A stretch of 64,000 nucleotides of DNA from Bdellovibrionota bacterium (lineage in GTDB: Bacteria; Bdellovibrionota_C; UBA2361; JAFLCA01). Both the position numbers and the translations under genes were made by a program. Within the stretch, counting starts at the first letter, position 1. Each line of letters opens with the position of its first letter. The notes under the pieces are model-generated. The model did no database searches, had not been told where the DNA came from, and was given only the letters and a program-made list of their open reading frames with translations. This document shows positions 1 through 64,000 of the stretch, in pieces. Location of the stretch: positions 2,132-66,131 of the forward strand of contig JBIKUD010000004.1 in assembly GCA_044347745.1 (NCBI GenBank). Reading direction: 5' to 3'.

Positions 1-377
1 GAAGCAACTATGGAGATACACTTACGCGCTCTATCAACCAGCATCGAGAGATAAAATTCTTTATCGATGTTACAACCAGCCTCGACGTACACCTTACGAA
101 CAAGCTTGCCCTTTTCGCCAGTCTGCGGCGTCACCAAGTTCATGCCTAAAATCTTCTCGGCGTGAGCGCGCGCTTCTGCTGGAGACTTGGCCAATTTTAC
201 CCCGCCGCCTTTTCCACGCCCACCTGCATGCACCTGGGCCTTCACCACACACACTGGGGTCTTAAGGCTATCTGCAGCAGCTTCTGCCTCTCCGGCGGTA
301 TAAGCTAAAAAGCCCTTCAACACGGGCAACCCATAACAGGCCATCAAACGCTTTGATTGATACTCATGCAAATTCAT
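1..377 (-). CDS. sucC: Succinyl-CoA synthetase beta subunit, N-terminal part (gene continues past left edge)
   Basis: Reverse translation from ATG (complement of 375-377) gives MNLHEYQSKRLMACYGLPVLKGFLAYTAGEAEAAADSLKTPVCVVKAQVHAGGRGKGGGVKLAKSPAEA..., the classic ATP-grasp N-terminus of SucC; no stop before position 1. Confidence 0.85.
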   Translation of the reverse strand, partial: MNLHEYQSKRLMACYGLPVLKGFLAYTAGEAEAAADSLKTPVCVVKAQVHAGGRGKGGGVKLAKSPAEARAHAEKILGMNLVTPQTGEKGKLVRKVYVEAGCNIDKEFYLSMLVDRARKCISIVA

Positions 378-394
378 GTACTACGCTCCAACAA

Positions 395-1195
395 TTAAAG
401 TCCGAGATATTTTTTAAAGGTCCGTCCAGTAACCTGCCGGCCCACTTCAGCAATAGATTCGGTAAGCGGGATGGTTTTAGGACAAGCCTGCACGCAGTTT
501 TGTGCATTACCACAGTCAGCTATACCGCCCTCGCCCATGAGGGCATCAAGTCGCTCACTAGATTTAAACGACCCAGTAGGATGGGAATTGAAAAGCCTCA
601 CTTGGCTAATAATCGCGGCCCCCACAAATGAATTCTCAATAGAAACTTGAGGACACACTTGCAAACACACGCCGCAGCTCATACAGGTTGAAAGTTTGTA
701 ACGCTCATCAGCCAATGCTGGTGATTGTTTAGGAGCAGCGCCTAGTGTGTGACTGCCGTCAATTTCTACCCAGGCTTTTACCTTCTTTAAATTCTCGAAC
801 ATGCGTGATCGATCTACCGCAAGGTCTCTGACCACGGGAAATTTGTTCATAGGTTCAAGAGTAATCGGCTGCTCTAACTTATCAACCAAGGCCGTGCAAC
901 CTTGGCAAGCCTTGCCATTTACGACCATAGAGCAGGCTCCACACACTTGCTCAAGGCAGTTAGATTCCCAAACTACTGGTTCGCATTTTTTTCCGGTAAT
1001 ATCGACCGGATTTTTGCGAAGTTCCATTAAGAGCGAAAGCACATTGTGCCCCGCCACATAGGGTAGCTCAAATTCTTGCCAATATGGCAGCTCGCCCGGA
1101 CCGTCTTGGCGCTTCACCTTGAGGCGAATCTTTCGATTCGATCCACTATGTGACGCATTACTCTCTGAGGCTGCATGTGAATGATGATGTCCCAT
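395..1195 (-). CDS. sdhB: Succinate dehydrogenase / fumarate reductase iron-sulfur subunit
   Basis: Three Cys clusters (CGACSMVVNGKACQGC; CMSCGVCLQVCP; CGNAQNCVQACP) typical of 2Fe-2S/4Fe-4S/3Fe-4S SdhB; lies in sdh operon context. Confidence 0.9.
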   Translation of the reverse strand: MGHHHSHAASESNASHSGSNRKIRLKVKRQDGPGELPYWQEFELPYVAGHNVLSLLMELRKNPVDITGKKCEPVVWESNCLEQVCGACSMVVNGKACQGCTALVDKLEQPITLEPMNKFPVVRDLAVDRSRMFENLKKVKAWVEIDGSHTLGAAPKQSPALADERYKLSTCMSCGVCLQVCPQVSIENSFVGAAIISQVRLFNSHPTGSFKSSERLDALMGEGGIADCGNAQNCVQACPKTIPLTESIAEVGRQVTGRTFKKYLGL

Positions 1196-1230
1196 GGGTG
1201 CTATTCCTAAAGATAATTTCTTAATGCCTC

Positions 1231-3012
1231 TTAAGCAGCGCTCTTGCTCGCCGCTTTATCTACATTGTAATTTCGTGCACGCGGCTTAATGTGCTTAATG
1301 TCAACTTCGGCATACGAAATCTTCGGCCCCTCCTTGGTCCACTTGGCCATGGTCGTTTTCAGCCATTCGCTGTCATTACGCTCGGGGTAATCCGGCTTAT
1401 AATGAGCACCGCGGCTTTCATTTCGAAGTAATGCCCCCGTCGTAATAACTTCAGCAAGCTCAAGCATATTCCAGAAGTGATTTACAAAAAGTACTTCTTG
1501 ATTGTAAGCCGAAACTTTTGAATTAATGCCGATCGAGGCGGCTTTCATTTTAAGTTCTTTAATCAACTGAACGGTTGCTGCAAGGTCCTTGTTGTTTCGA
1601 ACTACAGTCACGTTGTTCGTCATCGCTTCGCCAAGAATTTGGTGAAGTTTGTACACATTTTCGGAACCCTGCATCTTGGAAATTGAACCAATTACTTCTT
1701 GGCGCTTCTTAAGCTCTGAGTTAAACACCGACTCGTCAACATCAGCGGTGCGCCGTTTTAGTCCTTTGCAATAGGACAAAATCTTCGGCCCACCTTTTAA
1801 TCCGTCGAAAGTGCAACTAAGGAGGGCGTTTGCACCAAGACGATTTGCACCGTGGTATTCATAGTTACATTCACCACCAGCAAAGAGCCCCGGAATTGAG
1901 GTCATGAGGTTATAGTCAACCCAAAGACCTCCCATGCTGTAGTGCATGCCCGGAAAAATACGCATTGGAACTTTGCGTGGATCTTCACCAACAAAGGTCT
2001 CATAAATTTCTAAGATGCCGCCGAGGCGACGATTTAAGAAATCTGTCCCAAGGTGACTGAGATCGAGATAGACCTGATTTTCTCCGTTAACGCCAAGCTT
2101 CTGACGCACACAGACGTCGAAAATTTCGCGGGTCGCAATATCTCTTGGAACCAAATTTCCGTACGCAGGATATTTTTCCTCAAGGAAGTACCAAGGCTTC
2201 CCGTCCTTGTAGGTCCATACTCTTCCGCCTTCGCCACGAGCCGACTCACTCATAAGTCTGAGCTTGTCCAGTCCTGGAATGGCCGTGGGATGCACTTGAA
2301 TAAACTCGCCGTTACCAAAGGTGGCGCCTTGTTGGTATACAGCTGAAGCGGCAGTCCCCGTGTTTACAACAGAGTTTGTGGATTTGCCAAAGACAAGTCC
2401 CAGTCCGCCTGTGCACATAAACACAGCATCGGCCTTGAAGCTCTTCATCTCCAGAGTTTTGACATTTACCGCAACGATTCCTCGGCAAACGCCTTCGTTA
2501 TCAATAATTGCCGACTGAAATTCCCAGAACTCAAATTTTTCAACCTTTCCCTCAACTTCACGTCGGCGAACTTGCTCATCCAATGCATATAAAAGTTGCT
2601 GTCCCGTGGTGGCGCCAGCAAACGCAGTGCGATGGTGTTTGGTTCCGCCAAAACGTCTAAAATCTAAGTTGCCTTCTTCGGTTCGACTAAATGGCACCCC
2701 CATGCGATCAAAGAGAAAAATAATTTCGGGAGCCATGGCGGTCATCTCACGCACCGGCTCTTGATTAGCTAAGAAGTCCCCACCATAAATAGTGTCGTCG
2801 AAGTGCTCTTGGATGCTGTCGCCTTCACCTTTAATATTTACTGCAGCATTGATGCCGCCCTGAGCGCAAACCGAGTGGGATCGCTTTACGGGAACAATCG
2901 AAAATATTTTTACCTTGGCGCCCATTTCGGCAAGCTTCATCGAGGCCGCAAGTCCGGCCAATCCGCCGCCAACTACAATGACTTCAAACGCAGACATGTT
3001 TCTATGCTCCAA
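1231..3012 (-). CDS. sdhA: Succinate dehydrogenase flavoprotein subunit
   Basis: N-terminal FAD-binding GxGxxG (VIVVGGGLAGLAAS), covalent-FAD His region (RSHSVCAQGGINAA), 593 aa; between sdhC and sdhB. Confidence 0.95.
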   Translation of the reverse strand: MEHRNMSAFEVIVVGGGLAGLAASMKLAEMGAKVKIFSIVPVKRSHSVCAQGGINAAVNIKGEGDSIQEHFDDTIYGGDFLANQEPVREMTAMAPEIIFLFDRMGVPFSRTEEGNLDFRRFGGTKHHRTAFAGATTGQQLLYALDEQVRRREVEGKVEKFEFWEFQSAIIDNEGVCRGIVAVNVKTLEMKSFKADAVFMCTGGLGLVFGKSTNSVVNTGTAASAVYQQGATFGNGEFIQVHPTAIPGLDKLRLMSESARGEGGRVWTYKDGKPWYFLEEKYPAYGNLVPRDIATREIFDVCVRQKLGVNGENQVYLDLSHLGTDFLNRRLGGILEIYETFVGEDPRKVPMRIFPGMHYSMGGLWVDYNLMTSIPGLFAGGECNYEYHGANRLGANALLSCTFDGLKGGPKILSYCKGLKRRTADVDESVFNSELKKRQEVIGSISKMQGSENVYKLHQILGEAMTNNVTVVRNNKDLAATVQLIKELKMKAASIGINSKVSAYNQEVLFVNHFWNMLELAEVITTGALLRNESRGAHYKPDYPERNDSEWLKTTMAKWTKEGPKISYAEVDIKHIKPRARNYNVDKAASKSAA

Positions 3013-3676
3013 AAATGAGACTACCTAATTGGCCGAGGATACTTTGCTTCATGACGAAGGCTGAAACGATATCAAGCCCAACCGCACAAAGGACTATAAA
3101 GATACCCACCGAAGCACAGGCCAAACGTTTTTGCGCTTCCGCAGAACGCACAAGGCCCCAGGTAATAGAAAAACTCCAAATACCGTTAGCAAAGTGATAG
3201 GTAACCGCTATTATTCCCACCACATACAGAGCCATAATAAGAGGCTGCGACAACATGGCCTGCATATCAGCAAAGGTAATGTGATCGCCCTTCACAAAAA
3301 GTGCCCACCCACGAGTGGTTGCCACATGAACTGCGATATATACAAAGGCTATGATACCACTAAGGCGCTGTAGCAAATATGCCCAGTTTCTTCCGTATGG
3401 GTAATGCACCACGTTGGGGCGTGAAGACGCTGTGATAAAAAGCCCAAATACGGAGTGAAATAAAATGGGTAGCAATAACAACCCTATTTCAAGCGCATAC
3501 AGATACGGCATTGAAGCAATTTTTTCTACTGTCTCATTAAATGCCTCGGGCCCCCGGCGGGCCGAAGCATTCTCAAAAAAATGGAACAATAAAAATCCAC
3601 CAATGGGCACTAAACCTGTCAGCGAATGAAGACGCCTGAACAAGAAATACCACTCATCACGACTTGGCATGCTCAT
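3002..3676 (-). CDS. sdhC: Succinate dehydrogenase cytochrome b subunit (single large membrane anchor, type-B-like)
   Basis: 224-aa polytopic membrane protein with conserved His residues, immediately upstream of sdhA with 11-bp overlap. Confidence 0.7.
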   Translation of the reverse strand: MSMPSRDEWYFLFRRLHSLTGLVPIGGFLLFHFFENASARRGPEAFNETVEKIASMPYLYALEIGLLLLPILFHSVFGLFITASSRPNVVHYPYGRNWAYLLQRLSGIIAFVYIAVHVATTRGWALFVKGDHITFADMQAMLSQPLIMALYVVGIIAVTYHFANGIWSFSITWGLVRSAEAQKRLACASVGIFIVLCAVGLDIVSAFVMKQSILGQLGSLIFGA

Positions 3677-3682
3677 AGAATC

Positions 3683-5729
<2,047 letters not shown>

Positions 5730-5733
<4 letters not shown>

Positions 5734-6743
5734 TTTACAGCCCCCAGGCGCCGCGCCCATTTTTGAACATCGAATGGGTCAATATCTTGCACCACCCCAC
5801 CTCGCAAAGAAGAAAGTAATGGAGCCATTTCACGAGCTACAAACACACTAGCTCCAGAACTTTGCGCCAAAGCATTCGCCTTTAATCTATCAACCTCAGC
5901 CCGTGCTTTTGCTACGGCTAAATCGGCCTCAGCTTTTTGTGTGCTTTCATACAAGTCCCCCTCACTGCGTATAACCTTAGCTTTACTTTCACCTTGCACA
6001 AGCTTGGTTTGAATTTGAGCATCCAATTCAGCAGCAACTTGCTCAAGATCGGCTTGCGCCTTGGCTAAATCGCTTGCAGCTTCGTTAAGGCGTTCTTCCT
6101 GAACCTGTAAATTTTTCTGGAATATAGCGTTATCAATACGCTCAGCTCGATAGGTGTAGCGACGAAGCAACACGGCTTCTACAAGAATTCCATCTTGCGC
6201 GAGTGCCTGGTTAATATTTTTTGTAGCCTCCTGCAGCTGTTCTTCGCGCGCGGCTGGTTTATAAAAGTCGCCTGTTTTCAAACGACCAAGGGTGCGCTTC
6301 AAATTATCATCCACCGTGCGACGGATATGATTCTCCCAGCGCCCCTGAGTAATGCCAATTTTCTGAAGCAGATCGGCTGGGCCTCCATGCCCGGTACCGG
6401 GCTTATCAAAAAATCGGCTGAGCACGGAAATATCTACATCTATAGTGGCGCGGTCGGCAGTCTGAATTTCGAGAGCTCCAGTAGTTTCTACTCTATCTTC
6501 ATATTCACGATGCATGTGCAAAACCTGCACGGTGCGCGGCACCAGATGAATCATCGAGTAACTAGGAAGCACGAAATGATATCCTGGTGACAGACCATTT
6601 TGATTAAATCCCTGTCCCGGACCAAAAGCGATCTGCCTTACGCCCATCATTCCGGGAGGAACAACTTGTCCAAAAAAATAGAGAAAAACGCCGCCTACGA
6701 CTGCGACAAGAATAAGAAACGACAACGAACCTTTCATAAGCAC
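5730..6743 (-). CDS. SPFH/band-7 (prohibitin/HflC-like) membrane protein
   Basis: N-terminal TM helix then SPFH domain then coiled-coil; tandem with the previous SPFH gene. Confidence 0.65.
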
Positions 6744-6883
6744 TTATTTTGGAGAACATCGACCAAAGCTCAAAAACGTGAGGAGAGCAAAGGCCAATAA
6801 AAAACTTTGGCCATACTATCGCCCGTGCGTAAAAAGGACGCAATCTTGTTTGTTCGCTACAGAAATGGGCAGTAGGAAATCAA

Positions 6884-7879
6884 CTAAAGAACAGCCTGAA
6901 GATCTTTGGCGAGCGCTAAGAAACGCGCTGGGTTCTTTTGACGACCATCAACAAGCACTTCAAAATGAAGATGGGGCCCAGTTGAACGCCCACTCGACCC
7001 AGTCAAGCCTATGACCTGACCGCGAGCAATTCTATCCCCCACTTTGACAAGTGCCTTGGATAAATGGGCATATCGGGTCGTAATGCGGCCGTTATGCTTA
7101 ATGTCAATCATTAAGCCATAAGCTCCATTACGGTCCACCCGCTGAACGGTACCATAGGCCGATGCAAAAATTTTTGTTCCAATCGGGGCCGAAAAATCTA
7201 TGCCTTCATGCATGCGTAGGCCATGCTCAAAAGGAGAAAAACGCACTCCGTAAGGCGAACTTACTGAGCCCTTAGCCGGCAAACCGAATGGAATAACCCG
7301 CAAGGCTTCAGTAAGCTTGTCGAGCATTACAATAAGCTCCTCATCGGGAGTAAACTCTTCTCCAGATAAACTTAGATAGTCTTGCTTACTTTCATTCGGA
7401 TCAAGGTCCATAAGGCCCGCACAAGAACCACCGCGGCACTCGACTTCAGCACCACCTATACCTTCCTTGGATTTTGCAGACGGGTTCTTTGCCTTTCCAG
7501 ATCGCTCAAAAACCCCGAGTGCAGTAGCAGATTCAACCAAACTTGCAATTTGTTCGAGGCGCTGACGCACATCCTCTTGGTAGTTCGAGGCTTTGCCCTT
7601 AACAGCTTGGAGATCTTTCACCTGAGCCTTAAGGCCCTTGGTGGTATTCATCAATTCATTGCGTTCAGAAGTGAGCTTCCTTAGGGTAAAGTAATTATCA
7701 AGCCGCACAATCTGCAGGCGAGCATAATCCCCCATGACATACACCAGACCGCCGCCACACATAACGCCAAGCATCAGCGCAGCGAGTATTTTGCGAAGGG
7801 TGAAGCGATATTTTCTTACTTTACCTTCATTGGGTGGAACTACCCAAAGACAGTAATCTTTATTTAACGAGATCTTCAT
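6884..7879 (-). CDS. M23 family metallo-endopeptidase (murein hydrolase-like) with coiled-coil N-terminus
   Basis: C-terminal LytM/M23 signature (HEGIDF ... GSSGRSTGPHLHFEV); N-terminal TM and coiled-coil as in EnvC-like proteins. Confidence 0.8.
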   Translation of the reverse strand: MKISLNKDYCLWVVPPNEGKVRKYRFTLRKILAALMLGVMCGGGLVYVMGDYARLQIVRLDNYFTLRKLTSERNELMNTTKGLKAQVKDLQAVKGKASNYQEDVRQRLEQIASLVESATALGVFERSGKAKNPSAKSKEGIGGAEVECRGGSCAGLMDLDPNESKQDYLSLSGEEFTPDEELIVMLDKLTEALRVIPFGLPAKGSVSSPYGVRFSPFEHGLRMHEGIDFSAPIGTKIFASAYGTVQRVDRNGAYGLMIDIKHNGRITTRYAHLSKALVKVGDRIARGQVIGLTGSSGRSTGPHLHFEVLVDGRQKNPARFLALAKDLQAVL

Positions 7880-8111
7880 ACTTCAAACTTCTTAAACTAC
7901 CAGGCCTAGCCTTGTAAACCTAGAAACCAAAGGCCAAGGGCCCGGGAAACGCTACTGAATCCACGGAACCTTTTCAACCAAAGTAGCTTTTTAAAGCTCC
8001 CCAAATGAATTTCATCAGCTATCAGCACGCCCTAATTGCGTTATTTAGCTTCTGAGGCAAAAGCCCTAGGAAGCTAAAAAATAACCGATGTTATAAAATT
8101 AACCAAGTAAC

Positions 8112-9758
8112 CTACAGAATCTTAGATGACACTAGCTCTCTGGCGGAGGCTCTTGCAGCTGCAGTTACCTCATAACCCGCTAACATTCTTGCTATTTCTT
8201 CTACTCTTTCTTCTGCATCCAATTCTCGCGCATGGGCAAATCCCTGCTTGCCTTTGCCCTTTTCGACCAAAATATGCCTATCGGCGAGGCTAGCGACCTG
8301 AGGCAAATGGGTTATGCAAATAACCTGAGAATTCTGCGAAAGAGCCTTCAACTTTTCGCCCACGGCTCGAGCCACGCCACCCGATATTCCGGTATCAACC
8401 TCATCAAATACAAGCACGTTCACCCCAGTGCGCTCCTGGAGAATTTTTTTGAGCACCAAAGTTATGCGAGACAACTCTCCGCCCGAGGCAATTTGCCGGA
8501 GGGGCAAGGGCTTAAGCCCCTTGTTGGCAGAAATAAGCAGCTCTACTTTTTCGGCCCCCTGCTCGCCCCACGCTATGGGCTCAAGCTGTGCCAAGAAGCG
8601 GGCCTCCATACTAAGCTCAGAAAGTTCGGCTTCAACCTGTTTGGAAAGTTTTTTAGCCGCATCCCCCCGGCGCTTAGAAAGCACTTCCGCACAACGCTTC
8701 ATTTCTGTTTCAGCGACTAACAAATCTGAATCGAGGCGCTTGCGATCGGGCAAATCTGAGAGTCCCTGAAGCTCAAGGGTTGCGGATTGAAGCATTTCCG
8801 CTAATTCAGAGTCAGTTCTTTTAAACTTACGTTCGAGTCGAGCTACTTCAGCCAAGCGCTCTTGGACTAGTTCGAGAGCCGCCGGATCTGTGTCAAGGCC
8901 CGCCGCATAGCTACGAATTTCATCGGCCAACTCAAGCGCTTGGGTTCGTAGTTCGCGGCAGCGACGAACAAATGGCTCTACCGAGGCATCATGTTTGCTT
9001 AGCTCAGCCAATCGCGCTCCAGCCACGCCAAGGTTCTCTGCGGTTCCAGATTCGCCCTCGATATTTTCTACTATTTGAGAAACCCCAGCCACAACATCTG
9101 CCACTCGTGATAATTTTTTGGACTCAGCATCAAGCTTTTGACGAAGGCCTGGGGCAATCTGTACCTTAGTGAGCTCATCAACTAAAAACTCCAGTTCTGC
9201 CTTTCTTAAAGCCTGAACCCGCTCACGGTTTGCGTATTCTTCAAGTTGACTTTTCAGACTGCGCCACTGCCGATATACTTCGCGATAGGCGCTCAGCGCC
9301 AATTCATTCTGAGCGAACCCGTCTAGCAGAGCTAGATGATAGGCCGGATCTAAAAGTCTGACATGCTGATGTTGTCCGCAGATACTCACTAGCTTTCCGG
9401 CAACTTCAGTTAAAATAGACAGCGTAGCCAAGCGCCCATTTATAAAAATCTTACTTTTAGATGCAGCATTTAAACTGCGACTAATGGCCAATTGCTCACC
9501 TTGCGCAATCTCTGGCAAGTCCGAGCGAACGTGTTCAGGAACAACGCTTAAATCAAAAAGAGCCTGAACTTCTAATTCATCACAGCCCTCACGTAGAAAA
9601 TGAGGTCTGGGCTTCGCGCCAAGTAAAAATTCAATCGAATTTAGAATTATAGATTTTCCGCTTCCCGTTTCCCCACTCAACACCGTGAGGCCGGGTCCAA
9701 ACGACACAGCCTGGCGCTCGAAGATTGCAGCATTTTTTATATGCAGTTCTAGCAACAT
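8112..9758 (-). CDS. recN: DNA repair protein RecN
   Basis: Walker A GETGSGKS at N-terminus, long coiled-coil, C-terminal SMC-like signature; nadK-recN gene pair. Confidence 0.9.
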   Translation of the reverse strand: MLLELHIKNAAIFERQAVSFGPGLTVLSGETGSGKSIILNSIEFLLGAKPRPHFLREGCDELEVQALFDLSVVPEHVRSDLPEIAQGEQLAISRSLNAASKSKIFINGRLATLSILTEVAGKLVSICGQHQHVRLLDPAYHLALLDGFAQNELALSAYREVYRQWRSLKSQLEEYANRERVQALRKAELEFLVDELTKVQIAPGLRQKLDAESKKLSRVADVVAGVSQIVENIEGESGTAENLGVAGARLAELSKHDASVEPFVRRCRELRTQALELADEIRSYAAGLDTDPAALELVQERLAEVARLERKFKRTDSELAEMLQSATLELQGLSDLPDRKRLDSDLLVAETEMKRCAEVLSKRRGDAAKKLSKQVEAELSELSMEARFLAQLEPIAWGEQGAEKVELLISANKGLKPLPLRQIASGGELSRITLVLKKILQERTGVNVLVFDEVDTGISGGVARAVGEKLKALSQNSQVICITHLPQVASLADRHILVEKGKGKQGFAHARELDAEERVEEIARMLAGYEVTAAARASARELVSSKIL

Positions 9759-9766
9759 AAAACAAA

Positions 9767-10663
9767 CTACTCAGCTTTGTTGGCTACGCCCCAATTTAAC
9801 TTTCCACGTAGTATTTCAAAGTATGTTTTACGTGGAGAGCAGGCGAATTTAAGCAAATTATCGGCTTGTTTAATACGCACCCGGTCTCCGGTCTCTAGCT
9901 CTATTGACACCTGACCATCGACTGAACACAGCACCTTGCCGCGACAGAGAGGCACGCGTACTTCAATGCGTGAGTTCATGCCCACAATCAAAGGCCGGCT
10001 TGTCAAGGAATGAGCACAGATTGGTGTTACCAAAAACGCACTTACTTCTGGATGAACAATTGACCCCCCAGCTGCCAATGAATAGGCTGTCGAGCCCGTC
10101 GGCGTAGCCATTATTAGTCCATCGGCTCTAATTCGAACGAGATCCTCACCATCTACAGCCAAATCAAGATTAACAAGCGGAGCCTTGCTGCTCTTTTGAA
10201 TTACAAAGTCGTTCAGCCCTTGCGAAGAAAAAATACAAGTCTCTTTACCATCCTGCAGACGATGCACTTCTCCATACAGCATGCGCCGCTGCGCCGTTGG
10301 AATTGGAGTATTCTTTTCAATCAACGATTTTAAGGCCGGCATTAATTCGTGCGGGGTTAATTCAGTGAGAAACCCAAGCGTTCCAAAATTAACGCCAATC
10401 AGTAAGGGACTCAGTTTTGTAACATAGCGCGCGATGCCAATCATGGTGCCATCGCCACCAAGAATCACAATGGGATCAGCCTGAGTTGCTAACTGGTAAG
10501 CAGGAACACCAGGCACTCCGAGGATGCGGGCGCTAACATCATCCGTTTTTACTTCAAGCCCAATTTTTTTGGCCCAAGCAATAACTTCACGCCCCAGCTC
10601 TTCAGCCGCAGCAATATCAGACTTTACAACTAATCCGAGCGGGCGCCTCACTTCAGCACTCAT
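9767..10663 (-). CDS. nadK: NAD(+) kinase
   Basis: GGDGTMIG motif and NAD kinase length (298 aa); immediately upstream of recN. Confidence 0.9.
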   Translation of the reverse strand: MSAEVRRPLGLVVKSDIAAAEELGREVIAWAKKIGLEVKTDDVSARILGVPGVPAYQLATQADPIVILGGDGTMIGIARYVTKLSPLLIGVNFGTLGFLTELTPHELMPALKSLIEKNTPIPTAQRRMLYGEVHRLQDGKETCIFSSQGLNDFVIQKSSKAPLVNLDLAVDGEDLVRIRADGLIMATPTGSTAYSLAAGGSIVHPEVSAFLVTPICAHSLTSRPLIVGMNSRIEVRVPLCRGKVLCSVDGQVSIELETGDRVRIKQADNLLKFACSPRKTYFEILRGKLNWGVANKAE

Positions 10664-11145
10664 GGCGTGGTCCTTTGCAAATCGTTTTTCGGCTCATTCA
10701 TTAACACAGTTACGCGCTCTTTCGCATGTTCCTTGGTGATAAATTCTCGCCCGGCGACTGCCGCCGATACCTGGCCCGGGGCTGCGGTCACCCCATCGTA
10801 TACTGAAAGCCAATTTTTTCGCTCCTCCTCGGGTAATGCGTCAGAAAGGCGCATCTGTTCGTATCCACTCAGCCCCAAGACGGCGTTGCCAAGCAGGTAA
10901 AAAGCATACGGCGGAAAAAGAAACACAGTGCCAGCAGCAAGTGCAGTCTCTCCTACGCCCTGCCCGTAAAACCAATTTTCCCCCACTGTCCCCAGTAGTT
11001 TCTGGGATTCTTCCTCAGAAAGTGGTTTCTGCGCTATCTGCTCCAAGGTGGGCACTGTCTGGTTCTGGGTTTTTGCCGGAGTGCAAGCAACAAGCAGCAC
11101 CGGCAATAACAGTGTCAAAACTACGTTTCCTAGAAGGCTATACAT
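10660..11145 (-). CDS. Hypothetical lipoprotein
   Basis: Signal MYSLLGNVVLTLLLPVLLVAC (lipobox LVAC); start moved to internal Met because the longer ORF collides with the divergent gene. Confidence 0.45.
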   Translation of the reverse strand: MYSLLGNVVLTLLLPVLLVACTPAKTQNQTVPTLEQIAQKPLSEEESQKLLGTVGENWFYGQGVGETALAAGTVFLFPPYAFYLLGNAVLGLSGYEQMRLSDALPEEERKNWLSVYDGVTAAPGQVSAAVAGREFITKEHAKERVTVLMNEPKNDLQRTTP

Positions 11146-11323
11146 TTTCCCTTTCTCTCTATTCGGCATATTCTTTGTAATGTTGCGTCCCCCGCAGAGA
11201 TTTGAAAAGGTATATTTGCAGGTTTCTACTTTCCTGCAACAATTATCCTACCCAGATTGCACCTCGGTAATTTCCAAGGTTGACGTTGTGGCTGGCTTTT
11301 TTGACCGGACGAATAGGAGTTAT

Positions 11324-12136
11324 ATGAATCATTACCGCAGACCTTCCGCGCTCGCCTGTTTTTGTGTGGGTCTTTCCTTGTTTGGTCTTCACGGAATCCC
11401 CTCTGCTCAGGCCCAGACGGCAACACCGACACCCGCAGCAAGCAGCGCAAATGTACTCGTATCTGAAGGGATTGCAGGCGATGTTGATAAACACCACCGC
11501 GGCCCCCTCGTTTCAATTGGCATCAAACGTGAAGGAACTGTGGTGAAGCTCCTCGTTGATACCAGCATCCAAAATGAGCAGTACAGCAAATATCCCGTAC
11601 AGGTGGACTACTACGTAAACCGCATGCATTTTACTTCGCAGCTTCGTAGCAACGCGCTCCCTGGACCTCTTGGAATTGATGTTGGCGCCGATTACGCTGT
11701 TCCGCCGTTTAACTACAGTGTAGTAGCTAAGCTTTTACATCCCAACCGAGAATTCACCACCGTAATCGAAGGTGCGGTCTATGAATTTGATCTGGCCAGT
11801 AGCTTAGACTGCACCCTCACTCGTCCTGTTGCCGATGAAGCAGATACGAGCCGCGTTTACACAGAAAGCGCAGTAAGCATGGTTCAGCTAAGCAATGATA
11901 CCCTGCTTTTGAATGCGGCGAGCCTAAAAACACCGAATAAAACTTTCAGCGCCAGCATAAACGGAAATGTGCTCGTTAAAAGCCCAGACTTAAGCGCAAG
12001 CGGCACCGTTACCATTGTTGAAAATGAAAAATCTTCAAGTATTGAAATGACCGGAAGCTTCACTACTTCAGATGCAAAACTTGCAAGCCTCTCACTGAGC
12101 TCTAGCGATGGAGAGACCGTGATTGAATGCTCGTAG
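11324..12136 (+). CDS. Secreted hypothetical protein
   Basis: Start at MNHYRRPSALACFCVGLSLFGLHGIPSAQA (signal peptide) with AGGAGT RBS upstream; the track's 11048 start overlaps the divergent gene. Confidence 0.55.
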   Translation: MNHYRRPSALACFCVGLSLFGLHGIPSAQAQTATPTPAASSANVLVSEGIAGDVDKHHRGPLVSIGIKREGTVVKLLVDTSIQNEQYSKYPVQVDYYVNRMHFTSQLRSNALPGPLGIDVGADYAVPPFNYSVVAKLLHPNREFTTVIEGAVYEFDLASSLDCTLTRPVADEADTSRVYTESAVSMVQLSNDTLLLNAASLKTPNKTFSASINGNVLVKSPDLSASGTVTIVENEKSSSIEMTGSFTTSDAKLASLSLSSSDGETVIECS

Positions 12137-12257
12137 TTGGTCTTGTACTTTCACTAGCTTAGCTTTAGATAGGGTCACAATCTTTTTTGCGTAGCAGCAA
12201 AACCGATGTTACTATACCCAGAGTCTTAGGTGGTGATGCCTTAATTAGGAATGTGGT

Positions 12258-12512
12258 ATGCAAGCAAAATCAACGCAAGTCGTCGGTGTTCCAACCTTTG
12301 TATCGGGTGACGGTCTTACCGTTTCAAATAAGGGACAAAGCCCTATCGGAATAGGCGCAGCCGCCGAGGTTCTACAGATGCCCAAATTGGACGAAGAGAG
12401 AGGAAGCGTCGCCCCAGACACTGGCGCTACAAATGTGCCCCCTCTTACCCAAACGGAGCCGATGACAGAGGCAGAATCCGCAAGACTTGATGAGCTTAGG
12501 CGTTCACTGTAA
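12258..12512 (+). CDS. Small hypothetical protein (84 aa), doubtful
   Basis: Only an ORF of normal composition in an otherwise unassigned 370-bp gap; competing antisense ORF is low complexity. Confidence 0.25.
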   Translation: MQAKSTQVVGVPTFVSGDGLTVSNKGQSPIGIGAAAEVLQMPKLDEERGSVAPDTGATNVPPLTQTEPMTEAESARLDELRRSL

Positions 12513-13070
12513 GAGCTTCGAAATACGGGCAATGGCGTCTGGGCTATCCCAGGCTCTGGGCCCCAATATTCGAACAACAGGCTGTCCGTCATCTGGGTCG
12601 CTTACCATCAATAGTTTGCCGTCTCGCCCTACGATAAAACTTTCGGGAACCCCAGATATTCTATACTTCCCTTTAATTCCACCCTGTTCGTCGACAACAA
12701 TGGGGAAGCTTAGTCCAAAACGGGATTTAAATTGCAAAAGACTTTCAGCGTGATCGTCTACTCCAACGCCGAGGACCACAAACCCCTTTGGCCCAAGCTG
12801 TTCATACAGCCTTTGTAAGGCGGGCAATTCTTCCACGCAGGGGGCACACCAGCTTGCCCAAAAATTAATAAGCACGACCTTGCCAGCGTGTTCACTCAGA
12901 CTTCCAAGTCCAGAACCATCGATGCGAGGAAATTCAATAGGAGGAGGCGAATCGCCGGGGTTAAGCCCCACGCCGACGCCCGTTTGACAGGACGAGAAAG
13001 CAAAAATAATGCAGATAACGAAAAGGGCGAACTGCAAACGCGTCCGCCCTTTCAACACAAGTTGTATCAC
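12504..13070 (-). CDS. TlpA/ResA-like periplasmic thiol:disulfide oxidoreductase (thioredoxin fold)
   Basis: WASWCAPC active site, N-terminal membrane anchor/lipobox (FAFSSCQ). Confidence 0.8.
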   Translation of the reverse strand: MIQLVLKGRTRLQFALFVICIIFAFSSCQTGVGVGLNPGDSPPPIEFPRIDGSGLGSLSEHAGKVVLINFWASWCAPCVEELPALQRLYEQLGPKGFVVLGVGVDDHAESLLQFKSRFGLSFPIVVDEQGGIKGKYRISGVPESFIVGRDGKLLMVSDPDDGQPVVRILGPRAWDSPDAIARISKLLQ

Positions 13071-13075
13071 TTGAA

Positions 13076-13309
13076 CTACTTGCTCGATGGAGCAGGTGCG
13101 TTGGCGTACTTCTTTTTAAAGCGATCTACGCGTCCTTCTACGTCGATAATCTTTTGCTTACCGGAGTAAAATGGATGACAAGCGGAGCAAATAGCAATAC
13201 GAAGCTCAGGTAACACTGAACCAGTCGTAAATACTCCACCGCAACCTGCACAGGTTACTGTAGCTTGATGGTACTGAGGATGAATGCCTTCTTTCATAAC
13301 TGAACTCAA
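13076..13309 (-). CDS. rpmE: 50S ribosomal protein L31
   Basis: MKEGIHPQY...CxxC...[12 protein letters not shown], 77 aa, canonical zinc-ribbon L31. Confidence 0.9.
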
Positions 13310-13414
13310 AATCGAAACGCAAAAATCAAAACTAAGTTGACTAAACTACAGGAACTTATCGTGCCTGTCAATGCGAGCCGGTTGTCAGAGCAATCTGATA
13401 AGCTATGAAAATAA

Positions 13415-13873
13415 TTAACAAAATGCAGCAAGGAACTCCGGGGGAGGATAAATTGACCTGCCCTTGGCTGCATCTAACATCATGGAACTTACCCGAGCTT
13501 CAACCGCTAGCTTTCCCTTCTCGTTCAGGATGTTTTGGGTGAGCAATAAAGCTTTACCGTCCACCTTGGGCTCTGAGCAGTTAACCAGAATTTTCCCGCG
13601 CTTAATTTCCCTTTTATATTTTACCGCAATTGATTCAATCACAAGAAAAATACCTTTCTCAAAAAAGGACTCCTGAGAAAATCCAATTTTTTTCAAATAC
13701 GCCAAGCGCGCCATTTCAAGCAGCCTCACAATATCGGCATGGTGCACATGCTGATACTCAGAGTTGATCCATTTTTCGTCTATGTTTATCTCAAGTTCAA
13801 ATAAATTCACTTTGGGTTCCCCACTACGCATTCTCGAAGCAAACTTGACTGCTATGCATGCCGATAAAGGCAT
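13415..13873 (-). CDS. Hotdog-fold acyl-CoA thioesterase (4HBT family)-like protein
   Basis: Size and layout of 4HBT/YbgC-type thioesterases; true start may be the internal Met (MRSGEPKV). Confidence 0.5.
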   Translation of the reverse strand: MPLSACIAVKFASRMRSGEPKVNLFELEINIDEKWINSEYQHVHHADIVRLLEMARLAYLKKIGFSQESFFEKGIFLVIESIAVKYKREIKRGKILVNCSEPKVDGKALLLTQNILNEKGKLAVEARVSSMMLDAAKGRSIYPPPEFLAAFC

Positions 13874-13971
13874 TATAGTCTTGGAGCAGCAATTATTGTC
13901 CAGCGCCGGAATGGATTCTCTCTGCCATTATTGTCCAGAAACGCTTTTTTCGCAGTTATGAAAGGATTTTC

Positions 13972-15285
13972 ATGAAAACCAATGCGTTTAATCGCCGCAT
14001 CAAAGCTTGTCTCACAATTCTAAAAAGTAGCGTCAATCAAAGCGCACTGCTGCTCTCTTCGCATCCACCCGTCATACGTAGCCATGACACCCATTATCCA
14101 TATAAACAACAAAGCGACTTCTACTATCTGACTGGTTCAGAAATACAGAATTCGGCCCTGCTAATATCGAGTAAGTTAAAACACCCCATACTTTTTGCGC
14201 CTCCGCAAGATGCACACAAGACACTTTGGGAGGGGAAACAACCCAATCCAAAAATATTGGCACAGCAAATAGGAGCAGAGCTTAAAGTAGCGAAGGACAT
14301 GAGAGCGGAAGTGCTTGCGGCGCTTCGTGGGCACGATCAGTTATTGTTTCAGAACATACCGGGAAGTCTTAGTTTCAAAATTACAAGTGAACTTATTGCC
14401 ATACCTTCCTATGCCCGAGGCAATTTACCATCGCAGTTCAGTCACTCCGATGTACTTCTGGAACGCCTACGGCTCTTTAAAGATGCTGAGGAAGTGGAAA
14501 CTATTAGAGCCGCTAACGAGATTACTTCAGAGGCACTTTTGTTTGTAGCGGCAAAAATCCAACCGGGACAATTTGAATATGAAGTAGCGAGAACCCTTGA
14601 GTACATTTTTGGCATGAACAAATGCTCCCCTGCGTTCAATTCTATCATTGCCGCCGGTAAAAACGCAGCCACGCTACACTACGAGGCGCTTAATTCGAGG
14701 ATCGGCAAAAATGATATGGTACTGATTGATTCAGGAGCTCAACTAGATAATTACTGTGCCGACATTACAAGAATGCTCCCCGCCAGCGGGCAATTCAGCC
14801 CAATCCATAAATGCGTCTACGAGACAGTTCTGGCGGCACAATACGCAGCTCTGAAAAAAGTGAGGCACGGGGTGAAAATAGCTGAAGTGTACAACGCGGC
14901 AGCTGAGGTTTTAGTGGAAGGACTCTGCGAGCTAAAGGTGCTGCGTGGCACTCGCAAATCGATTATGAAAAATAAAGCCTTTAAACCCTATTTCCCACAT
15001 GGAATTGGGCATAGCCTAGGGCTTGATGTCCACGACCTCAGTCAATTACGTGGGAACAATGAGGCCGTGCTGGAAGCCGGCATGGTTTTCACTGTTGAAC
15101 CCGGCTTATATTTTGCGAAAGCCCAGGGGCAAGTTCCCGCTTGCGGCGTGCGCTTAGAGGACAATGTACTTGTAACAAACAAAGGCTGCGAAATCTTAAG
15201 TCCAGGGTTCCCTAAAGAGACGGATGAGATTGAGGCGCTAATGGAAGCACATGCGTTCGCCGGGAAAAACCGAGAAACGCTTTAA
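13972..15285 (+). CDS. Xaa-Pro aminopeptidase (M24B family)
   Basis: M24 metal-ligand motifs ([15 protein letters not shown]; [13 protein letters not shown]; EPGLY) with N-terminal creatinase-like domain; last ~14 codons and the stop lie inside repeat-element copy 1. Confidence 0.85.
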
Positions 15286-15739
15286 ATTGCCGGAAGTTGA
15301 GCTCGTAAGGAGCCCAAAATAATTGCAAGGGCAAATCGATTTCGAGCTCAATTCCTTTCAATTATTCAATCGTTTTAAATATGCCCACCCCAGCCGCGCC
15401 ATGCGCGGCTCCCCTGAAAGGGGTGTGCGTTCATACTTTGTTCCGAAGCTCGGGACCTTATTGCGAGGTGCCTCTACGGCAGGAAAGCATTCGGCCCACA
15501 GAAGGACTCACGAAAATAGCCAGTAAGCGAGGCCTAGCGAAACTTGAGCGAGGCAAGGATGCAGGGTCAAAAAGCGCGGAGCTGTATCTATTTGGGATAC
15601 AGCGAGCACATTTTGCCCCGAAGACGCAGCATCGCTCGAGTAGCAGCAGGCCGTAGCTCTGGATATTATTGTGAGCCCTTCTATACTTCGCGCCTCGTCT
15701 GAACGCATTTTGCCGACGAACAGAAACATAAAAGAGCTG
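15254..15739 (-). repeat. Copy 1 of a 4-copy structured repeat element (minus orientation), with ~190-nt internal expansion in hairpin 1
   Basis: Shares GCGTTCAGACGAGGCGCGA...GGAACAAAGTATGAACGC core (rc at 15427-15706) and terminal sequences nearly identical to copy 4 (15254-15300 rc vs 61846-61890; 15700-15730 rc vs 61647-61680). Confidence 0.8.
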
Positions 15740-15771
15740 CGTTTGCCTTAAGACTTTGCCAAAACTAAATT

Positions 15772-17499
15772 CTACACGGTGAGCACATGCGCAATAATCT
15801 TCTTTCTAAACTCCTCGAAGCCAACTCTCTTGAGCGCCGAAACTGCTACTGCATCATACTGTGCTGATAGATTTGCCACGATCGCTGGATCTTGAGCATC
15901 AATTTTATTAAGCACGTTCACTATGGGAGTATTTCCAAGCTCCATAGTTTGTAGCGTCGCTTCAACCGCAGCTTTCTTTTCAGCTACTTCGGGGTCAGAG
16001 GCATCCAGCACGTGCACTAAAACCGCAGCATCGTATAGTTCCTCAAGCGTGGCTCGAAATGCCGTGCGAAGTTCTTCAGGTAAATCGCGGATAAAACCTA
16101 CGGTATCGGAGAGAATAACGGGAGCTAATGTTACCTGCCCTTCTGGTCCGATTTGATTGAGGGTTATGCGCCGCTGTGCCGGATCAAGGGTGGCAAATAA
16201 TTTATTCTCAGCAAGTACCGTGCTTTGGGTTAAAGCATTAAAAAAGGTACTTTTACCTACGTTGGTGTACCCAAGAATTGCCACAAGCGGGACTCCCCGA
16301 TCCTGACGTTTACTTCTTCTGAGGTGGCGTTGCTCCCCAAGCTTATCTATTCGTCGTTCTAGGTCGACGATACGATCACGAATGCGTCTGCGGCCAATTT
16401 CTAATTTTGTTTCACCTGGTCCCCGACCACCAATTCCACCACTCAAGCGCGAAAGCCCAGTATCTTTTTCAACGAGACGAGGCAGATTGTACTTAAGCTG
16501 GGCAAGCTCAACCTGCAAGCGACCTTCGCTACTCGTCGCTCGTTGAGCGAAAATATCCAAAATGAGCATGCTCCGGTCAATAACTTTAAGATCAGTCATT
16601 TTGGTAATAATGCGCCATTGTCCTGGCTTTAGTTCTCCGTCAAATATGAGCATTTCAGCGCCAAGGGCGAGACAACGGAGTACCACTTGCTCCAATTTGC
16701 CCTTACCGAGGAGCGATCGAGGATCGGGGGTTCGTCGCTGCACAAAGGTATCGACGATGGCAACTCCCGCAGTGCGGGCCAGCTCACGCAGTTCAAGCAT
16801 CGAACTTTCAACCGCTTTCGCCGATTTTTCGTAGACACCAACGAGTACTGCTTTGACTCCCTGCACCTCTTTTGCGCTTGATTGCATCGCCTGAAGCTCG
16901 GCTTCAAGCTCTGCCAAAAACTCAGCGCAATTAAACTCAAAGCGACCTAAATCTGGAACTTTTTCGGTGCGTGAAAGGGGGTCGGCTTCAAGCCCAGGGG
17001 GAACTATGTAGGCATAAGCCATGCTCGTTTTTTTCTCGTCCCCTTTCAACGAAACTACCATATCAAGGCGCAGCTTATGCAAATCGGTGAAATGGTCTTG
17101 AGGGATTTGAGGTTCAGAAGTACTCGTTGACAAATCACTAAACAAGAGTCGCAGGCGTCGCAGGCGTCCGGGCCCTAATCGGTAACGTCCCAAATCAGGA
17201 AGATACAAAATTTCGCGTGAACCAATAAAAACCTCCTCTACTCGCCCCTCGCGAGAAACAAGCATACCGATGCGGCGTTTTATGGTGTGTGCGGCGCGCA
17301 AAATTTCACGTGCTACATCCAACGGCACAATCTCATCGCTTGAAAAACGACGGGAAAATAACTTTTGCACCATGCGAATTTCGCTTGGACTAAGTCCTTT
17401 GGTATTACCTTCAATATTCTGTGACATATTATTTTGAGCGTCCTTTTTTGAGGCTGGCCGAACGGGCATTCTAGTCGCGGCTTCAAATAAGCCAAGCAA
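15772..17499 (-). CDS. hflX: GTPase HflX with long N-terminal extension
   Basis: HflX N-domain and G-domain (GYTNVGKSTFFNALT, DTVGF); 575 aa vs ~430 typical. Confidence 0.85.
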   Translation of the reverse strand: MLGLFEAATRMPVRPASKKDAQNNMSQNIEGNTKGLSPSEIRMVQKLFSRRFSSDEIVPLDVAREILRAAHTIKRRIGMLVSREGRVEEVFIGSREILYLPDLGRYRLGPGRLRRLRLLFSDLSTSTSEPQIPQDHFTDLHKLRLDMVVSLKGDEKKTSMAYAYIVPPGLEADPLSRTEKVPDLGRFEFNCAEFLAELEAELQAMQSSAKEVQGVKAVLVGVYEKSAKAVESSMLELRELARTAGVAIVDTFVQRRTPDPRSLLGKGKLEQVVLRCLALGAEMLIFDGELKPGQWRIITKMTDLKVIDRSMLILDIFAQRATSSEGRLQVELAQLKYNLPRLVEKDTGLSRLSGGIGGRGPGETKLEIGRRRIRDRIVDLERRIDKLGEQRHLRRSKRQDRGVPLVAILGYTNVGKSTFFNALTQSTVLAENKLFATLDPAQRRITLNQIGPEGQVTLAPVILSDTVGFIRDLPEELRTAFRATLEELYDAAVLVHVLDASDPEVAEKKAAVEATLQTMELGNTPIVNVLNKIDAQDPAIVANLSAQYDAVAVSALKRVGFEEFRKKIIAHVLTV

Positions 17500-17578
17500 G
17501 AACTCCGCAATATCAGCATCTTAGCTCTGCTTTTGCTTTTCTAAGATACGAGCCGCATCAAGCTGACTTTCTTACATT

Positions 17579-18652
17579 TTGTTGAGGCTCTACAATAGCG
17601 CGCAGTTAAGTAAAAGACCACTTTCCGTTCTGTTTCCCTTACCGTGGAGGCGCTTTGTGTTAAGTCTTCGCTTTAAACCAGTTAATGCCGATCATGGGCT
17701 CGAAACCCGTGCTCTTGTAGCTCTTTTTGAAGAAAGCCATGGAGCCAGCTATCCCTATCCCGAGGTGTATAACGAACATTTTTGGAAGACTCGAATAAAC
17801 AGAGATTTTACAAGTCTTGTAGCGCTACAAAAAAACAAAATAGTTGCTCACATTGGATTGCGATTTGAAGCGCAGGGGCGTGCCGATGCGCATCTTCTCT
17901 TTATTGCCATTCACCCAGAATGGAGCACACAGGCCGGTGAAATACTTAATCAACTTTGGCAACTCGGCGCAAATTGCCGACGTTGGCCAGAAGTGTATGG
18001 CATTCATTGCGCCATGCCTTTTCCGCATCAGGCAATCGACGAGTTTCTCTCTGACGTAATTGGACTTCGCTTTGTTTCTCTGCTACCGCAATACGGCAAA
18101 ACGGAAAGTGGAAGACATACTCTGGCTCTTTACTCTCGTGCAAAACAGCATCCGTTGCCAGCGCCAAAAATGCGAATTCCTCAAGCTCTGAGCGAGTATG
18201 CCCAAAAGGTGTATGCACAGTTTGGAATTACTCCCGAATTTGTATCCAACACCAAGCCTCAGCTTCGGGCAATTTCAGCCGATGTACAGGCCGTAGAGCA
18301 GGTGTGTAACCACTCACTCGGTGTTGAGCAATTGCTTATATCTCCCTCCTTAGCGAAGGCTCAACTTGAACTTTCCGATAGTAGTTTGAGAAAGATTTTG
18401 TACATCGATGCTCGAGATCCACTCTGTAGTGAGGTCATTACTGAAGCTGAAGAGAAAGGGTATTCATTTAGTGGCTTCGCGCCGTTCCTGCGCGGCAGAC
18501 ATTATGTGGTAATGGGCTCACATCCGGTACTTGAGCAAGCTTCGGATATTTCAAATTCGGCCCTTGCGCCTATTTTTGCAAGTCGAGGATCGCGAGCGCA
18601 GCCTTCACCGAAAAATCGAGGCCAAACTTCAAGACAAGCTATAGCAATTTAA
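17579..18652 (+). CDS. Hypothetical protein, possibly GNAT-fold acyltransferase-like; start uncertain
   Basis: ORF with weak GNAT-like core (IVAHIGLRF...LLFIAIHPEW); no strong motif. Confidence 0.35.
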   Translation: MLRLYNSAQLSKRPLSVLFPLPWRRFVLSLRFKPVNADHGLETRALVALFEESHGASYPYPEVYNEHFWKTRINRDFTSLVALQKNKIVAHIGLRFEAQGRADAHLLFIAIHPEWSTQAGEILNQLWQLGANCRRWPEVYGIHCAMPFPHQAIDEFLSDVIGLRFVSLLPQYGKTESGRHTLALYSRAKQHPLPAPKMRIPQALSEYAQKVYAQFGITPEFVSNTKPQLRAISADVQAVEQVCNHSLGVEQLLISPSLAKAQLELSDSSLRKILYIDARDPLCSEVITEAEEKGYSFSGFAPFLRGRHYVVMGSHPVLEQASDISNSALAPIFASRGSRAQPSPKNRGQTSRQAIAI

Positions 18653-20028
18653 GCCCGACATACTACTTCGCAGGCATCGACAATATTTTTTGCAATCTCG
18701 GGATTTGACCCGAAATGTAAGAAATGGAAGCTGCTTAATACTTGGGCTGAAGGTGAATGCCCTTCATGCTGTGCAGTGGGGCCCACTCCGGTGAAACGCA
18801 ATGCTTTTACGTCCCGCTCCTCATTAGTCAAGCGCCAGTCTGCTGTTTTAATACCTTTTATTATCAGCCCAACACGCCCGAGGACTGATTCTTCAACCGA
18901 GACCGCTTCGACATAGCCGAATTGAGATACAGCACTAATTGCCAATCCTGAACATAAGCCCACACCGTCAAATACCTGCCCGGAGGATGTTTTGAATTGC
19001 CTACATAAATATGCTGAGCCAGCCCCTTCTGAATAAACCACCCCTCCGCTGTCAGCAAACTGAGCAATCGATTCTCTCATGCTCTGATTATCTGCAAGAG
19101 CTGCTGCGTATTCTTCTAAAAAACATCCGGGAATATAAAGCCCGCCAATATGTCCGGGGAGGTGATCATCCGCAAGCGGAGAAAAGGGCACAATTTCGGC
19201 TCCATAATAGCGCAGCAATTCAAGGTTGTCCTGAAAGAGCAGGCTAAAACAACCGTCATCGGCAACCGCAATGCGAGTTCTGCGGCTTAGAGGCGCATGC
19301 GAATATTCAGTAATACGGATCGCTGTGGCATGCGTAGCGGCCTCAACTATGGCATCCACATCGACATGCTTTGAAACGAGGCTTCCCACATCCATCAGAA
19401 ATTGACGGCTCAATGCTTCGCAGGTTCGTGACTGAGATAACGGCATGTTTGGAAGCTGGCAATGAATCTGGGGTAAAATTCCCAAAGTAGCTTGCTGCCC
19501 GAGGGCGCGTAGTGCTTCATCGTAGCCTTCCTCATTCAAGATAGAGTCCGGGGCAAAATTATTCAGCAAGAGACCACTCACCTGAAAACCCTGCGCCGCT
19601 AATTGATAGCCGCGATATAAGGCGGCCAAACTGGCTCCAAACCCACCTGGATCTACCACCAATATAACGGGAGTGTGAAGTGCGGCTGCGTACTCCGCAG
19701 GCGAACCACGCAAAGCGCCGGGCTGAATCCCATCGTAAAGCCCCACAGCCCCACCATCAATCAGAAGTAGCTCTGCGCCGACACAGGCCTGATAGGTGCT
19801 GACTAAAATTTGGCCAGGAGCGAGCAAACGCTCATCACATATTCTCACATTGCGACCGATGACTCGCCTGAGCATAGTCGCAAAAGAAAGATTTGGGGCT
19901 ATGAGCGCCATGGACAACGCCAGGCCCCTACGCTTCATCTCTAAGGCCAAAGCGAGCGTCATGAGGCTGCAATTTGCCTGCGGCCCAGCTCCAGCTAATA
20001 CAATTCTCGAAGTATGGAGATTCTCCAT
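18649..20028 (-). CDS. CbiA/CobB-like protein (cobyrinic acid a,c-diamide synthase family), apparently degenerate
   Basis: Two-domain layout (CobQ/CobB/MinD-type NTPase domain + C-terminal GATase-3 domain with GLYIPGCFLEEYA...VYSEGAGSAYL) but Walker A replaced by GAGPQANCS and expected catalytic Cys position reads G. Confidence 0.55.
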   Translation of the reverse strand: MENLHTSRIVLAGAGPQANCSLMTLALALEMKRRGLALSMALIAPNLSFATMLRRVIGRNVRICDERLLAPGQILVSTYQACVGAELLLIDGGAVGLYDGIQPGALRGSPAEYAAALHTPVILVVDPGGFGASLAALYRGYQLAAQGFQVSGLLLNNFAPDSILNEEGYDEALRALGQQATLGILPQIHCQLPNMPLSQSRTCEALSRQFLMDVGSLVSKHVDVDAIVEAATHATAIRITEYSHAPLSRRTRIAVADDGCFSLLFQDNLELLRYYGAEIVPFSPLADDHLPGHIGGLYIPGCFLEEYAAALADNQSMRESIAQFADSGGVVYSEGAGSAYLCRQFKTSSGQVFDGVGLCSGLAISAVSQFGYVEAVSVEESVLGRVGLIIKGIKTADWRLTNEERDVKALRFTGVGPTAQHEGHSPSAQVLSSFHFLHFGSNPEIAKNIVDACEVVCRA

Positions 20029-20201
20029 GCGTAGTAACTCTTAGTCTATTAATGGAGCCTTTCGCCGAACCAAAGAAGAGGCCCTTCGTTCGGTAATTAA
20101 AAAAACCTAAAGCGCCAACACGTATATCGGCAGAATAGGCGGTTAAACTTAAACGCCAGCTCTAAGTGTCGATTTTAAACGCTTTTGCTCTCTCTTGTGT
20201 A

Positions 20202-21368
20202 TTAACGCCGGCGTAAAACGAGGGATCTATTTCGTTGAGAAACTTTCCTCTGGTCTCTCTCAGCTTGAGCGCCTTTGAGTCGCGCCTCAGGCTCTTTGGA
20301 TACCAAAATACACTCCGCTTCCCAGTATTGGCTCAAATTTGCGTTTACATACGCCATAAGTTCTTCATCAAGGTCAATAAGCTGACTTCCAATCTTAAGC
20401 CCCTTAAGAACCAAGACCGCACGCCCGCCACGTGACACAACGCGCGCGAGCTCAAAGAGACTTTCGCTCATAAATTCAAGCCAACACCCAAGTGTTTGCC
20501 AAGACTGATGCCGAGCCGAAACCTCCTTGGCCTGAATCCCCGAAAACCACAGACGCAACCAAAGGTCCTCGGCGGGATTACTCGTAACAGGGATTGGCGG
20601 TGCAGTGACCACAAGACTTACGCCAGGTCGCGAAATAAAATTAAGATTACGCGCATCGGCGCTTACGAAGCGCCCTTTCTGAGCACCTTGACGAGCCGCA
20701 CTAGGCACCCCATCACGCAACAAGGACGCGGTTCTTCTAAGAATTCTTGGAACAACTGCACGATAATCCGGAGCCTGGTTACGTTTGCGGTTCAGCTCCT
20801 TTTGCATCTCTGGTCTTAAAGAAATTTGAGGAAACGTATAAACCGAAAATGCGCCCGCGCTCGGACCGTGCAAGAGACTCTGGGATATAAGCTCGATGAA
20901 ACGGGCCACCGGGGTGCCAGTCTCGTGGACCCAATCACGAAGCTGCACAAGCTCTCTAAAGGTAGCTACGTCATAAAAATGACTAAAATATTCGGCATAC
21001 ACTTTTAGGTCCATGGGGCGCCTGAGCTGTAGACCCTGCAGCGCCAAAGTGACTTCAGTAAGATCGCTTGGACTGGTTTTTGCCTCCGCCATTCGAGCAA
21101 AAAAAGGATTAGGATCGCTAGCGTATGGAATGCGACCACGCAATGCGGCTTCAAGCGGAATAGCTCCAGTTCCGCAAAATGGGTCGAGAACTATTTCACC
21201 TTTCTTCGAAAAACGCTCAATAAAATACTGAGCAAGCTCAGGCGGGCAGCCTTCCGTAATCGGCAATGAATAATGCAGTGAGTGCTCCGACCCATTTGCT
21301 GACGCAGCCAACTCCAATTCCTTACGGTAGAAGGGAGTATTTTCAACTAACTGAAGTGCGGATCGCAT
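20202..21368 (-). CDS. Putative SAM-dependent methyltransferase (RlmL/UPF0020-like motif I, no THUMP domain)
   Basis: LDPFCGTGAIPLEAALRG resembles DPMCGSGT..IEAA motif I of N6-adenine/m2G methylases; downstream VVTAPPIP in place of NPPY. Confidence 0.5.
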   Translation of the reverse strand: MRSALQLVENTPFYRKELELAASANGSEHSLHYSLPITEGCPPELAQYFIERFSKKGEIVLDPFCGTGAIPLEAALRGRIPYASDPNPFFARMAEAKTSPSDLTEVTLALQGLQLRRPMDLKVYAEYFSHFYDVATFRELVQLRDWVHETGTPVARFIELISQSLLHGPSAGAFSVYTFPQISLRPEMQKELNRKRNQAPDYRAVVPRILRRTASLLRDGVPSAARQGAQKGRFVSADARNLNFISRPGVSLVVTAPPIPVTSNPAEDLWLRLWFSGIQAKEVSARHQSWQTLGCWLEFMSESLFELARVVSRGGRAVLVLKGLKIGSQLIDLDEELMAYVNANLSQYWEAECILVSKEPEARLKGAQAERDQRKVSQRNRSLVLRRR

Positions 21369-21507
21369 GAGCCAGAACCTCGTAAATTTCGACGTTATTG
21401 CCTCACTATAATCTCAGGTGAGATCTCTGGCTATGGGGAATTTTCGTGTACTCTCAATTACTTACAAACACCGATCTATTCTGAGCTAAGTTTTTGATTT
21501 GCTTACA

Positions 21508-22695
21508 TCAAGGCTGGGAAAACTCTTTAACGTTATTCTGAGCTGCCTTTAATGAAGGGTCCAAACGGACCGCTGCTTTAAATTCTCGAGCCGCTTCATC
21601 GGGTTTACCAATTCGCTGATAGAGCACACCAAGATTGTTATGCGCTGAAGCGTCCGAGGCATCCAACTCAATCGCCTTTTGCAGCGCGGCTTCAGCCTCT
21701 TTATATTTGCCTAACTCAAGCCTGGCCCAACCAAGCACTCCATGCGCCCAGGCATTCGTTGAGTCGATAGCCAAGGCCTTGAGCACTACCTCTTCGGCTA
21801 AACTTTCTTGGCGTTTATTAATGAGCACAACTGCTAAATTTACCTGAGTGGCTACATTCTGCTTATCAAGCTGCACGGCCTTACGCAGCGCCAACTCCGC
21901 CTTATCGAGATCTCCAAGCTTCTCATAAACAACTCCCAGTGCCTGCTGCGCTTCAGCATGCTCGGGACTAATGCGAGTGAGCCGAGAAAGAAACTGCTGT
22001 GCCTTATCATATTGACCAAGCCGTTGCGCCGTTAATCCCGCATAAAGTAATGCATCTTTATGCTGCGCATCTATTGCGAGACAGTTCTCATAGGCCGCCA
22101 ATGCGTCCTCAAATCTTTGAAGACGTTCATACAAAACGCCAAGATTATAAAGCGTGATGCTGGACTTATCATCTAAGGCTTTCGCCTTTATTAAATAACC
22201 AACCGCCGCATCAAGATCGCCTTCCCGTTCTGTGCTCAGTGCCAACCCCTGCAGTCCAGGCACCAAACGTGCATCAAGCTCTACAGCCTTAGAAAAAGCT
22301 TGTTTTGCGGCTGCGTTATTCTGAAGCTCAAGATTCACTCGCCCGACCGCAATATAAAAAGCCACATCCTCTTTTAAAGACGCTGCCTTATTAAATGACT
22401 CAAGTGCCAAGGTATGTTCGTTCCTTCGCGAGAGCAGCACGCCCAAATTGTGGTGAGCTTCTGCCATGCCGGGACAGGTACTAATGGCGTCTCGATATAA
22501 TTTTTCTTCCTGAGCCGAGCTATCTCCGAGCGCGACACCCTGCTTAACCAATCGCCCCGCCGCCACGCAGTCAGTTTGAGCATCGGCCGCAGCAGCAAGG
22601 AGCAGCGTGAAACAACCACCTAAAATTGGTGCCGTCAAACACGTTGCGATTTTATGACGACTGAAGCGAAGAGAAAAAAGCCAGCAAGGTTGCAT
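21508..22695 (-). CDS. Secreted tetratricopeptide-repeat protein
   Basis: Signal peptide then ~10 consecutive 34-aa TPR units (A..A..YYNLG.. periodicity). Confidence 0.75.
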   Translation of the reverse strand: MQPCWLFSLRFSRHKIATCLTAPILGGCFTLLLAAAADAQTDCVAAGRLVKQGVALGDSSAQEEKLYRDAISTCPGMAEAHHNLGVLLSRRNEHTLALESFNKAASLKEDVAFYIAVGRVNLELQNNAAAKQAFSKAVELDARLVPGLQGLALSTEREGDLDAAVGYLIKAKALDDKSSITLYNLGVLYERLQRFEDALAAYENCLAIDAQHKDALLYAGLTAQRLGQYDKAQQFLSRLTRISPEHAEAQQALGVVYEKLGDLDKAELALRKAVQLDKQNVATQVNLAVVLINKRQESLAEEVVLKALAIDSTNAWAHGVLGWARLELGKYKEAEAALQKAIELDASDASAHNNLGVLYQRIGKPDEAAREFKAAVRLDPSLKAAQNNVKEFSQP

Positions 22696-22748
22696 ACAAA
22701 AAAACTTAGAAGACTTGATACGCAGCTCTAGTATAAGACCGGTTTTTG

Positions 22749-23927
22749 TTAAAGTGAAATAGAGCTTTTACAATGACGGTGACAGGCTGCGAGGGTATCT
22801 CTAAGTATTTGGTCCGGGGCCACGGCGGCAATCCGTACATGCCTTTCGAATTCTGAACCAAAGTTAGTACCCGGCAAAAGAAATACTCCATCTTGCAGGG
22901 CTAGTTCCTGGCAGAAAGCCTCTGCCAAGCCAGCCTCTTTAGGCAGCTCAGCCCAAACCCCACATCCAGCTTGGGGCGCCGAGACGCTAAAACCTGCCTG
23001 GGTCAGGCCCTTTACAAGCAGCCCGCAGCGCTGTGCATATTGAGTCCTCGCGCTTGATACTAAATCGGCATTAGAAATAAGGGCTTGAGCTCCCGCAAGT
23101 TGAAGCGGCATAAAGAGCCCATAATCAAGATGTGCCTTAATGCGTGAAACACGCTCCACCATAGCAGCATCTCCAACTACGGCCCCAAGGCGCCACCCTG
23201 GAATGCTATAGGCCTTTGACAGGCTATAGATTTCTAGCGCCCTGCCAGTCAGAGCTTCACAAGAAAGCAGACTAGATGCCGGCTTTCCATCAAAACAGAG
23301 CTCTCCGTAAACAAAGTCGTTAACAATGTACGTGTCATCTTTTTTTAATATCTCTGAGAGGCGCTGCCAAAATTTAGATGAAACGGTGGCCCCTGTAGGA
23401 TTGTGAGGAAAATTACAAACACAAAGAGCAATATGGGGTTGCGCAGAAACACTCAACTCGATTGAACGGAGCGTCTCTTCCTCGGTTCCCACTGAGTAAA
23501 AGAGAGGAATAAGGCCTTGAAACTCAATCGCGCTTAGGTAAGCCGCGTAGGTTGGCTTGGGCAGGAGTACTCTGGTTCCTCTCGGGCAAAGCGCCGCGAG
23601 GGAGCATAAAAAAGCATCTTTGGCACCGAGGGTAACGCAGACTTGCGTGTCTGCGGAAACAGAGATTGAGAACTGACGTCTATAAAGATGCGCAAACCCT
23701 TCCCTAAGCTTGGCAAGTCCGCGCGCAACGGAATAGCGGTGGTTCTTTTGTTGTAAAGTTGCTTCCACCAGTCTATCAAGCAATAGCCTGGGCGGAGGAA
23801 GATCGGGGTTGATCATCGATAAGTCGATGATGCGACGTCCTGCAGCTAAAGAACTCTCCTTTAGTTGCCTTAATGTCCTAAATCGAGGAGCGTCGACCCA
23901 GTCTGTCTCAGGATTTAATTGTACCAT
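22749..23927 (-). CDS. PLP-dependent aminotransferase, class I/II
   Basis: Fold-type I aminotransferase length with SKAYSIPGWRLG (PLP-lysine region). Confidence 0.8.
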   Translation of the reverse strand: MVQLNPETDWVDAPRFRTLRQLKESSLAAGRRIIDLSMINPDLPPPRLLLDRLVEATLQQKNHRYSVARGLAKLREGFAHLYRRQFSISVSADTQVCVTLGAKDAFLCSLAALCPRGTRVLLPKPTYAAYLSAIEFQGLIPLFYSVGTEEETLRSIELSVSAQPHIALCVCNFPHNPTGATVSSKFWQRLSEILKKDDTYIVNDFVYGELCFDGKPASSLLSCEALTGRALEIYSLSKAYSIPGWRLGAVVGDAAMVERVSRIKAHLDYGLFMPLQLAGAQALISNADLVSSARTQYAQRCGLLVKGLTQAGFSVSAPQAGCGVWAELPKEAGLAEAFCQELALQDGVFLLPGTNFGSEFERHVRIAAVAPDQILRDTLAACHRHCKSSISL

Positions 23928-23979
23928 GCCAAGCCGTATCTAATATGAGCACATGAATTGAAGCTGCAATTTACAATCG

Positions 23980-25032
23980 TTGTTCCATCTTGGCAAACCA
24001 CAGCAAGTGCTCATAAGCTCAATTTCTATGCAAGCCCAGGGCACCGAACTACTTAGAGTTTTCCAGAATTCAGATACACCAGCGATTGTAATCGACCTTG
24101 CCACCAATATTTTATGGCAAAACGCTGCTGCCCGCCCGTTTACCGACCCTTCCATGTGGAAAATACTTTGGACCCCAGACCGCATCGCGGCACTCAAACA
24201 GGGACTTAGGCTTCAGGTAATGTCGTTATCAGCGATCCAGCATGCTCTCTTCACGCATAAAGTAATCGACCTTATCGATGTATCTGGTGCTGACCCCAAC
24301 GATGCGTATTATCTGCTGCGTATTCGGGTAAGTCGGAGTCAAAATCAACAGATGGAGCTTCAAACTTGGGCGCTCTCAAGTGCTGCCCATGATATGAAAA
24401 ACCCGATTGGTGCCATTTACAGTTATGCCGACACGCTTTTACACAGTAATGCTGAATTTAAACTTGAGGGGAACTCAAAACTCATAGTCCAGAAAATTAG
24501 GGTCCTCGCGAATAGATCTCTCGAATTAATTAGAAACTACCAAGCGCTCACCACTTTTTCTCTAAGAACCCCAGGAAGCCTAATCGAGAAAACAGACCTC
24601 AATCACGCAGTAATAAGTGCGGTTGAACAGATTTGCCCAGGTGAGATTGAGCAGAAAAGAACAAAGCTTGAGCTACATAACGGCCCCATACCCATCTCTA
24701 TACGCAACCTCTACGTCGAGCGAATTGTGGCTAATCTTTGCGCAAATGCACTGCGATATAGCCCCGAATTGAGCACGGTGCGAGTAATCACTGAGCTCAC
24801 GGACAAAATCGCAATTTTGCGGGTGCACAACATTGGCGTTCCCATTCCACCACACGAACAACACTCAATTTTTGAACGTGGAGTAAGAGGCAGCGGCGCC
24901 GCATCCACCTCAGGCTCGGGACTTGGGCTCTACCTTGTAAAAACAATTACGGAGGCCTACGGCGGCACTGTCTCCGTGACAAGCGACGAAGTCTCAGGAA
25001 CAGAGTTTTTGATTAGCTTTAAGCTTTCCTAG
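23980..25032 (+). CDS. Cytoplasmic sensor histidine kinase (orphan)
   Basis: H-box AHDMKNPIGAIYSYADTL, N/G1/G2 boxes (GSGLGLYLVKTITEAYGGTVSV); no TM segments, no response regulator adjacent. Confidence 0.8.
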   Translation: MFHLGKPQQVLISSISMQAQGTELLRVFQNSDTPAIVIDLATNILWQNAAARPFTDPSMWKILWTPDRIAALKQGLRLQVMSLSAIQHALFTHKVIDLIDVSGADPNDAYYLLRIRVSRSQNQQMELQTWALSSAAHDMKNPIGAIYSYADTLLHSNAEFKLEGNSKLIVQKIRVLANRSLELIRNYQALTTFSLRTPGSLIEKTDLNHAVISAVEQICPGEIEQKRTKLELHNGPIPISIRNLYVERIVANLCANALRYSPELSTVRVITELTDKIAILRVHNIGVPIPPHEQHSIFERGVRGSGAASTSGSGLGLYLVKTITEAYGGTVSVTSDEVSGTEFLISFKLS

Positions 25033-25040
25033 TCGGAGGC

Positions 25041-25550
25041 CTAGTTGGAGGGAGGAGCAACTAAGTTAAAAAAGTAAACCCCCAAGCTCAGCTTTCCCTC
25101 AACAAATATCTTATCTGAGAGCATCGCTATTTGGGGATTTAGATCTCCGCTTGCAATTTTTAAGAGGTGCTGCTCACTGAGGTGTATAGTGCAGTCTGCT
25201 GCTCCTGCCCCCTCAGACACTTGGAATCCGTCAGCATTCCACAGGACCTGATACTGCTCGCCCCTCTCTTTCAATTTTATTGCAACCGACCCAACCAGAC
25301 AGTCTTTTAACTTGGGGCTGGCTTCTTTGGCCCGCAACGGAAGCTCATCTAGAATAAGCTCTTTGGCAATTTTAAAAAAACGCTTACGGGCAATCTTAGG
25401 AGCGGAACGTTCGCTTTCTTCAACGGAGGGATCAGAAGCAGTATCCCGGGCTTGGGGTACTGCCGTTTCTTTAGCGGGCTGCTGGGCCGTCGGCTCCTGG
25501 GATTCTAATGCCTGTGCTGGGGATTCTTGTTCTGCGCCGTCGCCATTCAT
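25041..25550 (-). CDS. SCP2 (sterol-carrier-protein-2-like) domain protein with disordered N-terminus
   Basis: C-terminal SCP2-like segment (KIASGDLNPQIAMLSDKIFVEGKLSLG); N-terminal ~70 aa low-complexity. Confidence 0.5.
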   Translation of the reverse strand: MNGDGAEQESPAQALESQEPTAQQPAKETAVPQARDTASDPSVEESERSAPKIARKRFFKIAKELILDELPLRAKEASPKLKDCLVGSVAIKLKERGEQYQVLWNADGFQVSEGAGAADCTIHLSEQHLLKIASGDLNPQIAMLSDKIFVEGKLSLGVYFFNLVAPPSN

Positions 25551-25623
25551 AACTAACCTATTGTGCGTCGAAATAACGTTATTACTCTTCCACTAATTAA
25601 ACACTGGGATCATACTAGACGCA

Positions 25624-26232
25624 ATGTCTGAGCCTCACATTATAGCCCTAACGGGGTCAATTGGCAGCGGAAAATCGACCGTGGCTACTTTCTTTGAAGA
25701 ATGGGGAGCCACTTTGGTGGATGCCGACGCTATTGCCCGCGAAGTGGTAGCTCCTGGAAGCCCAGGGTTAGCTGAAATTACAAACATATTTGGCACTGGC
25801 TTTATAAAGCCAGACGGTACTTTAGACAGAAAGGCCCTCGGCGCCCGTGTGTTCTCTGACCCAAAAGAGCGAGACAAACTTGAAGCAATTCTACATCCAC
25901 GTATTAAAGCCCGTACTCAGGAACTTTTTCGTGAAGCTACGAAAAAAGGCGCCAAAATGATTGTACACGTGGTCCCACTGCTTTTTGAAAAGGGGCTCGA
26001 TCTTTCACGTTATCATGCAATCGTAAGTATTTATGCTCCTGATTCTTTACTTATTCAGCGGATTCTAGCTCGTGATGGGTGTACTGAAAAAGAAGCATTG
26101 GCGCGGCTCGCTAGCCAACTTCCAAGCGCTGAAAAGGTGAAACGAAGCACGCACTCGATTTGCAACGACGGTGACAAAGAGCAGCTTAAAGAGCGTTCAA
26201 AACTCGTCTTCGACCTTATCGGTAGAAATTAA
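25624..26232 (+). CDS. coaE: Dephospho-CoA kinase
   Basis: IIALTGSIGSGKST P-loop at N-terminus, 202 aa. Confidence 0.85.
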   Translation: MSEPHIIALTGSIGSGKSTVATFFEEWGATLVDADAIAREVVAPGSPGLAEITNIFGTGFIKPDGTLDRKALGARVFSDPKERDKLEAILHPRIKARTQELFREATKKGAKMIVHVVPLLFEKGLDLSRYHAIVSIYAPDSLLIQRILARDGCTEKEALARLASQLPSAEKVKRSTHSICNDGDKEQLKERSKLVFDLIGRN

Positions 26233-26275
26233 CCTTTACATTGGTTTTGTAAGCTGAGAGAAAGAACAAGGGCAT

Positions 26276-27862
26276 ATGCAAGTTGAAAAGCAAGAAATTG
26301 AACAGATCTCTATAATTGAGGGGCAATTTTCCGCCTCTGAAATAAGCCCAATCGCAAAAGCGCCGCCAATTCAGCAAAAGATCCTCCAGTTCGTTATCTT
26401 CTCTGTCCTGATTATGAGCCCCTTCGCCTTTGGTGCAGTACACGAAACTGTGTATTTGCCGCTTTGTGCACTCATCTTTTTTGGGCTTTGTGCGCTAATT
26501 ATCACAGGGCGCGGCGCTGTACTGAGCCTCCAAGACTACCCGGCAAGCACCGTAAGCCTTGGAACACTCGGCGCGTTTCTCTGCTACTGCGCTTTTCAGA
26601 GTCTCTTCCTCTCAGTTACCAGCGCCTCCCATCCAATCCAGGGGCTGTCATCCCAGCTGCTCGATGCAAGTGGCACCACCCGGGGTCTTCTCGTTCTTGC
26701 AGCTTCAATCACGCTTTGTTTCCTCGTCTCTACGCTATTTCAGGCGCAATCGAGCCTAGTGAGCTTTTTCTTAAAACTAATCAAATGGACTTCTTTCGGA
26801 GTTGCTTTGGTTGGTCTTAGTCACTGGTATTATGACAACGGTAAATTGTTTTGGTATTTTGAGCCTCAACATGTTTTTGTGAGTGAGCGCGCCCGGTGGC
26901 CATTCGTTAATGCAAACCATTTGGGCACATTTTTACTACCGGCTTTTTTTCTATTTCTCTCTGCGCTGTACTCGCAATTACAAGAAATTAGCAATTCTGC
27001 GGCAAAACGGGGCCGAATTAAAATTGGCCCCGCACTCTCTCAAATAGCTAGCAGCTCCAAAGGACAGACTCGCCTCGTGAGAGTCTTCGTGAATGGTGCA
27101 GCACTACTTACTATCACAATTACTATTATAGCCACCCTCTCTCGAGGGACCTGGGCAGGCCTGGCTGTTGGCATCGCCTTTTGGTATCTGGGAGCTCTTC
27201 ACTCTCCTAAGCCAGAGAAGGAGGCTGCTCTCAGACAGTCTCCTTCGCGCTCAGGTCGGCACAAGCGCAAAAGCCGCGGAGATGATTTCCAGTCTGTACT
27301 GTCAGCATTACGCCGCCTGAATCGCCCTCTCGTTGGGGCCTTTCTTGCGCTGCTTTTAGTATTTTTCCTGAATGAACGAGGCCGTGAATTGCTGATTAAC
27401 CGCTTGGACTTTGGGCTGATGCATTCAAAAGATGATATTCGTTGGCAAATGTATCAGGACAGCATGCCGCTATTTACCGATCATCCGCTTTTTGGAGTTG
27501 GGTACCGCTCGTGGGCAGAAAATTACCCCAAAGTCATGGATGAAAAACTTGCTGGCACGAATCCAGTTTACCTTCACTCCGATCCACTGCAAATTTTAAT
27601 CGAAACGGGTCTTATCGGTATTACGCCGCTGGTCCTTTTATCATTTTACCTTTTATTGCGAGCCCATCGCTGCGCACGTAAACTTCTTCAGACAACCAAT
27701 TATTTAGCCGGAGCCAGGATATTAGGATTAAGTTCTGGGCTCTTGGCGGCGCTTATTGGCTCCTGCTTCGACTTTCCGTTCCGCATGGGCGCAATATCGT
27801 TCTATTTTGCTGCCCTCTTAGGAACCCTTGCGTTTTACCTAGACAAACAACAGTCGACATAA
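26276..27862 (+). CDS. O-antigen ligase family (Wzy_C domain) polytopic membrane protein (WaaL / Wzy / PglL-type not distinguishable)
   Basis: ~12 TM helices, large periplasmic loop and Wzy_C-like region (RGTWAGLAVGIAFWYL...); basic cytoplasmic loop. Confidence 0.65.
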   Translation: MQVEKQEIEQISIIEGQFSASEISPIAKAPPIQQKILQFVIFSVLIMSPFAFGAVHETVYLPLCALIFFGLCALIITGRGAVLSLQDYPASTVSLGTLGAFLCYCAFQSLFLSVTSASHPIQGLSSQLLDASGTTRGLLVLAASITLCFLVSTLFQAQSSLVSFFLKLIKWTSFGVALVGLSHWYYDNGKLFWYFEPQHVFVSERARWPFVNANHLGTFLLPAFFLFLSALYSQLQEISNSAAKRGRIKIGPALSQIASSSKGQTRLVRVFVNGAALLTITITIIATLSRGTWAGLAVGIAFWYLGALHSPKPEKEAALRQSPSRSGRHKRKSRGDDFQSVLSALRRLNRPLVGAFLALLLVFFLNERGRELLINRLDFGLMHSKDDIRWQMYQDSMPLFTDHPLFGVGYRSWAENYPKVMDEKLAGTNPVYLHSDPLQILIETGLIGITPLVLLSFYLLLRAHRCARKLLQTTNYLAGARILGLSSGLLAALIGSCFDFPFRMGAISFYFAALLGTLAFYLDKQQST

Positions 27863-28104
27863 TTTACATAAATCTACGAGACCTGCACCTAATCGGCCTC
27901 TTTCATCATCGTTTCTAATGGACCTGAAGTATCTGGGAAAACTCGGCCTTTAGGTGATTGGGTATCTATCCGATTTTTCCCCTGAGGTGCTTCTCACAAG
28001 AGGAAAACTGAAGTCTGGTGCTTTTACTTGCGGAAGCTTCCAGCTACAATTCAAGAGCTTCCTTGTAACAAAGCACCGTGTATCGACTGCCAGGATATTT
28101 GGAT

Positions 28105-28584
28105 ATGAAGATGAGAGCTTTTGTAAAACCAGTTCTAATTGCCTCTTCTCTGCTTGCGGCTTGCTCGTCAGCCTTTGCTGAAGAACTAACCATTCAAGAC
28201 ACGAGCGGTTTTACGCGCTCGGCTGCGGAAATTGATGGCAGTACGCAAGTTGATTTTGCATTGGTAAATGGAGCTGGAGCCGCGGCTGATGGCATCGCTG
28301 TTACCCTTACAAATGCCACCACGGGAGAAGTGCTCACCGCTACATCAATTAATGGGATAGCAAGTTTTCAAGGAGTTACCGCAGGAGTGTGGACCGTAGC
28401 AACAACATCAGCTGGTATCACATTCACCTCAGTTTCTGTTGTTGGCGCTGTTGCAATGGGTGGAGCAACACTCACATCCACTCTCATCGGCGGAGCAGCG
28501 GTGGTAGGCGGCGGCACTGCCGCAGCGATTGCAATAACTGACTCAAACAATGACGATAACGACGAGCTCTCCCCCGCAGATTAA
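28105..28584 (+). CDS. Hypothetical lipoprotein, Ala/Gly/Thr-rich with acidic tail
   Basis: MKMRAFVKPVLIASSLLAAC lipobox; low-complexity beta-rich body; DSNNDDNDE tail. Confidence 0.45.
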   Translation: MKMRAFVKPVLIASSLLAACSSAFAEELTIQDTSGFTRSAAEIDGSTQVDFALVNGAGAAADGIAVTLTNATTGEVLTATSINGIASFQGVTAGVWTVATTSAGITFTSVSVVGAVAMGGATLTSTLIGGAAVVGGGTAAAIAITDSNNDDNDELSPAD

Positions 28585-28660
28585 AGCGCCATTCTTAATT
28601 TCTTAATTTGCCAAGACGGTTTACGGTTGCCAAATTCCTTCAAGGTGGCAAACTGGGCCC

Positions 28661-29815
28661 ATGGAAGTTAGACCCTATCAGCAGTGCACCGCCTGCGTCA
28701 TGGATACCTCAGATTGTGACATCAGCTTCGATGCCTGCGGAGTCTGCAATCACCATCTCGAATATTTACAAAAATCTCGCTATGCCTGCTCCCCAGAAGA
28801 CAGGACTCGTAAACTCGAGGCCGCTGCCGCACGTATTCGTGAAAGCAGAGGTGCCAAGCAGTATGACTGTGTACTCGGTTTAAGTGGTGGGCTTGACAGC
28901 TCCTATTTGGCTCTACTTGCCCATAGATTAGGGCTTCGCCCCCTCGCTATCCATCTCGACAATGGTTGGAATTCAGAGTTGGCTGTCGACAACATTCAGA
29001 AAATTGTTCAAAAACTCAAATTAGATTTAAAAACGGTAGTCCTTGACTGGGAGACTTTTCGAGAGCTGCAACTTGCTTTCCTTAAAGCATCGGTTGCTAA
29101 TGTTGAAGTACCCACGGATCACGCAATTTTTGCATCGTTGTATCGTAGTGCGGCTGCCGAGGGACTTCAGTTCGTCCTGAGCGGCAACAACATTGCCACT
29201 GAGTCAATCCTCCCGCCTTCCTGGGGTTACAATTTTATGGATTTGCGCCACATTAAATCCATCCACCACCGCTTCGCCAAGCGGCCTCTTGGCGACTACC
29301 CCACACTCTCATTGCCCCGTTATTTGTACTACCGCTACCTAAAGCGAATTCAGAAAATACCGCTGCTTAATTATGTAGACTTTAATAAAAAAATTGCTAT
29401 CCAAGAACTACAGTCAGAGTTTGGATGGCGCGACTACGGATGTAAACATGGAGAATCGAGGTTCACCAGATTTTTCCAAGGCTATATTCTGCCGAAAAAG
29501 TTTGGCTTCGATAAACGACGTGCACACTACTCTTCGCTTATTGTTTCGGGTCAGATGACCAGGGGCGAAGCGTTAGAGCTTTTAAAATACCCCCCGCTTG
29601 CTGAAACAGAACTGAACATCGAAAGGCAATATGTACTAAAAAAACTCGAGCTTTCTGAGCAAGAATTTACTGAAATAATGAAACAAGCTCCCAAACGCGC
29701 CGAAGAATACCCATCGAATGCCGGGCTTTTAAAAATTTTCGCACAACTTAAGCGGGAAAAACTTCAGAAAAATCTTGGATCGTATGTCCCTCAAATCGAT
29801 CAAGCTTCCCTTTAG
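28661..29815 (+). CDS. N-acetyl sugar amidotransferase, WbuX/WbpG/PseA family (PP-loop ATPase), paralogue 1
   Basis: N-terminal 4-Cys cluster (CTAC...CGVCNHH), PP-loop LGLSGGLDSSY, ~62% aa identity to the ORF at 48340-49488. Confidence 0.8.
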   Translation: MEVRPYQQCTACVMDTSDCDISFDACGVCNHHLEYLQKSRYACSPEDRTRKLEAAAARIRESRGAKQYDCVLGLSGGLDSSYLALLAHRLGLRPLAIHLDNGWNSELAVDNIQKIVQKLKLDLKTVVLDWETFRELQLAFLKASVANVEVPTDHAIFASLYRSAAAEGLQFVLSGNNIATESILPPSWGYNFMDLRHIKSIHHRFAKRPLGDYPTLSLPRYLYYRYLKRIQKIPLLNYVDFNKKIAIQELQSEFGWRDYGCKHGESRFTRFFQGYILPKKFGFDKRRAHYSSLIVSGQMTRGEALELLKYPPLAETELNIERQYVLKKLELSEQEFTEIMKQAPKRAEEYPSNAGLLKIFAQLKREKLQKNLGSYVPQIDQASL

Positions 29816-32800
29816 AGAGGAACCGCCTCAGGTTTTTCCAAGTCTTTGGGGCTTGGTGGCTGCTATTGTTCTGTTAATTTGGTTTGTGAGTCCCAGCTTC
29901 TGGACTGCCATTAATAACGAACGCCTCATTTTCAGTTTTGATTCAGATGAGGCGACCCATGTTCGCTTGCTCCGGGACGCACTCATCAATCAAAGCCTTA
30001 ACTTTAACTTTCATGGATACGGGCATCTCTTTTTTAATGTTGCCTACGTAATTGCGCGGGGAACAGAACTTTTGTTGGGTCCTGTTGCAGACCAAACCCT
30101 TATTCAAATCCTGCGAGCCGTGTCTTTAAGCGGCGGAATTTTTTGTCTTCTGGCCGTTTTTTTTCTCGCGCGTCGTTTTTTTGGGGCCTGGCAGGCAGGT
30201 CTTGCTCCGCTTTTTTTGGTGATCTTCTGTGCTGAATTTCGGGCATATTCAGGCATTTCGCATCCCGACACCCTGCAATTAGCACTCACAGTGCTGACTC
30301 TATTTTGGTGCCTGAGTGCGCTCGATAGAAAAAATTTGTTTTTTACACTTGTAACCGCAACTATCTTCGCAGGTCTTACTTTTGTTACAAAATACTCAGG
30401 CCTGTTTTTGCTACCAATTATCTTTCTGTGCGCCTGGAGTCGTCGCGGAGAGCTCCCGACATGGAGGTTTATAGTTCCGGGAACAAGGCTCGTTTTGGCA
30501 GTTTTGGGACTTTGCGGTGTTGTCGTTTCGGTTACCCTTGGCTGGCACCTTTCTGCTGAAACTATTCTTAATTTTTTTAAGCCTGGAGATGCGTTAACTC
30601 CCAACGAACAACACATATTTAATTTGCTCCACCTTGGACTAAAAGTTGTCATAGTTCCTGGACTTGCCTTTGCTGGCGCCAGTCTATGGAACCCCCAAGG
30701 ACGAGCCCCAGCCGCTGCAGTTTACCGATTTATGGGGATAGCCATTCTTCTCAGCGCCATCTTTATACTTACTATTCCTCTGTTTTCTCCCTATCTTTTA
30801 GTTCATGGAAGATTATTAAAAGGCATGTTGGCTGAAAGCCTGCATGTCTCTTTTGGGCATGGCTTTAAGGTTCACAGCTCGGCCTTCGAATGGTTCACCA
30901 TTTTATATTCTCCTTTCGGCATAGGCTCGCTGAGTAGCTTACTTTTATTGTTCTCTTTAATGGGCGAGCAATTTTGGAAAAAACGCCCGCTGCCTGGCTT
31001 CAGTCCCCAACAGATCTTGTGGATCTGGATACTCGGATATTTTTCCTACTTATTTTTCAAAGTGAACTACCGAGAAGCAAGATATTTGCTCCCTCTGGTA
31101 CCCGCCTGCTTTCTGCTGGCTAGCGACCTGCTTGCAAAGATCCTCAATCAGGGGGGACTTCGAAGAAGCTTTTGTGCGCTCGGCATCTTTGTGATTCTCC
31201 TCAGTCAAATTCCTCAACTTAAAGCAGAGAGACAGCGACTAGCGAACAGAGAGGCTAATTCAGTAGCACTTACATTTGCCCTTAAAAATCTTTCTGGGGT
31301 TCCAAAGGAGTCGCGCATAGGTTTTGACGCTTTTGTCTACGTGCCCCCGGAGTTTCAGAAGGCGTATTTTGAATGGCGCTGGTCAGAAGCTCGTATGAAG
31401 GAGCTACAAATCGAGTACTTCATTTTAAACCAAGACGTAGCCGCTCAATATAAAGATCCATCGCGTGCAGTTGATTTTTATTGGGGAGAGGCGCGATTTA
31501 TGGAAGTGCATCACTTCTATAAGAGGCTAGAATCGGGCGCTCTAGGGTTTCAGGAGATAAGCCGCAGTAAAAATCTAATTCTGTATCAGCGCACTGCCAT
31601 GTCTGAAGGAACTCCTCAGCCAAAAAATTCTTCGATACCAGAGGCGTCAACCTTAGACAATTCGGCACTCGACACGCGCCTTTCGCAGCAAATAGAGCGA
31701 ATTTTATCGAGTCGCGATTTTAGTTCACCTGAATCGCTGTGTGATGCTCAGTATGTGCTTATGCTTCCCGCACTTGCAGCTTTTTCTCTTAATCTACCTG
31801 AAAGTAAACAGGTTTTTTGGTTTTACCTCAAGCGAGCTCTTAGCCAAACTCGAACTCTCGAGCAAATCCGCCTTGCTCATGTGAAACGGAGTTACCGAGT
31901 TGACCCATTTTTACTCGATGTTACCCAAAGTGGCCCAGACCAAAGAAGGATTTTTCCATTTGTTCAAAATAGAATTATGTTCCGAGTGCCGCACACTAAA
32001 ACCGGCATTCCTGTTGCAGAAGTAACTGAACAGCCCCTATGCCAACTTCAGTTTTCTTATCTTTTGTCGTTTGTGATGCGACTGACCAGCGCCGAGTCTA
32101 AAACCACACCAGACTCAATACAATTTCTTAATGAAGCATATTCATTTCTTCTAAATGACCTCGTTATTCCATATTGGACTAGTGTTGCTGCCTGGCACTG
32201 GCAAGGTTTTTTTCCAAATATGCGCGAGGCTGTAATAGCGCGCCTCGACTTTATTCATCATAAAAATTTAATAAGCCCTACGTATTATCGTGCCTTTTAT
32301 GATATGGATTTTTTTACGATGGCAATTGCTGCTGATTTGCTTGCAGCAAAAAAAATTTTTGCTCTTTCGAAAGAGCAAGAGACGCAACTCTACGATATTC
32401 AATCCCTTACGCGACGCATGTTTGAAGCCAGGCTTGAGCCGGGTCTTGGATTTCTCTTTCAAAAAGGTATTTGGACTGAGCACCAAGAGTATCAATATGC
32501 GCTTTGCGAGATAGGTCAATCGTTACCAGATACGCCTTGTCCCGACCCACAGCAGGCACCCGACTCAAATCATGCCGAGCGACTTCCCTGGTGGCTACTT
32601 AGTTTTGAATCCTCATTCGAACCCGATTCGGAAGGGGCAAAATATTATCAACATCTTCAAAAACGCCTAGCACACCAATTGGCAGAATCAGTGCTTGACT
32701 GGTCAGCTCAGTTCCCTCGGCTCACCAATTTTATGGACGGAAAAAATGGTTGGTATCGGGTACGCTACAATGGAAGAAATTGGGGCTATGGTCCATTTGC

Positions 32801-33053
32801 ACTCTCTCACGCGGCAAAATGGTTTTCATGGTCCCCGCTAGGGAAATTTGACAATCGAATTACTCAATTTCATGACAAACTTTGTAACCTGATACATACA
32901 AAAGACCGAGCTTCAATTGCTTTTAGAACTGCCTACTACGGCAATCCCGTACAACCTAAACTTTATGGCCTTGGCACAGAAGACGATATCGGGACGAACC
33001 CCCTATACCCCCTTTATTGCGATCTTTGGACGCGCCTGACTTTTTTGCGTTGA
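29775..33053 (+). CDS. Large membrane glycosyltransferase-like protein: N-terminal GT-C fold domain (ArnT/PMT-like) fused to ~590-aa C-terminal domain of unknown function
   Basis: ~13 predicted TM helices in first ~500 aa with acidic loop-1 motif FDSDEATH after TM1; remainder hydrophilic with no motif I recognise. Confidence 0.65.
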   Translation: MDRMSLKSIKLPFREEPPQVFPSLWGLVAAIVLLIWFVSPSFWTAINNERLIFSFDSDEATHVRLLRDALINQSLNFNFHGYGHLFFNVAYVIARGTELLLGPVADQTLIQILRAVSLSGGIFCLLAVFFLARRFFGAWQAGLAPLFLVIFCAEFRAYSGISHPDTLQLALTVLTLFWCLSALDRKNLFFTLVTATIFAGLTFVTKYSGLFLLPIIFLCAWSRRGELPTWRFIVPGTRLVLAVLGLCGVVVSVTLGWHLSAETILNFFKPGDALTPNEQHIFNLLHLGLKVVIVPGLAFAGASLWNPQGRAPAAAVYRFMGIAILLSAIFILTIPLFSPYLLVHGRLLKGMLAESLHVSFGHGFKVHSSAFEWFTILYSPFGIGSLSSLLLLFSLMGEQFWKKRPLPGFSPQQILWIWILGYFSYLFFKVNYREARYLLPLVPACFLLASDLLAKILNQGGLRRSFCALGIFVILLSQIPQLKAERQRLANREANSVALTFALKNLSGVPKESRIGFDAFVYVPPEFQKAYFEWRWSEARMKELQIEYFILNQDVAAQYKDPSRAVDFYWGEARFMEVHHFYKRLESGALGFQEISRSKNLILYQRTAMSEGTPQPKNSSIPEASTLDNSALDTRLSQQIERILSSRDFSSPESLCDAQYVLMLPALAAFSLNLPESKQVFWFYLKRALSQTRTLEQIRLAHVKRSYRVDPFLLDVTQSGPDQRRIFPFVQNRIMFRVPHTKTGIPVAEVTEQPLCQLQFSYLLSFVMRLTSAESKTTPDSIQFLNEAYSFLLNDLVIPYWTSVAAWHWQGFFPNMREAVIARLDFIHHKNLISPTYYRAFYDMDFFTMAIAADLLAAKKIFALSKEQETQLYDIQSLTRRMFEARLEPGLGFLFQKGIWTEHQEYQYALCEIGQSLPDTPCPDPQQAPDSNHAERLPWWLLSFESSFEPDSEGAKYYQHLQKRLAHQLAESVLDWSAQFPRLTNFMDGKNGWYRVRYNGRNWGYGPFALSHAAKWFSWSPLGKFDNRITQFHDKLCNLIHTKDRASIAFRTAYYGNPVQPKLYGLGTEDDIGTNPLYPLYCDLWTRLTFLR

Positions 33054-33328
33054 ATTTGAGAACTTGGGGGAACACAAGCTTCGCTTAATGTTCCCAGCAG
33101 GCGCAGTGTTTTAGGTGCCTTACCTTAGGAGCTAAGCCCCTCTCCTCCCTTCATAACTACTTGGAGTTCCTTAGCGCTGGCATGGTTAGGTAACAGAGCC
33201 TTAAGCTCAGCACAATTTGATTGGCATTTAATTTGCTCCTTCATACCAGCTGGTGGTTCCTCAATTAAAAAGGCGGCGATTCAACGCGCCACTAGAGGAA
33301 CGGTGCAGGTTTGTGGTTTGAGGTGGTT

Positions 33329-35542
33329 ATGTCGTGGCGTATTCTGTTGCGCAGTGCAATTTTTTTAATTGTATGTGTATTTTCGAGTAGTCCAGCGTGG
33401 GCCATATATACACGAATGCGTTTTACCGGCCCGTTTCACATTTCGAGCTGCCCCCCTTCGGGCCCCTCGCAGGTGGTCACAACGAACATACGGTATGACC
33501 TTGATTTTCGTCCTCTCCAAAACGTTGGTGCCATCGATCCGGTAGCAACTATCCTGCTCTACACCCAAAATCCACACCCGAGCTGCGCAGATGATCCGTT
33601 GGGAGCCAATTGTTTATCTTCATTCCCTCTGGGACAGCGCGCATTTTTGCCAAATCCACGTGAAATTCCAATCTCTATTACGAGCGCCATGGGGGGCCAA
33701 ACCTTCCACCTCCTTGCCGTGGGCTTTTCTATGGCATCGGGATCATTACAGGTTACGCACACCCGCGTTACTCCATTCCGATTTCTTGAATGTACGAGCA
33801 CACCAGCACCACTCGCTGTTCCCGGAGCAGGGTTTAGCTCAGGTCCGCCCGCTACCAGCGTGGTTGCTGGAACTCCCGCATTCTTACAAAACCAAACTAC
33901 CGTGGCTCACTGGGCTCTTGAAATTCAGCGTGACCGCCTGAGCGAAGCCCGCGAAATCGGCGTCATGACCGACAACGCCAGTGGCATTCAACGGGTAGAT
34001 TTTTCGGTCAATGGTGGTCCGATAGTTTCGGTAACGGAACGTCGATACGGCAAACGCGACGCGGCTCCGGGATATTTTATTACCGTCAATCCAGCTCAGT
34101 TTACTCCTGGCTCCCTTATTGAAATAAGAGCGGTAGTGTACCCCGTGTTCGGAAAAACTGCGGTACTGGCTGGACCAGTCACCACTCTTTCATCGGGATC
34201 AACCCCACCGACTTCAAATACGGGCTTACATAGTTTATTTTTGTACGCCGACCCAAATAATGCGCTGCCGAGGGCGACAGTTTATCTATCCCCAGGTGGC
34301 AATGACAACAGCGGCACAGGGTCGATTAGTGCTCCTTTTCTTACCTTTGCTCGGGCCGTAAATTCATTACGCACAACTCTTGGCAACAAACTAAGTGGTG
34401 GAACCATTGCTCTCTTGCCTGGTGACTATGTGCTTGGCTCTGGTCTGCCCAATTGGTGGACTCAAAGCGAATATCCAGACGGTTATCTAACTGTTGAATC
34501 GGCACCTGGTGTTCCTTCCGATCAAGTTCGCTTTGTAAATGTGCAGTCCAGCTGGATGGCGCGCTTTCTGAAAGTGCGTAACCTTACTATCTTGCCCCCT
34601 TTTAACGTTTCTATTTTGCGCGACGGCGATGGTGAACGAAGGGCACACCTCTACGTAGAAAATGTGGATGTGTATAGCCCGAGCCTTACCAGTGGGCACT
34701 TTAATTACGGCGGCAACGAGTTCGGGTTCAAAGCCGTGAAGCGTTCCTATACCGTGGGTGGTGACCGGGGCGTTGATTCCGCGTCATGGATTGCAAATTT
34801 TATGACCTATTACGGCACAGGGATCGCCTTTAACGACTCAATTCTTGTCTTTTCCTCGCTCGCCGAAAATTATGACCAGTATCGTCGTCATCCAGCGAAT
34901 CATGGAGACCTATTCCACATTCATGGAAGGGAGAAAAATATTCTTATCCAATGGCTTCTTCGCGGCGTGGATTTGTTCCGAATCCAAGGTCTATTCTTGT
35001 CAGCGGCCAAAGACGGGGTAGCAATTATCGAAAGCGTCAGCGATGTTGCTACTCGCGAAAAAGAAGTTGGCGCTCCAGGCAATGCTGCCCCTATCGGAGG
35101 ACAGCAGAACTTGATTATACGCAGCTCTGAATTTTTTGGTCAGGCAAACGTATTTAGTAATCCTGCAAACCAGCCGGGCAGCGTCTTTTTAGCAGACGGT
35201 GTGACATTCCCCATGAATCCTTGCAACACTTTTAATGAAGATTGCAATCCTTCTACGGGAACTTCAAACAACTCAAGCGGAGTGGTCTACTTAGGAAATG
35301 CCGCAGCATTAACAATGGTAAAATCGTCAGAGCCCGCTAAAACAATTGGGAAAGTCAACAAGGCAAAAATAGGCAAGCCCGCCCAAATTTCGCAAAAATC
35401 TCTTCGAATATTACTAAAATCTTTTCCTAAAGAGATTGCGCGCTTAATTCAAAAACAGACTGCGCTTTCAAAGCCAGCAGTCAAACGCAAGTTAGCTTTA
35501 CGTAGGTTGAACAATAAGGCAAAAAGCGTGGTTATTAGTTAG
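33329..35542 (+). CDS. Secreted protein, probably right-handed beta-helix (pectin-lyase fold)-like, with Lys-rich C-terminal tail
   Basis: Signal MSWRILLRSAIFLIVCVFSSSPAWA after GAGGTGG RBS; Gly/Asn/Ser/Thr-rich periodic body; ~70-aa K/R-rich C-terminus. Confidence 0.5.
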   Translation: MSWRILLRSAIFLIVCVFSSSPAWAIYTRMRFTGPFHISSCPPSGPSQVVTTNIRYDLDFRPLQNVGAIDPVATILLYTQNPHPSCADDPLGANCLSSFPLGQRAFLPNPREIPISITSAMGGQTFHLLAVGFSMASGSLQVTHTRVTPFRFLECTSTPAPLAVPGAGFSSGPPATSVVAGTPAFLQNQTTVAHWALEIQRDRLSEAREIGVMTDNASGIQRVDFSVNGGPIVSVTERRYGKRDAAPGYFITVNPAQFTPGSLIEIRAVVYPVFGKTAVLAGPVTTLSSGSTPPTSNTGLHSLFLYADPNNALPRATVYLSPGGNDNSGTGSISAPFLTFARAVNSLRTTLGNKLSGGTIALLPGDYVLGSGLPNWWTQSEYPDGYLTVESAPGVPSDQVRFVNVQSSWMARFLKVRNLTILPPFNVSILRDGDGERRAHLYVENVDVYSPSLTSGHFNYGGNEFGFKAVKRSYTVGGDRGVDSASWIANFMTYYGTGIAFNDSILVFSSLAENYDQYRRHPANHGDLFHIHGREKNILIQWLLRGVDLFRIQGLFLSAAKDGVAIIESVSDVATREKEVGAPGNAAPIGGQQNLIIRSSEFFGQANVFSNPANQPGSVFLADGVTFPMNPCNTFNEDCNPSTGTSNNSSGVVYLGNAAALTMVKSSEPAKTIGKVNKAKIGKPAQISQKSLRILLKSFPKEIARLIQKQTALSKPAVKRKLALRRLNNKAKSVVIS

Positions 35543-35597
35543 TTCGCCTCAACGCTTTACCAAAACTGACTTATTCACGGTGAACTAGTTAGCGAAA

Positions 35598-36683
35598 CTA
35601 AATCCGGGCTAACTCTTTTCCGAGTTTGTTTCTACGACCCCGGAATCGCAAAGAAACTTCCGCACCCGTTTCCATGGACTCATACATGGCGTTAATGAGG
35701 GTGAGCGATTTTAAGCCCTCCATGCCGTCCACAGCCCCGCCTTTGCCCTTTCGAATAGAATCAACAACTCCCTGCAAATAGCGTTGATGACCAAAGCCAT
35801 AAACATTCGGCGGGTTCTCTTTGTATTTTTGAAGCACCTCTGCGTCTTCCGGTAGCGGCTTTGCAAAGTTCCAGGTCCTCATTTCGTTTACCGCAAACCC
35901 AGCAATTTCTACACTGCCTCCCTCTCCCAAAATGGAAATAGAACCTTCAAGATCTTTAGGGCGAGTGGCTGTAGTGGCTTCAACCACACCCAGCGCTCCG
36001 TTTGTAAACTTCAGAACTGCTACCGCCGTATCATCGGCCTCAATCTGGACTAACCGTGTAGTTGTATAACTGAATACCGATTCTACATCGCCCATTAAAT
36101 AGGTGAGCAGGTCTATGTGATGACTTGCTTGATTTGAAATCACTCCCCCATCAAGCGACCAGGTACCACGCCAGGAATCCATGTCATAGTAACTTTGCTC
36201 GCGGCACCATCTGACACGAACCGTGCCCATTACCAATTTACCGAAGCGCCCCGCATCCATTGCGGCTTTTAATTGCTGCACGGGTAAGTTGTAGCGATTT
36301 TGTTTAACTACGAAAAGGCGCACTCCAGCCTGATCACAGGCTCGAATCATAGATTCTGCATCCTGGATGGTAAGCGCCATGGGTTTTTCAACGATGATAT
36401 GTTTGCCATAAGGAGCCAGCTCCAAAGTCTCCCGCGCATGCAAGCCGCTTGGCGTCAAAATACTAAAAGCAGAAACTTCAGGATGTTTCGCGGCCATTTC
36501 ATGATAGTTTGTGTACCAGGGAACGCCATATTTTTCCCCAGTGTTGCGTGCACGCTCCACTTGGATGTCACACACGGCAGCAAGCTCAGCGCCTTTAATA
36601 TGCTGAATAGCATCCAGATGTTTACCCGAAATTCTACCGCAACCAACAAGAGCAAATAAAACAGGAGATTCGTTAGCCGTCAT
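35598..36683 (-). CDS. Gfo/Idh/MocA family NAD-dependent sugar dehydrogenase (WbpB-like)
   Basis: N-terminal Rossmann LVGCGRISGKHLDAI and Gfo/Idh/MocA C-terminal domain; polysaccharide locus context. Confidence 0.8.
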   Translation of the reverse strand: MTANESPVLFALVGCGRISGKHLDAIQHIKGAELAAVCDIQVERARNTGEKYGVPWYTNYHEMAAKHPEVSAFSILTPSGLHARETLELAPYGKHIIVEKPMALTIQDAESMIRACDQAGVRLFVVKQNRYNLPVQQLKAAMDAGRFGKLVMGTVRVRWCREQSYYDMDSWRGTWSLDGGVISNQASHHIDLLTYLMGDVESVFSYTTTRLVQIEADDTAVAVLKFTNGALGVVEATTATRPKDLEGSISILGEGGSVEIAGFAVNEMRTWNFAKPLPEDAEVLQKYKENPPNVYGFGHQRYLQGVVDSIRKGKGGAVDGMEGLKSLTLINAMYESMETGAEVSLRFRGRRNKLGKELARI

Positions 36684-36707
36684 AAAAAAGGTTACCCTTC
36701 ACTTCAA

Positions 36708-37658
36708 TTATAATTGGTAGTTTGTCTCATTCTGAATAAAACTATTTAATTGGTTGCTGATTTCGTTAGTTCCCTGTACCTCCGGCGCACTCAACACTTC
36801 TGCTGCCTGGGCTTTGTTTTTCACTCCTACCAAGGCGACACCTCCCGCAAGGGAATCAAGCACCCAGCGCACACTAAAGGCTGCCACGCTACAGCTCCGT
36901 GCATCACAGATACGCCGGAGTTGCTGAACTTTCCATATATTTTTTTCTGCTTCCGGTCCATGGAACTTTGTATACTGAGGGTTCCGGCGTCTATCTCCTT
37001 CGGGAAACGCTGTTGGTTCTGCATAGCGACCTCCTAAAAGCCCCTGGGCCAGTACTCCATAAGCAAGTGGGGTAACTTGCCGCTCGCTCCAGGCTCTTAA
37101 GTATTCGAGCTGGCGCTGTTCGAGAAGGCTATATTCTAATTGGGCGCTAAGTACCCATTCAGGCAAAACCTCTGTGGCTAGGTCTTGGACATGCAGATTG
37201 GAAAGTCCAAAGTAGTTTATGATTCCTTTGGCACGAAGGTTCTCAGCACACTCAAAAATAGCTGTGAGCGGAGTTTGTCTATCCCAATAATGAAGATAAT
37301 ACAGATCAATAACCTCTCGCTGCAAACGTTTGCGGCTGGCTAAGGCGGCGGCTTCTAGCCAAGATGGGGAACTATCAAAAAAAGACTTGCCGCTGGTGTC
37401 TACGCGCACCCCCCCTTTCGTTGCCAACACGACATCAGGGTTTTTGCCAAAAAGCGCCCCTAAACGCTCTTCTGCTTGACCAAGACCATAGACATCAGCG
37501 CAATCAATAAAATTTACGCCTTGCTCAACTGCATATTGCAGCGCCGCTGAAGCATCTGTTATCGATACGTCTCCGTAGCCATGCACTCCAAGTGGTCCAG
37601 CACCGAGACAGATACGGGACACCAAAGGGCCACGCTTCCCTAACCGAATTTTTTCCAT
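36708..37658 (-). CDS. Aldo/keto reductase family oxidoreductase
   Basis: AKR signatures (GVNFIDCADVYG, (beta/alpha)8 barrel length 316 aa). Confidence 0.8.
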   Translation of the reverse strand: MEKIRLGKRGPLVSRICLGAGPLGVHGYGDVSITDASAALQYAVEQGVNFIDCADVYGLGQAEERLGALFGKNPDVVLATKGGVRVDTSGKSFFDSSPSWLEAAALASRKRLQREVIDLYYLHYWDRQTPLTAIFECAENLRAKGIINYFGLSNLHVQDLATEVLPEWVLSAQLEYSLLEQRQLEYLRAWSERQVTPLAYGVLAQGLLGGRYAEPTAFPEGDRRRNPQYTKFHGPEAEKNIWKVQQLRRICDARSCSVAAFSVRWVLDSLAGGVALVGVKNKAQAAEVLSAPEVQGTNEISNQLNSFIQNETNYQL

Positions 37659-38296
37659 ACACCAAGCTTGGAAGTTATTGTGTTTCCGAATCCCAACATT
37701 TTAGCGCAAAGCACCCAGGCTGTTTTAGCAATCAAATAGAGATCAAGCGCAAATGAGCGTTCACGGACATAACGCAGCCTCAATTCCATTTGCCGCGGCA
37801 GCACCACCTCGTCATACACCTTGCCCGCATCAGTTGAGCCAACGGCAGCTTGAAGGTCTGCAAATTCAACTGAACTAAAATCTGTAATGCCTGGCCTCAC
37901 TGACAAAATAAGCTTTTCGTCTCCGACATAGCGAGCCGTATACTCCGGCAATTGAGGCCGAGGGCCAACAAAACTCATTTCTCCAACAAGGACATTAAAA
38001 AGCTGGGGCAATTCATCCAATTTTGAGGCTCTTAAAAACTTACCAAGTTTCGTAATTCGAGGGTCATTGAGTGCTGTCGTACCACTGCCTTTATCCGCGC
38101 CGACAACCATGGTGCGAAATTTCCAAATTTTAAACGGGACTCCAAATAGACCGCTGCGCACGGCTCTGTAAAATACTGGCCCTTTATGTTCCATACTAAT
38201 TAGGGCAGCAATAACGAGCATCAACGGTGAAAACACTACAAGGAGCAGCGCAGCAAGGAGCAGGTCAAAGAGGCGTTTAAGAAAGTTATAACTCAC
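37640..38296 (-). CDS. PglC/WbaP-C-terminal-type undecaprenyl-phosphate sugar phosphotransferase (initiating enzyme)
   Basis: Single N-terminal TM, bacterial sugar transferase motifs (KFRTM, PRITKLGKFLRASKLDELPQL, VGPRP); 218 aa. Confidence 0.8.
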   Translation of the reverse strand: MSYNFLKRLFDLLLAALLLVVFSPLMLVIAALISMEHKGPVFYRAVRSGLFGVPFKIWKFRTMVVGADKGSGTTALNDPRITKLGKFLRASKLDELPQLFNVLVGEMSFVGPRPQLPEYTARYVGDEKLILSVRPGITDFSSVEFADLQAAVGSTDAGKVYDEVVLPRQMELRLRYVRERSFALDLYLIAKTAWVLCAKMLGFGNTITSKLGVWKKFG

Positions 38297-38301
38297 TTAT
38301 C

Positions 38302-39078
38302 TTAATCCAAAATGGCGAATCCTATGTAAGGATCAAATTCAAATCTTTGCAGCCTTAAATTCCTTAATCCCACAGATTCAAGCGTTGCTTGGGTTTCGCC
38401 TGGCCAAATAGGATTATCCAGTTCATCGAATGCCAAAATGGCACCTTTGGGCATTCGTGGAACTAAATGCTCAAGACATAATTTTGTCGGCTCATACAAA
38501 TCTAAATCCATAAAAAGCAAACTTACGACTAAGTGGGGGTGCGTTTCCAAAAAGTTTGGCAATGTTTGACGAATATCGCCCTTTACTAACTCAACCTTTG
38601 GCACATGCCCCAAAAAGCGATTTTGATCATAGACCTCAACAAGTTTGCTGAGTTCCTGATACGAATCGGCAGCAAGCTGACCTTTTTGTGGCACAAAGTT
38701 TGTTGTTTTGTCCTTCGCATGACTATCAACAAAACCTGAGAACGTATCAAAGCCATAGATACGGCGGGTCAAATTATTCGGCTCCAAAACTGCCGAAAAA
38801 TTAGCCCAAGACATGAGGCCAAAACCTTCATTCACGCCGCACTCAACCAGCGATCCCTTCACCGGCAAGGAGAGTTTAAAAAGTTCATACAAGGCCAAAT
38901 ATCTGGTCACTTTTTGGCGTTTTAGATACTTGGGGAAGTGCTCAAGCTTAACGTGGGTTGGCGCTGGATTTGCGTCGAAAAGCTCCCCAAGACGCGGCCC
39001 CACACTTGCCTCAGTTGCTGTGCGAAAACCACCCTCAGGCTTCAGCACTACATCCTTTAACGCTGCATTATCTGACAT
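38302..39078 (-). CDS. TylF/MycF-family class I SAM-dependent (sugar) O-methyltransferase
   Basis: LVECGVNEGFG SAM motif, Mg-binding FMDLDLYEPT, macrocin-O-MT-like length. Confidence 0.75.
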   Translation of the reverse strand: MSDNAALKDVVLKPEGGFRTATEASVGPRLGELFDANPAPTHVKLEHFPKYLKRQKVTRYLALYELFKLSLPVKGSLVECGVNEGFGLMSWANFSAVLEPNNLTRRIYGFDTFSGFVDSHAKDKTTNFVPQKGQLAADSYQELSKLVEVYDQNRFLGHVPKVELVKGDIRQTLPNFLETHPHLVVSLLFMDLDLYEPTKLCLEHLVPRMPKGAILAFDELDNPIWPGETQATLESVGLRNLRLQRFEFDPYIGFAILD

Positions 39079-40051
39079 ATTGTGCCTTTTGTGCCTGATG
39101 GCCAGGCTTCGATGTAAACAAAGCTGAAATACGCTTATACACTCCTAAATCGTCAAGACCGACGTGGCTGCGTAAATAAGCATTATCGCCGACAGCCTCA
39201 AAATAGGCGTCAGGTAATCCGAGTCTCATAAAGTCCCCGCGGTAGCCTCGTTCAAGAATTAATTCAGAGACTGCGGAACCGAGCCCGCCGATAATGGAAT
39301 GCTCTTCTAAGGTAATAACTGTGGTTGCTTCAGAAAGAATTGACTCAATGAGCATCATATCGAGCGGCTTAATGGTGGGGACGCTCCAAACAGAAACTGG
39401 TGTCCCCTCGGCCTTAAGTTTTGAAGCCACTGTATGTGCCGTCGCCAACATTGGCCCAGAACTAAGAAGATAACGCCCACCGTCATTGGTTAAGCGTATC
39501 GCTTTCCCAATACCTACTTTTGGCAATTCTTGATGAACGACATCTGCACTGTCACGGGCGAGACGCAAATACAAAGGACCATTAAAATCAAGCGAACTTT
39601 CAGTCAGCATTCGCGCTTCTAGTTTGTCGCCGGGCGCCACGACTGTCATTCCAGGCAGTGAGCGCATTAACGCCACATCCTCGAATGCATGGTGCGTTAT
39701 GCCTTCCATCGGATATCCAAGACCCGCACCTATTCCAACGAGTCGCACCGGAGCTTTATGAGCACAAACGTCAACGCGCACTTGCTCAAAAGCCCGCATA
39801 ACCAAAAAAGGCGCCATCGAATAGCAATAAACCTTCTTGCCCATGAGTGCCATAGAAGCAGCCACACTCACCATATTGGATTCTGCAACGCCGGCATTTA
39901 TAAAGCGCGGCCCCAAGACAGATCGCAAATTATCAAAAATGCGAAACCCCAAGTCTCCGGTAAGCAGCACGACATCCTTATCTTCGCGAGCCAAAGCGGT
40001 TAGAGTATCTATAAAAGTAGTTCTCATGCGCATCCCCCTTGCGCTGCACAC
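39068..40051 (-). CDS. Transketolase, C-terminal subunit (split transketolase)
   Basis: Pyr and C-terminal transketolase domains (~327 aa), paired with N-terminal subunit gene upstream, 28-bp overlap. Confidence 0.8.
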   Translation of the reverse strand: MCSARGMRMRTTFIDTLTALAREDKDVVLLTGDLGFRIFDNLRSVLGPRFINAGVAESNMVSVAASMALMGKKVYCYSMAPFLVMRAFEQVRVDVCAHKAPVRLVGIGAGLGYPMEGITHHAFEDVALMRSLPGMTVVAPGDKLEARMLTESSLDFNGPLYLRLARDSADVVHQELPKVGIGKAIRLTNDGGRYLLSSGPMLATAHTVASKLKAEGTPVSVWSVPTIKPLDMMLIESILSEATTVITLEEHSIIGGLGSAVSELILERGYRGDFMRLGLPDAYFEAVGDNAYLRSHVGLDDLGVYKRISALFTSKPGHQAQKAQYVR

Positions 40052-40881
40052 TCTGCAATTTGAGCATCTATCTCTTGGCGAGCAGCAGCCAGTTCTTTTT
40101 CATCAGGGCAACGATAATGCCAAAGTAGCGTATCCCGCATAAAGGAAACTCCCTGCCCCTTAAACGTATGCAAAATGAGCACCTGGGGTTTCCCACGAAT
40201 CGACGCTGTAGCCTTGAGAGATTTTACTACGGCATTAACATCGTTGCCTTGAACCTCGGAGACGGCCCAGCCAAATGCTTCAAATTTTTTTCCTAACGGT
40301 TCTAGACCAAGCACCTCTTCACAACGTCCGAGAGCCTGGATTTTATTATAATCAACCAAGGCTATTAAATTATCTAGCTTATGCTGAGCCGCGAACAAGA
40401 CTGCTTCCCAGCTACTTCCTTCGTTTAGCTCACCGTCAGAGAGCAGCACAAAGGAGCGAGCAATCGAGGCATCAAGCTTCATGGTCCATGCGGCCCCGGC
40501 CGCTAGAGACAATCCATGGCCTAGCGACCCCCCACTTGATTCTATGCCCCAAGCCGGGTTGCGTTTCTGATGATGTTCAAGGGTGCCACCAGAAATACCG
40601 TAACGCTTATACACCTCGTCAGGTAGGAATCCCTTTTTGTTCAGCACCGTGTAAAGCGCCAAGCAAGCGTGGCCTTTACTGAGGAAAAATCTGTCCCTAT
40701 GGGCAGCTTGAAGAGTCTCTGCCGTAACTTGCAGTTCTGAAAAATAAAGGGCCACTAATGCTTCGACACACGAGAAGCAACTCCCCAGATGTGGACTCGC
40801 CGTGGCATGAGTTACATCCAAAATTTGGCGACGCACCTCGGCACATATAAGGCCTAAATTCGGATTTCTGACTTCTGACAT
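40024..40881 (-). CDS. Transketolase, N-terminal (ThDP-binding) subunit (split transketolase)
   Basis: ThDP-binding GDG(X)n N motif region (LLSDGELNEGSSWEA), 285 aa. Confidence 0.8.
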   Translation of the reverse strand: MSEVRNPNLGLICAEVRRQILDVTHATASPHLGSCFSCVEALVALYFSELQVTAETLQAAHRDRFFLSKGHACLALYTVLNKKGFLPDEVYKRYGISGGTLEHHQKRNPAWGIESSGGSLGHGLSLAAGAAWTMKLDASIARSFVLLSDGELNEGSSWEAVLFAAQHKLDNLIALVDYNKIQALGRCEEVLGLEPLGKKFEAFGWAVSEVQGNDVNAVVKSLKATASIRGKPQVLILHTFKGQGVSFMRDTLLWHYRCPDEKELAAARQEIDAQIAECAAQGGCA

Positions 40882-40894
40882 TACACACCTCGCA

Positions 40895-42019
40895 TTAGCG
40901 CGTAGCAGTCGATTGCTGGGCTTCCAAAGCTTGCCTTAAACAGGTAGCCACCCACTGCTGCTGCTCGGCGCTTAGTTCAGCATACATAGGAATTGACATA
41001 ATTCGGTGCATGCCCCGTGCTGCATTGGGGTGGGCGTTTCCGTCTAGCCCCAAATACGCATACGCCTGGGTAAGAGGGAGCGAGATAGGATAATGAATCC
41101 CTGTATGGACTCCACGCTGTAAAAGGAAATCTTGCACACGTTCACGGTTTTCTACCTGCACAACATACAAATGGAAAACATGACTGGCATAGTCGGGAAC
41201 CACTGGAATCTGCGCTACTATTCCCTTAAGCAGATCATGATAGACACCTGCGTGCTCTTGCCGCAGTTCCGTCCATTTTTTTAAATACGGCAACTTGGCG
41301 CTCAATATGGCTGCCTGCAAACCATCCAGGCGGCTGTTTCGACCCTCTAATCCGTGATCAAACTTACCGAGTCTCCCGTGGTCACACACCATGCGGCTGT
41401 GTTTCGCAAGATTCTCGTCATTGGTTACAATTGCTCCGGCATCTCCGTACGCGCCTAGGTTTTTTCCCGGAAAAAAACTAAATGTGGCCATATGCCCCAT
41501 GGTGCCAGCAACTCGGCCTTTATAGGTTGCTCCATGTGCCTGGGCACAATCTTCAATCACTTTAAGTTCAAATTTTTTCGCCAATGTTAAAATAGGGTCC
41601 ATGTCAGCAGTGAGTCCGTAGAGGTGCACGGGTATAATTGCCCTGGTTCTCTCTGTAATAGCCTCTTCCAGCTTTGCGACATCCATGGTGTAGGTAATCG
41701 GGTCGTTATCAACAAACACCACCTTCGCACCCGCTGTAGTCACAGATTCCGAAGTAGATATCCAGGTGTTCGCGGGCACTATAACTTCATCCCCAGGTCC
41801 TATCCCCAAAACCCGCAAAGCAACTTCAATTGCATCTGTGCCGTTGGCGCAAGGCACACAGTGGGCAACTCCCAGATAATCGGCAAACTCACGCTCAAAT
41901 TTTTCGACGTACTTACCTTTTATAAAAGCTGTTTCGCTAATTACGCGGCCCATGGCCTCATCAATTTCTTTTTTGATTGAATTGTATTGAGCCTTTAGGT
42001 CTACGAATGGAACTTCCAT
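40895..42019 (-). CDS. DegT/DnrJ/EryC1/StrS-family sugar aminotransferase (WbpE/PglE-like)
   Basis: Starts MEVPFVDLKAQY..., PLP fold-type I sugar aminotransferase signature throughout. Confidence 0.85.
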   Translation of the reverse strand: MEVPFVDLKAQYNSIKKEIDEAMGRVISETAFIKGKYVEKFEREFADYLGVAHCVPCANGTDAIEVALRVLGIGPGDEVIVPANTWISTSESVTTAGAKVVFVDNDPITYTMDVAKLEEAITERTRAIIPVHLYGLTADMDPILTLAKKFELKVIEDCAQAHGATYKGRVAGTMGHMATFSFFPGKNLGAYGDAGAIVTNDENLAKHSRMVCDHGRLGKFDHGLEGRNSRLDGLQAAILSAKLPYLKKWTELRQEHAGVYHDLLKGIVAQIPVVPDYASHVFHLYVVQVENRERVQDFLLQRGVHTGIHYPISLPLTQAYAYLGLDGNAHPNAARGMHRIMSIPMYAELSAEQQQWVATCLRQALEAQQSTATR

Positions 42020-42241
42020 TTTTTTTCCTCTATTTCCACAAATTCTGGTGACAAATTGCAAGTTTTTGTCTTTTTGTTAGGGACAAGTCGAAGTATAACG
42101 ATGTTAACTATTACGCGCTATGACAAATTCAACTCAAAGCGCATATTTGTTTAAACCCGGGCTGTTTCATTTTTTCAAATGTGGAGCATGCCGGTAGTGT
42201 TTGAGCCCCGCATATAAGGGCCACATTTAAAGGGGCATAAG

Positions 42242-42718
42242 GTGGCAGCACCAATTCTATTAAAAACTGGCATCGTTAACTGTTCTTTTGGTGAGCAGGT
42301 TAAAGTTGTTGAGCCTGTAAACCTTTATGGCTGCCAGATAGGAGATGGCTGTTTTGTTGGCCCATTTGTAGAAATTCAAGCTGGGGTCGAAATAGGCCCC
42401 CGCTGCCGTATCCAGTCTCACGCTTTTATTTGCGAACTTGTCAAAATTGGCGCCGATTGTTTTATCTCTCACGGTGCCATGTTTATAAACGACCGCTTTG
42501 AAACCGGTGGGCCAGCGCGAGGCCGTAAAGAGCTTTGGAAGCATACTTCCATCGGCAATAATGTAAGTATCGGAACAAACGCCACCATTCTTCCAGTACG
42601 CATCTGCGATAATGTGGTGATTGGTGCCGGCGCGGTGGTAACAAAAGACATTAGCAAACCGGGAATATATGTAGGTAATCCCGCACGTTTACTTCGAGCC
42701 CTCCCCTCTCCAAAGTAG
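42242..42718 (+). CDS. Hexapeptide-repeat (LbH) sugar N-acetyltransferase (WbpD/PglD-like)
   Basis: Repeating [LIV]G..xx hexapeptides along the 158 aa. Confidence 0.7.
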   Translation: MAAPILLKTGIVNCSFGEQVKVVEPVNLYGCQIGDGCFVGPFVEIQAGVEIGPRCRIQSHAFICELVKIGADCFISHGAMFINDRFETGGPARGRKELWKHTSIGNNVSIGTNATILPVRICDNVVIGAGAVVTKDISKPGIYVGNPARLLRALPSPK

Positions 42719-42724
42719 TTTTTT

Positions 42725-43408
42725 ATGAGCACCTCATCGCTTTGCATAGTGCACTACGGGCTTGGAAACCCTCGCTCCATTCAGAATATGTACTCACGCT
42801 TAGGAGTAAAGGCCCTGGTGAGCGCAGAGCCGCAGGTTATTAGCCAAGCTACCCACCTTATTTTGCCTGGTGTTGGCGCCTTTGATCGTGGCATGCAAAA
42901 CCTAAAGGAGTTGAATTTAATTCCGGTACTTGAGGATTCTGTATTAAAGCGCAAGGTGCCTGTGCTTGGTATTTGCCTTGGACTTCAGCTTATGGGCCTC
43001 AGGAGCGAAGAAGGAAGAGAATCCGGCTTAGGTTGGTTCGATGCCGAATGTATTCGCTTTAGGCTCGCAGGAAGAACGGATCTGAAAGTGCCACTGATGG
43101 GCTGGCGTACAATCATTTCTAAACGAAAAGATGCACTACTGAGTCAATTAGGCCCAGATTCTCGCTTTTATTTTGTACATTCTTATCATTTGTCAGGCCT
43201 GCCTGAAGAGTCCTTAGTCGCTTCAGCAGAACATGGCTATGAATTTCCCGCTATTGTGCGCCAAGGTAATATCATGGGCGCTCAGTTTCATCCTGAAAAG
43301 AGCCATACATTTGGAATGCGCTTGCTTAAGAACTTCTATGAAAATACGGGCATGGATCAGGGCTACGGGCCCACTGGCGATAAAAAGTCGGGGGCTTCGA
43401 CTCTATGA
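42725..43408 (+). CDS. Glutamine amidotransferase, HisH-like (WbuY-like)
   Basis: Class I GATase triad context (GICLGLQLM, FHPE); 4-bp overlap with HisF-like gene. Confidence 0.8.
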   Translation: MSTSSLCIVHYGLGNPRSIQNMYSRLGVKALVSAEPQVISQATHLILPGVGAFDRGMQNLKELNLIPVLEDSVLKRKVPVLGICLGLQLMGLRSEEGRESGLGWFDAECIRFRLAGRTDLKVPLMGWRTIISKRKDALLSQLGPDSRFYFVHSYHLSGLPEESLVASAEHGYEFPAIVRQGNIMGAQFHPEKSHTFGMRLLKNFYENTGMDQGYGPTGDKKSGASTL

Positions 43409-44148
43409 TTCCTCCCCGCATTATCCCTACCTTACTTTTGGATAGCGGCAAGCTCGTTAAAACTACGCGTTTTAAGTCTCCCCGCTATATTGGAGATCCT
43501 ATAAATGCGGTTAGAATCTTTAACGAGAAAGAAGTTGACGAACTAATCGTCATCGACATTTCAGCGAGCCTGCAAAAACGGGAGCCTCCCCTAAAATTAA
43601 TTGGGGAACTGGCAAGTGAATGTTTTATGCCACTTTGTTATGGTGGAGGGATTCATACCCTCGGCCAAGCCCGAGCAATAATTGATAGCGGGGTTGAGAA
43701 AATCTGCTTCCAGAGCGGAGCCTTTCAGAATTTAAACCTCATTGAAGAGTGTGCCAAAAATTTTGGCTCCCAAGCTATAGTGATTTCTATCGACGTGAAC
43801 CGCGGTCTCTTTGGTGGCCTAAAGCTGCACTCTGCAACGGGACTGCACCCAAAATACTCTCCAGCTGAGTTTGCTCAAACGGCCGTAAATGCTGGCGCGG
43901 GAGAGATTTTACTCTGTGCGGTACACCGCGAAGGTACATTTGAAGGTTATGATTTGCCCCTCATTCGAGAAATAAGTTCCTGCGTCAGCGTTCCCGTAAT
44001 TGCCCTTGGCGGCGCAAGAGATTACCAAAACTTGCTCGATGCGATTGAGGCCGGCGCATCCGCTGCCGCGGCAGGCAGTTTGTTTGTCTATCATGGCCGA
44101 CATAAAGCGGTGCTTATCAATGTGCCCAAATCAGCGGTTAATGCTTAA
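43405..44148 (+). CDS. Imidazole-glycerol-phosphate-synthase cyclase subunit HisF-like (WbuZ-like)
   Basis: (beta/alpha)8 HisA/HisF family, 247 aa, coupled to HisH-like gene. Confidence 0.8.
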   Translation: MIPPRIIPTLLLDSGKLVKTTRFKSPRYIGDPINAVRIFNEKEVDELIVIDISASLQKREPPLKLIGELASECFMPLCYGGGIHTLGQARAIIDSGVEKICFQSGAFQNLNLIEECAKNFGSQAIVISIDVNRGLFGGLKLHSATGLHPKYSPAEFAQTAVNAGAGEILLCAVHREGTFEGYDLPLIREISSCVSVPVIALGGARDYQNLLDAIEAGASAAAAGSLFVYHGRHKAVLINVPKSAVNA

Positions 44149-44163
44149 CGCTTACTGTATGAG

Positions 44164-44493
44164 GAGCGTTTTTCGGATTTTCACGGAGAACGGGCGCTGT
44201 TTGAATGGGGCGTTTTTGCCCGAGGGATGAATCGAGTTTTCAACTCTTAGTTTCTCGTTCTCCCTCAAAATGCGTTCAGACGAGGCGCGAGGCTTGTGTG
44301 GCAACCGAGTGGTACAGAATGTACCTCGCAGGGAGCCTCCAAGCCTCGGAACAAAGTATGAACGCAACGAAAAGCGCATCCAGAATTGCAAGGGATTGAG
44401 CTCTTGGTGCCCCCTTCCCTGCAATGATCTAGGGCAAATCACGAGCTCAACTCCCCGCAATTCAGAGCGTTTTTCGGATTTTCACGGAGAACG
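44164..44493 (+). repeat. Copy 2 of the structured repeat element (plus orientation), flanked by perfect 29-bp direct repeats
   Basis: DRs GAGCGTTTTTCGGATTTTCACGGAGAACG at 44164-44192 and 44465-44493; hairpin 1 at 44272-44365, hairpin 2 at 44396-44450. Confidence 0.85.
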
Positions 44494-45281
44494 AACCATT
44501 TAAAGGGGATACACGGCTTCCTATACAAATGCGGGGGTATCTTATCTGCAATTTCAGCGTGAAACTCGGGAAGTTTTGACCAATGCAGTCCGGGTTTTAC
44601 ATGATGAGCTGTATGATACCCCAAGTTGCCGGTGCAGAGATTATAGGTTGGATGCATTATATTATAAGAGGCTTCATACTCATTAGGGGTATCTAATCCG
44701 GCGTGATGATAGTAAGTGTGCCAACAAGTGGCGATGTATCCCCAAGTCATAGGAAGCCAAAACACAAACAGCGCAGGCAAAGGTCTTTGCACGGTCAAGA
44801 GAAGCAGCACACAAGCCACAAGGAATGTCGCGCTTAGAAATCCGCGTTGGTACTTTGGATGCTGTCTTCCTACTTGAAAAGCTCGCCAATACCCCGTTGC
44901 CGCGATGGTAAGTGTATACTCAACGGCACCCATAGTGGTGCCGTCTTTACGCTGCCATCCTGACTCGTCTTTCTTTTGATCGGTGTAATTAATGTGATGA
45001 CCCAGCACGTGGTGCAATACCCAGGCGTTTGTCGTAATGCCTGTGTGCAAGGCATACACTATTTCGAGCATCCGATTCAGAATCAAAGATTTAAAGGTCG
45101 GAAGATGCTGGTGATGGTGATTCCAGGAGCAAATACAGGCCTTTGGGAAGAGCATTAATACGAACCAGAAGCTTAAGTACCAAGGTGAATCAACGAGGGC
45201 GTACACCAGCAAATCAAAGGCAAATAACCCCACTATAATAATAGTGGGACAACGGTCAGCCTGATAACGAAAAATGCCCAT
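44439..45281 (-). CDS. Membrane fatty-acid-desaturase-family (di-iron His-box) protein
   Basis: His boxes HHQHL, HHVLGHH, HTAHHVKP; start set to internal Met to avoid 90-bp overlap; last ~20 codons and stop come from repeat copy 2. Confidence 0.6.
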   Translation of the reverse strand: MGIFRYQADRCPTIIIVGLFAFDLLVYALVDSPWYLSFWFVLMLFPKACICSWNHHHQHLPTFKSLILNRMLEIVYALHTGITTNAWVLHHVLGHHINYTDQKKDESGWQRKDGTTMGAVEYTLTIAATGYWRAFQVGRQHPKYQRGFLSATFLVACVLLLLTVQRPLPALFVFWLPMTWGYIATCWHTYYHHAGLDTPNEYEASYNIMHPTYNLCTGNLGYHTAHHVKPGLHWSKLPEFHAEIADKIPPHLYRKPCIPFKWFVLRENPKNALNCGELSS

Positions 45282-45295
45282 ACTACATCCTAAAC

Positions 45296-46765
45296 CTAGG
45301 TTCCCACCGCGCTTAGTACACTTGACGCTTGCTTGGACCACTGCCCCCGGCCAAGCGAAGTCAATTTCATTCGGCGGCGATGCCAATGACGGGTAAGCTC
45401 GTGGGGCGTGCCAACAAATATCGTCGGATCGCTTAACTGCGATTGCAATAACGCTAAAAAACTATCGGTAAAACCAGCAAAAAGCCATTGGTTGCATCCC
45501 GTTTCCGTATGCCAATCAACCACGGCGCAGAGTCCCCTCTCCTGAATTAATTTAAGTACATGCATTGCTGCTTCGAGCGCAATTCCTTCATCGGAAAATC
45601 CTCTTAACTTTGCATCTGCTGTTGGCAAGACGTGTTTCTCGAGCAAACAGGTTGGAAACACATACATATCAAGCGGTTTTTCCCGTTCAAGGTCATATGG
45701 TCGGTACGGTAAGGCAGTGCCAGCCCGAAATCCTGGAATATCTCTCCAGGCAATCGACATGTCATAGCGAAAGCCAGCATTTACATGTTTTCTATGCGTT
45801 CGATGCGGTTTTTCCCAATCAAGAGCCCAGTAATGATGCCGCAAACCCCAAATGGGAGTTTCAAGTTTCTCCTCCAAAAACTTTTTGGCATGAATGAAAT
45901 AATCCAAAGATTTTTTAGCCTCGATACCTGCATGCAACCCAAACTCCCAGCCCTGCTGGCTCAAGGTTCTTAGCGGCTGCCAAAGCGCATCATCTGTTTT
46001 GGGATGAAAATAACTTTTACAATCATTCAGAGTTCTATGAGTGCCAAAAGCCGCTGTAGAGAGCAAAAAGCAAGACTTGGCAGCAAACTGATTCTCAAGG
46101 TCGGCCCAATTTTGGAAGCAAAAATAAGGATCCTGAATAATCGGGGCCCGGCGCGCTTTAAGACTTGCCCAGAGTAAATCTTTGTAAACCGGCAACCGGC
46201 GTCGAGCCCATTTCGCTACCAACGCACATAGTTCGTTCATAGACCCAAGTTGAAGGGCGTCGGTGTCATGTGTAACAACGAGGGCAGATTTTTTTCCTCC
46301 TGGCCAAAGCGTTTCGGTTTCGCCGAGGAGATTTTCGTACCTCGCTTTAAACGCCAAGGCACACTCATCAACCAGCGGACGGGCAGCAACCGCCTGCCTC
46401 CACTCAGGAAGCACAGAGGAATAGAATATTCCGCGATCATCACGGCAGTTCTCTCCAATTTCTTGCTCATCTAAGAAAGTGAGCAAGCGAAAAGTCAGGC
46501 CAATACAATCGAAGCCAGGCTCAAGGTAATTTTGGTAAGCTTGCCGAAGAGTTGCCGATAATTTTTTTTCGAAATACCATTCAGGCTCACAACGAATTAC
46601 TTCCTTCCCGCTCAGCGCAGAACAGTTGGAATTTGTGTAGACCCAATGAGCAGACTCGATAGTATCTTCTAATTGCAGGGCCACTCCCAGCCTGAGCGCA
46701 AATTCCTGCCACGCATATTCAACGCGCGGTCTTAGTTGTGAGGGAACATCAATAAAAAGCTTCAT
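45296..46765 (-). CDS. Hypothetical protein (possibly carbohydrate esterase/deacetylase-like)
   Basis: 489-aa ORF in the polysaccharide locus; motif VVTHDTDA and His-rich segments; no confident family. Confidence 0.45.
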   Translation of the reverse strand: MKLFIDVPSQLRPRVEYAWQEFALRLGVALQLEDTIESAHWVYTNSNCSALSGKEVIRCEPEWYFEKKLSATLRQAYQNYLEPGFDCIGLTFRLLTFLDEQEIGENCRDDRGIFYSSVLPEWRQAVAARPLVDECALAFKARYENLLGETETLWPGGKKSALVVTHDTDALQLGSMNELCALVAKWARRRLPVYKDLLWASLKARRAPIIQDPYFCFQNWADLENQFAAKSCFLLSTAAFGTHRTLNDCKSYFHPKTDDALWQPLRTLSQQGWEFGLHAGIEAKKSLDYFIHAKKFLEEKLETPIWGLRHHYWALDWEKPHRTHRKHVNAGFRYDMSIAWRDIPGFRAGTALPYRPYDLEREKPLDMYVFPTCLLEKHVLPTADAKLRGFSDEGIALEAAMHVLKLIQERGLCAVVDWHTETGCNQWLFAGFTDSFLALLQSQLSDPTIFVGTPHELTRHWHRRRMKLTSLGRGQWSKQASSVLSAVGT

Positions 46766-48216
46766 GGTACACTCTTACTGAGCTGAGAACGAAGATTCAA
46801 GGCCCGCCAAGCCCACCATGCGACCATACACAACAACGCAAGGCAAAATTGGATCAGCACTGAATCTAACACGAGCGAGAGCAACACGAGAATAAAAAGC
46901 GAACTGCCCAAGCTCATGAGAATTGAGGCACCCAATGCAATCAAAGCTGTAACAGGCATGCCCGCGTAGGAATAAATAAACCAAAGATAAGCAACATGAT
47001 ACAAGACCGCACACACGGTAAATGCCTGAACCACCACAAGAGAGCTCCCGCCCCCAGCTAACAACAGATAGACAACAGCCATATTTATTAAATCAGCAAC
47101 AAGCTGCAACAAAAAGACCACCCGCTGTTTGCCCGCAACTTCAAATATACGCTCTGGCCAGCTCGTGAAGGCTAAACAATAGCCCACCACAGCCATCACA
47201 CTACAAAAAGTTCCCGCTTGGGCCCATTGCTGCCCCATCAGCAAAGGGAAGAGCTGCGGAGAAAACCACACAAGCAGCGCGAGCCCCGGAGTAGCAAACT
47301 CTGCCAAAAGCTGCATCAAACGTCTCGTCAGCTTTGTAAACGCTTCAGTACCTAAAGAAAGCGCAGCTTCCCGAAAAAATACCCTCCCCAGCGATACCGA
47401 AAGGACCGCCATCGGCGAAAAAAGCAAAGTGCGACAAAGCGCAACGTAACCCGCATCAGCATTTCTCCCAAACGCCAATAAAAAGACCGCCAAAAATCCG
47501 CCCGAAAAATTAGTAAGCAAAGAATGTGGAATATTGTAGAGCGGGAAAGCGCGGTAGTACCAAGCTACCTGAGACAGATACCCGAGCTGTCTCTTGCGAT
47601 TTTGATAGATGCGCTGACATTCGGCGGTCAGTTGGCGCCAGAGTGGAAGTAGGCCCACAAAGCGCCCTGCTGCATGGCCCCAGAGTAGCCCCGTGCTGCC
47701 AAGACTAGCGCAACCGATTTTGCCGGCGGCTGAGGCCAACTGCATAAGGAGCATATTTTGGGACAAGCTAGCATAGCGCTCTTTCCGATTGAGCACATAC
47801 GAGCCAAATTCGGCCAGACCGACCACTGCGACTGTCAGTGGTAAGGCGATAAGCCAAGTTGAAGGTACAAGCTGAACGTAATAAAATCCTATCAAAAGCA
47901 GAGCAAAGAGGATTAGAGATAAAGTTATCACCAATCCCACCCCCATACAGGTCACCGCAGAAGCCCGACGCGGATTACGTGGAAGCAGCACCGCAAGCTC
48001 ATAGCGTCCGGTAACCACAGCCCCGCATAGCCCGGCTGCAAGCATAAAGGCAGCATAGTTACCAAAGGCTTCTGGAGAATAGAGCCTCGATAAAATGGGT
48101 AATACCGCAAAAGGGACGAGCTGGGCACACACCGAGCCCGTAAGTAGCACTGCCGCCTTCTTTAAAAGCGTTCCCATAGAACGGGTATTGGTGTTGACGT
48201 CGGTGTGCGAAAGCAT
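46762..48216 (-). CDS. Wzx-like polysaccharide flippase (MOP/PST family)
   Basis: ~12-14 TM helices, 484 aa, polysaccharide-biosynthesis-protein N-terminal pattern. Confidence 0.75.
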   Translation of the reverse strand: MLSHTDVNTNTRSMGTLLKKAAVLLTGSVCAQLVPFAVLPILSRLYSPEAFGNYAAFMLAAGLCGAVVTGRYELAVLLPRNPRRASAVTCMGVGLVITLSLILFALLLIGFYYVQLVPSTWLIALPLTVAVVGLAEFGSYVLNRKERYASLSQNMLLMQLASAAGKIGCASLGSTGLLWGHAAGRFVGLLPLWRQLTAECQRIYQNRKRQLGYLSQVAWYYRAFPLYNIPHSLLTNFSGGFLAVFLLAFGRNADAGYVALCRTLLFSPMAVLSVSLGRVFFREAALSLGTEAFTKLTRRLMQLLAEFATPGLALLVWFSPQLFPLLMGQQWAQAGTFCSVMAVVGYCLAFTSWPERIFEVAGKQRVVFLLQLVADLINMAVVYLLLAGGGSSLVVVQAFTVCAVLYHVAYLWFIYSYAGMPVTALIALGASILMSLGSSLFILVLLSLVLDSVLIQFCLALLCMVAWWAWRALNLRSQLSKSVP

Positions 48217-48339
48217 CTTAGTGCGTAGGCCAATTCCCAGAATTATTGAGACCTGATGTTTTAAGTAAAAAAACTATTGAGCCCCTAGCCTACTCTTAGG
48301 ATATAGTTAGCTCAATCACTTATCCGCCCTTCACAACTC

Positions 48340-49488
48340 ATGAAAGCGTACCAAATATGTAATTCCTGTGTCATGGATACAAGCGATCCTCAGATTCGCT
48401 TCGATTCTCATGGCGTATGTAATCATCATGCTGAATATGCCGACACCTGCGCCTCTCAGCTTTTGCCCTCTCCCGCCCGTGAACAGGCACTTGAGCGTGT
48501 CGTTGCTCAAATGAAATCTGAAGGTAAAGGCAAACCGTATGACTGTGTCTTGGGACTTAGCGGCGGCGTAGACAGCTCCTACATGGCGCTACTGGTGCAC
48601 CGACTCGGACTACGACCTCTCGTCGTGCATTTTGATAATGGATGGAATTCAGAGTTGGCAGTAAGCAACATAGAAAAAATCCTCACCAAACTTCAATTTG
48701 ATCTCGAAACTTATGTCGTAGACTGGGAAGAGTTTAGAGATTTACAAGTCGCTTTCCTCAAAGCATCAGTTGCGAATGCTGAGTATCCTACCGATCATGG
48801 GATATTCGCCTGCCTCTACCGCTCCGCCGCCAAACACGGAATTCGTTATGTGCTGAGCGGGAGCAATCTACAATCGGAGGGGATTCTTCCTGCCAGCTGG
48901 GAATATCACTACATGGACTATCGCCACCTTCGGGCTATTCACGCTCAATTTGGCACTCGACCACTTAAGACGTTTCCCACACTTAGTTTTAGCCGCTACC
49001 TTTATTATTTCTACGTTAAGCGACTGCAGAAGGTACGGTTATTGCAGTTTGTCGATTATCACAAAGAATCCGCTATAGCTGAATTAAAGAATTTTTTTGA
49101 TTGGCGTTATTACGGCGGAAAACATTACGAATCGTTGTTTACAAAATTTCATCAAGGTTTTTATCTTCCTAAAAAATTCGGAATCGACAAGCGCCGAGCC
49201 CATCTTTCATCGTTAATAGTCTCGGGGCAAATAACGAGAGAGGAGGCCCTGAAGGAGCTAGAAAAGCCGGCGTATCCAGAAGCCGAATTGGAAACTGACC
49301 TAAACTACATGCGGAAAAAGCTGGAACTAAGCGAAGAAGACTTCAGCCAAATCTTAAATTCGAAACCTAGGGCCTATTCCGAATACCCCAACAATAATAA
49401 GTTGTTCGAATTTTTGCGCTCAGGTCGTTCAAATCTTCGATCACTGATCCAGCACCGGCAAAACACATTCAATCCAAAGCCGGTGTAG
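48340..49488 (+). CDS. N-acetyl sugar amidotransferase, WbuX/WbpG/PseA family, paralogue 2
   Basis: Same 4-Cys N-terminus and PP-loop LGLSGGVDSSY; nucleotide stretch GGAATTCAGAGTTGGC shared with paralogue 1. Confidence 0.8.
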   Translation: MKAYQICNSCVMDTSDPQIRFDSHGVCNHHAEYADTCASQLLPSPAREQALERVVAQMKSEGKGKPYDCVLGLSGGVDSSYMALLVHRLGLRPLVVHFDNGWNSELAVSNIEKILTKLQFDLETYVVDWEEFRDLQVAFLKASVANAEYPTDHGIFACLYRSAAKHGIRYVLSGSNLQSEGILPASWEYHYMDYRHLRAIHAQFGTRPLKTFPTLSFSRYLYYFYVKRLQKVRLLQFVDYHKESAIAELKNFFDWRYYGGKHYESLFTKFHQGFYLPKKFGIDKRRAHLSSLIVSGQITREEALKELEKPAYPEAELETDLNYMRKKLELSEEDFSQILNSKPRAYSEYPNNNKLFEFLRSGRSNLRSLIQHRQNTFNPKPV

Positions 49489-49491
49489 TCG

Positions 49492-50280
49492 ATGAAACTT
49501 GCCCTTCTTGGAATGCCAGACAACGACAACACCCGCCAATTTAGGCTGTACTTAGAGTCTGAGTTTGCGGACTGGGAACTCTCAGTAATTTATTGGAAGC
49601 CTGATTTTAGAAATCAGCTTCAAAGAACCCTGCGTAAGCTCAGACTGGCTGGTGCAAAGGCCACCACTCAGAGAATTTCTCAAGCACTCAAAATTAAAAA
49701 ATCGAGACGGAGGAACGAGCAATTCCTAAAATACGCCGATACAACAAAAGAGTTTTGGGTATCCCATCATAACTCCGAGCACTGCGCCGAAATTATTATA
49801 AAGCAAAAAATCGACCTGGTTCTGCTCTCAACCGATGCTATTTTAACCAAAAAGGTACTGAGAGCCCCTCGACTACTCACCCTGAATGCTCACCCTGGAC
49901 TCACCCCCCGCTATCGCGGGCTTGGCTCCCTTTTTTACATGCTTCAAGATGGGCTACAGCCGGTAGTCAGCGTTCACGCCGTCGACGAAGGTATAGATAC
50001 AGGGCCGCTTTTATATCGAGAAGTGGTGCCGGTTGACCCCAAAACTGGCTTGGAGTCTATAGTGAACACCGTGCTTACGCAGCGACTTTCTATTGTTGGC
50101 AAAGTATTGCGTGCTATCGAGTTAGATGGTCCCACATATCAAGATACCTTCTTAGAGCAAAGTGCGATGACCAGAGGCATGCCACTTGCCGAACGACAAA
50201 ATCTCGACGAAGCATTAAAAACCGGAAAGATACAATTAACTCTCCCCCAGCATGAGTTTCAGGATAATTGGGCGCCCTGA
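49492..50280 (+). CDS. Formyltransferase-domain protein (sugar N-formyltransferase-like)
   Basis: Formyl_trans_N signature NAHPGLTPRYRGLG (cf. HPSLLPxxRG). Confidence 0.7.
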   Translation: MKLALLGMPDNDNTRQFRLYLESEFADWELSVIYWKPDFRNQLQRTLRKLRLAGAKATTQRISQALKIKKSRRRNEQFLKYADTTKEFWVSHHNSEHCAEIIIKQKIDLVLLSTDAILTKKVLRAPRLLTLNAHPGLTPRYRGLGSLFYMLQDGLQPVVSVHAVDEGIDTGPLLYREVVPVDPKTGLESIVNTVLTQRLSIVGKVLRAIELDGPTYQDTFLEQSAMTRGMPLAERQNLDEALKTGKIQLTLPQHEFQDNWAP

Positions 50281-50417
50281 TTTTCTAAACGCCGTTTAAT
50301 TTACTGTTGTCAGTTGAACTACGCACATGTAAATATTTTTCTAGTTCCCGTGCGCTGTGCGAAGCTACTGCATCATTATAGAGAACGCACCGAGCTTGAG
50401 GTTTAAAAAGGTAGGCT

Positions 50418-52340
50418 GTGGTATCTCGATTAGAAACTCTCCTCATTCGTGTTAGACTCCCCCTCATTCTGTGCCTAGGGCTTATTCTTACCTCCCTCAG
50501 CTACACCCTAGCCTTAGGCCTACGCTTTGATTTTGATTGGAACGAAGTATTTCTTCTCGATCGCTTTTTATTGCCCTGGAGCCTCCTTCTTTTTTATCGG
50601 GCAGCCAGTTATTCGTTTTTTCAATTAAATCGCGGTTATTGGCGTTATGCTTCAACTCAAGACCTTATAGACATCATTAAGGCACACGGGCTTTCGAGTC
50701 TATTTTTAACCGCAACAGCTCTATTTTTGCGTCTGGAAGAATTCCCACGCTCCGTAGTTCTTATAGAACTCGCCATTTCGATTATATTTTGTGGCGGTAG
50801 CCGATTGGCAGTCCGTGTATTAGGTGAGCGCCTCGTGGCCCAGCAAGATATGGAGGAAGATACTGCCCGAGACGTAATCGTTATCGGCGCTGGTGATTCA
50901 GGGCATCTTATAATTAAAAACATGCTCAGTTTAAAGCGACTCTCGTATAGACCCGTAGCAGTGTTGGACGATAGCGACAATCTGCAGGGAGTCAACTTGT
51001 ACGGCGTGAAGGTAGTTGGACGAATCACTAATCTCGAAGAACAACTAGAAAAGTTTCCTAGAGTCAGCGCAGTTATTGTAGCAATTCCCACAATTTCGAA
51101 TACGCGTCTTCGCAGCATTGAGGCAGTTTGCAAAACCTTTGGAGTGGCACTTAAAAAACTCCAATCATTTGAAGATATCGCTTGCATCGACGCCTCTGTT
51201 AAGCACGAGGGCGTAAGCATCGAACAGGTGCTTGAAAAGAAAACTCAAATTGAACATGAAGATGAAATTCGTAGAGAACTGAATAATCGCACCATACTGA
51301 TTACCGGAGCTGGCGGCTCTATTGGTTCGGAAATTGTGCGCCAGGTCTGTTATTTTGACCCCCATAAAGTGGTACTTCTCGATAGCTCTGAATACAATCT
51401 CTTTCGAATGGAGCGAGAACTACACACAGCCTTTGAGCGTGGAGGAAAAAAAGCTGAATTCCGCTGCGTAGTGGCAAATATTGTTGATGCCGCGAGACTA
51501 AGCAAAATTTTCAGTTCCGAAAAACCTGAATATGTCTTTCACGCCGCAGCCTATAAGCACGTGCCACTTATGGAGCATAACTGCTACGAGGCCTTTCGTA
51601 ATAATGTAATTGGCACCAAAAATGTACTGGATGCCTCAGTGCAGTTTGGAGTGCGGCGCTTTGTGCTTATCTCCAGCGACAAAGCTGTGGCTCCGTCAAG
51701 CATTATGGGATGCTCAAAGCTTTTGGCTGAACTGCTCGTACAATGGTACTCGCATACCCAGCAAACCACAGCTAGCAATCACCCACTTGCCACCTCAATC
51801 GTCCGCTTTGGAAACGTGATCAACAGTACAGGCAGTGTCATTCCGATATTTAAAGAGCAGATTTTAAGTGGTGGTCCTGTGACTATCACCCACCCAGACA
51901 TGGAGCGCTATTTCATGTCTATTCGTGAAGCAGTGCGTCTTGTGCTTACCGCAGGGACTCTCGGTCAGAAAGGAGAAATTTATATTCTCGACATGGGACG
52001 CCCGATGAAGATTGTAGATGTAGCGCGTAAAATGATGGCGCTCTACGGTCGCCGCGACATTGAAATTGAGTACACCGGCATGCGGCCTGGGGAAAAGCTC
52101 ACGGAGGAGTTACTCACCTCGCATGAACTACGGGGACCAACTCGGTTTGATAAAGTAAACAGAGTGCAAAACTTTGAGCCACCAAGCATCGACATTTCTC
52201 GTTGGGTACTGGAGGTAGAACAAAAGCTGCCACGCCTCTCTGATACCGAGATACGAGATCTCATGTTTACGCTTGCGAATACTGCCTGCCCTTCGGCATC
52301 TCCAGTAGCGCAACCAAAGACAACAGCCAAAGTTGCCTAG
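50418..52340 (+). CDS. Membrane-anchored UDP-N-acetylglucosamine 4,6-dehydratase (WbpM/PglF/CapD family)
   Basis: Four N-terminal TM helices, then short-chain dehydrogenase ILITGAGGSIGSEI and CapD-type catalytic region; 640 aa. Confidence 0.85.
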   Translation: MVSRLETLLIRVRLPLILCLGLILTSLSYTLALGLRFDFDWNEVFLLDRFLLPWSLLLFYRAASYSFFQLNRGYWRYASTQDLIDIIKAHGLSSLFLTATALFLRLEEFPRSVVLIELAISIIFCGGSRLAVRVLGERLVAQQDMEEDTARDVIVIGAGDSGHLIIKNMLSLKRLSYRPVAVLDDSDNLQGVNLYGVKVVGRITNLEEQLEKFPRVSAVIVAIPTISNTRLRSIEAVCKTFGVALKKLQSFEDIACIDASVKHEGVSIEQVLEKKTQIEHEDEIRRELNNRTILITGAGGSIGSEIVRQVCYFDPHKVVLLDSSEYNLFRMERELHTAFERGGKKAEFRCVVANIVDAARLSKIFSSEKPEYVFHAAAYKHVPLMEHNCYEAFRNNVIGTKNVLDASVQFGVRRFVLISSDKAVAPSSIMGCSKLLAELLVQWYSHTQQTTASNHPLATSIVRFGNVINSTGSVIPIFKEQILSGGPVTITHPDMERYFMSIREAVRLVLTAGTLGQKGEIYILDMGRPMKIVDVARKMMALYGRRDIEIEYTGMRPGEKLTEELLTSHELRGPTRFDKVNRVQNFEPPSIDISRWVLEVEQKLPRLSDTEIRDLMFTLANTACPSASPVAQPKTTAKVA

Positions 52341-52409
52341 GCGCCATTTATTTCCGATATCGCCGCAGCGAAGTCCCTGTGGATATTAAATTTTATAAGG
52401 AGCCCCTGG

Positions 52410-52688
52410 ATGGGGTGCTCTACCCCCTGCGTACTTGGACTTTCTTTAGAGCACTTAGTGGCATATACTAAGCAAATGGGTGGCGATAGTTTTTCATTTT
52501 GGCGTTTCGACTTGGCTCAAGTCTTGAAGGCGCTTTTTGTTATTTTGCTTCTTAGAGGCATTACCATCTTGTTGGGTTTTGAGCAGCAAGTGCCAATTGT
52601 TGACGACATTCTAAATGTGCTTGTTAATGCGGCTAAGGTGATGGCAGAAGCGATTAGTGGGTTTGTGCGCGGCCGCACAAGCTTCTAA
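52410..52688 (+). CDS. Small hypothetical membrane protein (92 aa), doubtful
   Basis: ORF ending exactly at repeat copy 3; hydrophobic stretch; no homology recognised. Confidence 0.25.
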   Translation: MGCSTPCVLGLSLEHLVAYTKQMGGDSFSFWRFDLAQVLKALFVILLLRGITILLGFEQQVPIVDDILNVLVNAAKVMAEAISGFVRGRTSF

Positions 52689-52689
52689 G

Positions 52690-53029
52690 CGCGCTGTGAA
52701 AAACGTAAAAATGCTTTAAATTGCAGAAATTCCGGCTCGAGAAAAACAGGACTCTCTTGACGGATAATTTGTAGCTCGAGCCCAATTCCTTGCAATTTTG
52801 GCCGCATTTTTACTCGCGTTCATACTTTGTTCCGAGGCTCGAAGTCTCCCTGCGAGGTGCATTGAGCACCACTCAGTCGCCATCAAGCCTCGCGCCTCGT
52901 CTGAACGCATTTTGACAGCGCGCTCAGAAAACAACTAACTCGCCTTGCACGATTTTCAAGAAGCCCATCTGTTTTTGTAAATCTTAAATACGCGCTGTGA
53001 AAAACGTAAAAATGCTTTAAATTGCAGAA
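52690..53029 (-). repeat. Copy 3 of the structured repeat element (minus orientation), flanked by perfect 39-bp direct repeats
   Basis: DRs CGCGCTGTGAAAAACGTAAAAATGCTTTAAATTGCAGAA at 52690-52728 and 52991-53029; hairpin 1 rc at 52816-52908. Confidence 0.85.
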
Positions 53030-53043
53030 GTTCTTCTGCTCGC

Positions 53044-54081
53044 CTACTTTGCTTTGTCGTCCTGATCATACTCGTCGACTATTTCGTGCCCAACGACCTC
53101 TTCGAGAATATCTTCCAGAGTAACAATTCCCGCTAACCCGCCGTGCTCATCAACAACCGAGCAAATATGCTCATTATATTCAAACATCTTAAGCAAGATA
53201 TTATCCAGACGCGCAAGCTCTGGAACCGCGGTAAGCGGTCGCGCCAGATCCTTTAAGGTTGCATTTTTATTGCCGGAGACTATTTCTCTGTATAAATCAC
53301 GCTGGCGCACATAACCTGTAAGATGCTCTGGCTCGGCCTCGTTATAAATTGGCACTCGGGTGTATTCCCACTCAAGAATTGAGGATGAGATATCCCCCAG
53401 CGTTTTATCCTCAGGAACTCGAAATACGACCACGCGCGGAGTAAGCACATCCCGCACTATTTTCTTATCAAGGCCAATGACATTATGAATTACCGAACCT
53501 TCTAGCTTATCAAGCGACCCTTCTCGGGTGCCCAGTTGAGCCAACGCCAATACCTCTTCATGTGAAACTTGGGGAGCACTTGCGCCAAAATGTAAGCGTT
53601 TTGAAATCTGAACAGAGACCCAAATTAAGGGAGAAAATAGTTTAACCAAAAAACTTAAGGGGATTGCAGCAAAAATCGCTACCTGTTTGGCATATCGCAC
53701 CCCAATAACCTTAGGGGATACTTCAGCAATGTAGAGCACCAAAATTGAAAAAGTGGCGGAAAATAAAATGAGCCCGAGCTCCCCCCACATATCACCGGCT
53801 ACCGCTCCTGCTACTGTAGCGCCTATCGTGTTCGCTCCAGAAGAAAGAATTAAGATAGCGGTAATCGGTCGTTCAACGTCACGCTTAAGCTGCTGAAGCA
53901 CCCTGCCAGCGCGACCACCTGTATAGGCGAGCTGCTGCACGTAGGTCATGGGCACGGCAAAAAGTGCGGCCTCAACCACAGAGCAAACAAATGCTACTAG
54001 CAAAGAAAGTGAGACGGACAGAATAAGCAACGTGAGCATGTCGGAATAAGATAAGCTAAAAAGCCACGCCTTGTCACGCAC
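53044..54081 (-). CDS. CNNM/CorB-type transporter-associated protein (DUF21 transmembrane domain + CBS pair)
   Basis: 4 TM DUF21 N-terminus then two CBS motifs; lacks CorC_HlyC C-terminal domain. Confidence 0.8.
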   Translation of the reverse strand: MRDKAWLFSLSYSDMLTLLILSVSLSLLVAFVCSVVEAALFAVPMTYVQQLAYTGGRAGRVLQQLKRDVERPITAILILSSGANTIGATVAGAVAGDMWGELGLILFSATFSILVLYIAEVSPKVIGVRYAKQVAIFAAIPLSFLVKLFSPLIWVSVQISKRLHFGASAPQVSHEEVLALAQLGTREGSLDKLEGSVIHNVIGLDKKIVRDVLTPRVVVFRVPEDKTLGDISSSILEWEYTRVPIYNEAEPEHLTGYVRQRDLYREIVSGNKNATLKDLARPLTAVPELARLDNILLKMFEYNEHICSVVDEHGGLAGIVTLEDILEEVVGHEIVDEYDQDDKAK

Positions 54082-54318
54082 TTAAGAAAGCCAACCGAAG
54101 CTCTTTACTTGTGAGGGTGAGGCGTTAAACTAGGCGTAGTAGTCTGAATCAAGAGGACTTCTCGCTACACCGAGCGTGACAAGTGGGGCCCTAAGCAAGC
54201 CTGACTATTCTTACATGGGCTATCGTGTCAAATCGAAATTTTAGACGATCTTACGAATGAGAGAGATAGTCAAAAAAGCTTCTCCTTTAGGAACATTCTA
54301 TTTATCGGAAGATACGTT

Positions 54319-55431
54319 GTGAGTGAACATAGACGATCCTTTGCTCTCGGTCTTGGCACCTGGTTTGGCATTCCGGTGCGGGTGCATGTGTCGCTCGTCC
54401 TTCTATTTCTTTGGGTGGCATTTGATGCCAAGCGGGATCAGATCGAGCCACTTACCGAAGTAACAGTCGTCGGACTACTTCTTTTTTGCGTCCTCCTCCA
54501 TGAGTTCGGCCATGCGCTCATGGCTCGCGTGTTTAAAATACAAACCAGCGATATTGTCCTTTATCCATTTGGTGGTATCGCCAGCATCCAGGGTTCACCA
54601 AGTCCATTTGCTGAGCTACTCATAGCCGCAGCCGGACCATTAGTAAATGTAATCATTGCGCTTGCTCTTTTATTAGTGAGTGAAATGCCTCAAGAACCTG
54701 AGGCTATCATTGAAAGCAACAGCCTCAGTGCCCGTCTACTGGTGGCCAACATTTTCCTCGTTATTTTCAATTTAATTCCTGCCTTGCCTATGGATGGCGG
54801 TCGAATTCTGAGAGCATTTTTAGCACTCTTAGGTCTCCAATCAGCCACCGCTATTAGTTGCCGGCTGAGTCAGGCTTTAAGCCTTTGCATGGGTTTTTAT
54901 GCGCTTTATTCCGCCAGCCCTATTCTGGTTATAATTGCGGTACTCATTTTTACCCAAGCTACCAGTGAGCTTATGCATGACAAAGCACAGAGGCTTTCTC
55001 AAGGACTTACGGTGCGTCAAGCGATGATTGAAGCCAAACATCTCGTGAGCTTCCCGCATGGGGCAACCTTAGAAGCTGCCTTCCAAATTGCAGCTAAATC
55101 CCCCCAACCAGTTTTTCCAGTTTTTCATGGCTCAAGTTGTATTGGACTGATCGATCGTCAAACTTTAATTGAGGCCGGTGCAAGTAATCCGAGTGATGAG
55201 TACTTAAGCGCCTATATTCAAAGAGAGGTACCGCAGGTGCAGGTTGAAGCGCCTTTGACGGCGCTTATCCACACCCACATCTTGAATAGTCATGAATATA
55301 TAATTGTCCTAGAACACCAGCAATTTGCCGGTCTACTCATCAGAGAGCGAGTGCTTGAGTTTTTGCTTCTAAACGGAATGCGTGTCGAACAAAAAACATT
55401 TGCTGAAAAATTTGGCGAAGATCTCCCTTGA
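54319..55431 (+). CDS. Site-2 protease family (M50) membrane metalloprotease with C-terminal CBS domains
   Basis: HEFGHALMA zinc motif in TM helix, second-site LIPALPMDGG, then CBS pair. Confidence 0.75.
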   Translation: MSEHRRSFALGLGTWFGIPVRVHVSLVLLFLWVAFDAKRDQIEPLTEVTVVGLLLFCVLLHEFGHALMARVFKIQTSDIVLYPFGGIASIQGSPSPFAELLIAAAGPLVNVIIALALLLVSEMPQEPEAIIESNSLSARLLVANIFLVIFNLIPALPMDGGRILRAFLALLGLQSATAISCRLSQALSLCMGFYALYSASPILVIIAVLIFTQATSELMHDKAQRLSQGLTVRQAMIEAKHLVSFPHGATLEAAFQIAAKSPQPVFPVFHGSSCIGLIDRQTLIEAGASNPSDEYLSAYIQREVPQVQVEAPLTALIHTHILNSHEYIIVLEHQQFAGLLIRERVLEFLLLNGMRVEQKTFAEKFGEDLP

Positions 55432-55432
55432 T

Positions 55433-56344
55433 ATGCAGCAAAAAAAGCCCTTCCTGGCTCAAGTCTGTATTGTATGCATCCAACTTACAGGACTACTTCC
55501 ACTCACGCTCAGACGCCATATTGGCTGGTTCTTAGGACAATTACTTGCTCCCTTTTTGCGCCGAGAAGTTCAGATTGCTCTCGCACAGACATCCTTTGCA
55601 CTGCCTAAGAACCATCAACCATTGCCCTCGCACATATTTTCGCACCTCTGTCTGAGCGTTTTAGAAGCCTGCAATCTTAAGCCCATATTGACCCGTTCTC
55701 AGGAACTTATTACTTGCCCCGACTTGCTCAAAATGAAAGAAGCACTTGCCGAGAAGAAAGGGGTTATTTGCCTCACCGCCCATTTTGGATGCTGGGACCT
55801 TTTGGCTGCCTGGGCAATCCAATCCGGGTTTCCAATGCGACCTATCGGTCGCCCCGCACGCAACAAGATAGCTCAAGCTATTTTACAATTCTGGAGAGAA
55901 CGCTATGGGGTATATACGGTGTGGAGACACACAAAAGGCGGAGTCTCGGAGATCCTTTCAACTTTAGAGAAGGGAGAAATGATTGCGGCCCTTATCGATC
56001 AGGATACAAGAGTAAAAAGCATCTACTCCCCCTTCTTTAGTCTAGATGCCAGGACACCTTCAGCGCTTATTGAGCTTGGCCTAAGGCGCAACTGTCCCAT
56101 AATGGGTGCCTGTATGCGCAGAACGGTCGACGGACGTTACGAAGTTTCGGTTACCAGATTTACCGGTGGCTTGAATGAAGTTTTGGCTCAGTACCACAAC
56201 TTCTTAGAGCAGCAAATCCTAAAAGCTCCGGCACAGTGGGTCTGGTTTCATAAACGCTGGCGTTCACGGCCGGATGGGCGCATTCTAAGAGGAGAGGAAT
56301 ACATTCAATTCTTAGATTCAACCAAAAAAAGAGGCTCTTTCTGA
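55433..56344 (+). CDS. Lipid A biosynthesis lauroyl/myristoyl acyltransferase family (LpxL/HtrB-like LPLAT)
   Basis: N-terminal TM, HFGCWDLLAAW (HX4D acyltransferase motif); start placed after upstream stop. Confidence 0.7.
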   Translation: MQQKKPFLAQVCIVCIQLTGLLPLTLRRHIGWFLGQLLAPFLRREVQIALAQTSFALPKNHQPLPSHIFSHLCLSVLEACNLKPILTRSQELITCPDLLKMKEALAEKKGVICLTAHFGCWDLLAAWAIQSGFPMRPIGRPARNKIAQAILQFWRERYGVYTVWRHTKGGVSEILSTLEKGEMIAALIDQDTRVKSIYSPFFSLDARTPSALIELGLRRNCPIMGACMRRTVDGRYEVSVTRFTGGLNEVLAQYHNFLEQQILKAPAQWVWFHKRWRSRPDGRILRGEEYIQFLDSTKKRGSF

Positions 56345-56399
56345 TATGCGCACTGGACCGACAGCAATAGTTTGCCACTTCCTCAGGCACACAAGCGGA

Positions 56400-56876
56400 A
56401 TGTTGGTTTTACTGATGCTCGCGCTAAACCTTACAGCCTGCGGCTCCTCGCTCACCCGCAGCCGCCACATTGAACGCGCAGAAGAGCTGGCCCGGCAAAA
56501 TAAAATTGACGAAGCTGTCGAAGAATATAGGCTGCATATGCAGCAACGTTTAGATCTTAAGAATAGGCCCGAGTGGGAAAACCCACATCTATATCTTTTA
56601 TTGATCGGTGATCTCTATCTGGGAATTGCCGAGATTGAAAAAGCTCAAAGTTATTATACCCAGGCTGAAAAAAATGGGGTGGATGAACGACTTATCTCAG
56701 ATCGTATACGCGCGATGGCTTCCTTTTATGAGAAAATAGGCACACTTGAAAAAGCGATAGAAATTTTGCAGCGCGAGCGTACCCGCGACCCACTTTTGTT
56801 TGACGCGATGCTGGACAGAATATCAAAACAACTGGTGAAACTAGAGCAGCAAAAAAAGGAGTCCCAGGCCCCCTGA
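56400..56876 (+). CDS. TPR-like lipoprotein
   Basis: MLVLLMLALNLTAC lipobox at internal Met; helical TPR-like body. Confidence 0.45.
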   Translation: MLVLLMLALNLTACGSSLTRSRHIERAEELARQNKIDEAVEEYRLHMQQRLDLKNRPEWENPHLYLLLIGDLYLGIAEIEKAQSYYTQAEKNGVDERLISDRIRAMASFYEKIGTLEKAIEILQRERTRDPLLFDAMLDRISKQLVKLEQQKKESQAP

Positions 56877-56892
56877 TTTATTTTGCAAGCAA

Positions 56893-57453
56893 TTATAAAT
56901 GCGGAGCTACACGAGAATCCGAAAAAAACTCTTGAAGCGCAAATCCGAGCGCATCATTAAGTGCCCAGGTCACCTTGCTCTCGTTCATCAATGGATGCTG
57001 ATAGGTGGTACTACCTTCATAACGTGACCGATAATCAAGAATTAAATTCTCGCTCCAGATTTCGATTTCCAACACGACGCGTGCCTCAACCGTGGAAGCA
57101 GGAAAACTAGGACGCACATCGGCGAACCATTCTTGCACTCGTACCGAAACAAGCTTACCAGTCCCTGGTCTTACATCCCAGTTATAGGCACGGGCATAGG
57201 TACGAAAAGCTTCATCAACCACTCCGCCGATATCTTGAGCTGGAACAATGCTTCGCCCCTCAATTTGCACAAGCGTAGGCAGATTTCTAGCGTCAACAAC
57301 AGGCCGCATCTGAATGGTTCTAGAATCGACCTGATGCCCAATTACTGGGGTTGAAATTGGCGGCAGGCTAATTTTGTTTCCAAATCCAGGAGCACAGCTC
57401 GTAAGTCCCCACAGGGAAAATAAAATGACAATTTTGAACCAGCGCTTTCCCAT
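56893..57453 (-). CDS. Hypothetical lipoprotein
   Basis: MGKRWFKIVILFSLWGLTSC lipobox. Confidence 0.45.
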   Translation of the reverse strand: MGKRWFKIVILFSLWGLTSCAPGFGNKISLPPISTPVIGHQVDSRTIQMRPVVDARNLPTLVQIEGRSIVPAQDIGGVVDEAFRTYARAYNWDVRPGTGKLVSVRVQEWFADVRPSFPASTVEARVVLEIEIWSENLILDYRSRYEGSTTYQHPLMNESKVTWALNDALGFALQEFFSDSRVAPHL

Positions 57454-57517
57454 ATACGTTCCTACTCTCATGTTTATTAGGATCTTGATTGACTAGAACT
57501 CATCACAAATTTACGAA

Positions 57518-58684
57518 TTATGAGATGGCTTCTAGAAGAGCATATTCCTTTTGCACTTCCGAGCTCACATCAGACTTGGCTGCCTGCACTATCGAGCACC
57601 AAGCTGAATGGCTCAAGGCCCCAAGATTATAAAACTCTGATAACGCCCAAAAGGAGGTGGCCCGTACCGCCGGAGCAGAGTCTTCTTTAAAAGCATTAAC
57701 TAAATCGGGGATAAGCGCAACGGCGCCTGTATTTACTGCCACACAAGCTGCGTTCCTAAGCAGCCCAGCTCGACGCGCGCGCTCAAGAGCTGTATGGGCG
57801 AAACTTGTGCGCCATACCTCCTGCGTACGAATGCGAAGCACTGCGCTCAGGTTAAGAATTTTCCCCGCTCCTTTAAGTGCGCCTAAGTTTACCAGGTCGG
57901 GCTCTCGCCCCTCTTTTTGCACGGCATGGTTGAACGGACAAACTTCCTGGCACACATCACAGCCAAAAATCCAGTTGCCAAGAGCTCGGCGTTCCCAAAG
58001 CGACAGCATGCCTCGTTTCTCTATGCTTAAATAAGCAATACATTTTCGAGCATCCAGGACTCGTTCATCAACGAAAGCATTTGTAGGACAAGCATTGAGA
58101 CAACGAGTGCAGCTTCGGCAGCCCGCGTATGCAGGAGTCTCGGGCTGATCGCAAATGTCCAACTCCCACACAATTTCCCCAAGCAGGAAAAAAGAACCCT
58201 GCCCGGGCCGGATCAAAAGTGTATTTTTGCCTACAAAACCAAGGCCACCGCGCGCCGCCACCGCTCGCTCTAAAATTGATACGGCATCACTGAATACTCC
58301 AGCCTCAAACCACCCTAGCTTCGCTTGGATGCGTTTAATGAGGCACTGCATTCGTTGGGGGAGCTCCGTATGGTAGTCGAGCCCCCAGGCATATCTGGCA
58401 ACCTTGCCATACCCAGGAGGGCAAACTGGGTGCTGAGCTGCGCTATAAGGAACGGCAAAGCTCACTATTGATTTGGCTGAGGGCAGAAGTCGCGCAAGGT
58501 CACCAAAATGGCTTGCCGGACGCTGCATATAGGCCATTTCACCGCTATATCCTGCCTGCTGCCAGTCTATAAGAGCCTTTACGGCCCCTTCTAGCGGTGC
58601 TAAGCCAGTACTACGCAATACTCGTAGCCCCTCGGCGGCTGCGGCAGATTCAAGTTCTTGATAAGTGATGGATTTTATCTGCAT
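57518..58684 (-). CDS. queG: Epoxyqueuosine reductase QueG (4Fe-4S, cobalamin-type) with C-terminal HEAT-like repeats
   Basis: Two ferredoxin-type CxxCxxCxxxCP motifs (CRSCTRCLNACP; CDVCQEVCP) and QueG N-domain; start moved to internal Met to avoid overlapping divergent gene. Confidence 0.8.
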   Translation of the reverse strand: MQIKSITYQELESAAAAEGLRVLRSTGLAPLEGAVKALIDWQQAGYSGEMAYMQRPASHFGDLARLLPSAKSIVSFAVPYSAAQHPVCPPGYGKVARYAWGLDYHTELPQRMQCLIKRIQAKLGWFEAGVFSDAVSILERAVAARGGLGFVGKNTLLIRPGQGSFFLLGEIVWELDICDQPETPAYAGCRSCTRCLNACPTNAFVDERVLDARKCIAYLSIEKRGMLSLWERRALGNWIFGCDVCQEVCPFNHAVQKEGREPDLVNLGALKGAGKILNLSAVLRIRTQEVWRTSFAHTALERARRAGLLRNAACVAVNTGAVALIPDLVNAFKEDSAPAVRATSFWALSEFYNLGALSHSAWCSIVQAAKSDVSSEVQKEYALLEAIS

Positions 58685-58747
58685 GCTGCCGATATATGCT
58701 CTTATGAGATTTGGCTCTTTAACACAGCAGATTAGAATTTCCCTCTT

Positions 58748-59449
58748 ATGAATTCTAGAGGAACAAAGCAAGAAGATCTGGGCTTCATTGATGCCCTCCT
58801 TGGCCTATTCTTTGAACCTAGCTCAACCACCGAAGTTTTGCTTAACCGCGAAAAACCGCCTTTTGCCGGCACCATCTGCCTCTGTTTTGTGCTCACCGTT
58901 TTTGTTCCCATATTTGCCCAGGCTTATAAATATGGTGTTTTTGTATTTGACGGGACCGCGCTTTTAAGCCTGGCGCTTGTAATGTTCTTTACCTTTTTAG
59001 TGTTCGTGCTGGTTGAGGGGCTTTTCCTGCAGCTCCTTGGCGTCGAAGTGAATGTACATCAACTTTTAGCCATTACCGCGTACTGCCTCACTCCCTTTGT
59101 TTTGGCACTGTGGTTGATTTATTTCTTTAACTATATGGCGATGGGCCGCCTCACGCTCATAACCCTTCTGATGACGGGGACCCAAGCCGGTGACGATAAG
59201 TTCATGCAAATCGTGCCCATTGCTTTTATTGTGGCACAATTAAACATGTGGATTGTGCTTTTTTATAGCCTGCGTTTTTTGGGTTCCATGCACGTAATAA
59301 CGGGACTCCTCGTTACCCTTCTCTCTTTAATTCCGTTCTATCTTGCGCTGCTTATAGCCCTGTATATTGGCGAAACTGCTCGTGAAGGGACCATTGAGAT
59401 TTTCAAGAGCATTCTTGTTTCCCCGCTCAATTTAACAGTGTATCGCTAA
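58748..59449 (+). CDS. Yip1-domain integral membrane protein
   Basis: 5 TM helices with Yip1-like spacing, 233 aa. Confidence 0.55.
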   Translation: MNSRGTKQEDLGFIDALLGLFFEPSSTTEVLLNREKPPFAGTICLCFVLTVFVPIFAQAYKYGVFVFDGTALLSLALVMFFTFLVFVLVEGLFLQLLGVEVNVHQLLAITAYCLTPFVLALWLIYFFNYMAMGRLTLITLLMTGTQAGDDKFMQIVPIAFIVAQLNMWIVLFYSLRFLGSMHVITGLLVTLLSLIPFYLALLIALYIGETAREGTIEIFKSILVSPLNLTVYR

Positions 59450-59560
59450 TTTGCGCCCCATTCGGTTCTCCCCCTCAAATTAGCCCCCATAGAAGGGCCA
59501 ATTTGGCCTGAACCTATTGACCTGTCTCAGTATTTTGGAGATAGTGCCGAGCACTCGAAA

Positions 59561-59638
59561 GTCCCTATCGTCTAGCCCGGTCTAGGACGTCAGCCTTTCA
59601 CGTTGAAAACACGGGTTCGAATCCCGTTAGGGACACCA
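59561..59638 (+). tRNA. tRNA-Glu: tRNA-Glu (anticodon UUC)
   Basis: GTCCCTA acceptor stem pairing with TAGGGAC, anticodon loop CUUUCAC, T-arm GGGTTCGAATCCC, discriminator A + CCA; closely resembles canonical bacterial tRNA-Glu. Confidence 0.85.
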
Positions 59639-59729
59639 GAGTTTGAATAGACAGCCTGTTTGTTGAGCGTACATCAAACACCTAAATCCTTGGCACACTG
59701 CGTGCCCCTCACCTGAGCAGCAGATTCGC

Positions 59730-60734
59730 TTGAGCATCAAGACAAAAATTGAAATCGGAGCTCTGCTTAGCCAAGTCAAAGGCCTGGGTGCGGTCGAGGA
59801 CATTGTCCGCTCAAAATTTGAATCAGATGCACCGCTGCTTTCAGAAATTCCCCGCTACACATTCGATCTTGGTGGAAAACGCATACGACCTATTTTAACG
59901 CTTACCGCAGCAAAACTTGCTGGACAAAGCCAACCGTCTCAGGAAGTTCTGGACGTTGCTGCTGGAATAGAACTTATTCACCTGGCGACGCTGCTCCACG
60001 ACGATATTATTGATAAATCGCCAGTCAGACGGCATAAGGAATCGGCGTACTCAAAATTTGGGATAGAGAGCACCCTGCTTTCCGGCGATTTTTTGCTGGT
60101 TCGTGCTTTTGCCCTTTGTGCCCGGCTTAAGCCTGAAATAATAGCTGCAACCGAAAAAGCTTGTGTTGAGCTTGTTGAGGGCGAAATACTTGAGACGCCC
60201 TTACACACCAGTACCCATACAATTGAAAGTTCTCTGCAAGTTGCCCATAAAAAAACTGCTGCCCTCTTTAGGCTCTCTGCATTCTCAGGAACCTTCAGCA
60301 TCACCGAAAATGCAAAGGTAGGAGAACAATTTTCGGACTTTGGGGAGTCCTTAGGCACCGCGTTTCAAATTTTAGATGATATCCTGGATATAACCTCCGA
60401 TGAGTCAGTGCTCGGGAAACGCTCCGGCATGGATTTGGTCGAAAGAAAGCCCTCATTAGTAAACGTTTTGTGGCTTCAGTCTGGCGCACAACTAGCCCAG
60501 GAACTCCTCATTGCACCCCGCTCCCCGGAGAAAGAGGAGGCTTTTCGCCAGTTGGGCCTGAAAGCCTTGCGTAATTCCGAGGTAATAGAACAGGCGCGGC
60601 AGCTTGCAACCAATTATGTTGAAAAGGCTCGTAAATCCCTGACCGCTGGCTGTGAACTTTTAGGAAGCCCCGATGCAAATGCCCTCAAATTATTAGATGG
60701 CTTGCTGCAATATACTCTTGAAAGAGTGCATTAG
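59730..60734 (+). CDS. Polyprenyl diphosphate synthase (trans-IPPS, IspB/HepT-like)
   Basis: FARM LLHDDIIDKSPVRR and SARM FQILDDILDIT. Confidence 0.85.
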   Translation: MSIKTKIEIGALLSQVKGLGAVEDIVRSKFESDAPLLSEIPRYTFDLGGKRIRPILTLTAAKLAGQSQPSQEVLDVAAGIELIHLATLLHDDIIDKSPVRRHKESAYSKFGIESTLLSGDFLLVRAFALCARLKPEIIAATEKACVELVEGEILETPLHTSTHTIESSLQVAHKKTAALFRLSAFSGTFSITENAKVGEQFSDFGESLGTAFQILDDILDITSDESVLGKRSGMDLVERKPSLVNVLWLQSGAQLAQELLIAPRSPEKEEAFRQLGLKALRNSEVIEQARQLATNYVEKARKSLTAGCELLGSPDANALKLLDGLLQYTLERVH

Positions 60735-61261
60735 TTTTCCGGGAAAACCCAAGAACAAAAAAGAGAAAATTAAGCTGCACCCGAAATTCTGTAAAACTGC
60801 CTTACTGAGGGTGACCACCATAGCTTGATTGGGCTCTCGCTTTGCCTAGAGCTTCAAGCACTCAACCCCTTGCAATTGCAGCTTATTTTAGATAACCAGG
60901 AGTTAGTCTTCCCTATAGCCGGGATAAAAATCTTCAAACCTTAGTCAAATTCTAGGATACGTACATTCTCTGCCCCTCCATAACTATACACAGACATTCA
61001 GGGAATTGCGCTTTGACCGTTCCCGATCTGGAGCCAAGAGCCGGGAAGCACTTGGTTAAAGTGAGGCCTAAAGCCCCATCCAGATAGCCCCACTCTCGCT
61101 CTTTTCTTTTTTGGGTGACTTGCTGGATCCCAGACAAACGCTCACCCGATATTGGTTCTTACTTAGGTTGTTTCTCATTTGTTCTCTGGAACTGTTTTTT
61201 GCCCGTGCACATTGGTTGCCTGGCTAAAAAAAGAAACACAACCTTTTTGTTGGAGTATATC

Positions 61262-61549
61262 GTGAGCAGCTCAGAAAAACTTCCTTCAATGGACCTTGGC
61301 TACCTAGGCGGTAGAGGGTACGACGCGATTAACGAATTAATGCGCGCCATAATCTTAAGAACCATAGAAGATTATAATTCGCAGGGCGAGTTTAGAGAGG
61401 AAGCCATCGAATATCTTTTCGATGAAGAAGAGGAATACATATTTTCATTCCGGGCTATATGCCGGCATCTTGGCTTCGACCCAGAGAAAACTAGGCATAG
61501 TATTATGCATGCTACTCATCGGATTAGCACCCGCAGACGCGCTGCATAA
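61262..61549 (+). CDS. Small hypothetical protein (~95 aa, GTG start)
   Basis: GGAG RBS 7 nt before GTG 61262; acidic helical protein; followed by a strong terminator. Confidence 0.35.
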   Translation: MSSSEKLPSMDLGYLGGRGYDAINELMRAIILRTIEDYNSQGEFREEAIEYLFDEEEEYIFSFRAICRHLGFDPEKTRHSIMHATHRISTRRRAA

Positions 61550-61585
61550 AAGCGTCACTGTGGTTATATAAGTGGTAATAAAAAA

Positions 61586-61611
61586 GGGCCCTCTCCGGGG
61601 CCCTTTCTATT
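61586..61611. terminator. Rho-independent terminator (bidirectional type)
   Basis: AAAAAA-GGGCCC-tctccg-GGGCCC-TTTCTATT: perfect 6-bp GC stem flanked by A-tract and U-tract. Confidence 0.55.
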
Positions 61612-61632
61612 AAAGTAAAGCCTTGAGGCGAA

Positions 61633-61896
61633 CTTAGCTTTTTCACGTTTCTGTTCGTCGGCAAAATGCGTTCAGACGAGGCGCGAGGTTCGTGGGCCGA
61701 ATGAGTGGTACTATACGTACCTCGCAATGAGGCCCCGAGCCTCGGAACAAAGTATGAACGCAACGAAAAACGCTCCTAGAATTGCTAGGAATTGAGCTCA
61801 AAATCGTTCTTTTTCCTGCAATAATGCGAGGCTTTTAGCGAGCTCAACTTCCTGCAATTTAGAGCGTTTTTCGGTTTTTCCCGGCGAACCTACTCT
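61633..61896 (+). repeat. Copy 4 of the structured repeat element (plus orientation), terminal repeats degenerate
   Basis: Hairpin 1 at 61668-61761, hairpin 2 TTGAGCTC...GAGCTCAA at 61791-61845, right-end block CAATTTAGAGCGTTTTTCGGTTTTTCCCGGCGAACC. Confidence 0.8.
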
Positions 61897-61899
61897 TTT

Positions 61900-62130
61900 T
61901 TATGGGGCTTGCGGCCTCTCCTCTGAAATCATAGCCATAATCCGTTCTTTACCTTTCAGTTTTTTCAATTTCAATTTTTTGGCCTCAATCTCCTCTACGG
62001 ATGTCATAAACTTACGCTTTTCAAACCCCTCCAGAGCCTCTTCAAGCCGTTGATGCTCCTCATAAAGCCTTCGTAATGCCACATTCGTTTTGCTGGCTTC
62101 AAGTATTCGTTCTCTTTCCGTATTTTCCAT
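61900..62130 (-). CDS. DUF465 (YdcH-like) small coiled-coil protein
   Basis: 76-aa helical protein resembling DUF465 family (RLYEEHQRLEEALE...); stop abuts repeat copy 4. Confidence 0.5.
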   Translation of the reverse strand: MENTERERILEASKTNVALRRLYEEHQRLEEALEGFEKRKFMTSVEEIEAKKLKLKKLKGKERIMAMISEERPQAP

Positions 62131-62483
62131 TGGGCCATTCCTCCAATTTAAAGGATGGTTAAATAAAAACTACTTGTACACAATGCGAGGGATTACAGCG
62201 CTGAGACGTGATGAGAGGGGCTACAACATAAAGATTTTTGTGAAGAAGCGGGCTTACTGTCCGCATGCAGGAATCACCTCAAAAGTTCAGCCACATCACG
62301 AAGTACACTGCTCTCTTATTGTAAAAGTTGCGACGAAGAGCTGTCAAAAACTATTCAAAATGAGCTTGAAAGAATTTTCCGCTAGGCGCCAACTATCTGT
62401 AACTGTGCACTAAAATTATCGAATGCTCATTCTAGTATTCCGGTCTTTTATAACCAGGCGGAAGAAGATGGCTCCACTGCCCA

Positions 62484-63161
62484 TCAAGAAGGATAAAGGA
62501 CCACAAAACTTAAGTTTCGTCCTGCCGTTTTGCCCTCACGGCGGTAAGAGTGGAATGCCACATCTGAAATAGTACAGGCATTTGCTTTCCATATCATTTC
62601 TGGATCCACATACGACGACAGCACCATTGCGACGCTTGATTGCATGTCCAAGTAACATGAATTTGTTTGGGCGTCCGTTTTATATACCGCGCGAGACTCT
62701 CCAATATCTACAATTACCTCCCGCCCAACTTCATAACGCTGCCCTCCCGCACAGGGCCCGATTGAAGCCGAAGTGATTTTACCAAATTCAGAAAATAAAG
62801 CAGAACAAACCTGCTCAACAATTCCCTGAGCAAAACCCCGCCACCCAGCATGAATAAGTGCTACTCCGTTTTCTGCGGTTAAAATAATCGGCACACAGTC
62901 TGCCGTTTGAATGCCGAGGAGCACCGATTCAGGCACGCGCAAAGGAGCCAAAATTGCATCTGCCTCTCCGCCTGCTTGTTGCGGATAACGCAAGACAGAA
63001 TTTCCGTGTACCTGTATGGGCAGCAGCACAGACGAAGCCCCATGGGCAGTAGCCAAATTTCTTGTATGCTCAACATTTCGAGCATCAAAGGGCTTAGTGG
63101 TAAACCCATGCACCAAGTTTTGCTGCCCCAACAGCGGCGAAGTTAGCTTCGAAACACCCAT
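62484..63161 (-). CDS. yfiH: YfiH/PgeF family protein (purine nucleoside phosphorylase / peptidoglycan editing factor)
   Basis: Family motifs QVHG, TADCVPI, HAGWRG, cysteine-histidine site; 225 aa. Confidence 0.8.
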   Translation of the reverse strand: MGVSKLTSPLLGQQNLVHGFTTKPFDARNVEHTRNLATAHGASSVLLPIQVHGNSVLRYPQQAGGEADAILAPLRVPESVLLGIQTADCVPIILTAENGVALIHAGWRGFAQGIVEQVCSALFSEFGKITSASIGPCAGGQRYEVGREVIVDIGESRAVYKTDAQTNSCYLDMQSSVAMVLSSYVDPEMIWKANACTISDVAFHSYRREGKTAGRNLSFVVLYPS

Positions 63162-64000
63162 TTACGCACCACCAGTACCATCACCATAGCCCCTAAATAT
63201 CTCAATTAAATTGAGTAAATCTGGTGGCAGCGGAGATTCAAAACTATAGCGCTTTAAGTCTCCCGGGTGCACAAACGCCAAGCTTTGGGCATGCAGGGCT
63301 TGGCGCCCAAACGTATCCGCAGCCTCCTTTAATACTGACGGGAGACCAGAAAAGTCTCCGTACACTTTATCGCCAATAATTGGCGACTGAAGACTCGTCA
63401 AATGCACGCGAATCTGATGGGTACGACCAGTTCCCAGTACGAGATCCACCAACACCCCATACCCCAGACGTTCCCTGACCTTCCAATTAGTAATCGCAGG
63501 TTTTCCACCTGTCTCAAGTACTGCAAATTTTTTTCTATCCCTGGGGCTACGCCCAATTTGAGACTCTATTCGACCTTGGCTCTCCTTCCCAATTATTCGT
63601 GCACCGCGAGGTGTCCCAAACACAAGAGCGCAATAAGACCGGCTCACAGTGCGTTTGGCAAACTGTGCAGACAATCGCGCCAGCGAAAAGGCAGTTTTTG
63701 CTACTACCACAACTCCTGTAGTGTCCTTATCAAGCCGGTGCACAATGCCTGGCCTTACTCCCTCTCGAAAAAGCTCCGGCCTCGAACTACCAAAATGCGC
63801 TACTAAGGCATTAACTAATGTCTGGCTCTGGTTTCCAGCCCCCGGATGCATGGAAATTCCAGCTGGTTTATCTAGCACAATGAGCTCTTCATCCTCATGT
63901 AAAATATGCAGCGGAAATTCAAACGGGGGAGCCTGACTCGGCGCCTCCTGTGGTAAGCAGATACTAAGGTTTGAGCCAGATTTTACAGGAGTTCCAGCCT
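63162..64000 (-). CDS. RluA-family pseudouridine synthase (RluD-like), 5' part beyond right edge
   Basis: HRLDKDTTGVVVVAKT catalytic-Asp motif; reading frame stays open upstream of the track's GTG start (…HILHEDEELIVLDKPAG…) to position 64000. Confidence 0.8.
   Translation of the reverse strand, partial: AGTPVKSGSNLSICLPQEAPSQAPPFEFPLHILHEDEELIVLDKPAGISMHPGAGNQSQTLVNALVAHFGSSRPELFREGVRPGIVHRLDKDTTGVVVVAKTAFSLARLSAQFAKRTVSRSYCALVFGTPRGARIIGKESQGRIESQIGRSPRDRKKFAVLETGGKPAITNWKVRERLGYGVLVDLVLGTGRTHQIRVHLTSLQSPIIGDKVYGDFSGLPSVLKEAADTFGRQALHAQSLAFVHPGDLKRYSFESPLPPDLLNLIEIFRGYGDGTGGA

What the first reader, a model, noticed from the sequence alone, without database searches (positions are those of the whole stretch)
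52690..53029. Perfect long direct repeats flank individual copies of the element
Copy 3 is bracketed by two identical 39-mers, CGCGCTGTGAAAAACGTAAAAATGCTTTAAATTGCAGAA, at 52690-52728 and 52991-53029. Copy 2 is bracketed by two identical 29-mers, GAGCGTTTTTCGGATTTTCACGGAGAACG, at 44164-44192 and 44465-44493. The two direct-repeat sequences are related to each other (rc of the 39-mer TTCTGCAATTTAAAGCATTTTTACGTTTTTCACAGCGCG vs ATTCAGAGCGTTTTTCGGATTTTCACGGAGAACG) and to the single right-end block in copies 1 and 4 (CAATTTA(A/G)AGCGTTT(C/T)TCGGTTTTTCCCGGCGAAC). Repeats that are perfect within a copy but diverged between copies fit site-specific insertion into a conserved ~30-40 bp target that is then duplicated, giving att-like or unusually long target-site-duplication-like repeats. 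They also fit recent local tandem duplication of the unit. Either way the element is mobile or recombinogenic, not static.
Basis: partly seen in the sequence, partly recalled or inferred. Interest (0 to 1): 0.7.

Follow-up and report, generated by a model that had tools for sequence, protein, structure and literature searches.

The report
Structured mobile repeat with reiterated tail
The perfect 29- and 39-base repeats are real, but they are two copies of the mobile element's own structured 3' tail joined head-to-tail to its front end, not a duplicated insertion target; the element is an undescribed small non-coding mobile repeat of an uncultured freshwater bacterium.

Summary
Observation confirmed: the identical 39-mers (52690/52991) and 29-mers (44164/44465) are there, both 301 nt apart, and both are related to the 3' block of copies 1 and 4.

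Interpretation only partly right. The element is mobile. A sister species has an empty site for copy 1, and there the insertion brought the block with it and duplicated only 6-10 bp of target.

The block is not target DNA. It forms the 3' strands of the closing stem and of the base of arm B in a conserved Y-shaped fold: 94.6% of cells paired, 19 compensatory pairs against 6.9 expected, G·U 30 against A·C 4 on the sense strand.

In 3 of 7 copies surveyed in ~105 kb of this genome, a second copy of the last ~30-50 nt sits directly in front of the element's 5' end. This gives a head-to-tail junction and 1.1-1.2 unit lengths. No solo blocks, longer arrays or recombinase, transposase or RT genes were seen.

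Best reading: a lineage-restricted, non-autonomous element copied through a single-stranded, probably RNA, intermediate. The tail reiteration would come from template switching or a concatemeric template. That mechanism is inferred. A DDE-type MITE with short imperfect ends (GTTC...GAAC) remains a serious rival.

No match in Rfam, plasmids, phages or contig collections.

The parts
15256..15781 (-). Copy 1 (526 bp). Boundaries are defined by the empty site. The 5' end is CACCGTGTAGAAT... at 15781 and the 3' end is ...TTTTTCCCGGCGAA(C) at 15256. It has a single 3' block and two private hairpin domains (15501-15685 and 15383-15425).
   Evidence: Sister-species contig L025 has pepP and hflX abutting with no insert; the BLAST HSPs overlap by 10 nt. 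nhmmer E=9e-80. The extra domains are unique and self-folding.
15246..15255 (.). Target-site duplication of copy 1, left copy (AGCACATGCG). Read as 10 bp, 9 bp (GCATGTGCT in sense) or 6 bp (GCATGT), depending on where the element termini are placed.
   Evidence: A single AGAACATGCG is present in the empty site of L025.
15782..15791 (.). Target-site duplication of copy 1, right copy (AGCACATGCG).
   Evidence: sequence.
44192..44492 (+). Copy 2, one full unit (301 nt): 5' region, closing-stem 5' strand (~44256-44269), arm A with the invariant core (44266-44289 AAAATGCGTTCAGACGAGGCGCGA), arm B and the 3' block.
   Evidence: Alignments and consensus fold; nhmmer E=1e-96.
44465..44493 (+). It comprises the 3' strands of helix 7 (base of arm B) and helix 1 (closing stem). 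Its antisense supplies the last ~18 codons and the stop of the desaturase gene.
   Evidence: translation.
44164..44192 (+). Reiterated tail of copy 2 (the left 29-mer): a second copy of the element's last 29 nt, abutting the element's 5' end in a head-to-tail junction. A weak, diverged extension may run back to ~44141.
   Evidence: Homology with sister contig L037 ends at ~44140-44163 and no block is present there. The sequence after it aligns with the 5' end of copies 1 and 6.
52690..52990 (-). Copy 3, one full unit (301 nt) on the minus strand. The 3' terminus is at 52690, one base after the stop codon of the 92-aa ORF. The closing stem is fully recoded (GCGCGCTGTC / CACAGCGCG) but still pairs.
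   Evidence: nhmmer E=1e-91.
52690..52728 (-).
52991..53042 (-). Reiterated tail of copy 3. It starts 1-2 nt after the CNNM stop codon.
61608..61889 (+). Copy 4. It has a single 3' block ending CCCGGCGAAC at 61889. The 5' boundary is uncertain and lies just after the upstream gene's terminator hairpin (61580-61607).
   Evidence: The gap at this site is 134 nt in a 79%-identical relative against 351 nt here.

Best explanation
WHAT IT IS (largely shown). The repeats belong to a family of small (~270-310 bp; 526 bp in copy 1), non-coding, non-autonomous mobile elements in an uncultured freshwater bacterium. The nearest named relative is an Oligoflexia MAG at about 60% protein identity.

The element has defined ends. 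The 5' end reads CACCGTG... or G(T/C)TCACCGTG..., and the 3' end reads ...GCGTTTTTCGGTTTTTCCCGGCGAAC.

Its sense strand folds into a conserved Y shape: a closing stem, arm A with an invariant core, and arm B, a ~32-bp hairpin.

Insertion duplicates only 6-10 bp of target. In 3 of 7 copies, a second copy of the last ~30-50 nt of the tail lies directly in front of the element's 5' end, with 0-3 nt between them. Those loci are 1.1-1.2-unit head-to-tail reiterations. The two tails are identical within a copy because both were copied from the same source. They differ between copies because the sources differ (copies are 65-86% identical).

HOW (inferred). New copies are made by copying a single-stranded form of the sense strand, most likely an RNA reverse-transcribed by an enzyme supplied in trans (SINE-like). 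When the polymerase reaches the 5' end of the template, it sometimes carries on along the 3' end of a second template molecule, or around a circular or concatemeric template. It then stops when it meets the stable arm B hairpin. This leaves a tail fragment ahead of the full unit.
For: Repeats exact and non-random.

Mobility and short TSD:
- The empty site in sister contig L025 has a single AGAACATGCG where the window has AGCACATGCG on both sides of a 526-bp insert that includes the block.
- Copy 6 has a candidate TSD, TCACTA.

Block is structural:
- Consensus fold with 77 pairs and 94.6% of cells paired.
- 19 pairs have compensatory changes against 6.9±1.9 in shuffles (0/500), and at most 4 in the slid controls. 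The closing stem has 5 such pairs.
- z = -6.6 for copy 4.

Single-strand and sense bias:
- G·U 28-30 against A·C 4 on fixed helices, p~1e-5.
- Sense consensus energy -83.5 against -69.4 kcal/mol for antisense.
- All six copies are more stable in sense.
- Conserved tandem G·A loop.
- Private hairpin domains sit at loop positions.

Tail reiteration recurs:
- c2 29/29, c3 39/39 (about 52 nt with an imperfect extension), c5 26/27.
- Single-block copies have no vestigial upstream block.
- The sequence after the 5' tail aligns with the 5' end that the copy-1 empty site defines and that c7 shares.
- The reiterated segments start at internal-loop boundaries of arm B.

Not a pre-existing target:
- No block in L025 or L037 at the corresponding positions.
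- No solo blocks in ~105 kb.

No long terminal inverted repeats. The 5'-most ~20 nt are poorly conserved while the 3' end is highly conserved.
Against: - No reverse transcriptase, or any other partner enzyme, was seen. Only ~105 kb of the genome could be inspected.
- No RNA data, so transcription, RNA ends and junction-spanning RNAs are untested.
- The three tail-reiterated copies and c7 show no flanking short TSD.
- The TSDs can also be read as a fixed 6 bp (c1 GCATGT, c6 TCACTA) next to short imperfect inverted termini. GTTC...GAAC matches 9/11 in c7 but only 5-7/11 in c1 and c6. That fits a DDE transposase.
- G·T wobbles are also tolerated in ssDNA.
- The 5' tail copies are perfect over 29-39 nt but diverged just upstream. 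A single copying event does not predict this.
- c5 predates the species split, yet its tails differ at 1/27. That hints at constraint or gene conversion rather than a passive scar.
- SINE-like retroposons are, to my knowledge, not established in bacteria.
Confidence: 0.42

Rival explanations
1. DDE-type MITE. The element is an internally deleted insertion sequence moved by a transposase encoded elsewhere. It has short imperfect terminal inverted repeats (5' GTTCACCGTGA / 3' TCCCGGCGAAC) and a fixed 6-bp (or 9-bp) target duplication. The extra 5' tail is a remnant of a head-to-tail tandem dimer or circle-junction intermediate of a copy-out/paste-in transposase. The conserved fold would reflect host-level or RNA-level side effects.
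For: - Short TSDs abut the termini: c1 GCATGT or GCATGTGCT, perfect, and c6 TCACTA, perfect.
- c6 and c7 both start GTTCA, and all copies except c3 end GAAC. c7's ends match 9/11 as inverted repeats.
- Intergenic position between convergent genes, typical of bacterial MITEs.
- Head-to-tail end junctions are the known intermediates of the IS3, IS30 and IS256 families (my own knowledge).
Against: - The inverted-repeat match is weak outside c7 (5-7/11), and the 5'-most bases are poorly conserved.
- Copy 1's 5' 'GCT' is better explained as target sequence.
- Strong strand-asymmetric G·U covariation and 65-86% divergence with the fold retained are not expected of a dsDNA transposon substrate.
- No transposase was seen.
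- Known dimer or circle junctions do not leave a 30-50-nt partial end.
- No TSD at c7 or around the reiterated copies.
Confidence: 0.25
2. First reader's model. The element integrates site-specifically into a conserved 30-40 bp target (att-like), or makes an unusually long target-site duplication, so that the flanking repeats are target-derived.
For: - The repeats are perfect within a copy and differ between copies.
- The block has a 9-6-9 dyad architecture (GTTTTTCGG-TTTTTC-CCGGCGAAC) that superficially resembles a recombinase core site, and it can form a small local hairpin.
Against: - The empty site of copy 1 has no block, and the duplication there is 6-10 bp of unrelated sequence.
- No block at the c2 left edge in the sister species.
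- The block is part of the element's fold and covaries with an internal strand.
- 4 of 7 copies have only one block.
- No solo blocks in ~105 kb.
- No integrase or recombinase in the window or fetched loci (and the gene lists).
Confidence: 0.04
3. Post-insertion origin or functional retention. The 5' tail copy arose after insertion, or is kept identical to the 3' tail by gene conversion or by selection, because it can pair with the same internal strands (closing-stem 5' strand and helix 7 5' strand). This would give the transcript two mutually exclusive closures, as in a switch in the 3' UTR of the upstream gene.
For: - The 5' copy is complementary by construction to the same strands, and a nested 'left-closed' topology is possible.
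- c5 is older than the species split but its tails differ at only 1/27, while the species differ by ~13% in the aligned stretch downstream of the FAD gene, coding sequence included.
- There is a sharp boundary between the perfect and diverged parts of the 5' copy.
- The sense strand is co-oriented with the upstream gene in 6/7 copies.
Against: - Minimum-energy folds of c2 and c3 transcripts do not adopt the left-closed form.
- Three independent local duplications with the same geometry are unlikely without a mechanism.
- 4 of 7 copies lack the 5' copy.
- No regulatory signal is enriched at the ends.
Confidence: 0.12
4. Two successive insertions at the same spot. First a severely 5'-truncated copy (only the last 30-50 nt) inserted, then a full-length copy inserted immediately downstream of it.
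For: 5'-truncated insertions and reuse of a regenerated target are known for target-primed retroelements (my own knowledge). The junction carries 0-3 extra nt.
Against: - It requires both insertions to come from the same source, although genomic copies differ by 14-35%.
- It would have to happen three times.
- No isolated truncated tails exist in ~105 kb.
Confidence: 0.06

Closest known systems
Bacterial MITEs / small mobile sequences (e.g. ERIC, Correia/NEMIS, RUP, Coxiella and Acinetobacter MITEs; reviews PMC2229807, PMC3184786, PMC10969869 listed)
   Same: Small, non-coding and multi-copy. Intergenic, mostly between convergent genes. Short target duplication. Folds into a stable structure. 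Remodels the 3' ends of neighbouring ORFs. No enzyme of its own.
   Different: No long terminal inverted repeat; the 'inverted repeat' here is a closing stem whose 5' strand lies ~65 nt inside the element. A three-domain Y fold replaces a simple hairpin. Strong strand-asymmetric covariation. The 3' tail is partially reiterated head-to-tail in 3/7 copies.
SINEs and other target-primed non-autonomous retroposons of eukaryotes (with RT template jumping, as described for R2 and L1)
   Same: Conserved structured 3' end with a less conserved 5' end. Short, possibly variable TSD or none. Trans-mobilisation. Chimeric insertions in which cDNA continues onto the 3' end of a second RNA.
   Different: Bacterial host. 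No poly(A) or internal pol III promoter. No RT identified. The RNA intermediate is not shown.
Retrozymes / retroviroid-like elements (PMC4918200, listed)
   Same: Small, non-coding, highly structured, non-autonomous elements. Their genomic copies carry terminal direct repeats, and their replication involves circular or multimeric RNA, so genomic loci exceed one unit.
   Different: Retrozymes have ~350-bp LTR-like repeats containing hammerhead ribozymes. No ribozyme or any Rfam family is detected here at E≤1 in the scans of c1 and c3; the only sub-threshold hits, in the c2 scan, look like chance. The repeats are only 29-52 nt.
Rolling-circle transposons (IS91/ISCR, Helitrons)
   Same: One strongly conserved end bearing a hairpin. 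Read-through or one-ended events that give more than one unit or an extra terminus. No long TIR.
   Different: These elements make no target duplication, whereas copy 1 has a clean 6-10 bp TSD. No HUH gene was seen.
IS200/IS605-derived PATEs and orphan omega/HEARO RNAs
   Same: Strand-specific, structured, non-autonomous elements of a few hundred nt without TIRs.
   Different: They insert without a TSD, next to a fixed tetra- or pentanucleotide. There is no Rfam HEARO or other match here. Copies alternate in orientation within 64 kb.
Retron msr-msd non-coding RNA
   Same: Topology: a closing stem formed by the 5' and 3' ends, short 5' hairpins and a long 3' hairpin.
   Different: Retron ncRNAs are single-copy and sit next to their RT gene. 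These copies are dispersed with no adjacent RT, and they insert with a TSD.

Membership tests
   The L025 empty site for copy 1 has no block, only a single 10-mer. L037 has no block at c2's left edge. No solo blocks in ~105 kb.
   The element has no ORF with homologues. 30 window ORFs were scanned by Pfam without an integrase, transposase or RT hit. None appears in the precomputed Pfam lists of the fetched loci.
DDE-type MITE | Terminal inverted repeats recognised by a transposase | tested here: inconclusive
   Only GTTC...GAAC is shared. The extended match is 9/11 in c7 but 5-7/11 in c1 and c6. In c1 the outer bases look target-derived.
DDE-type MITE | Target-site duplication of fixed length at every insertion | tested here: inconclusive
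   c1 is perfect at 6, 9 or 10 bp. c6 is perfect at 6 bp, or 7/9. None is found at c7 or around c2, c3 and c5.
DDE-type MITE | An autonomous IS with the same ends exists in the genome | not testable with these tools
   Only ~105 kb of the genome was reachable. The element and its termini find nothing in plasmids, phages or viral contigs.
Tandem repeat / satellite | Array of two or more complete head-to-tail units | tested here: not met
   Each reiterated locus holds one unit plus 29-52 nt (1.1-1.17 units). nhmmer finds no second body next to any copy.
SINE-like / target-primed retroposon | Conserved 3' end; 5' end less conserved or truncated; no TIR; trans-mobilised | tested here: met
   Alignment A3: the 3' 230 nt are conserved and the 5' ~65 nt poorly so. 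c4 may be shorter at its 5' end, but its boundary is uncertain. No coding capacity.
SINE-like / target-primed retroposon | RNA intermediate and a reverse transcriptase partner | not testable with these tools
   No transcriptome and no full genome are available. The indirect support is sense-strand G·U tolerance (30 against 4) and better sense-strand folding.
IS200/IS605-type ssDNA transposon derivative (PATE) | Insertion without target duplication next to a fixed short motif | tested here: not met
   Copy 1 is flanked by a duplicated 6-10-mer that is single in the empty site. The c1 and c6 flanks share no motif.
Rolling-circle transposon (IS91/Helitron) | No target duplication; HUH replicase | tested here: not met
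   TSD at copy 1. No HUH/Rep domain in the scanned ORFs.
Any described RNA family (Rfam 15) | Match at or near the family's gathering score | tested here: not met
   At gathering thresholds the window yields only tRNA-Glu. Nothing credible appears at E≤1-10 on c1, c2 or c3.
Retron ncRNA | Single locus immediately upstream of a retron RT gene | tested here: not met
   Seven dispersed copies. Their neighbours are housekeeping genes.

The most novel reading that the evidence does not exclude
This is a bacterial SINE-like retroposon: a structured non-coding RNA, reverse-transcribed and inserted at staggered nicks by an RT encoded elsewhere in the genome. The reiterated tails record RT template jumping from the 5' end of one RNA to the 3' end of another, or copying of a circular or concatemeric RNA. 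It would be a class of mobile element not established in bacteria.
Probability: 0.2. Interest if true: 0.85.

Novelty: new variant of a known kind. Interest (0 to 1): 0.5.

Why it matters
If it is only a MITE, this is a new lineage-specific family. It adds a well-delimited example (empty site, TSD, fold) from a barely sampled bacterial group. It also shows how such repeats rewrite the C-termini and stop codons of neighbouring genes.

The unusual parts are three: a three-domain fold kept by compensatory, G·U-tolerant substitutions across copies that are only 65-86% identical; the lack of convincing terminal inverted repeats; and the recurrent head-to-tail reiteration of the 3' tail. Together they point to copying of a single-stranded template.

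If that template is RNA, bacteria would have a SINE-like retroposon. That can be tested directly with metatranscriptomes and read-level data from the same lakes.

The case also carries a practical caution. Perfect flanking repeats that resemble an element's own end should not be read as att sites or long TSDs without an empty-site check.

Tried and rejected
1. Exact-core scans (19-22-mers of the invariant core) of viral, genome and metagenome contig collections returned only chance hits in GC-rich coding DNA.

2. A 720-aa composite query, made of the element's stop-free frames, was meant to fish out spurious ORFs called on other copies. Nothing scored, probably because word-sharing candidates were swamped. 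That search was wasted.

3. The exhaustive representative search with the 77-aa spurious ORF did work. It returned the ORF itself and P0122, which led to a second contig with copies c5 and c6.

4. Rfam at gathering and at permissive E-values found nothing.

5. Plasmid and phage BLAST, and a viral scan for the block, found nothing.

6. dif/Xer-like or recombinase core-site reading of the block's 9-6-9 dyad: rejected, because copy 1 inserted into a site without any such sequence and the flanking short repeats differ between copies.

7. Circle-junction promoter idea (-35 in the tail, -10 in the 5' end): no consistent hexamers across c2, c3 and c5, and promoter-like hits are at chance level.

8. 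Riboswitch-like 'left-closed' alternative fold: not favoured in minimum-energy folds.

9. Nested-repeat explanation for copy 1's extra segments: rejected, since they are unique.

10. Assembly artefact: rejected, since independent assemblies give identical structures.

11. Inversion between c2 and c3 as the source of the repeats: rejected, because a crossover inside the bodies would have paired unlike tails.

Full report
OBSERVATION

Both repeat pairs exist exactly as described. The 39-mer lies at 52690-52728 and 52991-53029. The 29-mer lies at 44164-44192 and 44465-44493. Neither has any further match at up to three mismatches, and neither appears in shuffled sequence. Both pairs are 301 nt apart.

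The window holds four copies of one element, in both orientations and all intergenic:
- c1, 15256-15781, sense on the minus strand
- c2, 44164-44493, plus strand
- c3, 52690-53042, minus strand
- c4, ~61608-61889, plus strand

A profile of the four copies finds nothing else in the window except the extra blocks already noted.

WHAT THE BLOCK IS

Aligned in one orientation, the copies share an invariant core, AAAATGCGTTCAGACGAGGCGCGA ... CCTCGGAACAAAGTATGAACGC, and a 3' block, GCGTTTTTCGGTTTTTCCCGGCGAAC.

The sense strand folds into a Y:
- Helix 1 is a closing stem between an internal 5' strand (GTTCGTCGGCAAAA) and the last 13 nt of the block.
- Arm A comprises helices 2-6 and contains the core.
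- Arm B comprises helices 7-8, about 32 bp. The 3' strand of its base is the first half of the block.

On six copies, 94.6% of cells are standard pairs. Nineteen of 77 pairs show changes on both sides, against 6.9±1.9 in 500 shuffles (0/500 reach it) and at most 4 when partners are slid by 1-3 columns. The closing stem alone has five such pairs, because copy 3 has recoded both strands (GCGCGCTGTC / CACAGCGCG).

The block is therefore an integral, covarying part of the element, not flanking DNA.

WHICH STRAND

On the fixed helices there are 28 G·U against 4 A·C cells. Adding symmetric interior positions gives 30 against 4, binomial p about 1e-5. The sense alignment gives -83.5 kcal/mol against -69.4 for the antisense, and all six copies fold better in sense. 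A tandem G·A/A·G loop and a GA/GAACAAAGUA internal loop are conserved.

Copy 1 has two private, self-folding hairpin domains placed in loops, and copy 6 has a shorter one. These features fit selection on a single-stranded sense molecule. RNA is the most natural candidate, though ssDNA is not excluded. No Rfam family matches, even at permissive thresholds.

HOST AND RELATIVES

Flanking proteins place the organism near Oligoflexia/Bdellovibrionota MAGs at only 58-61% identity. The same contigs recur in several freshwater metagenome assemblies. All strains carry identical copies at identical sites, so the insertions are fixed in the species and are not assembly artefacts.

Short contigs break inside the invariant core. 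Exact-core scans of the public collections gave only chance hits. The element is also absent from plasmid, phage and viral collections.

A spurious 77-aa ORF called on copy 2 led, through the exhaustive protein search, to a second contig of the same genome with copies c5 and c6. Walking off the window's right end gave c7. That makes seven copies in about 105 kb.

MOBILITY AND THE REAL TARGET DUPLICATION

A sister species (PepP 92% identical, sample SRR30274993) has pepP and hflX abutting with no insert. Where it has a single AGAACATGCG, the window has AGCACATGCG on both sides of the 526-bp copy 1. The insertion delivered the block as its 3' end into a site that had none, and it duplicated only 6-10 bp.

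Copy 6 has a matching hexamer, TCACTA, at both ends. Copy 7 shares copy 1's 5' terminus CACCGTG, so both ends of the element are defined.

In a 79%-identical relative, gene spacing leaves no room for c3 (CNNM abuts the next ORF) or for c4 (a 134-nt gap against 351 nt here). Downstream of the hisF-like gene, the sister species loses homology right at the left edge of c2's 5' block and has no block there, although that locus is rearranged.

By contrast, the sister species does carry the element's 3' end at the orthologous c5 position, after the same terminator hairpin. Its contig breaks 19 nt into the block. So c5 predates the species split and the family is multi-copy in both species.

WHAT THE DIRECT REPEATS ARE

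In c2, c3 and c5, a second copy of the element's tail lies upstream. It is 29/29 in c2, 39/39 in c3 (about 52 nt with an imperfect extension) and 26/27 in c5. Within 0-3 nt it is followed by sequence that aligns with the 5' end defined in c1 and c7.

These loci are therefore head-to-tail reiterations of 1.1-1.2 units. The four single-block copies show no vestige of an upstream tail. No orphan tails occur in the surveyed sequence.

The reiterated segments begin at internal-loop boundaries of arm B: the helix 7/8 junction in c2 and c5, and the bulge within helix 8 in c3, with a weaker extension to the top of the arm. Copies differ from each other by 14-35%, whereas the two tails of one locus are identical or nearly so. 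That is what is expected if both tails were copied from one source in a single event.

MECHANISM (INFERRED)

My preferred model is that the sense strand is copied from a single-stranded template by an enzyme supplied in trans. After reaching the template's 5' end, the polymerase sometimes continues on the 3' end of a second template, or round a circular or concatemeric one. It then stops at the stable arm B hairpin.

Three things make me favour an RNA template and a reverse transcriptase (SINE-like): the G·U-tolerant covariation, the conserved 3' end against a loosely conserved 5' end, and the lack of convincing terminal inverted repeats. The steps shown are mobility, short TSD, element origin of the repeats, the head-to-tail junction, the fold and the strand bias. 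The steps inferred are the RNA intermediate, RT involvement and template switching.

WEAKNESSES AND RIVALS

- No partner enzyme was seen among 30 window ORFs or in the gene lists of the fetched loci. Only a small part of the genome was accessible.
- The short duplications can be read as a fixed 6 bp next to the termini GTTC...GAAC (9/11 inverted match in c7, weaker elsewhere). A DDE-type MITE whose reiterated tail derives from a dimer or circle junction remains a serious rival.
- The three reiterated copies and c7 lack a detectable short TSD.
- The sharp change from perfect to diverged sequence within the 5' tail copies is not predicted by a passive scar. Nor is the near-identity of c5's two tails despite its age. 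Both leave room for gene conversion or a functional role, although minimum-energy folds do not favour an alternative 'left-closed' structure and no promoter or terminator signal is enriched.

COMPARISON AND NOVELTY

The closest known kind is the bacterial MITE or 'small mobile sequence'. This family shares the size, the lack of coding capacity, the intergenic position, the short TSD and the effects on neighbouring ORFs.

It departs from that kind in several ways. It has a three-domain covarying fold. Its inverted repeat is internal rather than terminal. It shows strand asymmetry. Its 3' tail is recurrently reiterated. These are features better known from eukaryotic SINEs, from retrozyme or retroviroid-like elements, and from read-through products of rolling-circle transposons.

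Literature searches found no description of a comparable bacterial element. I rate it a new variant of a known kind, of moderate interest. There is a roughly one-in-five chance that it is a genuinely new class, a bacterial SINE-like retroposon.

Noticed in passing
window 15256-15285; 44439-44493; 44141-44148; L029 9825-9842: The element rewrites the 3' ends of neighbouring genes. pepP reads 9 extra codons and its stop out of copy 1's block (the sister protein is 8 aa shorter). The desaturase takes its last ~18 codons and its stop from the antisense of copy 2's block. The hisF-like and PEMT stop codons lie in the diverged part of the 5' tail copies.
   Followed up: partly
all seven copies (window c1-c4; L029 9841-10179 and 16467-16783; L041 706-978): The 3' end of every copy faces the stop codon of a convergent gene, within 10 nt in 6 of 7. 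The sense strand is co-oriented with the gene immediately upstream in 6 of 7. This could reflect target preference or simply survivorship between convergent genes.
   Followed up: partly
window 44164-53042: Copies 2 and 3 are in inverted orientation, with their 3' ends facing inward, and bracket an 8.2-kb polysaccharide-biosynthesis segment. In a 79%-identical relative, CNNM, a small ORF and a desaturase are directly adjacent. The sister species diverges exactly at copy 2's left edge. The segment is therefore variable, and the geometry resembles a composite transposon.
   Followed up: no
window 15501-15685 and 15383-15425; L029 c6 arm A: Copy 1 carries two private, strongly self-folding hairpin domains (185 and 43 nt) inserted at loop positions of the fold, and copy 6 has a 29-nt one. 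They are not repeated anywhere in the sequence surveyed.
   Followed up: yes
alignment A3 columns 311-312/370-371 and 104-105/386-395 (e.g. window 44277-44278 and 44350-44359 in copy 2): A tandem G·A/A·G 2x2 internal loop is conserved in five of the six copies (copy 2 has A·A at one position), and a GA / GAACAAAGUA asymmetric loop is invariant in the six aligned copies (c7 reads CAACAAAGUA). Both look like RNA tertiary or protein-binding motifs.
   Followed up: no
L042 1744-1764 (sister species) against L029 10160-10180: Copy 5's 3' end is present at the orthologous site in the sister species, while copy 1's site is empty there. So insertions of different ages coexist. The sister's block matches the focal 5' tail copy, not the focal 3' block, at the one position where they differ.
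   Followed up: yes
window 59561-59638: A single tRNA-Glu(UUC) gene lies about 2 kb upstream of copy 4. It has no detectable relation to the element.
   Followed up: no

What the first reader, a model, noticed from the sequence alone, without database searches (positions are those of the whole stretch)
61633..61896. All four element copies sit at gene 3' ends in one fixed relative orientation
In every copy the end carrying hairpin 2 and the CAATTTAGAGCGTTTTTCGG-type block abuts the stop of a gene transcribed toward it, so the upstream gene would read the element antisense to the consensus strand. Copy 1 abuts the aminopeptidase (+) and copy 2 the desaturase (-). Copy 3 abuts the small ORF ending at 52688 (+), and its other end abuts the CNNM gene (-). 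Copy 4 abuts DUF465 (-), whose stop is 61897-61899. A 4/4 consistent polarity suggests function as a 3'-UTR element, terminator or antisense module, or an insertion mechanism coupled to transcription polarity or to a motif near stop codons.
Basis: seen in the sequence. Interest (0 to 1): 0.7.

Follow-up and report, generated by a model that had tools for sequence, protein, structure and literature searches.

The report
Structured mobile repeat at gene ends
The four repeats are copies of a small, strongly folded, non-coding mobile element that inserts at or just past gene 3' ends, and the reported "fixed orientation" follows automatically from all four sitting between genes that point at each other.

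Summary
The four copies are real: c1 15255-15781(-), c2 44164-44492(+), c3 52689-53033(-), c4 about 61612-61889(+). All four lie between convergent genes. In such a gap, whichever gene faces the element's 3' end is transcribed toward it and reads it antisense, so the 4/4 polarity is true by geometry.

I found four more copies in related contigs. Their CAATTT end faces the next gene's start, and the element is sense to both neighbours.

Two closely related strains have empty sites. These show the element is an insertion of about 292 nt, or 527 nt in a long form. It makes a 9-10 bp target duplication and has no terminal inverted repeats. At c1 the insertion rewrote the C-termini of both flanking genes. 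A more distant relative lacks c4.

The eight copies are only 66-88% identical, yet they keep a Y-shaped fold. Of 82 predicted pairs, 22 carry compensatory changes (0 of 500 shuffles reach this). The fold is more stable on the consensus strand.

Rfam has no match, and no reverse transcriptase or transposase gene is in view.

Verdict: a new variant of bacterial small non-autonomous mobile repeats, enriched at gene 3' ends. The mobilising mechanism is unresolved. A copy-from-the-3'-end, retroposon-like route is possible but unproven.

The parts
15255..15781 (-). Copy c1, long form (527 nt). Sense-strand ends are 5'-CACCGTGTAG ... CCCGGCGAAC-3'. It carries a 183-nt closed extra arm inside arm A and a 40-nt GC hairpin after P2.
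   Evidence: Boundaries come from alignment with the empty site L061. Homology. The fold keeps P1 and P2, with the insertion as a closed arm.
15246..15254 (.). Left copy of the c1 target-site duplication, AGCACATGC(G) on the + strand. It is 9 bp if the element ends in C, 10 bp otherwise.
   Evidence: The sequence is present once in empty site L061 (AGAACATGCG) and twice in the window (10/10 match).
15782..15790 (.). Right copy of the c1 target-site duplication.
44164..44492 (+). Copy c2. A 29-nt fragment of the element's 3' tail (44164-44192) is followed by a full short-form unit ending at 44492. The two tail copies are 301 nt apart. The last 51 nt are read by the desaturase ORF on the - strand.
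   Evidence: (families D3, D4).
52689..53033 (-). Copy c3. A 44-nt 3'-tail fragment plus about 10 nt of flank-like sequence (52980-53033) is followed by a full unit ending at 52689. Spacing is 301 nt. Its 3' end abuts the stop 52686-52688, and its 5' end lies 10 nt from the CNNM stop 53044-53046.
   Evidence: (family D2).
61612..61889 (+). Short form, lacking about 25 nt of the 5' leader present in c1, c6 and c7. It follows a GC hairpin with T-run at 61581-61610 and ends 10 nt before the DUF465 stop 61900-61902.
   Evidence: It is absent from the syntenic locus of a related species, L064.
61653..61666 (+). c4 P1, 5' strand (GTTCGTCGGC-AAAA). It pairs with 61876-61889.
   Evidence: helix 1 has 13 pairs, 5 with double changes, and 99% of cells are paired.
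61667..61762 (+). c4 arm A. It comprises P2 (GCGTTCA/TGAACGC), the invariant internal loop (GACGAGGCG / GAACAAAGTA), and P3 with its apical hairpin.
   Evidence: Both core blocks are identical in 7 of 8 copies.
It is a long imperfect hairpin (CGAAAAACGC...GAGCTC / GAGCTC...GCGTTTTTCG) with a variable tip.
   Evidence: helices 6-9, with 11 pairs showing double changes.
61876..61889 (+). c4 P1, 3' strand, which is also the constant 3' terminus of the element (TTTT-CCCGGCGAAC).
   Evidence: All 8 copies end in this block. The base after ...GA(A/G) is C in 8 of 8 copies and pairs with an invariant G.

Best explanation
The repeats are copies of a non-coding, non-autonomous mobile element. The short form is about 292 nt and the long form about 527 nt.

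Shown:
- It inserts with a 9-10 bp target-site duplication and has no terminal inverted repeats.
- It is present or absent between closely related strains.
- Surviving copies lie at, or a few to a few tens of nucleotides past, the stop codon of a gene on the same strand. The other side is either a convergent gene's stop (5 of 7) or the start of the next gene in the same direction (2 of 7). No copy is in a divergent (promoter) gap.
- Insertions into overlapping or abutting convergent gene ends replace the last codons with element-encoded residues.
- The copies have diverged to 66-88% identity. They still keep a Y-shaped fold: closing stem P1, a conserved arm A with an invariant internal loop, and a long arm B. 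The fold is maintained by compensatory changes and is more stable on one strand.

Inferred:
- The fold of a single strand of fixed polarity (RNA or ssDNA) is what a trans-acting mobilising enzyme, encoded elsewhere, recognises.
- Copying is anchored at the constant 3' end. This would explain the invariant 3' terminus, the heterogeneous 5' ends and the lack of inverted repeats.
- The bias toward gene 3' ends reflects mainly which insertions are tolerated in a compact genome. A weak target preference may add to it, since the three recognisable targets look like CGCNTGTG.

For: Copies and context:
-.
- Additional copies: c5 (L052), c6 (L054), c7 (L059), c8 (L063).

Empty sites:
- L061 against the window gives a perfect duplication CGCATGTGCT and a 526/527-bp insert. 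It changes aminopeptidase ...EALMAEHAQ* to ...[17 protein letters not shown] and truncates HflX.
- L067 against L052: the gspC-gspD gap is 94 nt empty and 395 nt filled, a difference of 301 nt. CGCTTGTTGG occurs once in the empty site. The filled site has CGCTATTG and CGCTTGTTGG.
- The c6 flanks match at 8 of 10 positions.
- c4 is absent from syntenic L064.
- No copy was found in the held sequence of the related strains and species (L061, L062, L064-L067).

Structure:
- z = -8.2 for c4.
- 82 pairs, 91.8% of cells paired, 22 pairs with changes on both sides against 9.8 +/- 2.1 in shuffles (0/500).
- Covariation score 0.212 against at most 0.079 for slid controls.

Strand:
- Consensus energy is -83.7 (sense) against -64.6 (antisense) on the same alignment.
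- 7 of 8 copies fold better in sense.
- G.U to A.C counts are 45:12, and 5:0 and 2:0 in P1 and P2.

Placement:
- Junction census.
- 5'-end distances from the upstream same-strand stop: -9, 15, 10, 62, 16, 3-12 and 36 nt.

Other:
- No Rfam family matches.
- No promoter or terminator consensus.
- Several metagenome contigs break at the element, as expected for a dispersed repeat.
Against: - There are only 8 copies, and only 2 are informative for orientation.
- A target duplication is clear for c1, c5 and c6, but not detectable for c2, c3, c4 or c7.
- No mobilising gene was seen. The window and about 150 kb of related loci contain no RT, transposase or integrase hits.
- The 5'-end heterogeneity rests on one truncated copy (c4) and two partial-dimer copies (c2, c3). 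Later deletions or duplications could also explain these.
- The strand preference comes partly from a structure predicted on the sense strand.
- Selection and targeting cannot be separated with these data.
Confidence: 0.72

Rival explanations
1. It is an ordinary DDE-transposase MITE. A deletion derivative of an insertion sequence is cut and pasted by that IS's transposase, and the hairpins are by-products of its ends.
For: - A 9-10 bp target duplication, small size, multiple copies and intergenic location are typical of bacterial MITEs (review PMC2229807).
- A 9-bp duplication matches several IS families (my own knowledge).
Against: - The termini are not inverted repeats: 5' CACCGTGTAG against 3' ...CCCGGCGAAC.
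- The only end-to-end complementarity, P1, starts about 60-65 nt inside the 5' end, and it covaries instead of being sequence-conserved.
- The invariant sequence is an internal loop, not the ends.
- The 5' ends are heterogeneous while the 3' end is constant.
- The fold is strand-asymmetric.
Confidence: 0.2
2. The element is a host 3'-UTR, terminator or antisense module whose fixed polarity relative to the upstream gene is functional.
For: - All copies lie next to stop codons.
- Arm B has an A-run, long hairpin and T-run layout that resembles a bidirectional terminator.
- Co-transcribed repeats such as ERIC affect mRNA stability in an orientation-dependent way (PMC2229807).
Against: - The polarity is tautological for convergent gaps.
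- c5 and c6 contradict the stated rule.
- The element is present or absent between close strains and carries target duplications.
- c4 sits downstream of a separate hairpin with T-run.
- The simple terminator scan finds nothing conserved.
- c5 sits inside the gspC-gspD gene pair, where a terminator would be harmful.
Confidence: 0.08
3. It is a multi-copy structured small-RNA gene family with a cellular function, for example protein sequestration or a ribozyme. The family would have spread by duplication, not by a dedicated transposition mechanism.
For: - Strong covariation, an invariant internal loop, expansion segments at arm A in c1, c6 and c8, and a strand-specific fold.
Against: - No own promoter consensus.
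- Precise insertions with target duplications, and insertion into coding 3' ends.
- No Rfam relative.
- No copies in about 36 kb of related-species sequence.
Confidence: 0.1

Closest known systems
Bacterial MITE-like small mobile repeats (Correia/NEMIS, ERIC/IRU, RUP, RPE, YPAL), as reviewed by Delihas 2008, PMC2229807
   Same: - Small, non-coding, multi-copy and non-autonomous, and mostly intergenic.
- Makes target-site duplications.
- Transcripts fold into long, stable stem-loops closed by 5'-3' pairing.
- Some copies are fused in frame to the ends of host ORFs and co-transcribed with neighbours.
   Different: - Those elements are about 100-200 bp, have terminal inverted repeats and usually TA at the termini.
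- This one is 292-527 nt and has no terminal inverted repeat.
- It has an unpaired leader of about 60 nt outside the closing stem.
- It has a branched Y fold with an invariant internal loop.
- Its stems covary between copies.
Caulobacter/Brucella CIR (CerM-associated intergenic repeat)
   Same: It is listed as lacking terminal inverted repeats and as folding into two independent arms instead of one hairpin. Its mobility mechanism is unknown.
   Different: - CIR is defined by a GANTC methylation motif.
- It has no demonstrated target duplication.
- No sequence or size similarity was tested or seen here.
REP/REPIN elements mobilised by RAYT, and IS200/IS605-derived palindrome-associated elements
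   Same: - Structure, not sequence, is conserved.
- Logic is single-strand and strand-specific.
- Enriched at gene 3' ends and convergent gaps (my own knowledge).
   Different: - Those make no target duplication.
- They are much shorter (REP 20-40 nt, REPIN about 100 nt).
- They insert next to a fixed 4-5 nt target.
- Here a 9-10 bp duplication is shown by two empty sites.
Eukaryotic SINEs and other non-autonomous retroposons copied by target-primed reverse transcription
   Same: - Structured and non-coding.
- No inverted repeats.
- Target duplication of about 10 bp.
- Constant 3' end with variable 5' end.
- Diverged subfamilies.
- Insertion polymorphism.
   Different: - No poly-A or simple-repeat tail.
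- No internal promoter detected.
- No reverse transcriptase partner in view.
- No such element class is known in bacteria; a literature search found none.

Membership tests
DDE-type bacterial MITE | Terminal inverted repeats at the two extreme ends | tested here: not met
   The ends defined by the empty site are 5' CACCGTGTAGAATT and ...TTTCCCGGCGAAC 3'. The reverse complement of the 3' end does not match the 5' end.
DDE-type bacterial MITE | Target-site duplication of fixed length | tested here: inconclusive
   c1 is perfect at 9-10 bp, c5 is 9-10 bp with a decayed 5' copy, and c6 matches at 8/10. None is detectable for c2, c3, c4 or c7.
DDE-type bacterial MITE | A parent insertion sequence with the same termini in the genome | not testable with these tools
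   Only about 200 kb of this organism could be fetched, and no transposase was seen in it.
REP/REPIN or IS200/IS605-derived element | No target duplication; insertion next to a short fixed target; short palindromic unit | tested here: not met
   A duplication is shown at two empty sites, and the unit is 292-527 nt with a branched fold.
Any Rfam RNA family, including HEARO/omega RNA, group II intron domains, small ribozymes and Y RNA | A covariance-model match at or near the gathering score | tested here: not met
   The whole window at gathering threshold gave only a tRNA. c2 and c1 at E-value threshold gave nothing credible.
Intrinsic (Rho-independent) terminator | A short GC-rich hairpin directly followed by a T-run, conserved across copies | tested here: not met
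   The consensus scan finds no conserved site on the sense strand and only chance-level sites on the antisense strand. Arm B is a hairpin of about 110 nt whose T-run is paired in P1. Function was not tested experimentally.
Retroposon copied by target-primed reverse transcription (SINE-like) | Constant 3' end with 5' truncations or heterogeneous 5' junctions | tested here: inconclusive
   The 3' block is identical or near-identical in 8 of 8 copies. c4 lacks about 25 nt of leader. c2 and c3 carry a 29- and a 44-nt 3'-tail fragment upstream of a full unit, at a period of 301 nt, which equals unit plus duplication. The numbers are small, and deletion or duplication could mimic this.
Retroposon copied by target-primed reverse transcription (SINE-like) | A reverse-transcriptase-encoding partner, and an RNA intermediate | not testable with these tools
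   No RT domain occurs in the fetched loci, and no transcript data are available.
Group II intron (ORF-less) | 5' GUGYG, domain V/VI, no target duplication, at least about 600 nt | tested here: not met
   The element is 292-527 nt, makes a duplication and has no Rfam intron hit.

The most novel reading that the evidence does not exclude
The element is a bacterial SINE-like retroposon. Read-through transcription from the upstream gene would produce a folded sense RNA, which a reverse transcriptase encoded elsewhere recognises through the invariant arm-A loop. The RNA would be copied from its fixed 3' end at a staggered chromosomal nick. This would account for several features together:
- the 9-10 bp duplication without inverted repeats;
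- the constant 3' terminus;
- the truncated (c4) and template-switch-like (c2, c3) 5' junctions;
- the strand-specific covariation;
- the sense orientation behind genes;
- the high divergence between copies, of which at least c1 is recent (perfect duplication, absent from a close strain).
Probability: 0.2. Interest if true: 0.9.

Novelty: new variant of a known kind. Interest (0 to 1): 0.5.

Why it matters
The specific claim of a fixed polarity at gene 3' ends does not hold up as evidence of function.

The underlying element is still of interest, for three reasons:
- It is an undescribed, highly structured mobile repeat without terminal inverted repeats. It is polymorphic between strains.
- It rewrites the C-termini of housekeeping genes and separates overlapping convergent genes.
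- It breaks metagenome assemblies, and it seeds spurious hypothetical proteins in public databases.

Its combination of features is not explained by the usual bacterial transposition chemistries. These features are a target duplication, a constant 3' end, variable 5' ends and strand-specific covariation. If the mobilising enzyme turns out to be a reverse transcriptase or a structure-guided recombinase, this would be a new class of bacterial mobile element and a possible tool.

Tried and rejected
Searches for more copies that found nothing:
- Exact-word scans with the invariant core returned only chance hits inside unrelated coding sequence. These were genome contigs with a 19-mer (checked), metagenome contigs with an 18-mer, and viral contigs with a 16-mer and two degenerate patterns. 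Later copies (c7, c8) showed that the core varies by single bases, so exact words were too strict. Both large scans were then spent.
- blastn against phage and plasmid collections found no match.
- A 1999-aa chimera of all reading frames of the element used as a protein query returned nothing, not even known spurious ORFs. That search was wasted.

Searches that worked:
- Alignments of single-frame spurious ORFs found copies. These gave P0001, P0002 and P0025, leading to c5, c6 and c8.
- Members of 90% protein clusters of flanking genes gave the empty sites.

Other negatives:
- Rfam at gathering and E-value thresholds gave nothing.
- L062, a related strain downstream of the cyclase gene, is not syntenic, so c2 has no empty site.
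- A search for solo 3'-tail fragments elsewhere in all held sequence found only the two already seen in c2 and c3.

Ideas considered and dropped:
- A CRISPR-like repeat-spacer-repeat reading of the 29-44-nt direct repeats. The repeats are simply the element's own tail.
- Integron attC, dif/Xer elements and IS91/Helitron. All lack a 9-10 bp duplication.
- Hammerhead, hairpin-ribozyme and K-turn motifs in the arm-A loop, checked by eye only. No convincing match.

Full report
**1. The observation**

The motif CAATTTAGAGCGTTTTTCGG and the surrounding sequence recur four times in the window.

| Copy | Coordinates | Strand |
|---|---|---|
| c1 | 15255-15781 | - |
| c2 | 44164-44492 | + |
| c3 | 52689-53033 | - |
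| c4 | about 61612-61889 | + |

They are Xaa-Pro aminopeptidase(+)/HflX(-), a His_biosynth cyclase(+)/fatty-acid desaturase(-), a 92-aa ORF(+)/CNNM-CBS(-), and a 144-aa ORF(+)/DUF465(-).

Every copy therefore lies between convergent genes. The end with hairpin 2 is at or inside the facing gene's stop. For c1 the stop is 28 nt inside the element, for c2 about 51 nt inside, for c3 the gap is 0 nt, and for c4 it is 10 nt.

Two details differ from the finding. The DUF465 stop is 61900-61902. In c2 and c3 the same tail block is also present at the other end, as a direct repeat 301 nt upstream.

**2. Why the 4/4 polarity carries no information**

Between convergent genes, both neighbours are transcribed toward the element. 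Whichever one faces the element's 3' end reads it antisense, and the other reads it sense. This holds for either orientation of the element.

The non-trivial fact is the placement. A rough gene map of the window has about 9 convergent, 9 divergent and 37 tandem junctions. All four copies occupy convergent ones, which gives p of about 1e-3.

**3. More copies, including informative ones**

Exact-word scans of the public collections failed. Gene callers, however, had predicted spurious ORFs inside other copies. Searching with those reading frames and extending from window-edge genes gave four more copies.

| Copy | Locus and position | Context |
|---|---|---|
| c5 | L052 9937-10230(-) | Between gspC and gspD, both on the - strand |
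| c6 | L054 9598-10123(-) | Long form; 12 nt after the stop of an FHA-domain ORF (10136-10576, -) and upstream of an ABC-F gene (-) |
| c7 | L059 705-1000(-) | Between a + gene ending at 702 and triosephosphate isomerase (-) |
| c8 | L063 about 75-437(+) | Divergent copy on a 971-nt contig, with a convergent gene downstream |

c5 and c6 are the only copies in same-direction gaps. In both, the element is sense to its neighbours and its CAATTT end faces the start of the next gene.

With two cases (chance 0.25) this does not establish the opposite rule either. Overall there are 5 convergent, 2 tandem and 0 divergent contexts. In all seven known contexts, the 5' end lies from 9 nt inside to 62 nt past the stop of a same-strand gene.

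**4. It is a mobile insertion**

Three comparisons with related genomes show this.

- *c1.* A related strain (L061, aminopeptidase about 93% identical) has the aminopeptidase and HflX genes overlapping by 50 nt, with no element.
  - The alignment shows a 526/527-bp insert flanked by a perfect direct duplication, CGCATGTGCT on the element strand. This sequence is present once in the empty site.
  - The insertion changed the aminopeptidase C-terminus from ...EALMAEHAQ* to ...[17 protein letters not shown]. It also cut off the HflX C-terminus.
- *c5.* A second empty site (L067) has a 94-nt gspC-gspD gap, against 395 nt in L052.
  - The 301-nt difference is flanked by CGCTATTG and CGCTTGTTGG, where the empty site has one CGCTTGTTGG.
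- *c4.* A more distant syntenic contig (L064) has only 88 nt between the orthologues that flank c4, and no element.

The c6 flanks match at 8 of 10 positions. No duplication is recognisable for c2, c3, c4 or c7.

The base following ...GGCGAA is C in all eight copies and pairs with an invariant G in P1. The element therefore probably ends ...GGCGAAC, and the duplication is 9 bp.

The termini (5' CACCGTG..., 3' ...GGCGAAC) are not inverted repeats. The 301-nt spacing of the tail repeats in c2 and c3 equals one unit plus its duplication. These two loci therefore look like a 3' fragment of one unit followed head-to-tail by a full unit. c4 lacks about 25 nt of the 5' leader. In short, the 3' end is constant and the 5' end is not.

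**5. Structure**

c4 folds far better than shuffles (-111.6 kcal/mol, z = -8.2). Eight copies, with lineage-specific insertions trimmed, align at 66-88% pairwise identity. They share a Y-shaped consensus with three parts:

- a closing stem, P1;
- arm A, made of P2, the invariant internal loop GACGAGGCG/GAACAAAGUA, and P3;
- arm B, a long hairpin.

Of 82 pairs, 91.8% of cells are paired. Twenty-two pairs show changes on both sides, against 9.8 +/- 2.1 in shuffles (0 of 500 reach the observed value). Slid controls give a covariation score of at most 0.079, against 0.212 observed.

The long form (c1, c6) adds a 183-nt closed arm inside arm A and a 40-nt GC hairpin. c8 has a different 129-nt insertion nearby. 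Such expansion segments are typical of folded nucleic acids.

The fold is strand-biased in three ways:

- Consensus energy is -83.7 (sense) against -64.6 (antisense).
- Seven of 8 copies are more stable in sense.
- G.U to A.C counts are 45:12.

Rfam has no match. No sigma-70-like promoter or canonical terminator is conserved.

**6. Mechanism**

Shown: the element transposes with a short target duplication, is polymorphic between strains, is placed at gene 3' ends, keeps a conserved strand-specific fold, and has no inverted repeats.

Inferred: a trans-acting enzyme recognises the folded single strand and copies or inserts it anchored at the 3' end. The 3'-end bias is largely survivorship in a compact genome, because promoter gaps and gene bodies are not tolerated. 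A weak target preference may add to it (CGCATGTG, CGCTTGTT and CTCCCGTG at the three recognisable targets).

No reverse transcriptase, transposase or integrase is encoded in the window or in the other fetched loci. The partner is therefore unknown.

A classical DDE MITE is the main rival. It is weakened by the absence of terminal inverted repeats and by the covariation. A host terminator or antisense module is unlikely, given the presence/absence polymorphism and the copy inside the gspC-gspD pair.

**7. Comparison with known elements, and verdict**

The closest known elements are the bacterial MITE-like small mobile repeats (Correia, ERIC, RUP, RPE, YPAL, and the TIR-less two-armed CIR; PMC2229807). 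They share with this element the small size, co-transcription and ORF-end fusions.

This element differs in four ways: its size, its branched covarying fold, its lack of inverted repeats, and its asymmetric ends. I class it as a new variant of a known kind.

The enrichment at 3' ends is real.

The most novel reading not excluded is a bacterial SINE-like retroposon. I put this at about 0.2.

Noticed in passing
L061 3419-3468: In the strain without c1, the aminopeptidase(+) and HflX(-) coding regions overlap by 50 nt at their 3' ends. The element insertion separates them and gives both proteins new C-termini.
   Followed up: yes
window 61581-61610: A GC-rich hairpin with a T-run (AAAAAAGGGCCCTCTCCGGGGCCCTTTCTATT) lies directly upstream of c4. 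It looks like the terminator of the 144-aa ORF. The simple terminator scan did not list it. The related species L064 has a similar hairpin at the same place.
   Followed up: partly
window 15381-15656, 44152-44460, 44270-44503; L052 10001-10258; L054 10001-10255; L063 50-349: ORFs lying wholly or mostly inside element copies are present in public protein collections as 'hypothetical protein' (P0001, P0002, P0023-P0025). They are artefacts of the repeat. In L054 one such call masks a real FHA-domain gene on the other strand (10136-10576).
   Followed up: yes
L004, L006, L009, L010 (contig ends about 20 nt after the aminopeptidase stop): Several independent metagenome assemblies break at the edge of c1, as expected if the element is a dispersed repeat at high copy number in this genome.
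   Followed up: partly
window 15486-15668 and 15383-15422; L054 equivalents; L063 108-236: Lineage-specific expansion segments occur in arm A. c1 and c6 share a 183-nt closed arm plus a 40-nt GC hairpin (CACCCC...GGGGTG). c8 has an unrelated 129-nt insertion at a slightly different point. Their content and origin are unexplained, and Rfam has no hit.
   Followed up: partly
window about 26276-52340: A large polysaccharide/O-antigen-type gene cluster. It includes Wzy_C ligase, Bac_transf, DegT aminotransferase, split transketolase N/C, methyltransferase, formyltransferase, Polysacc_synt_3, and a FlaA1/EpsC epimerase. Several large ORFs in it have no Pfam match (384, 743, 489 and 382 aa). c2 and c3 sit inside and at the end of it.
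   Followed up: partly
window 59561-59635: A single tRNA gene (Rfam RF00005, 62 bits). It is not associated with any element copy.
   Followed up: no
window 52679-52732 vs 52980-53033, and 44164-44209 vs 44465-44510: The direct repeats of c2 and c3 extend about 10-20 nt beyond the element's 3' end into flank-like sequence, at lower identity. The duplicated unit therefore seems to be 'tail plus target'. Whether this reflects a second insertion into the duplicated target, unequal exchange, or template switching is unresolved.
   Followed up: partly
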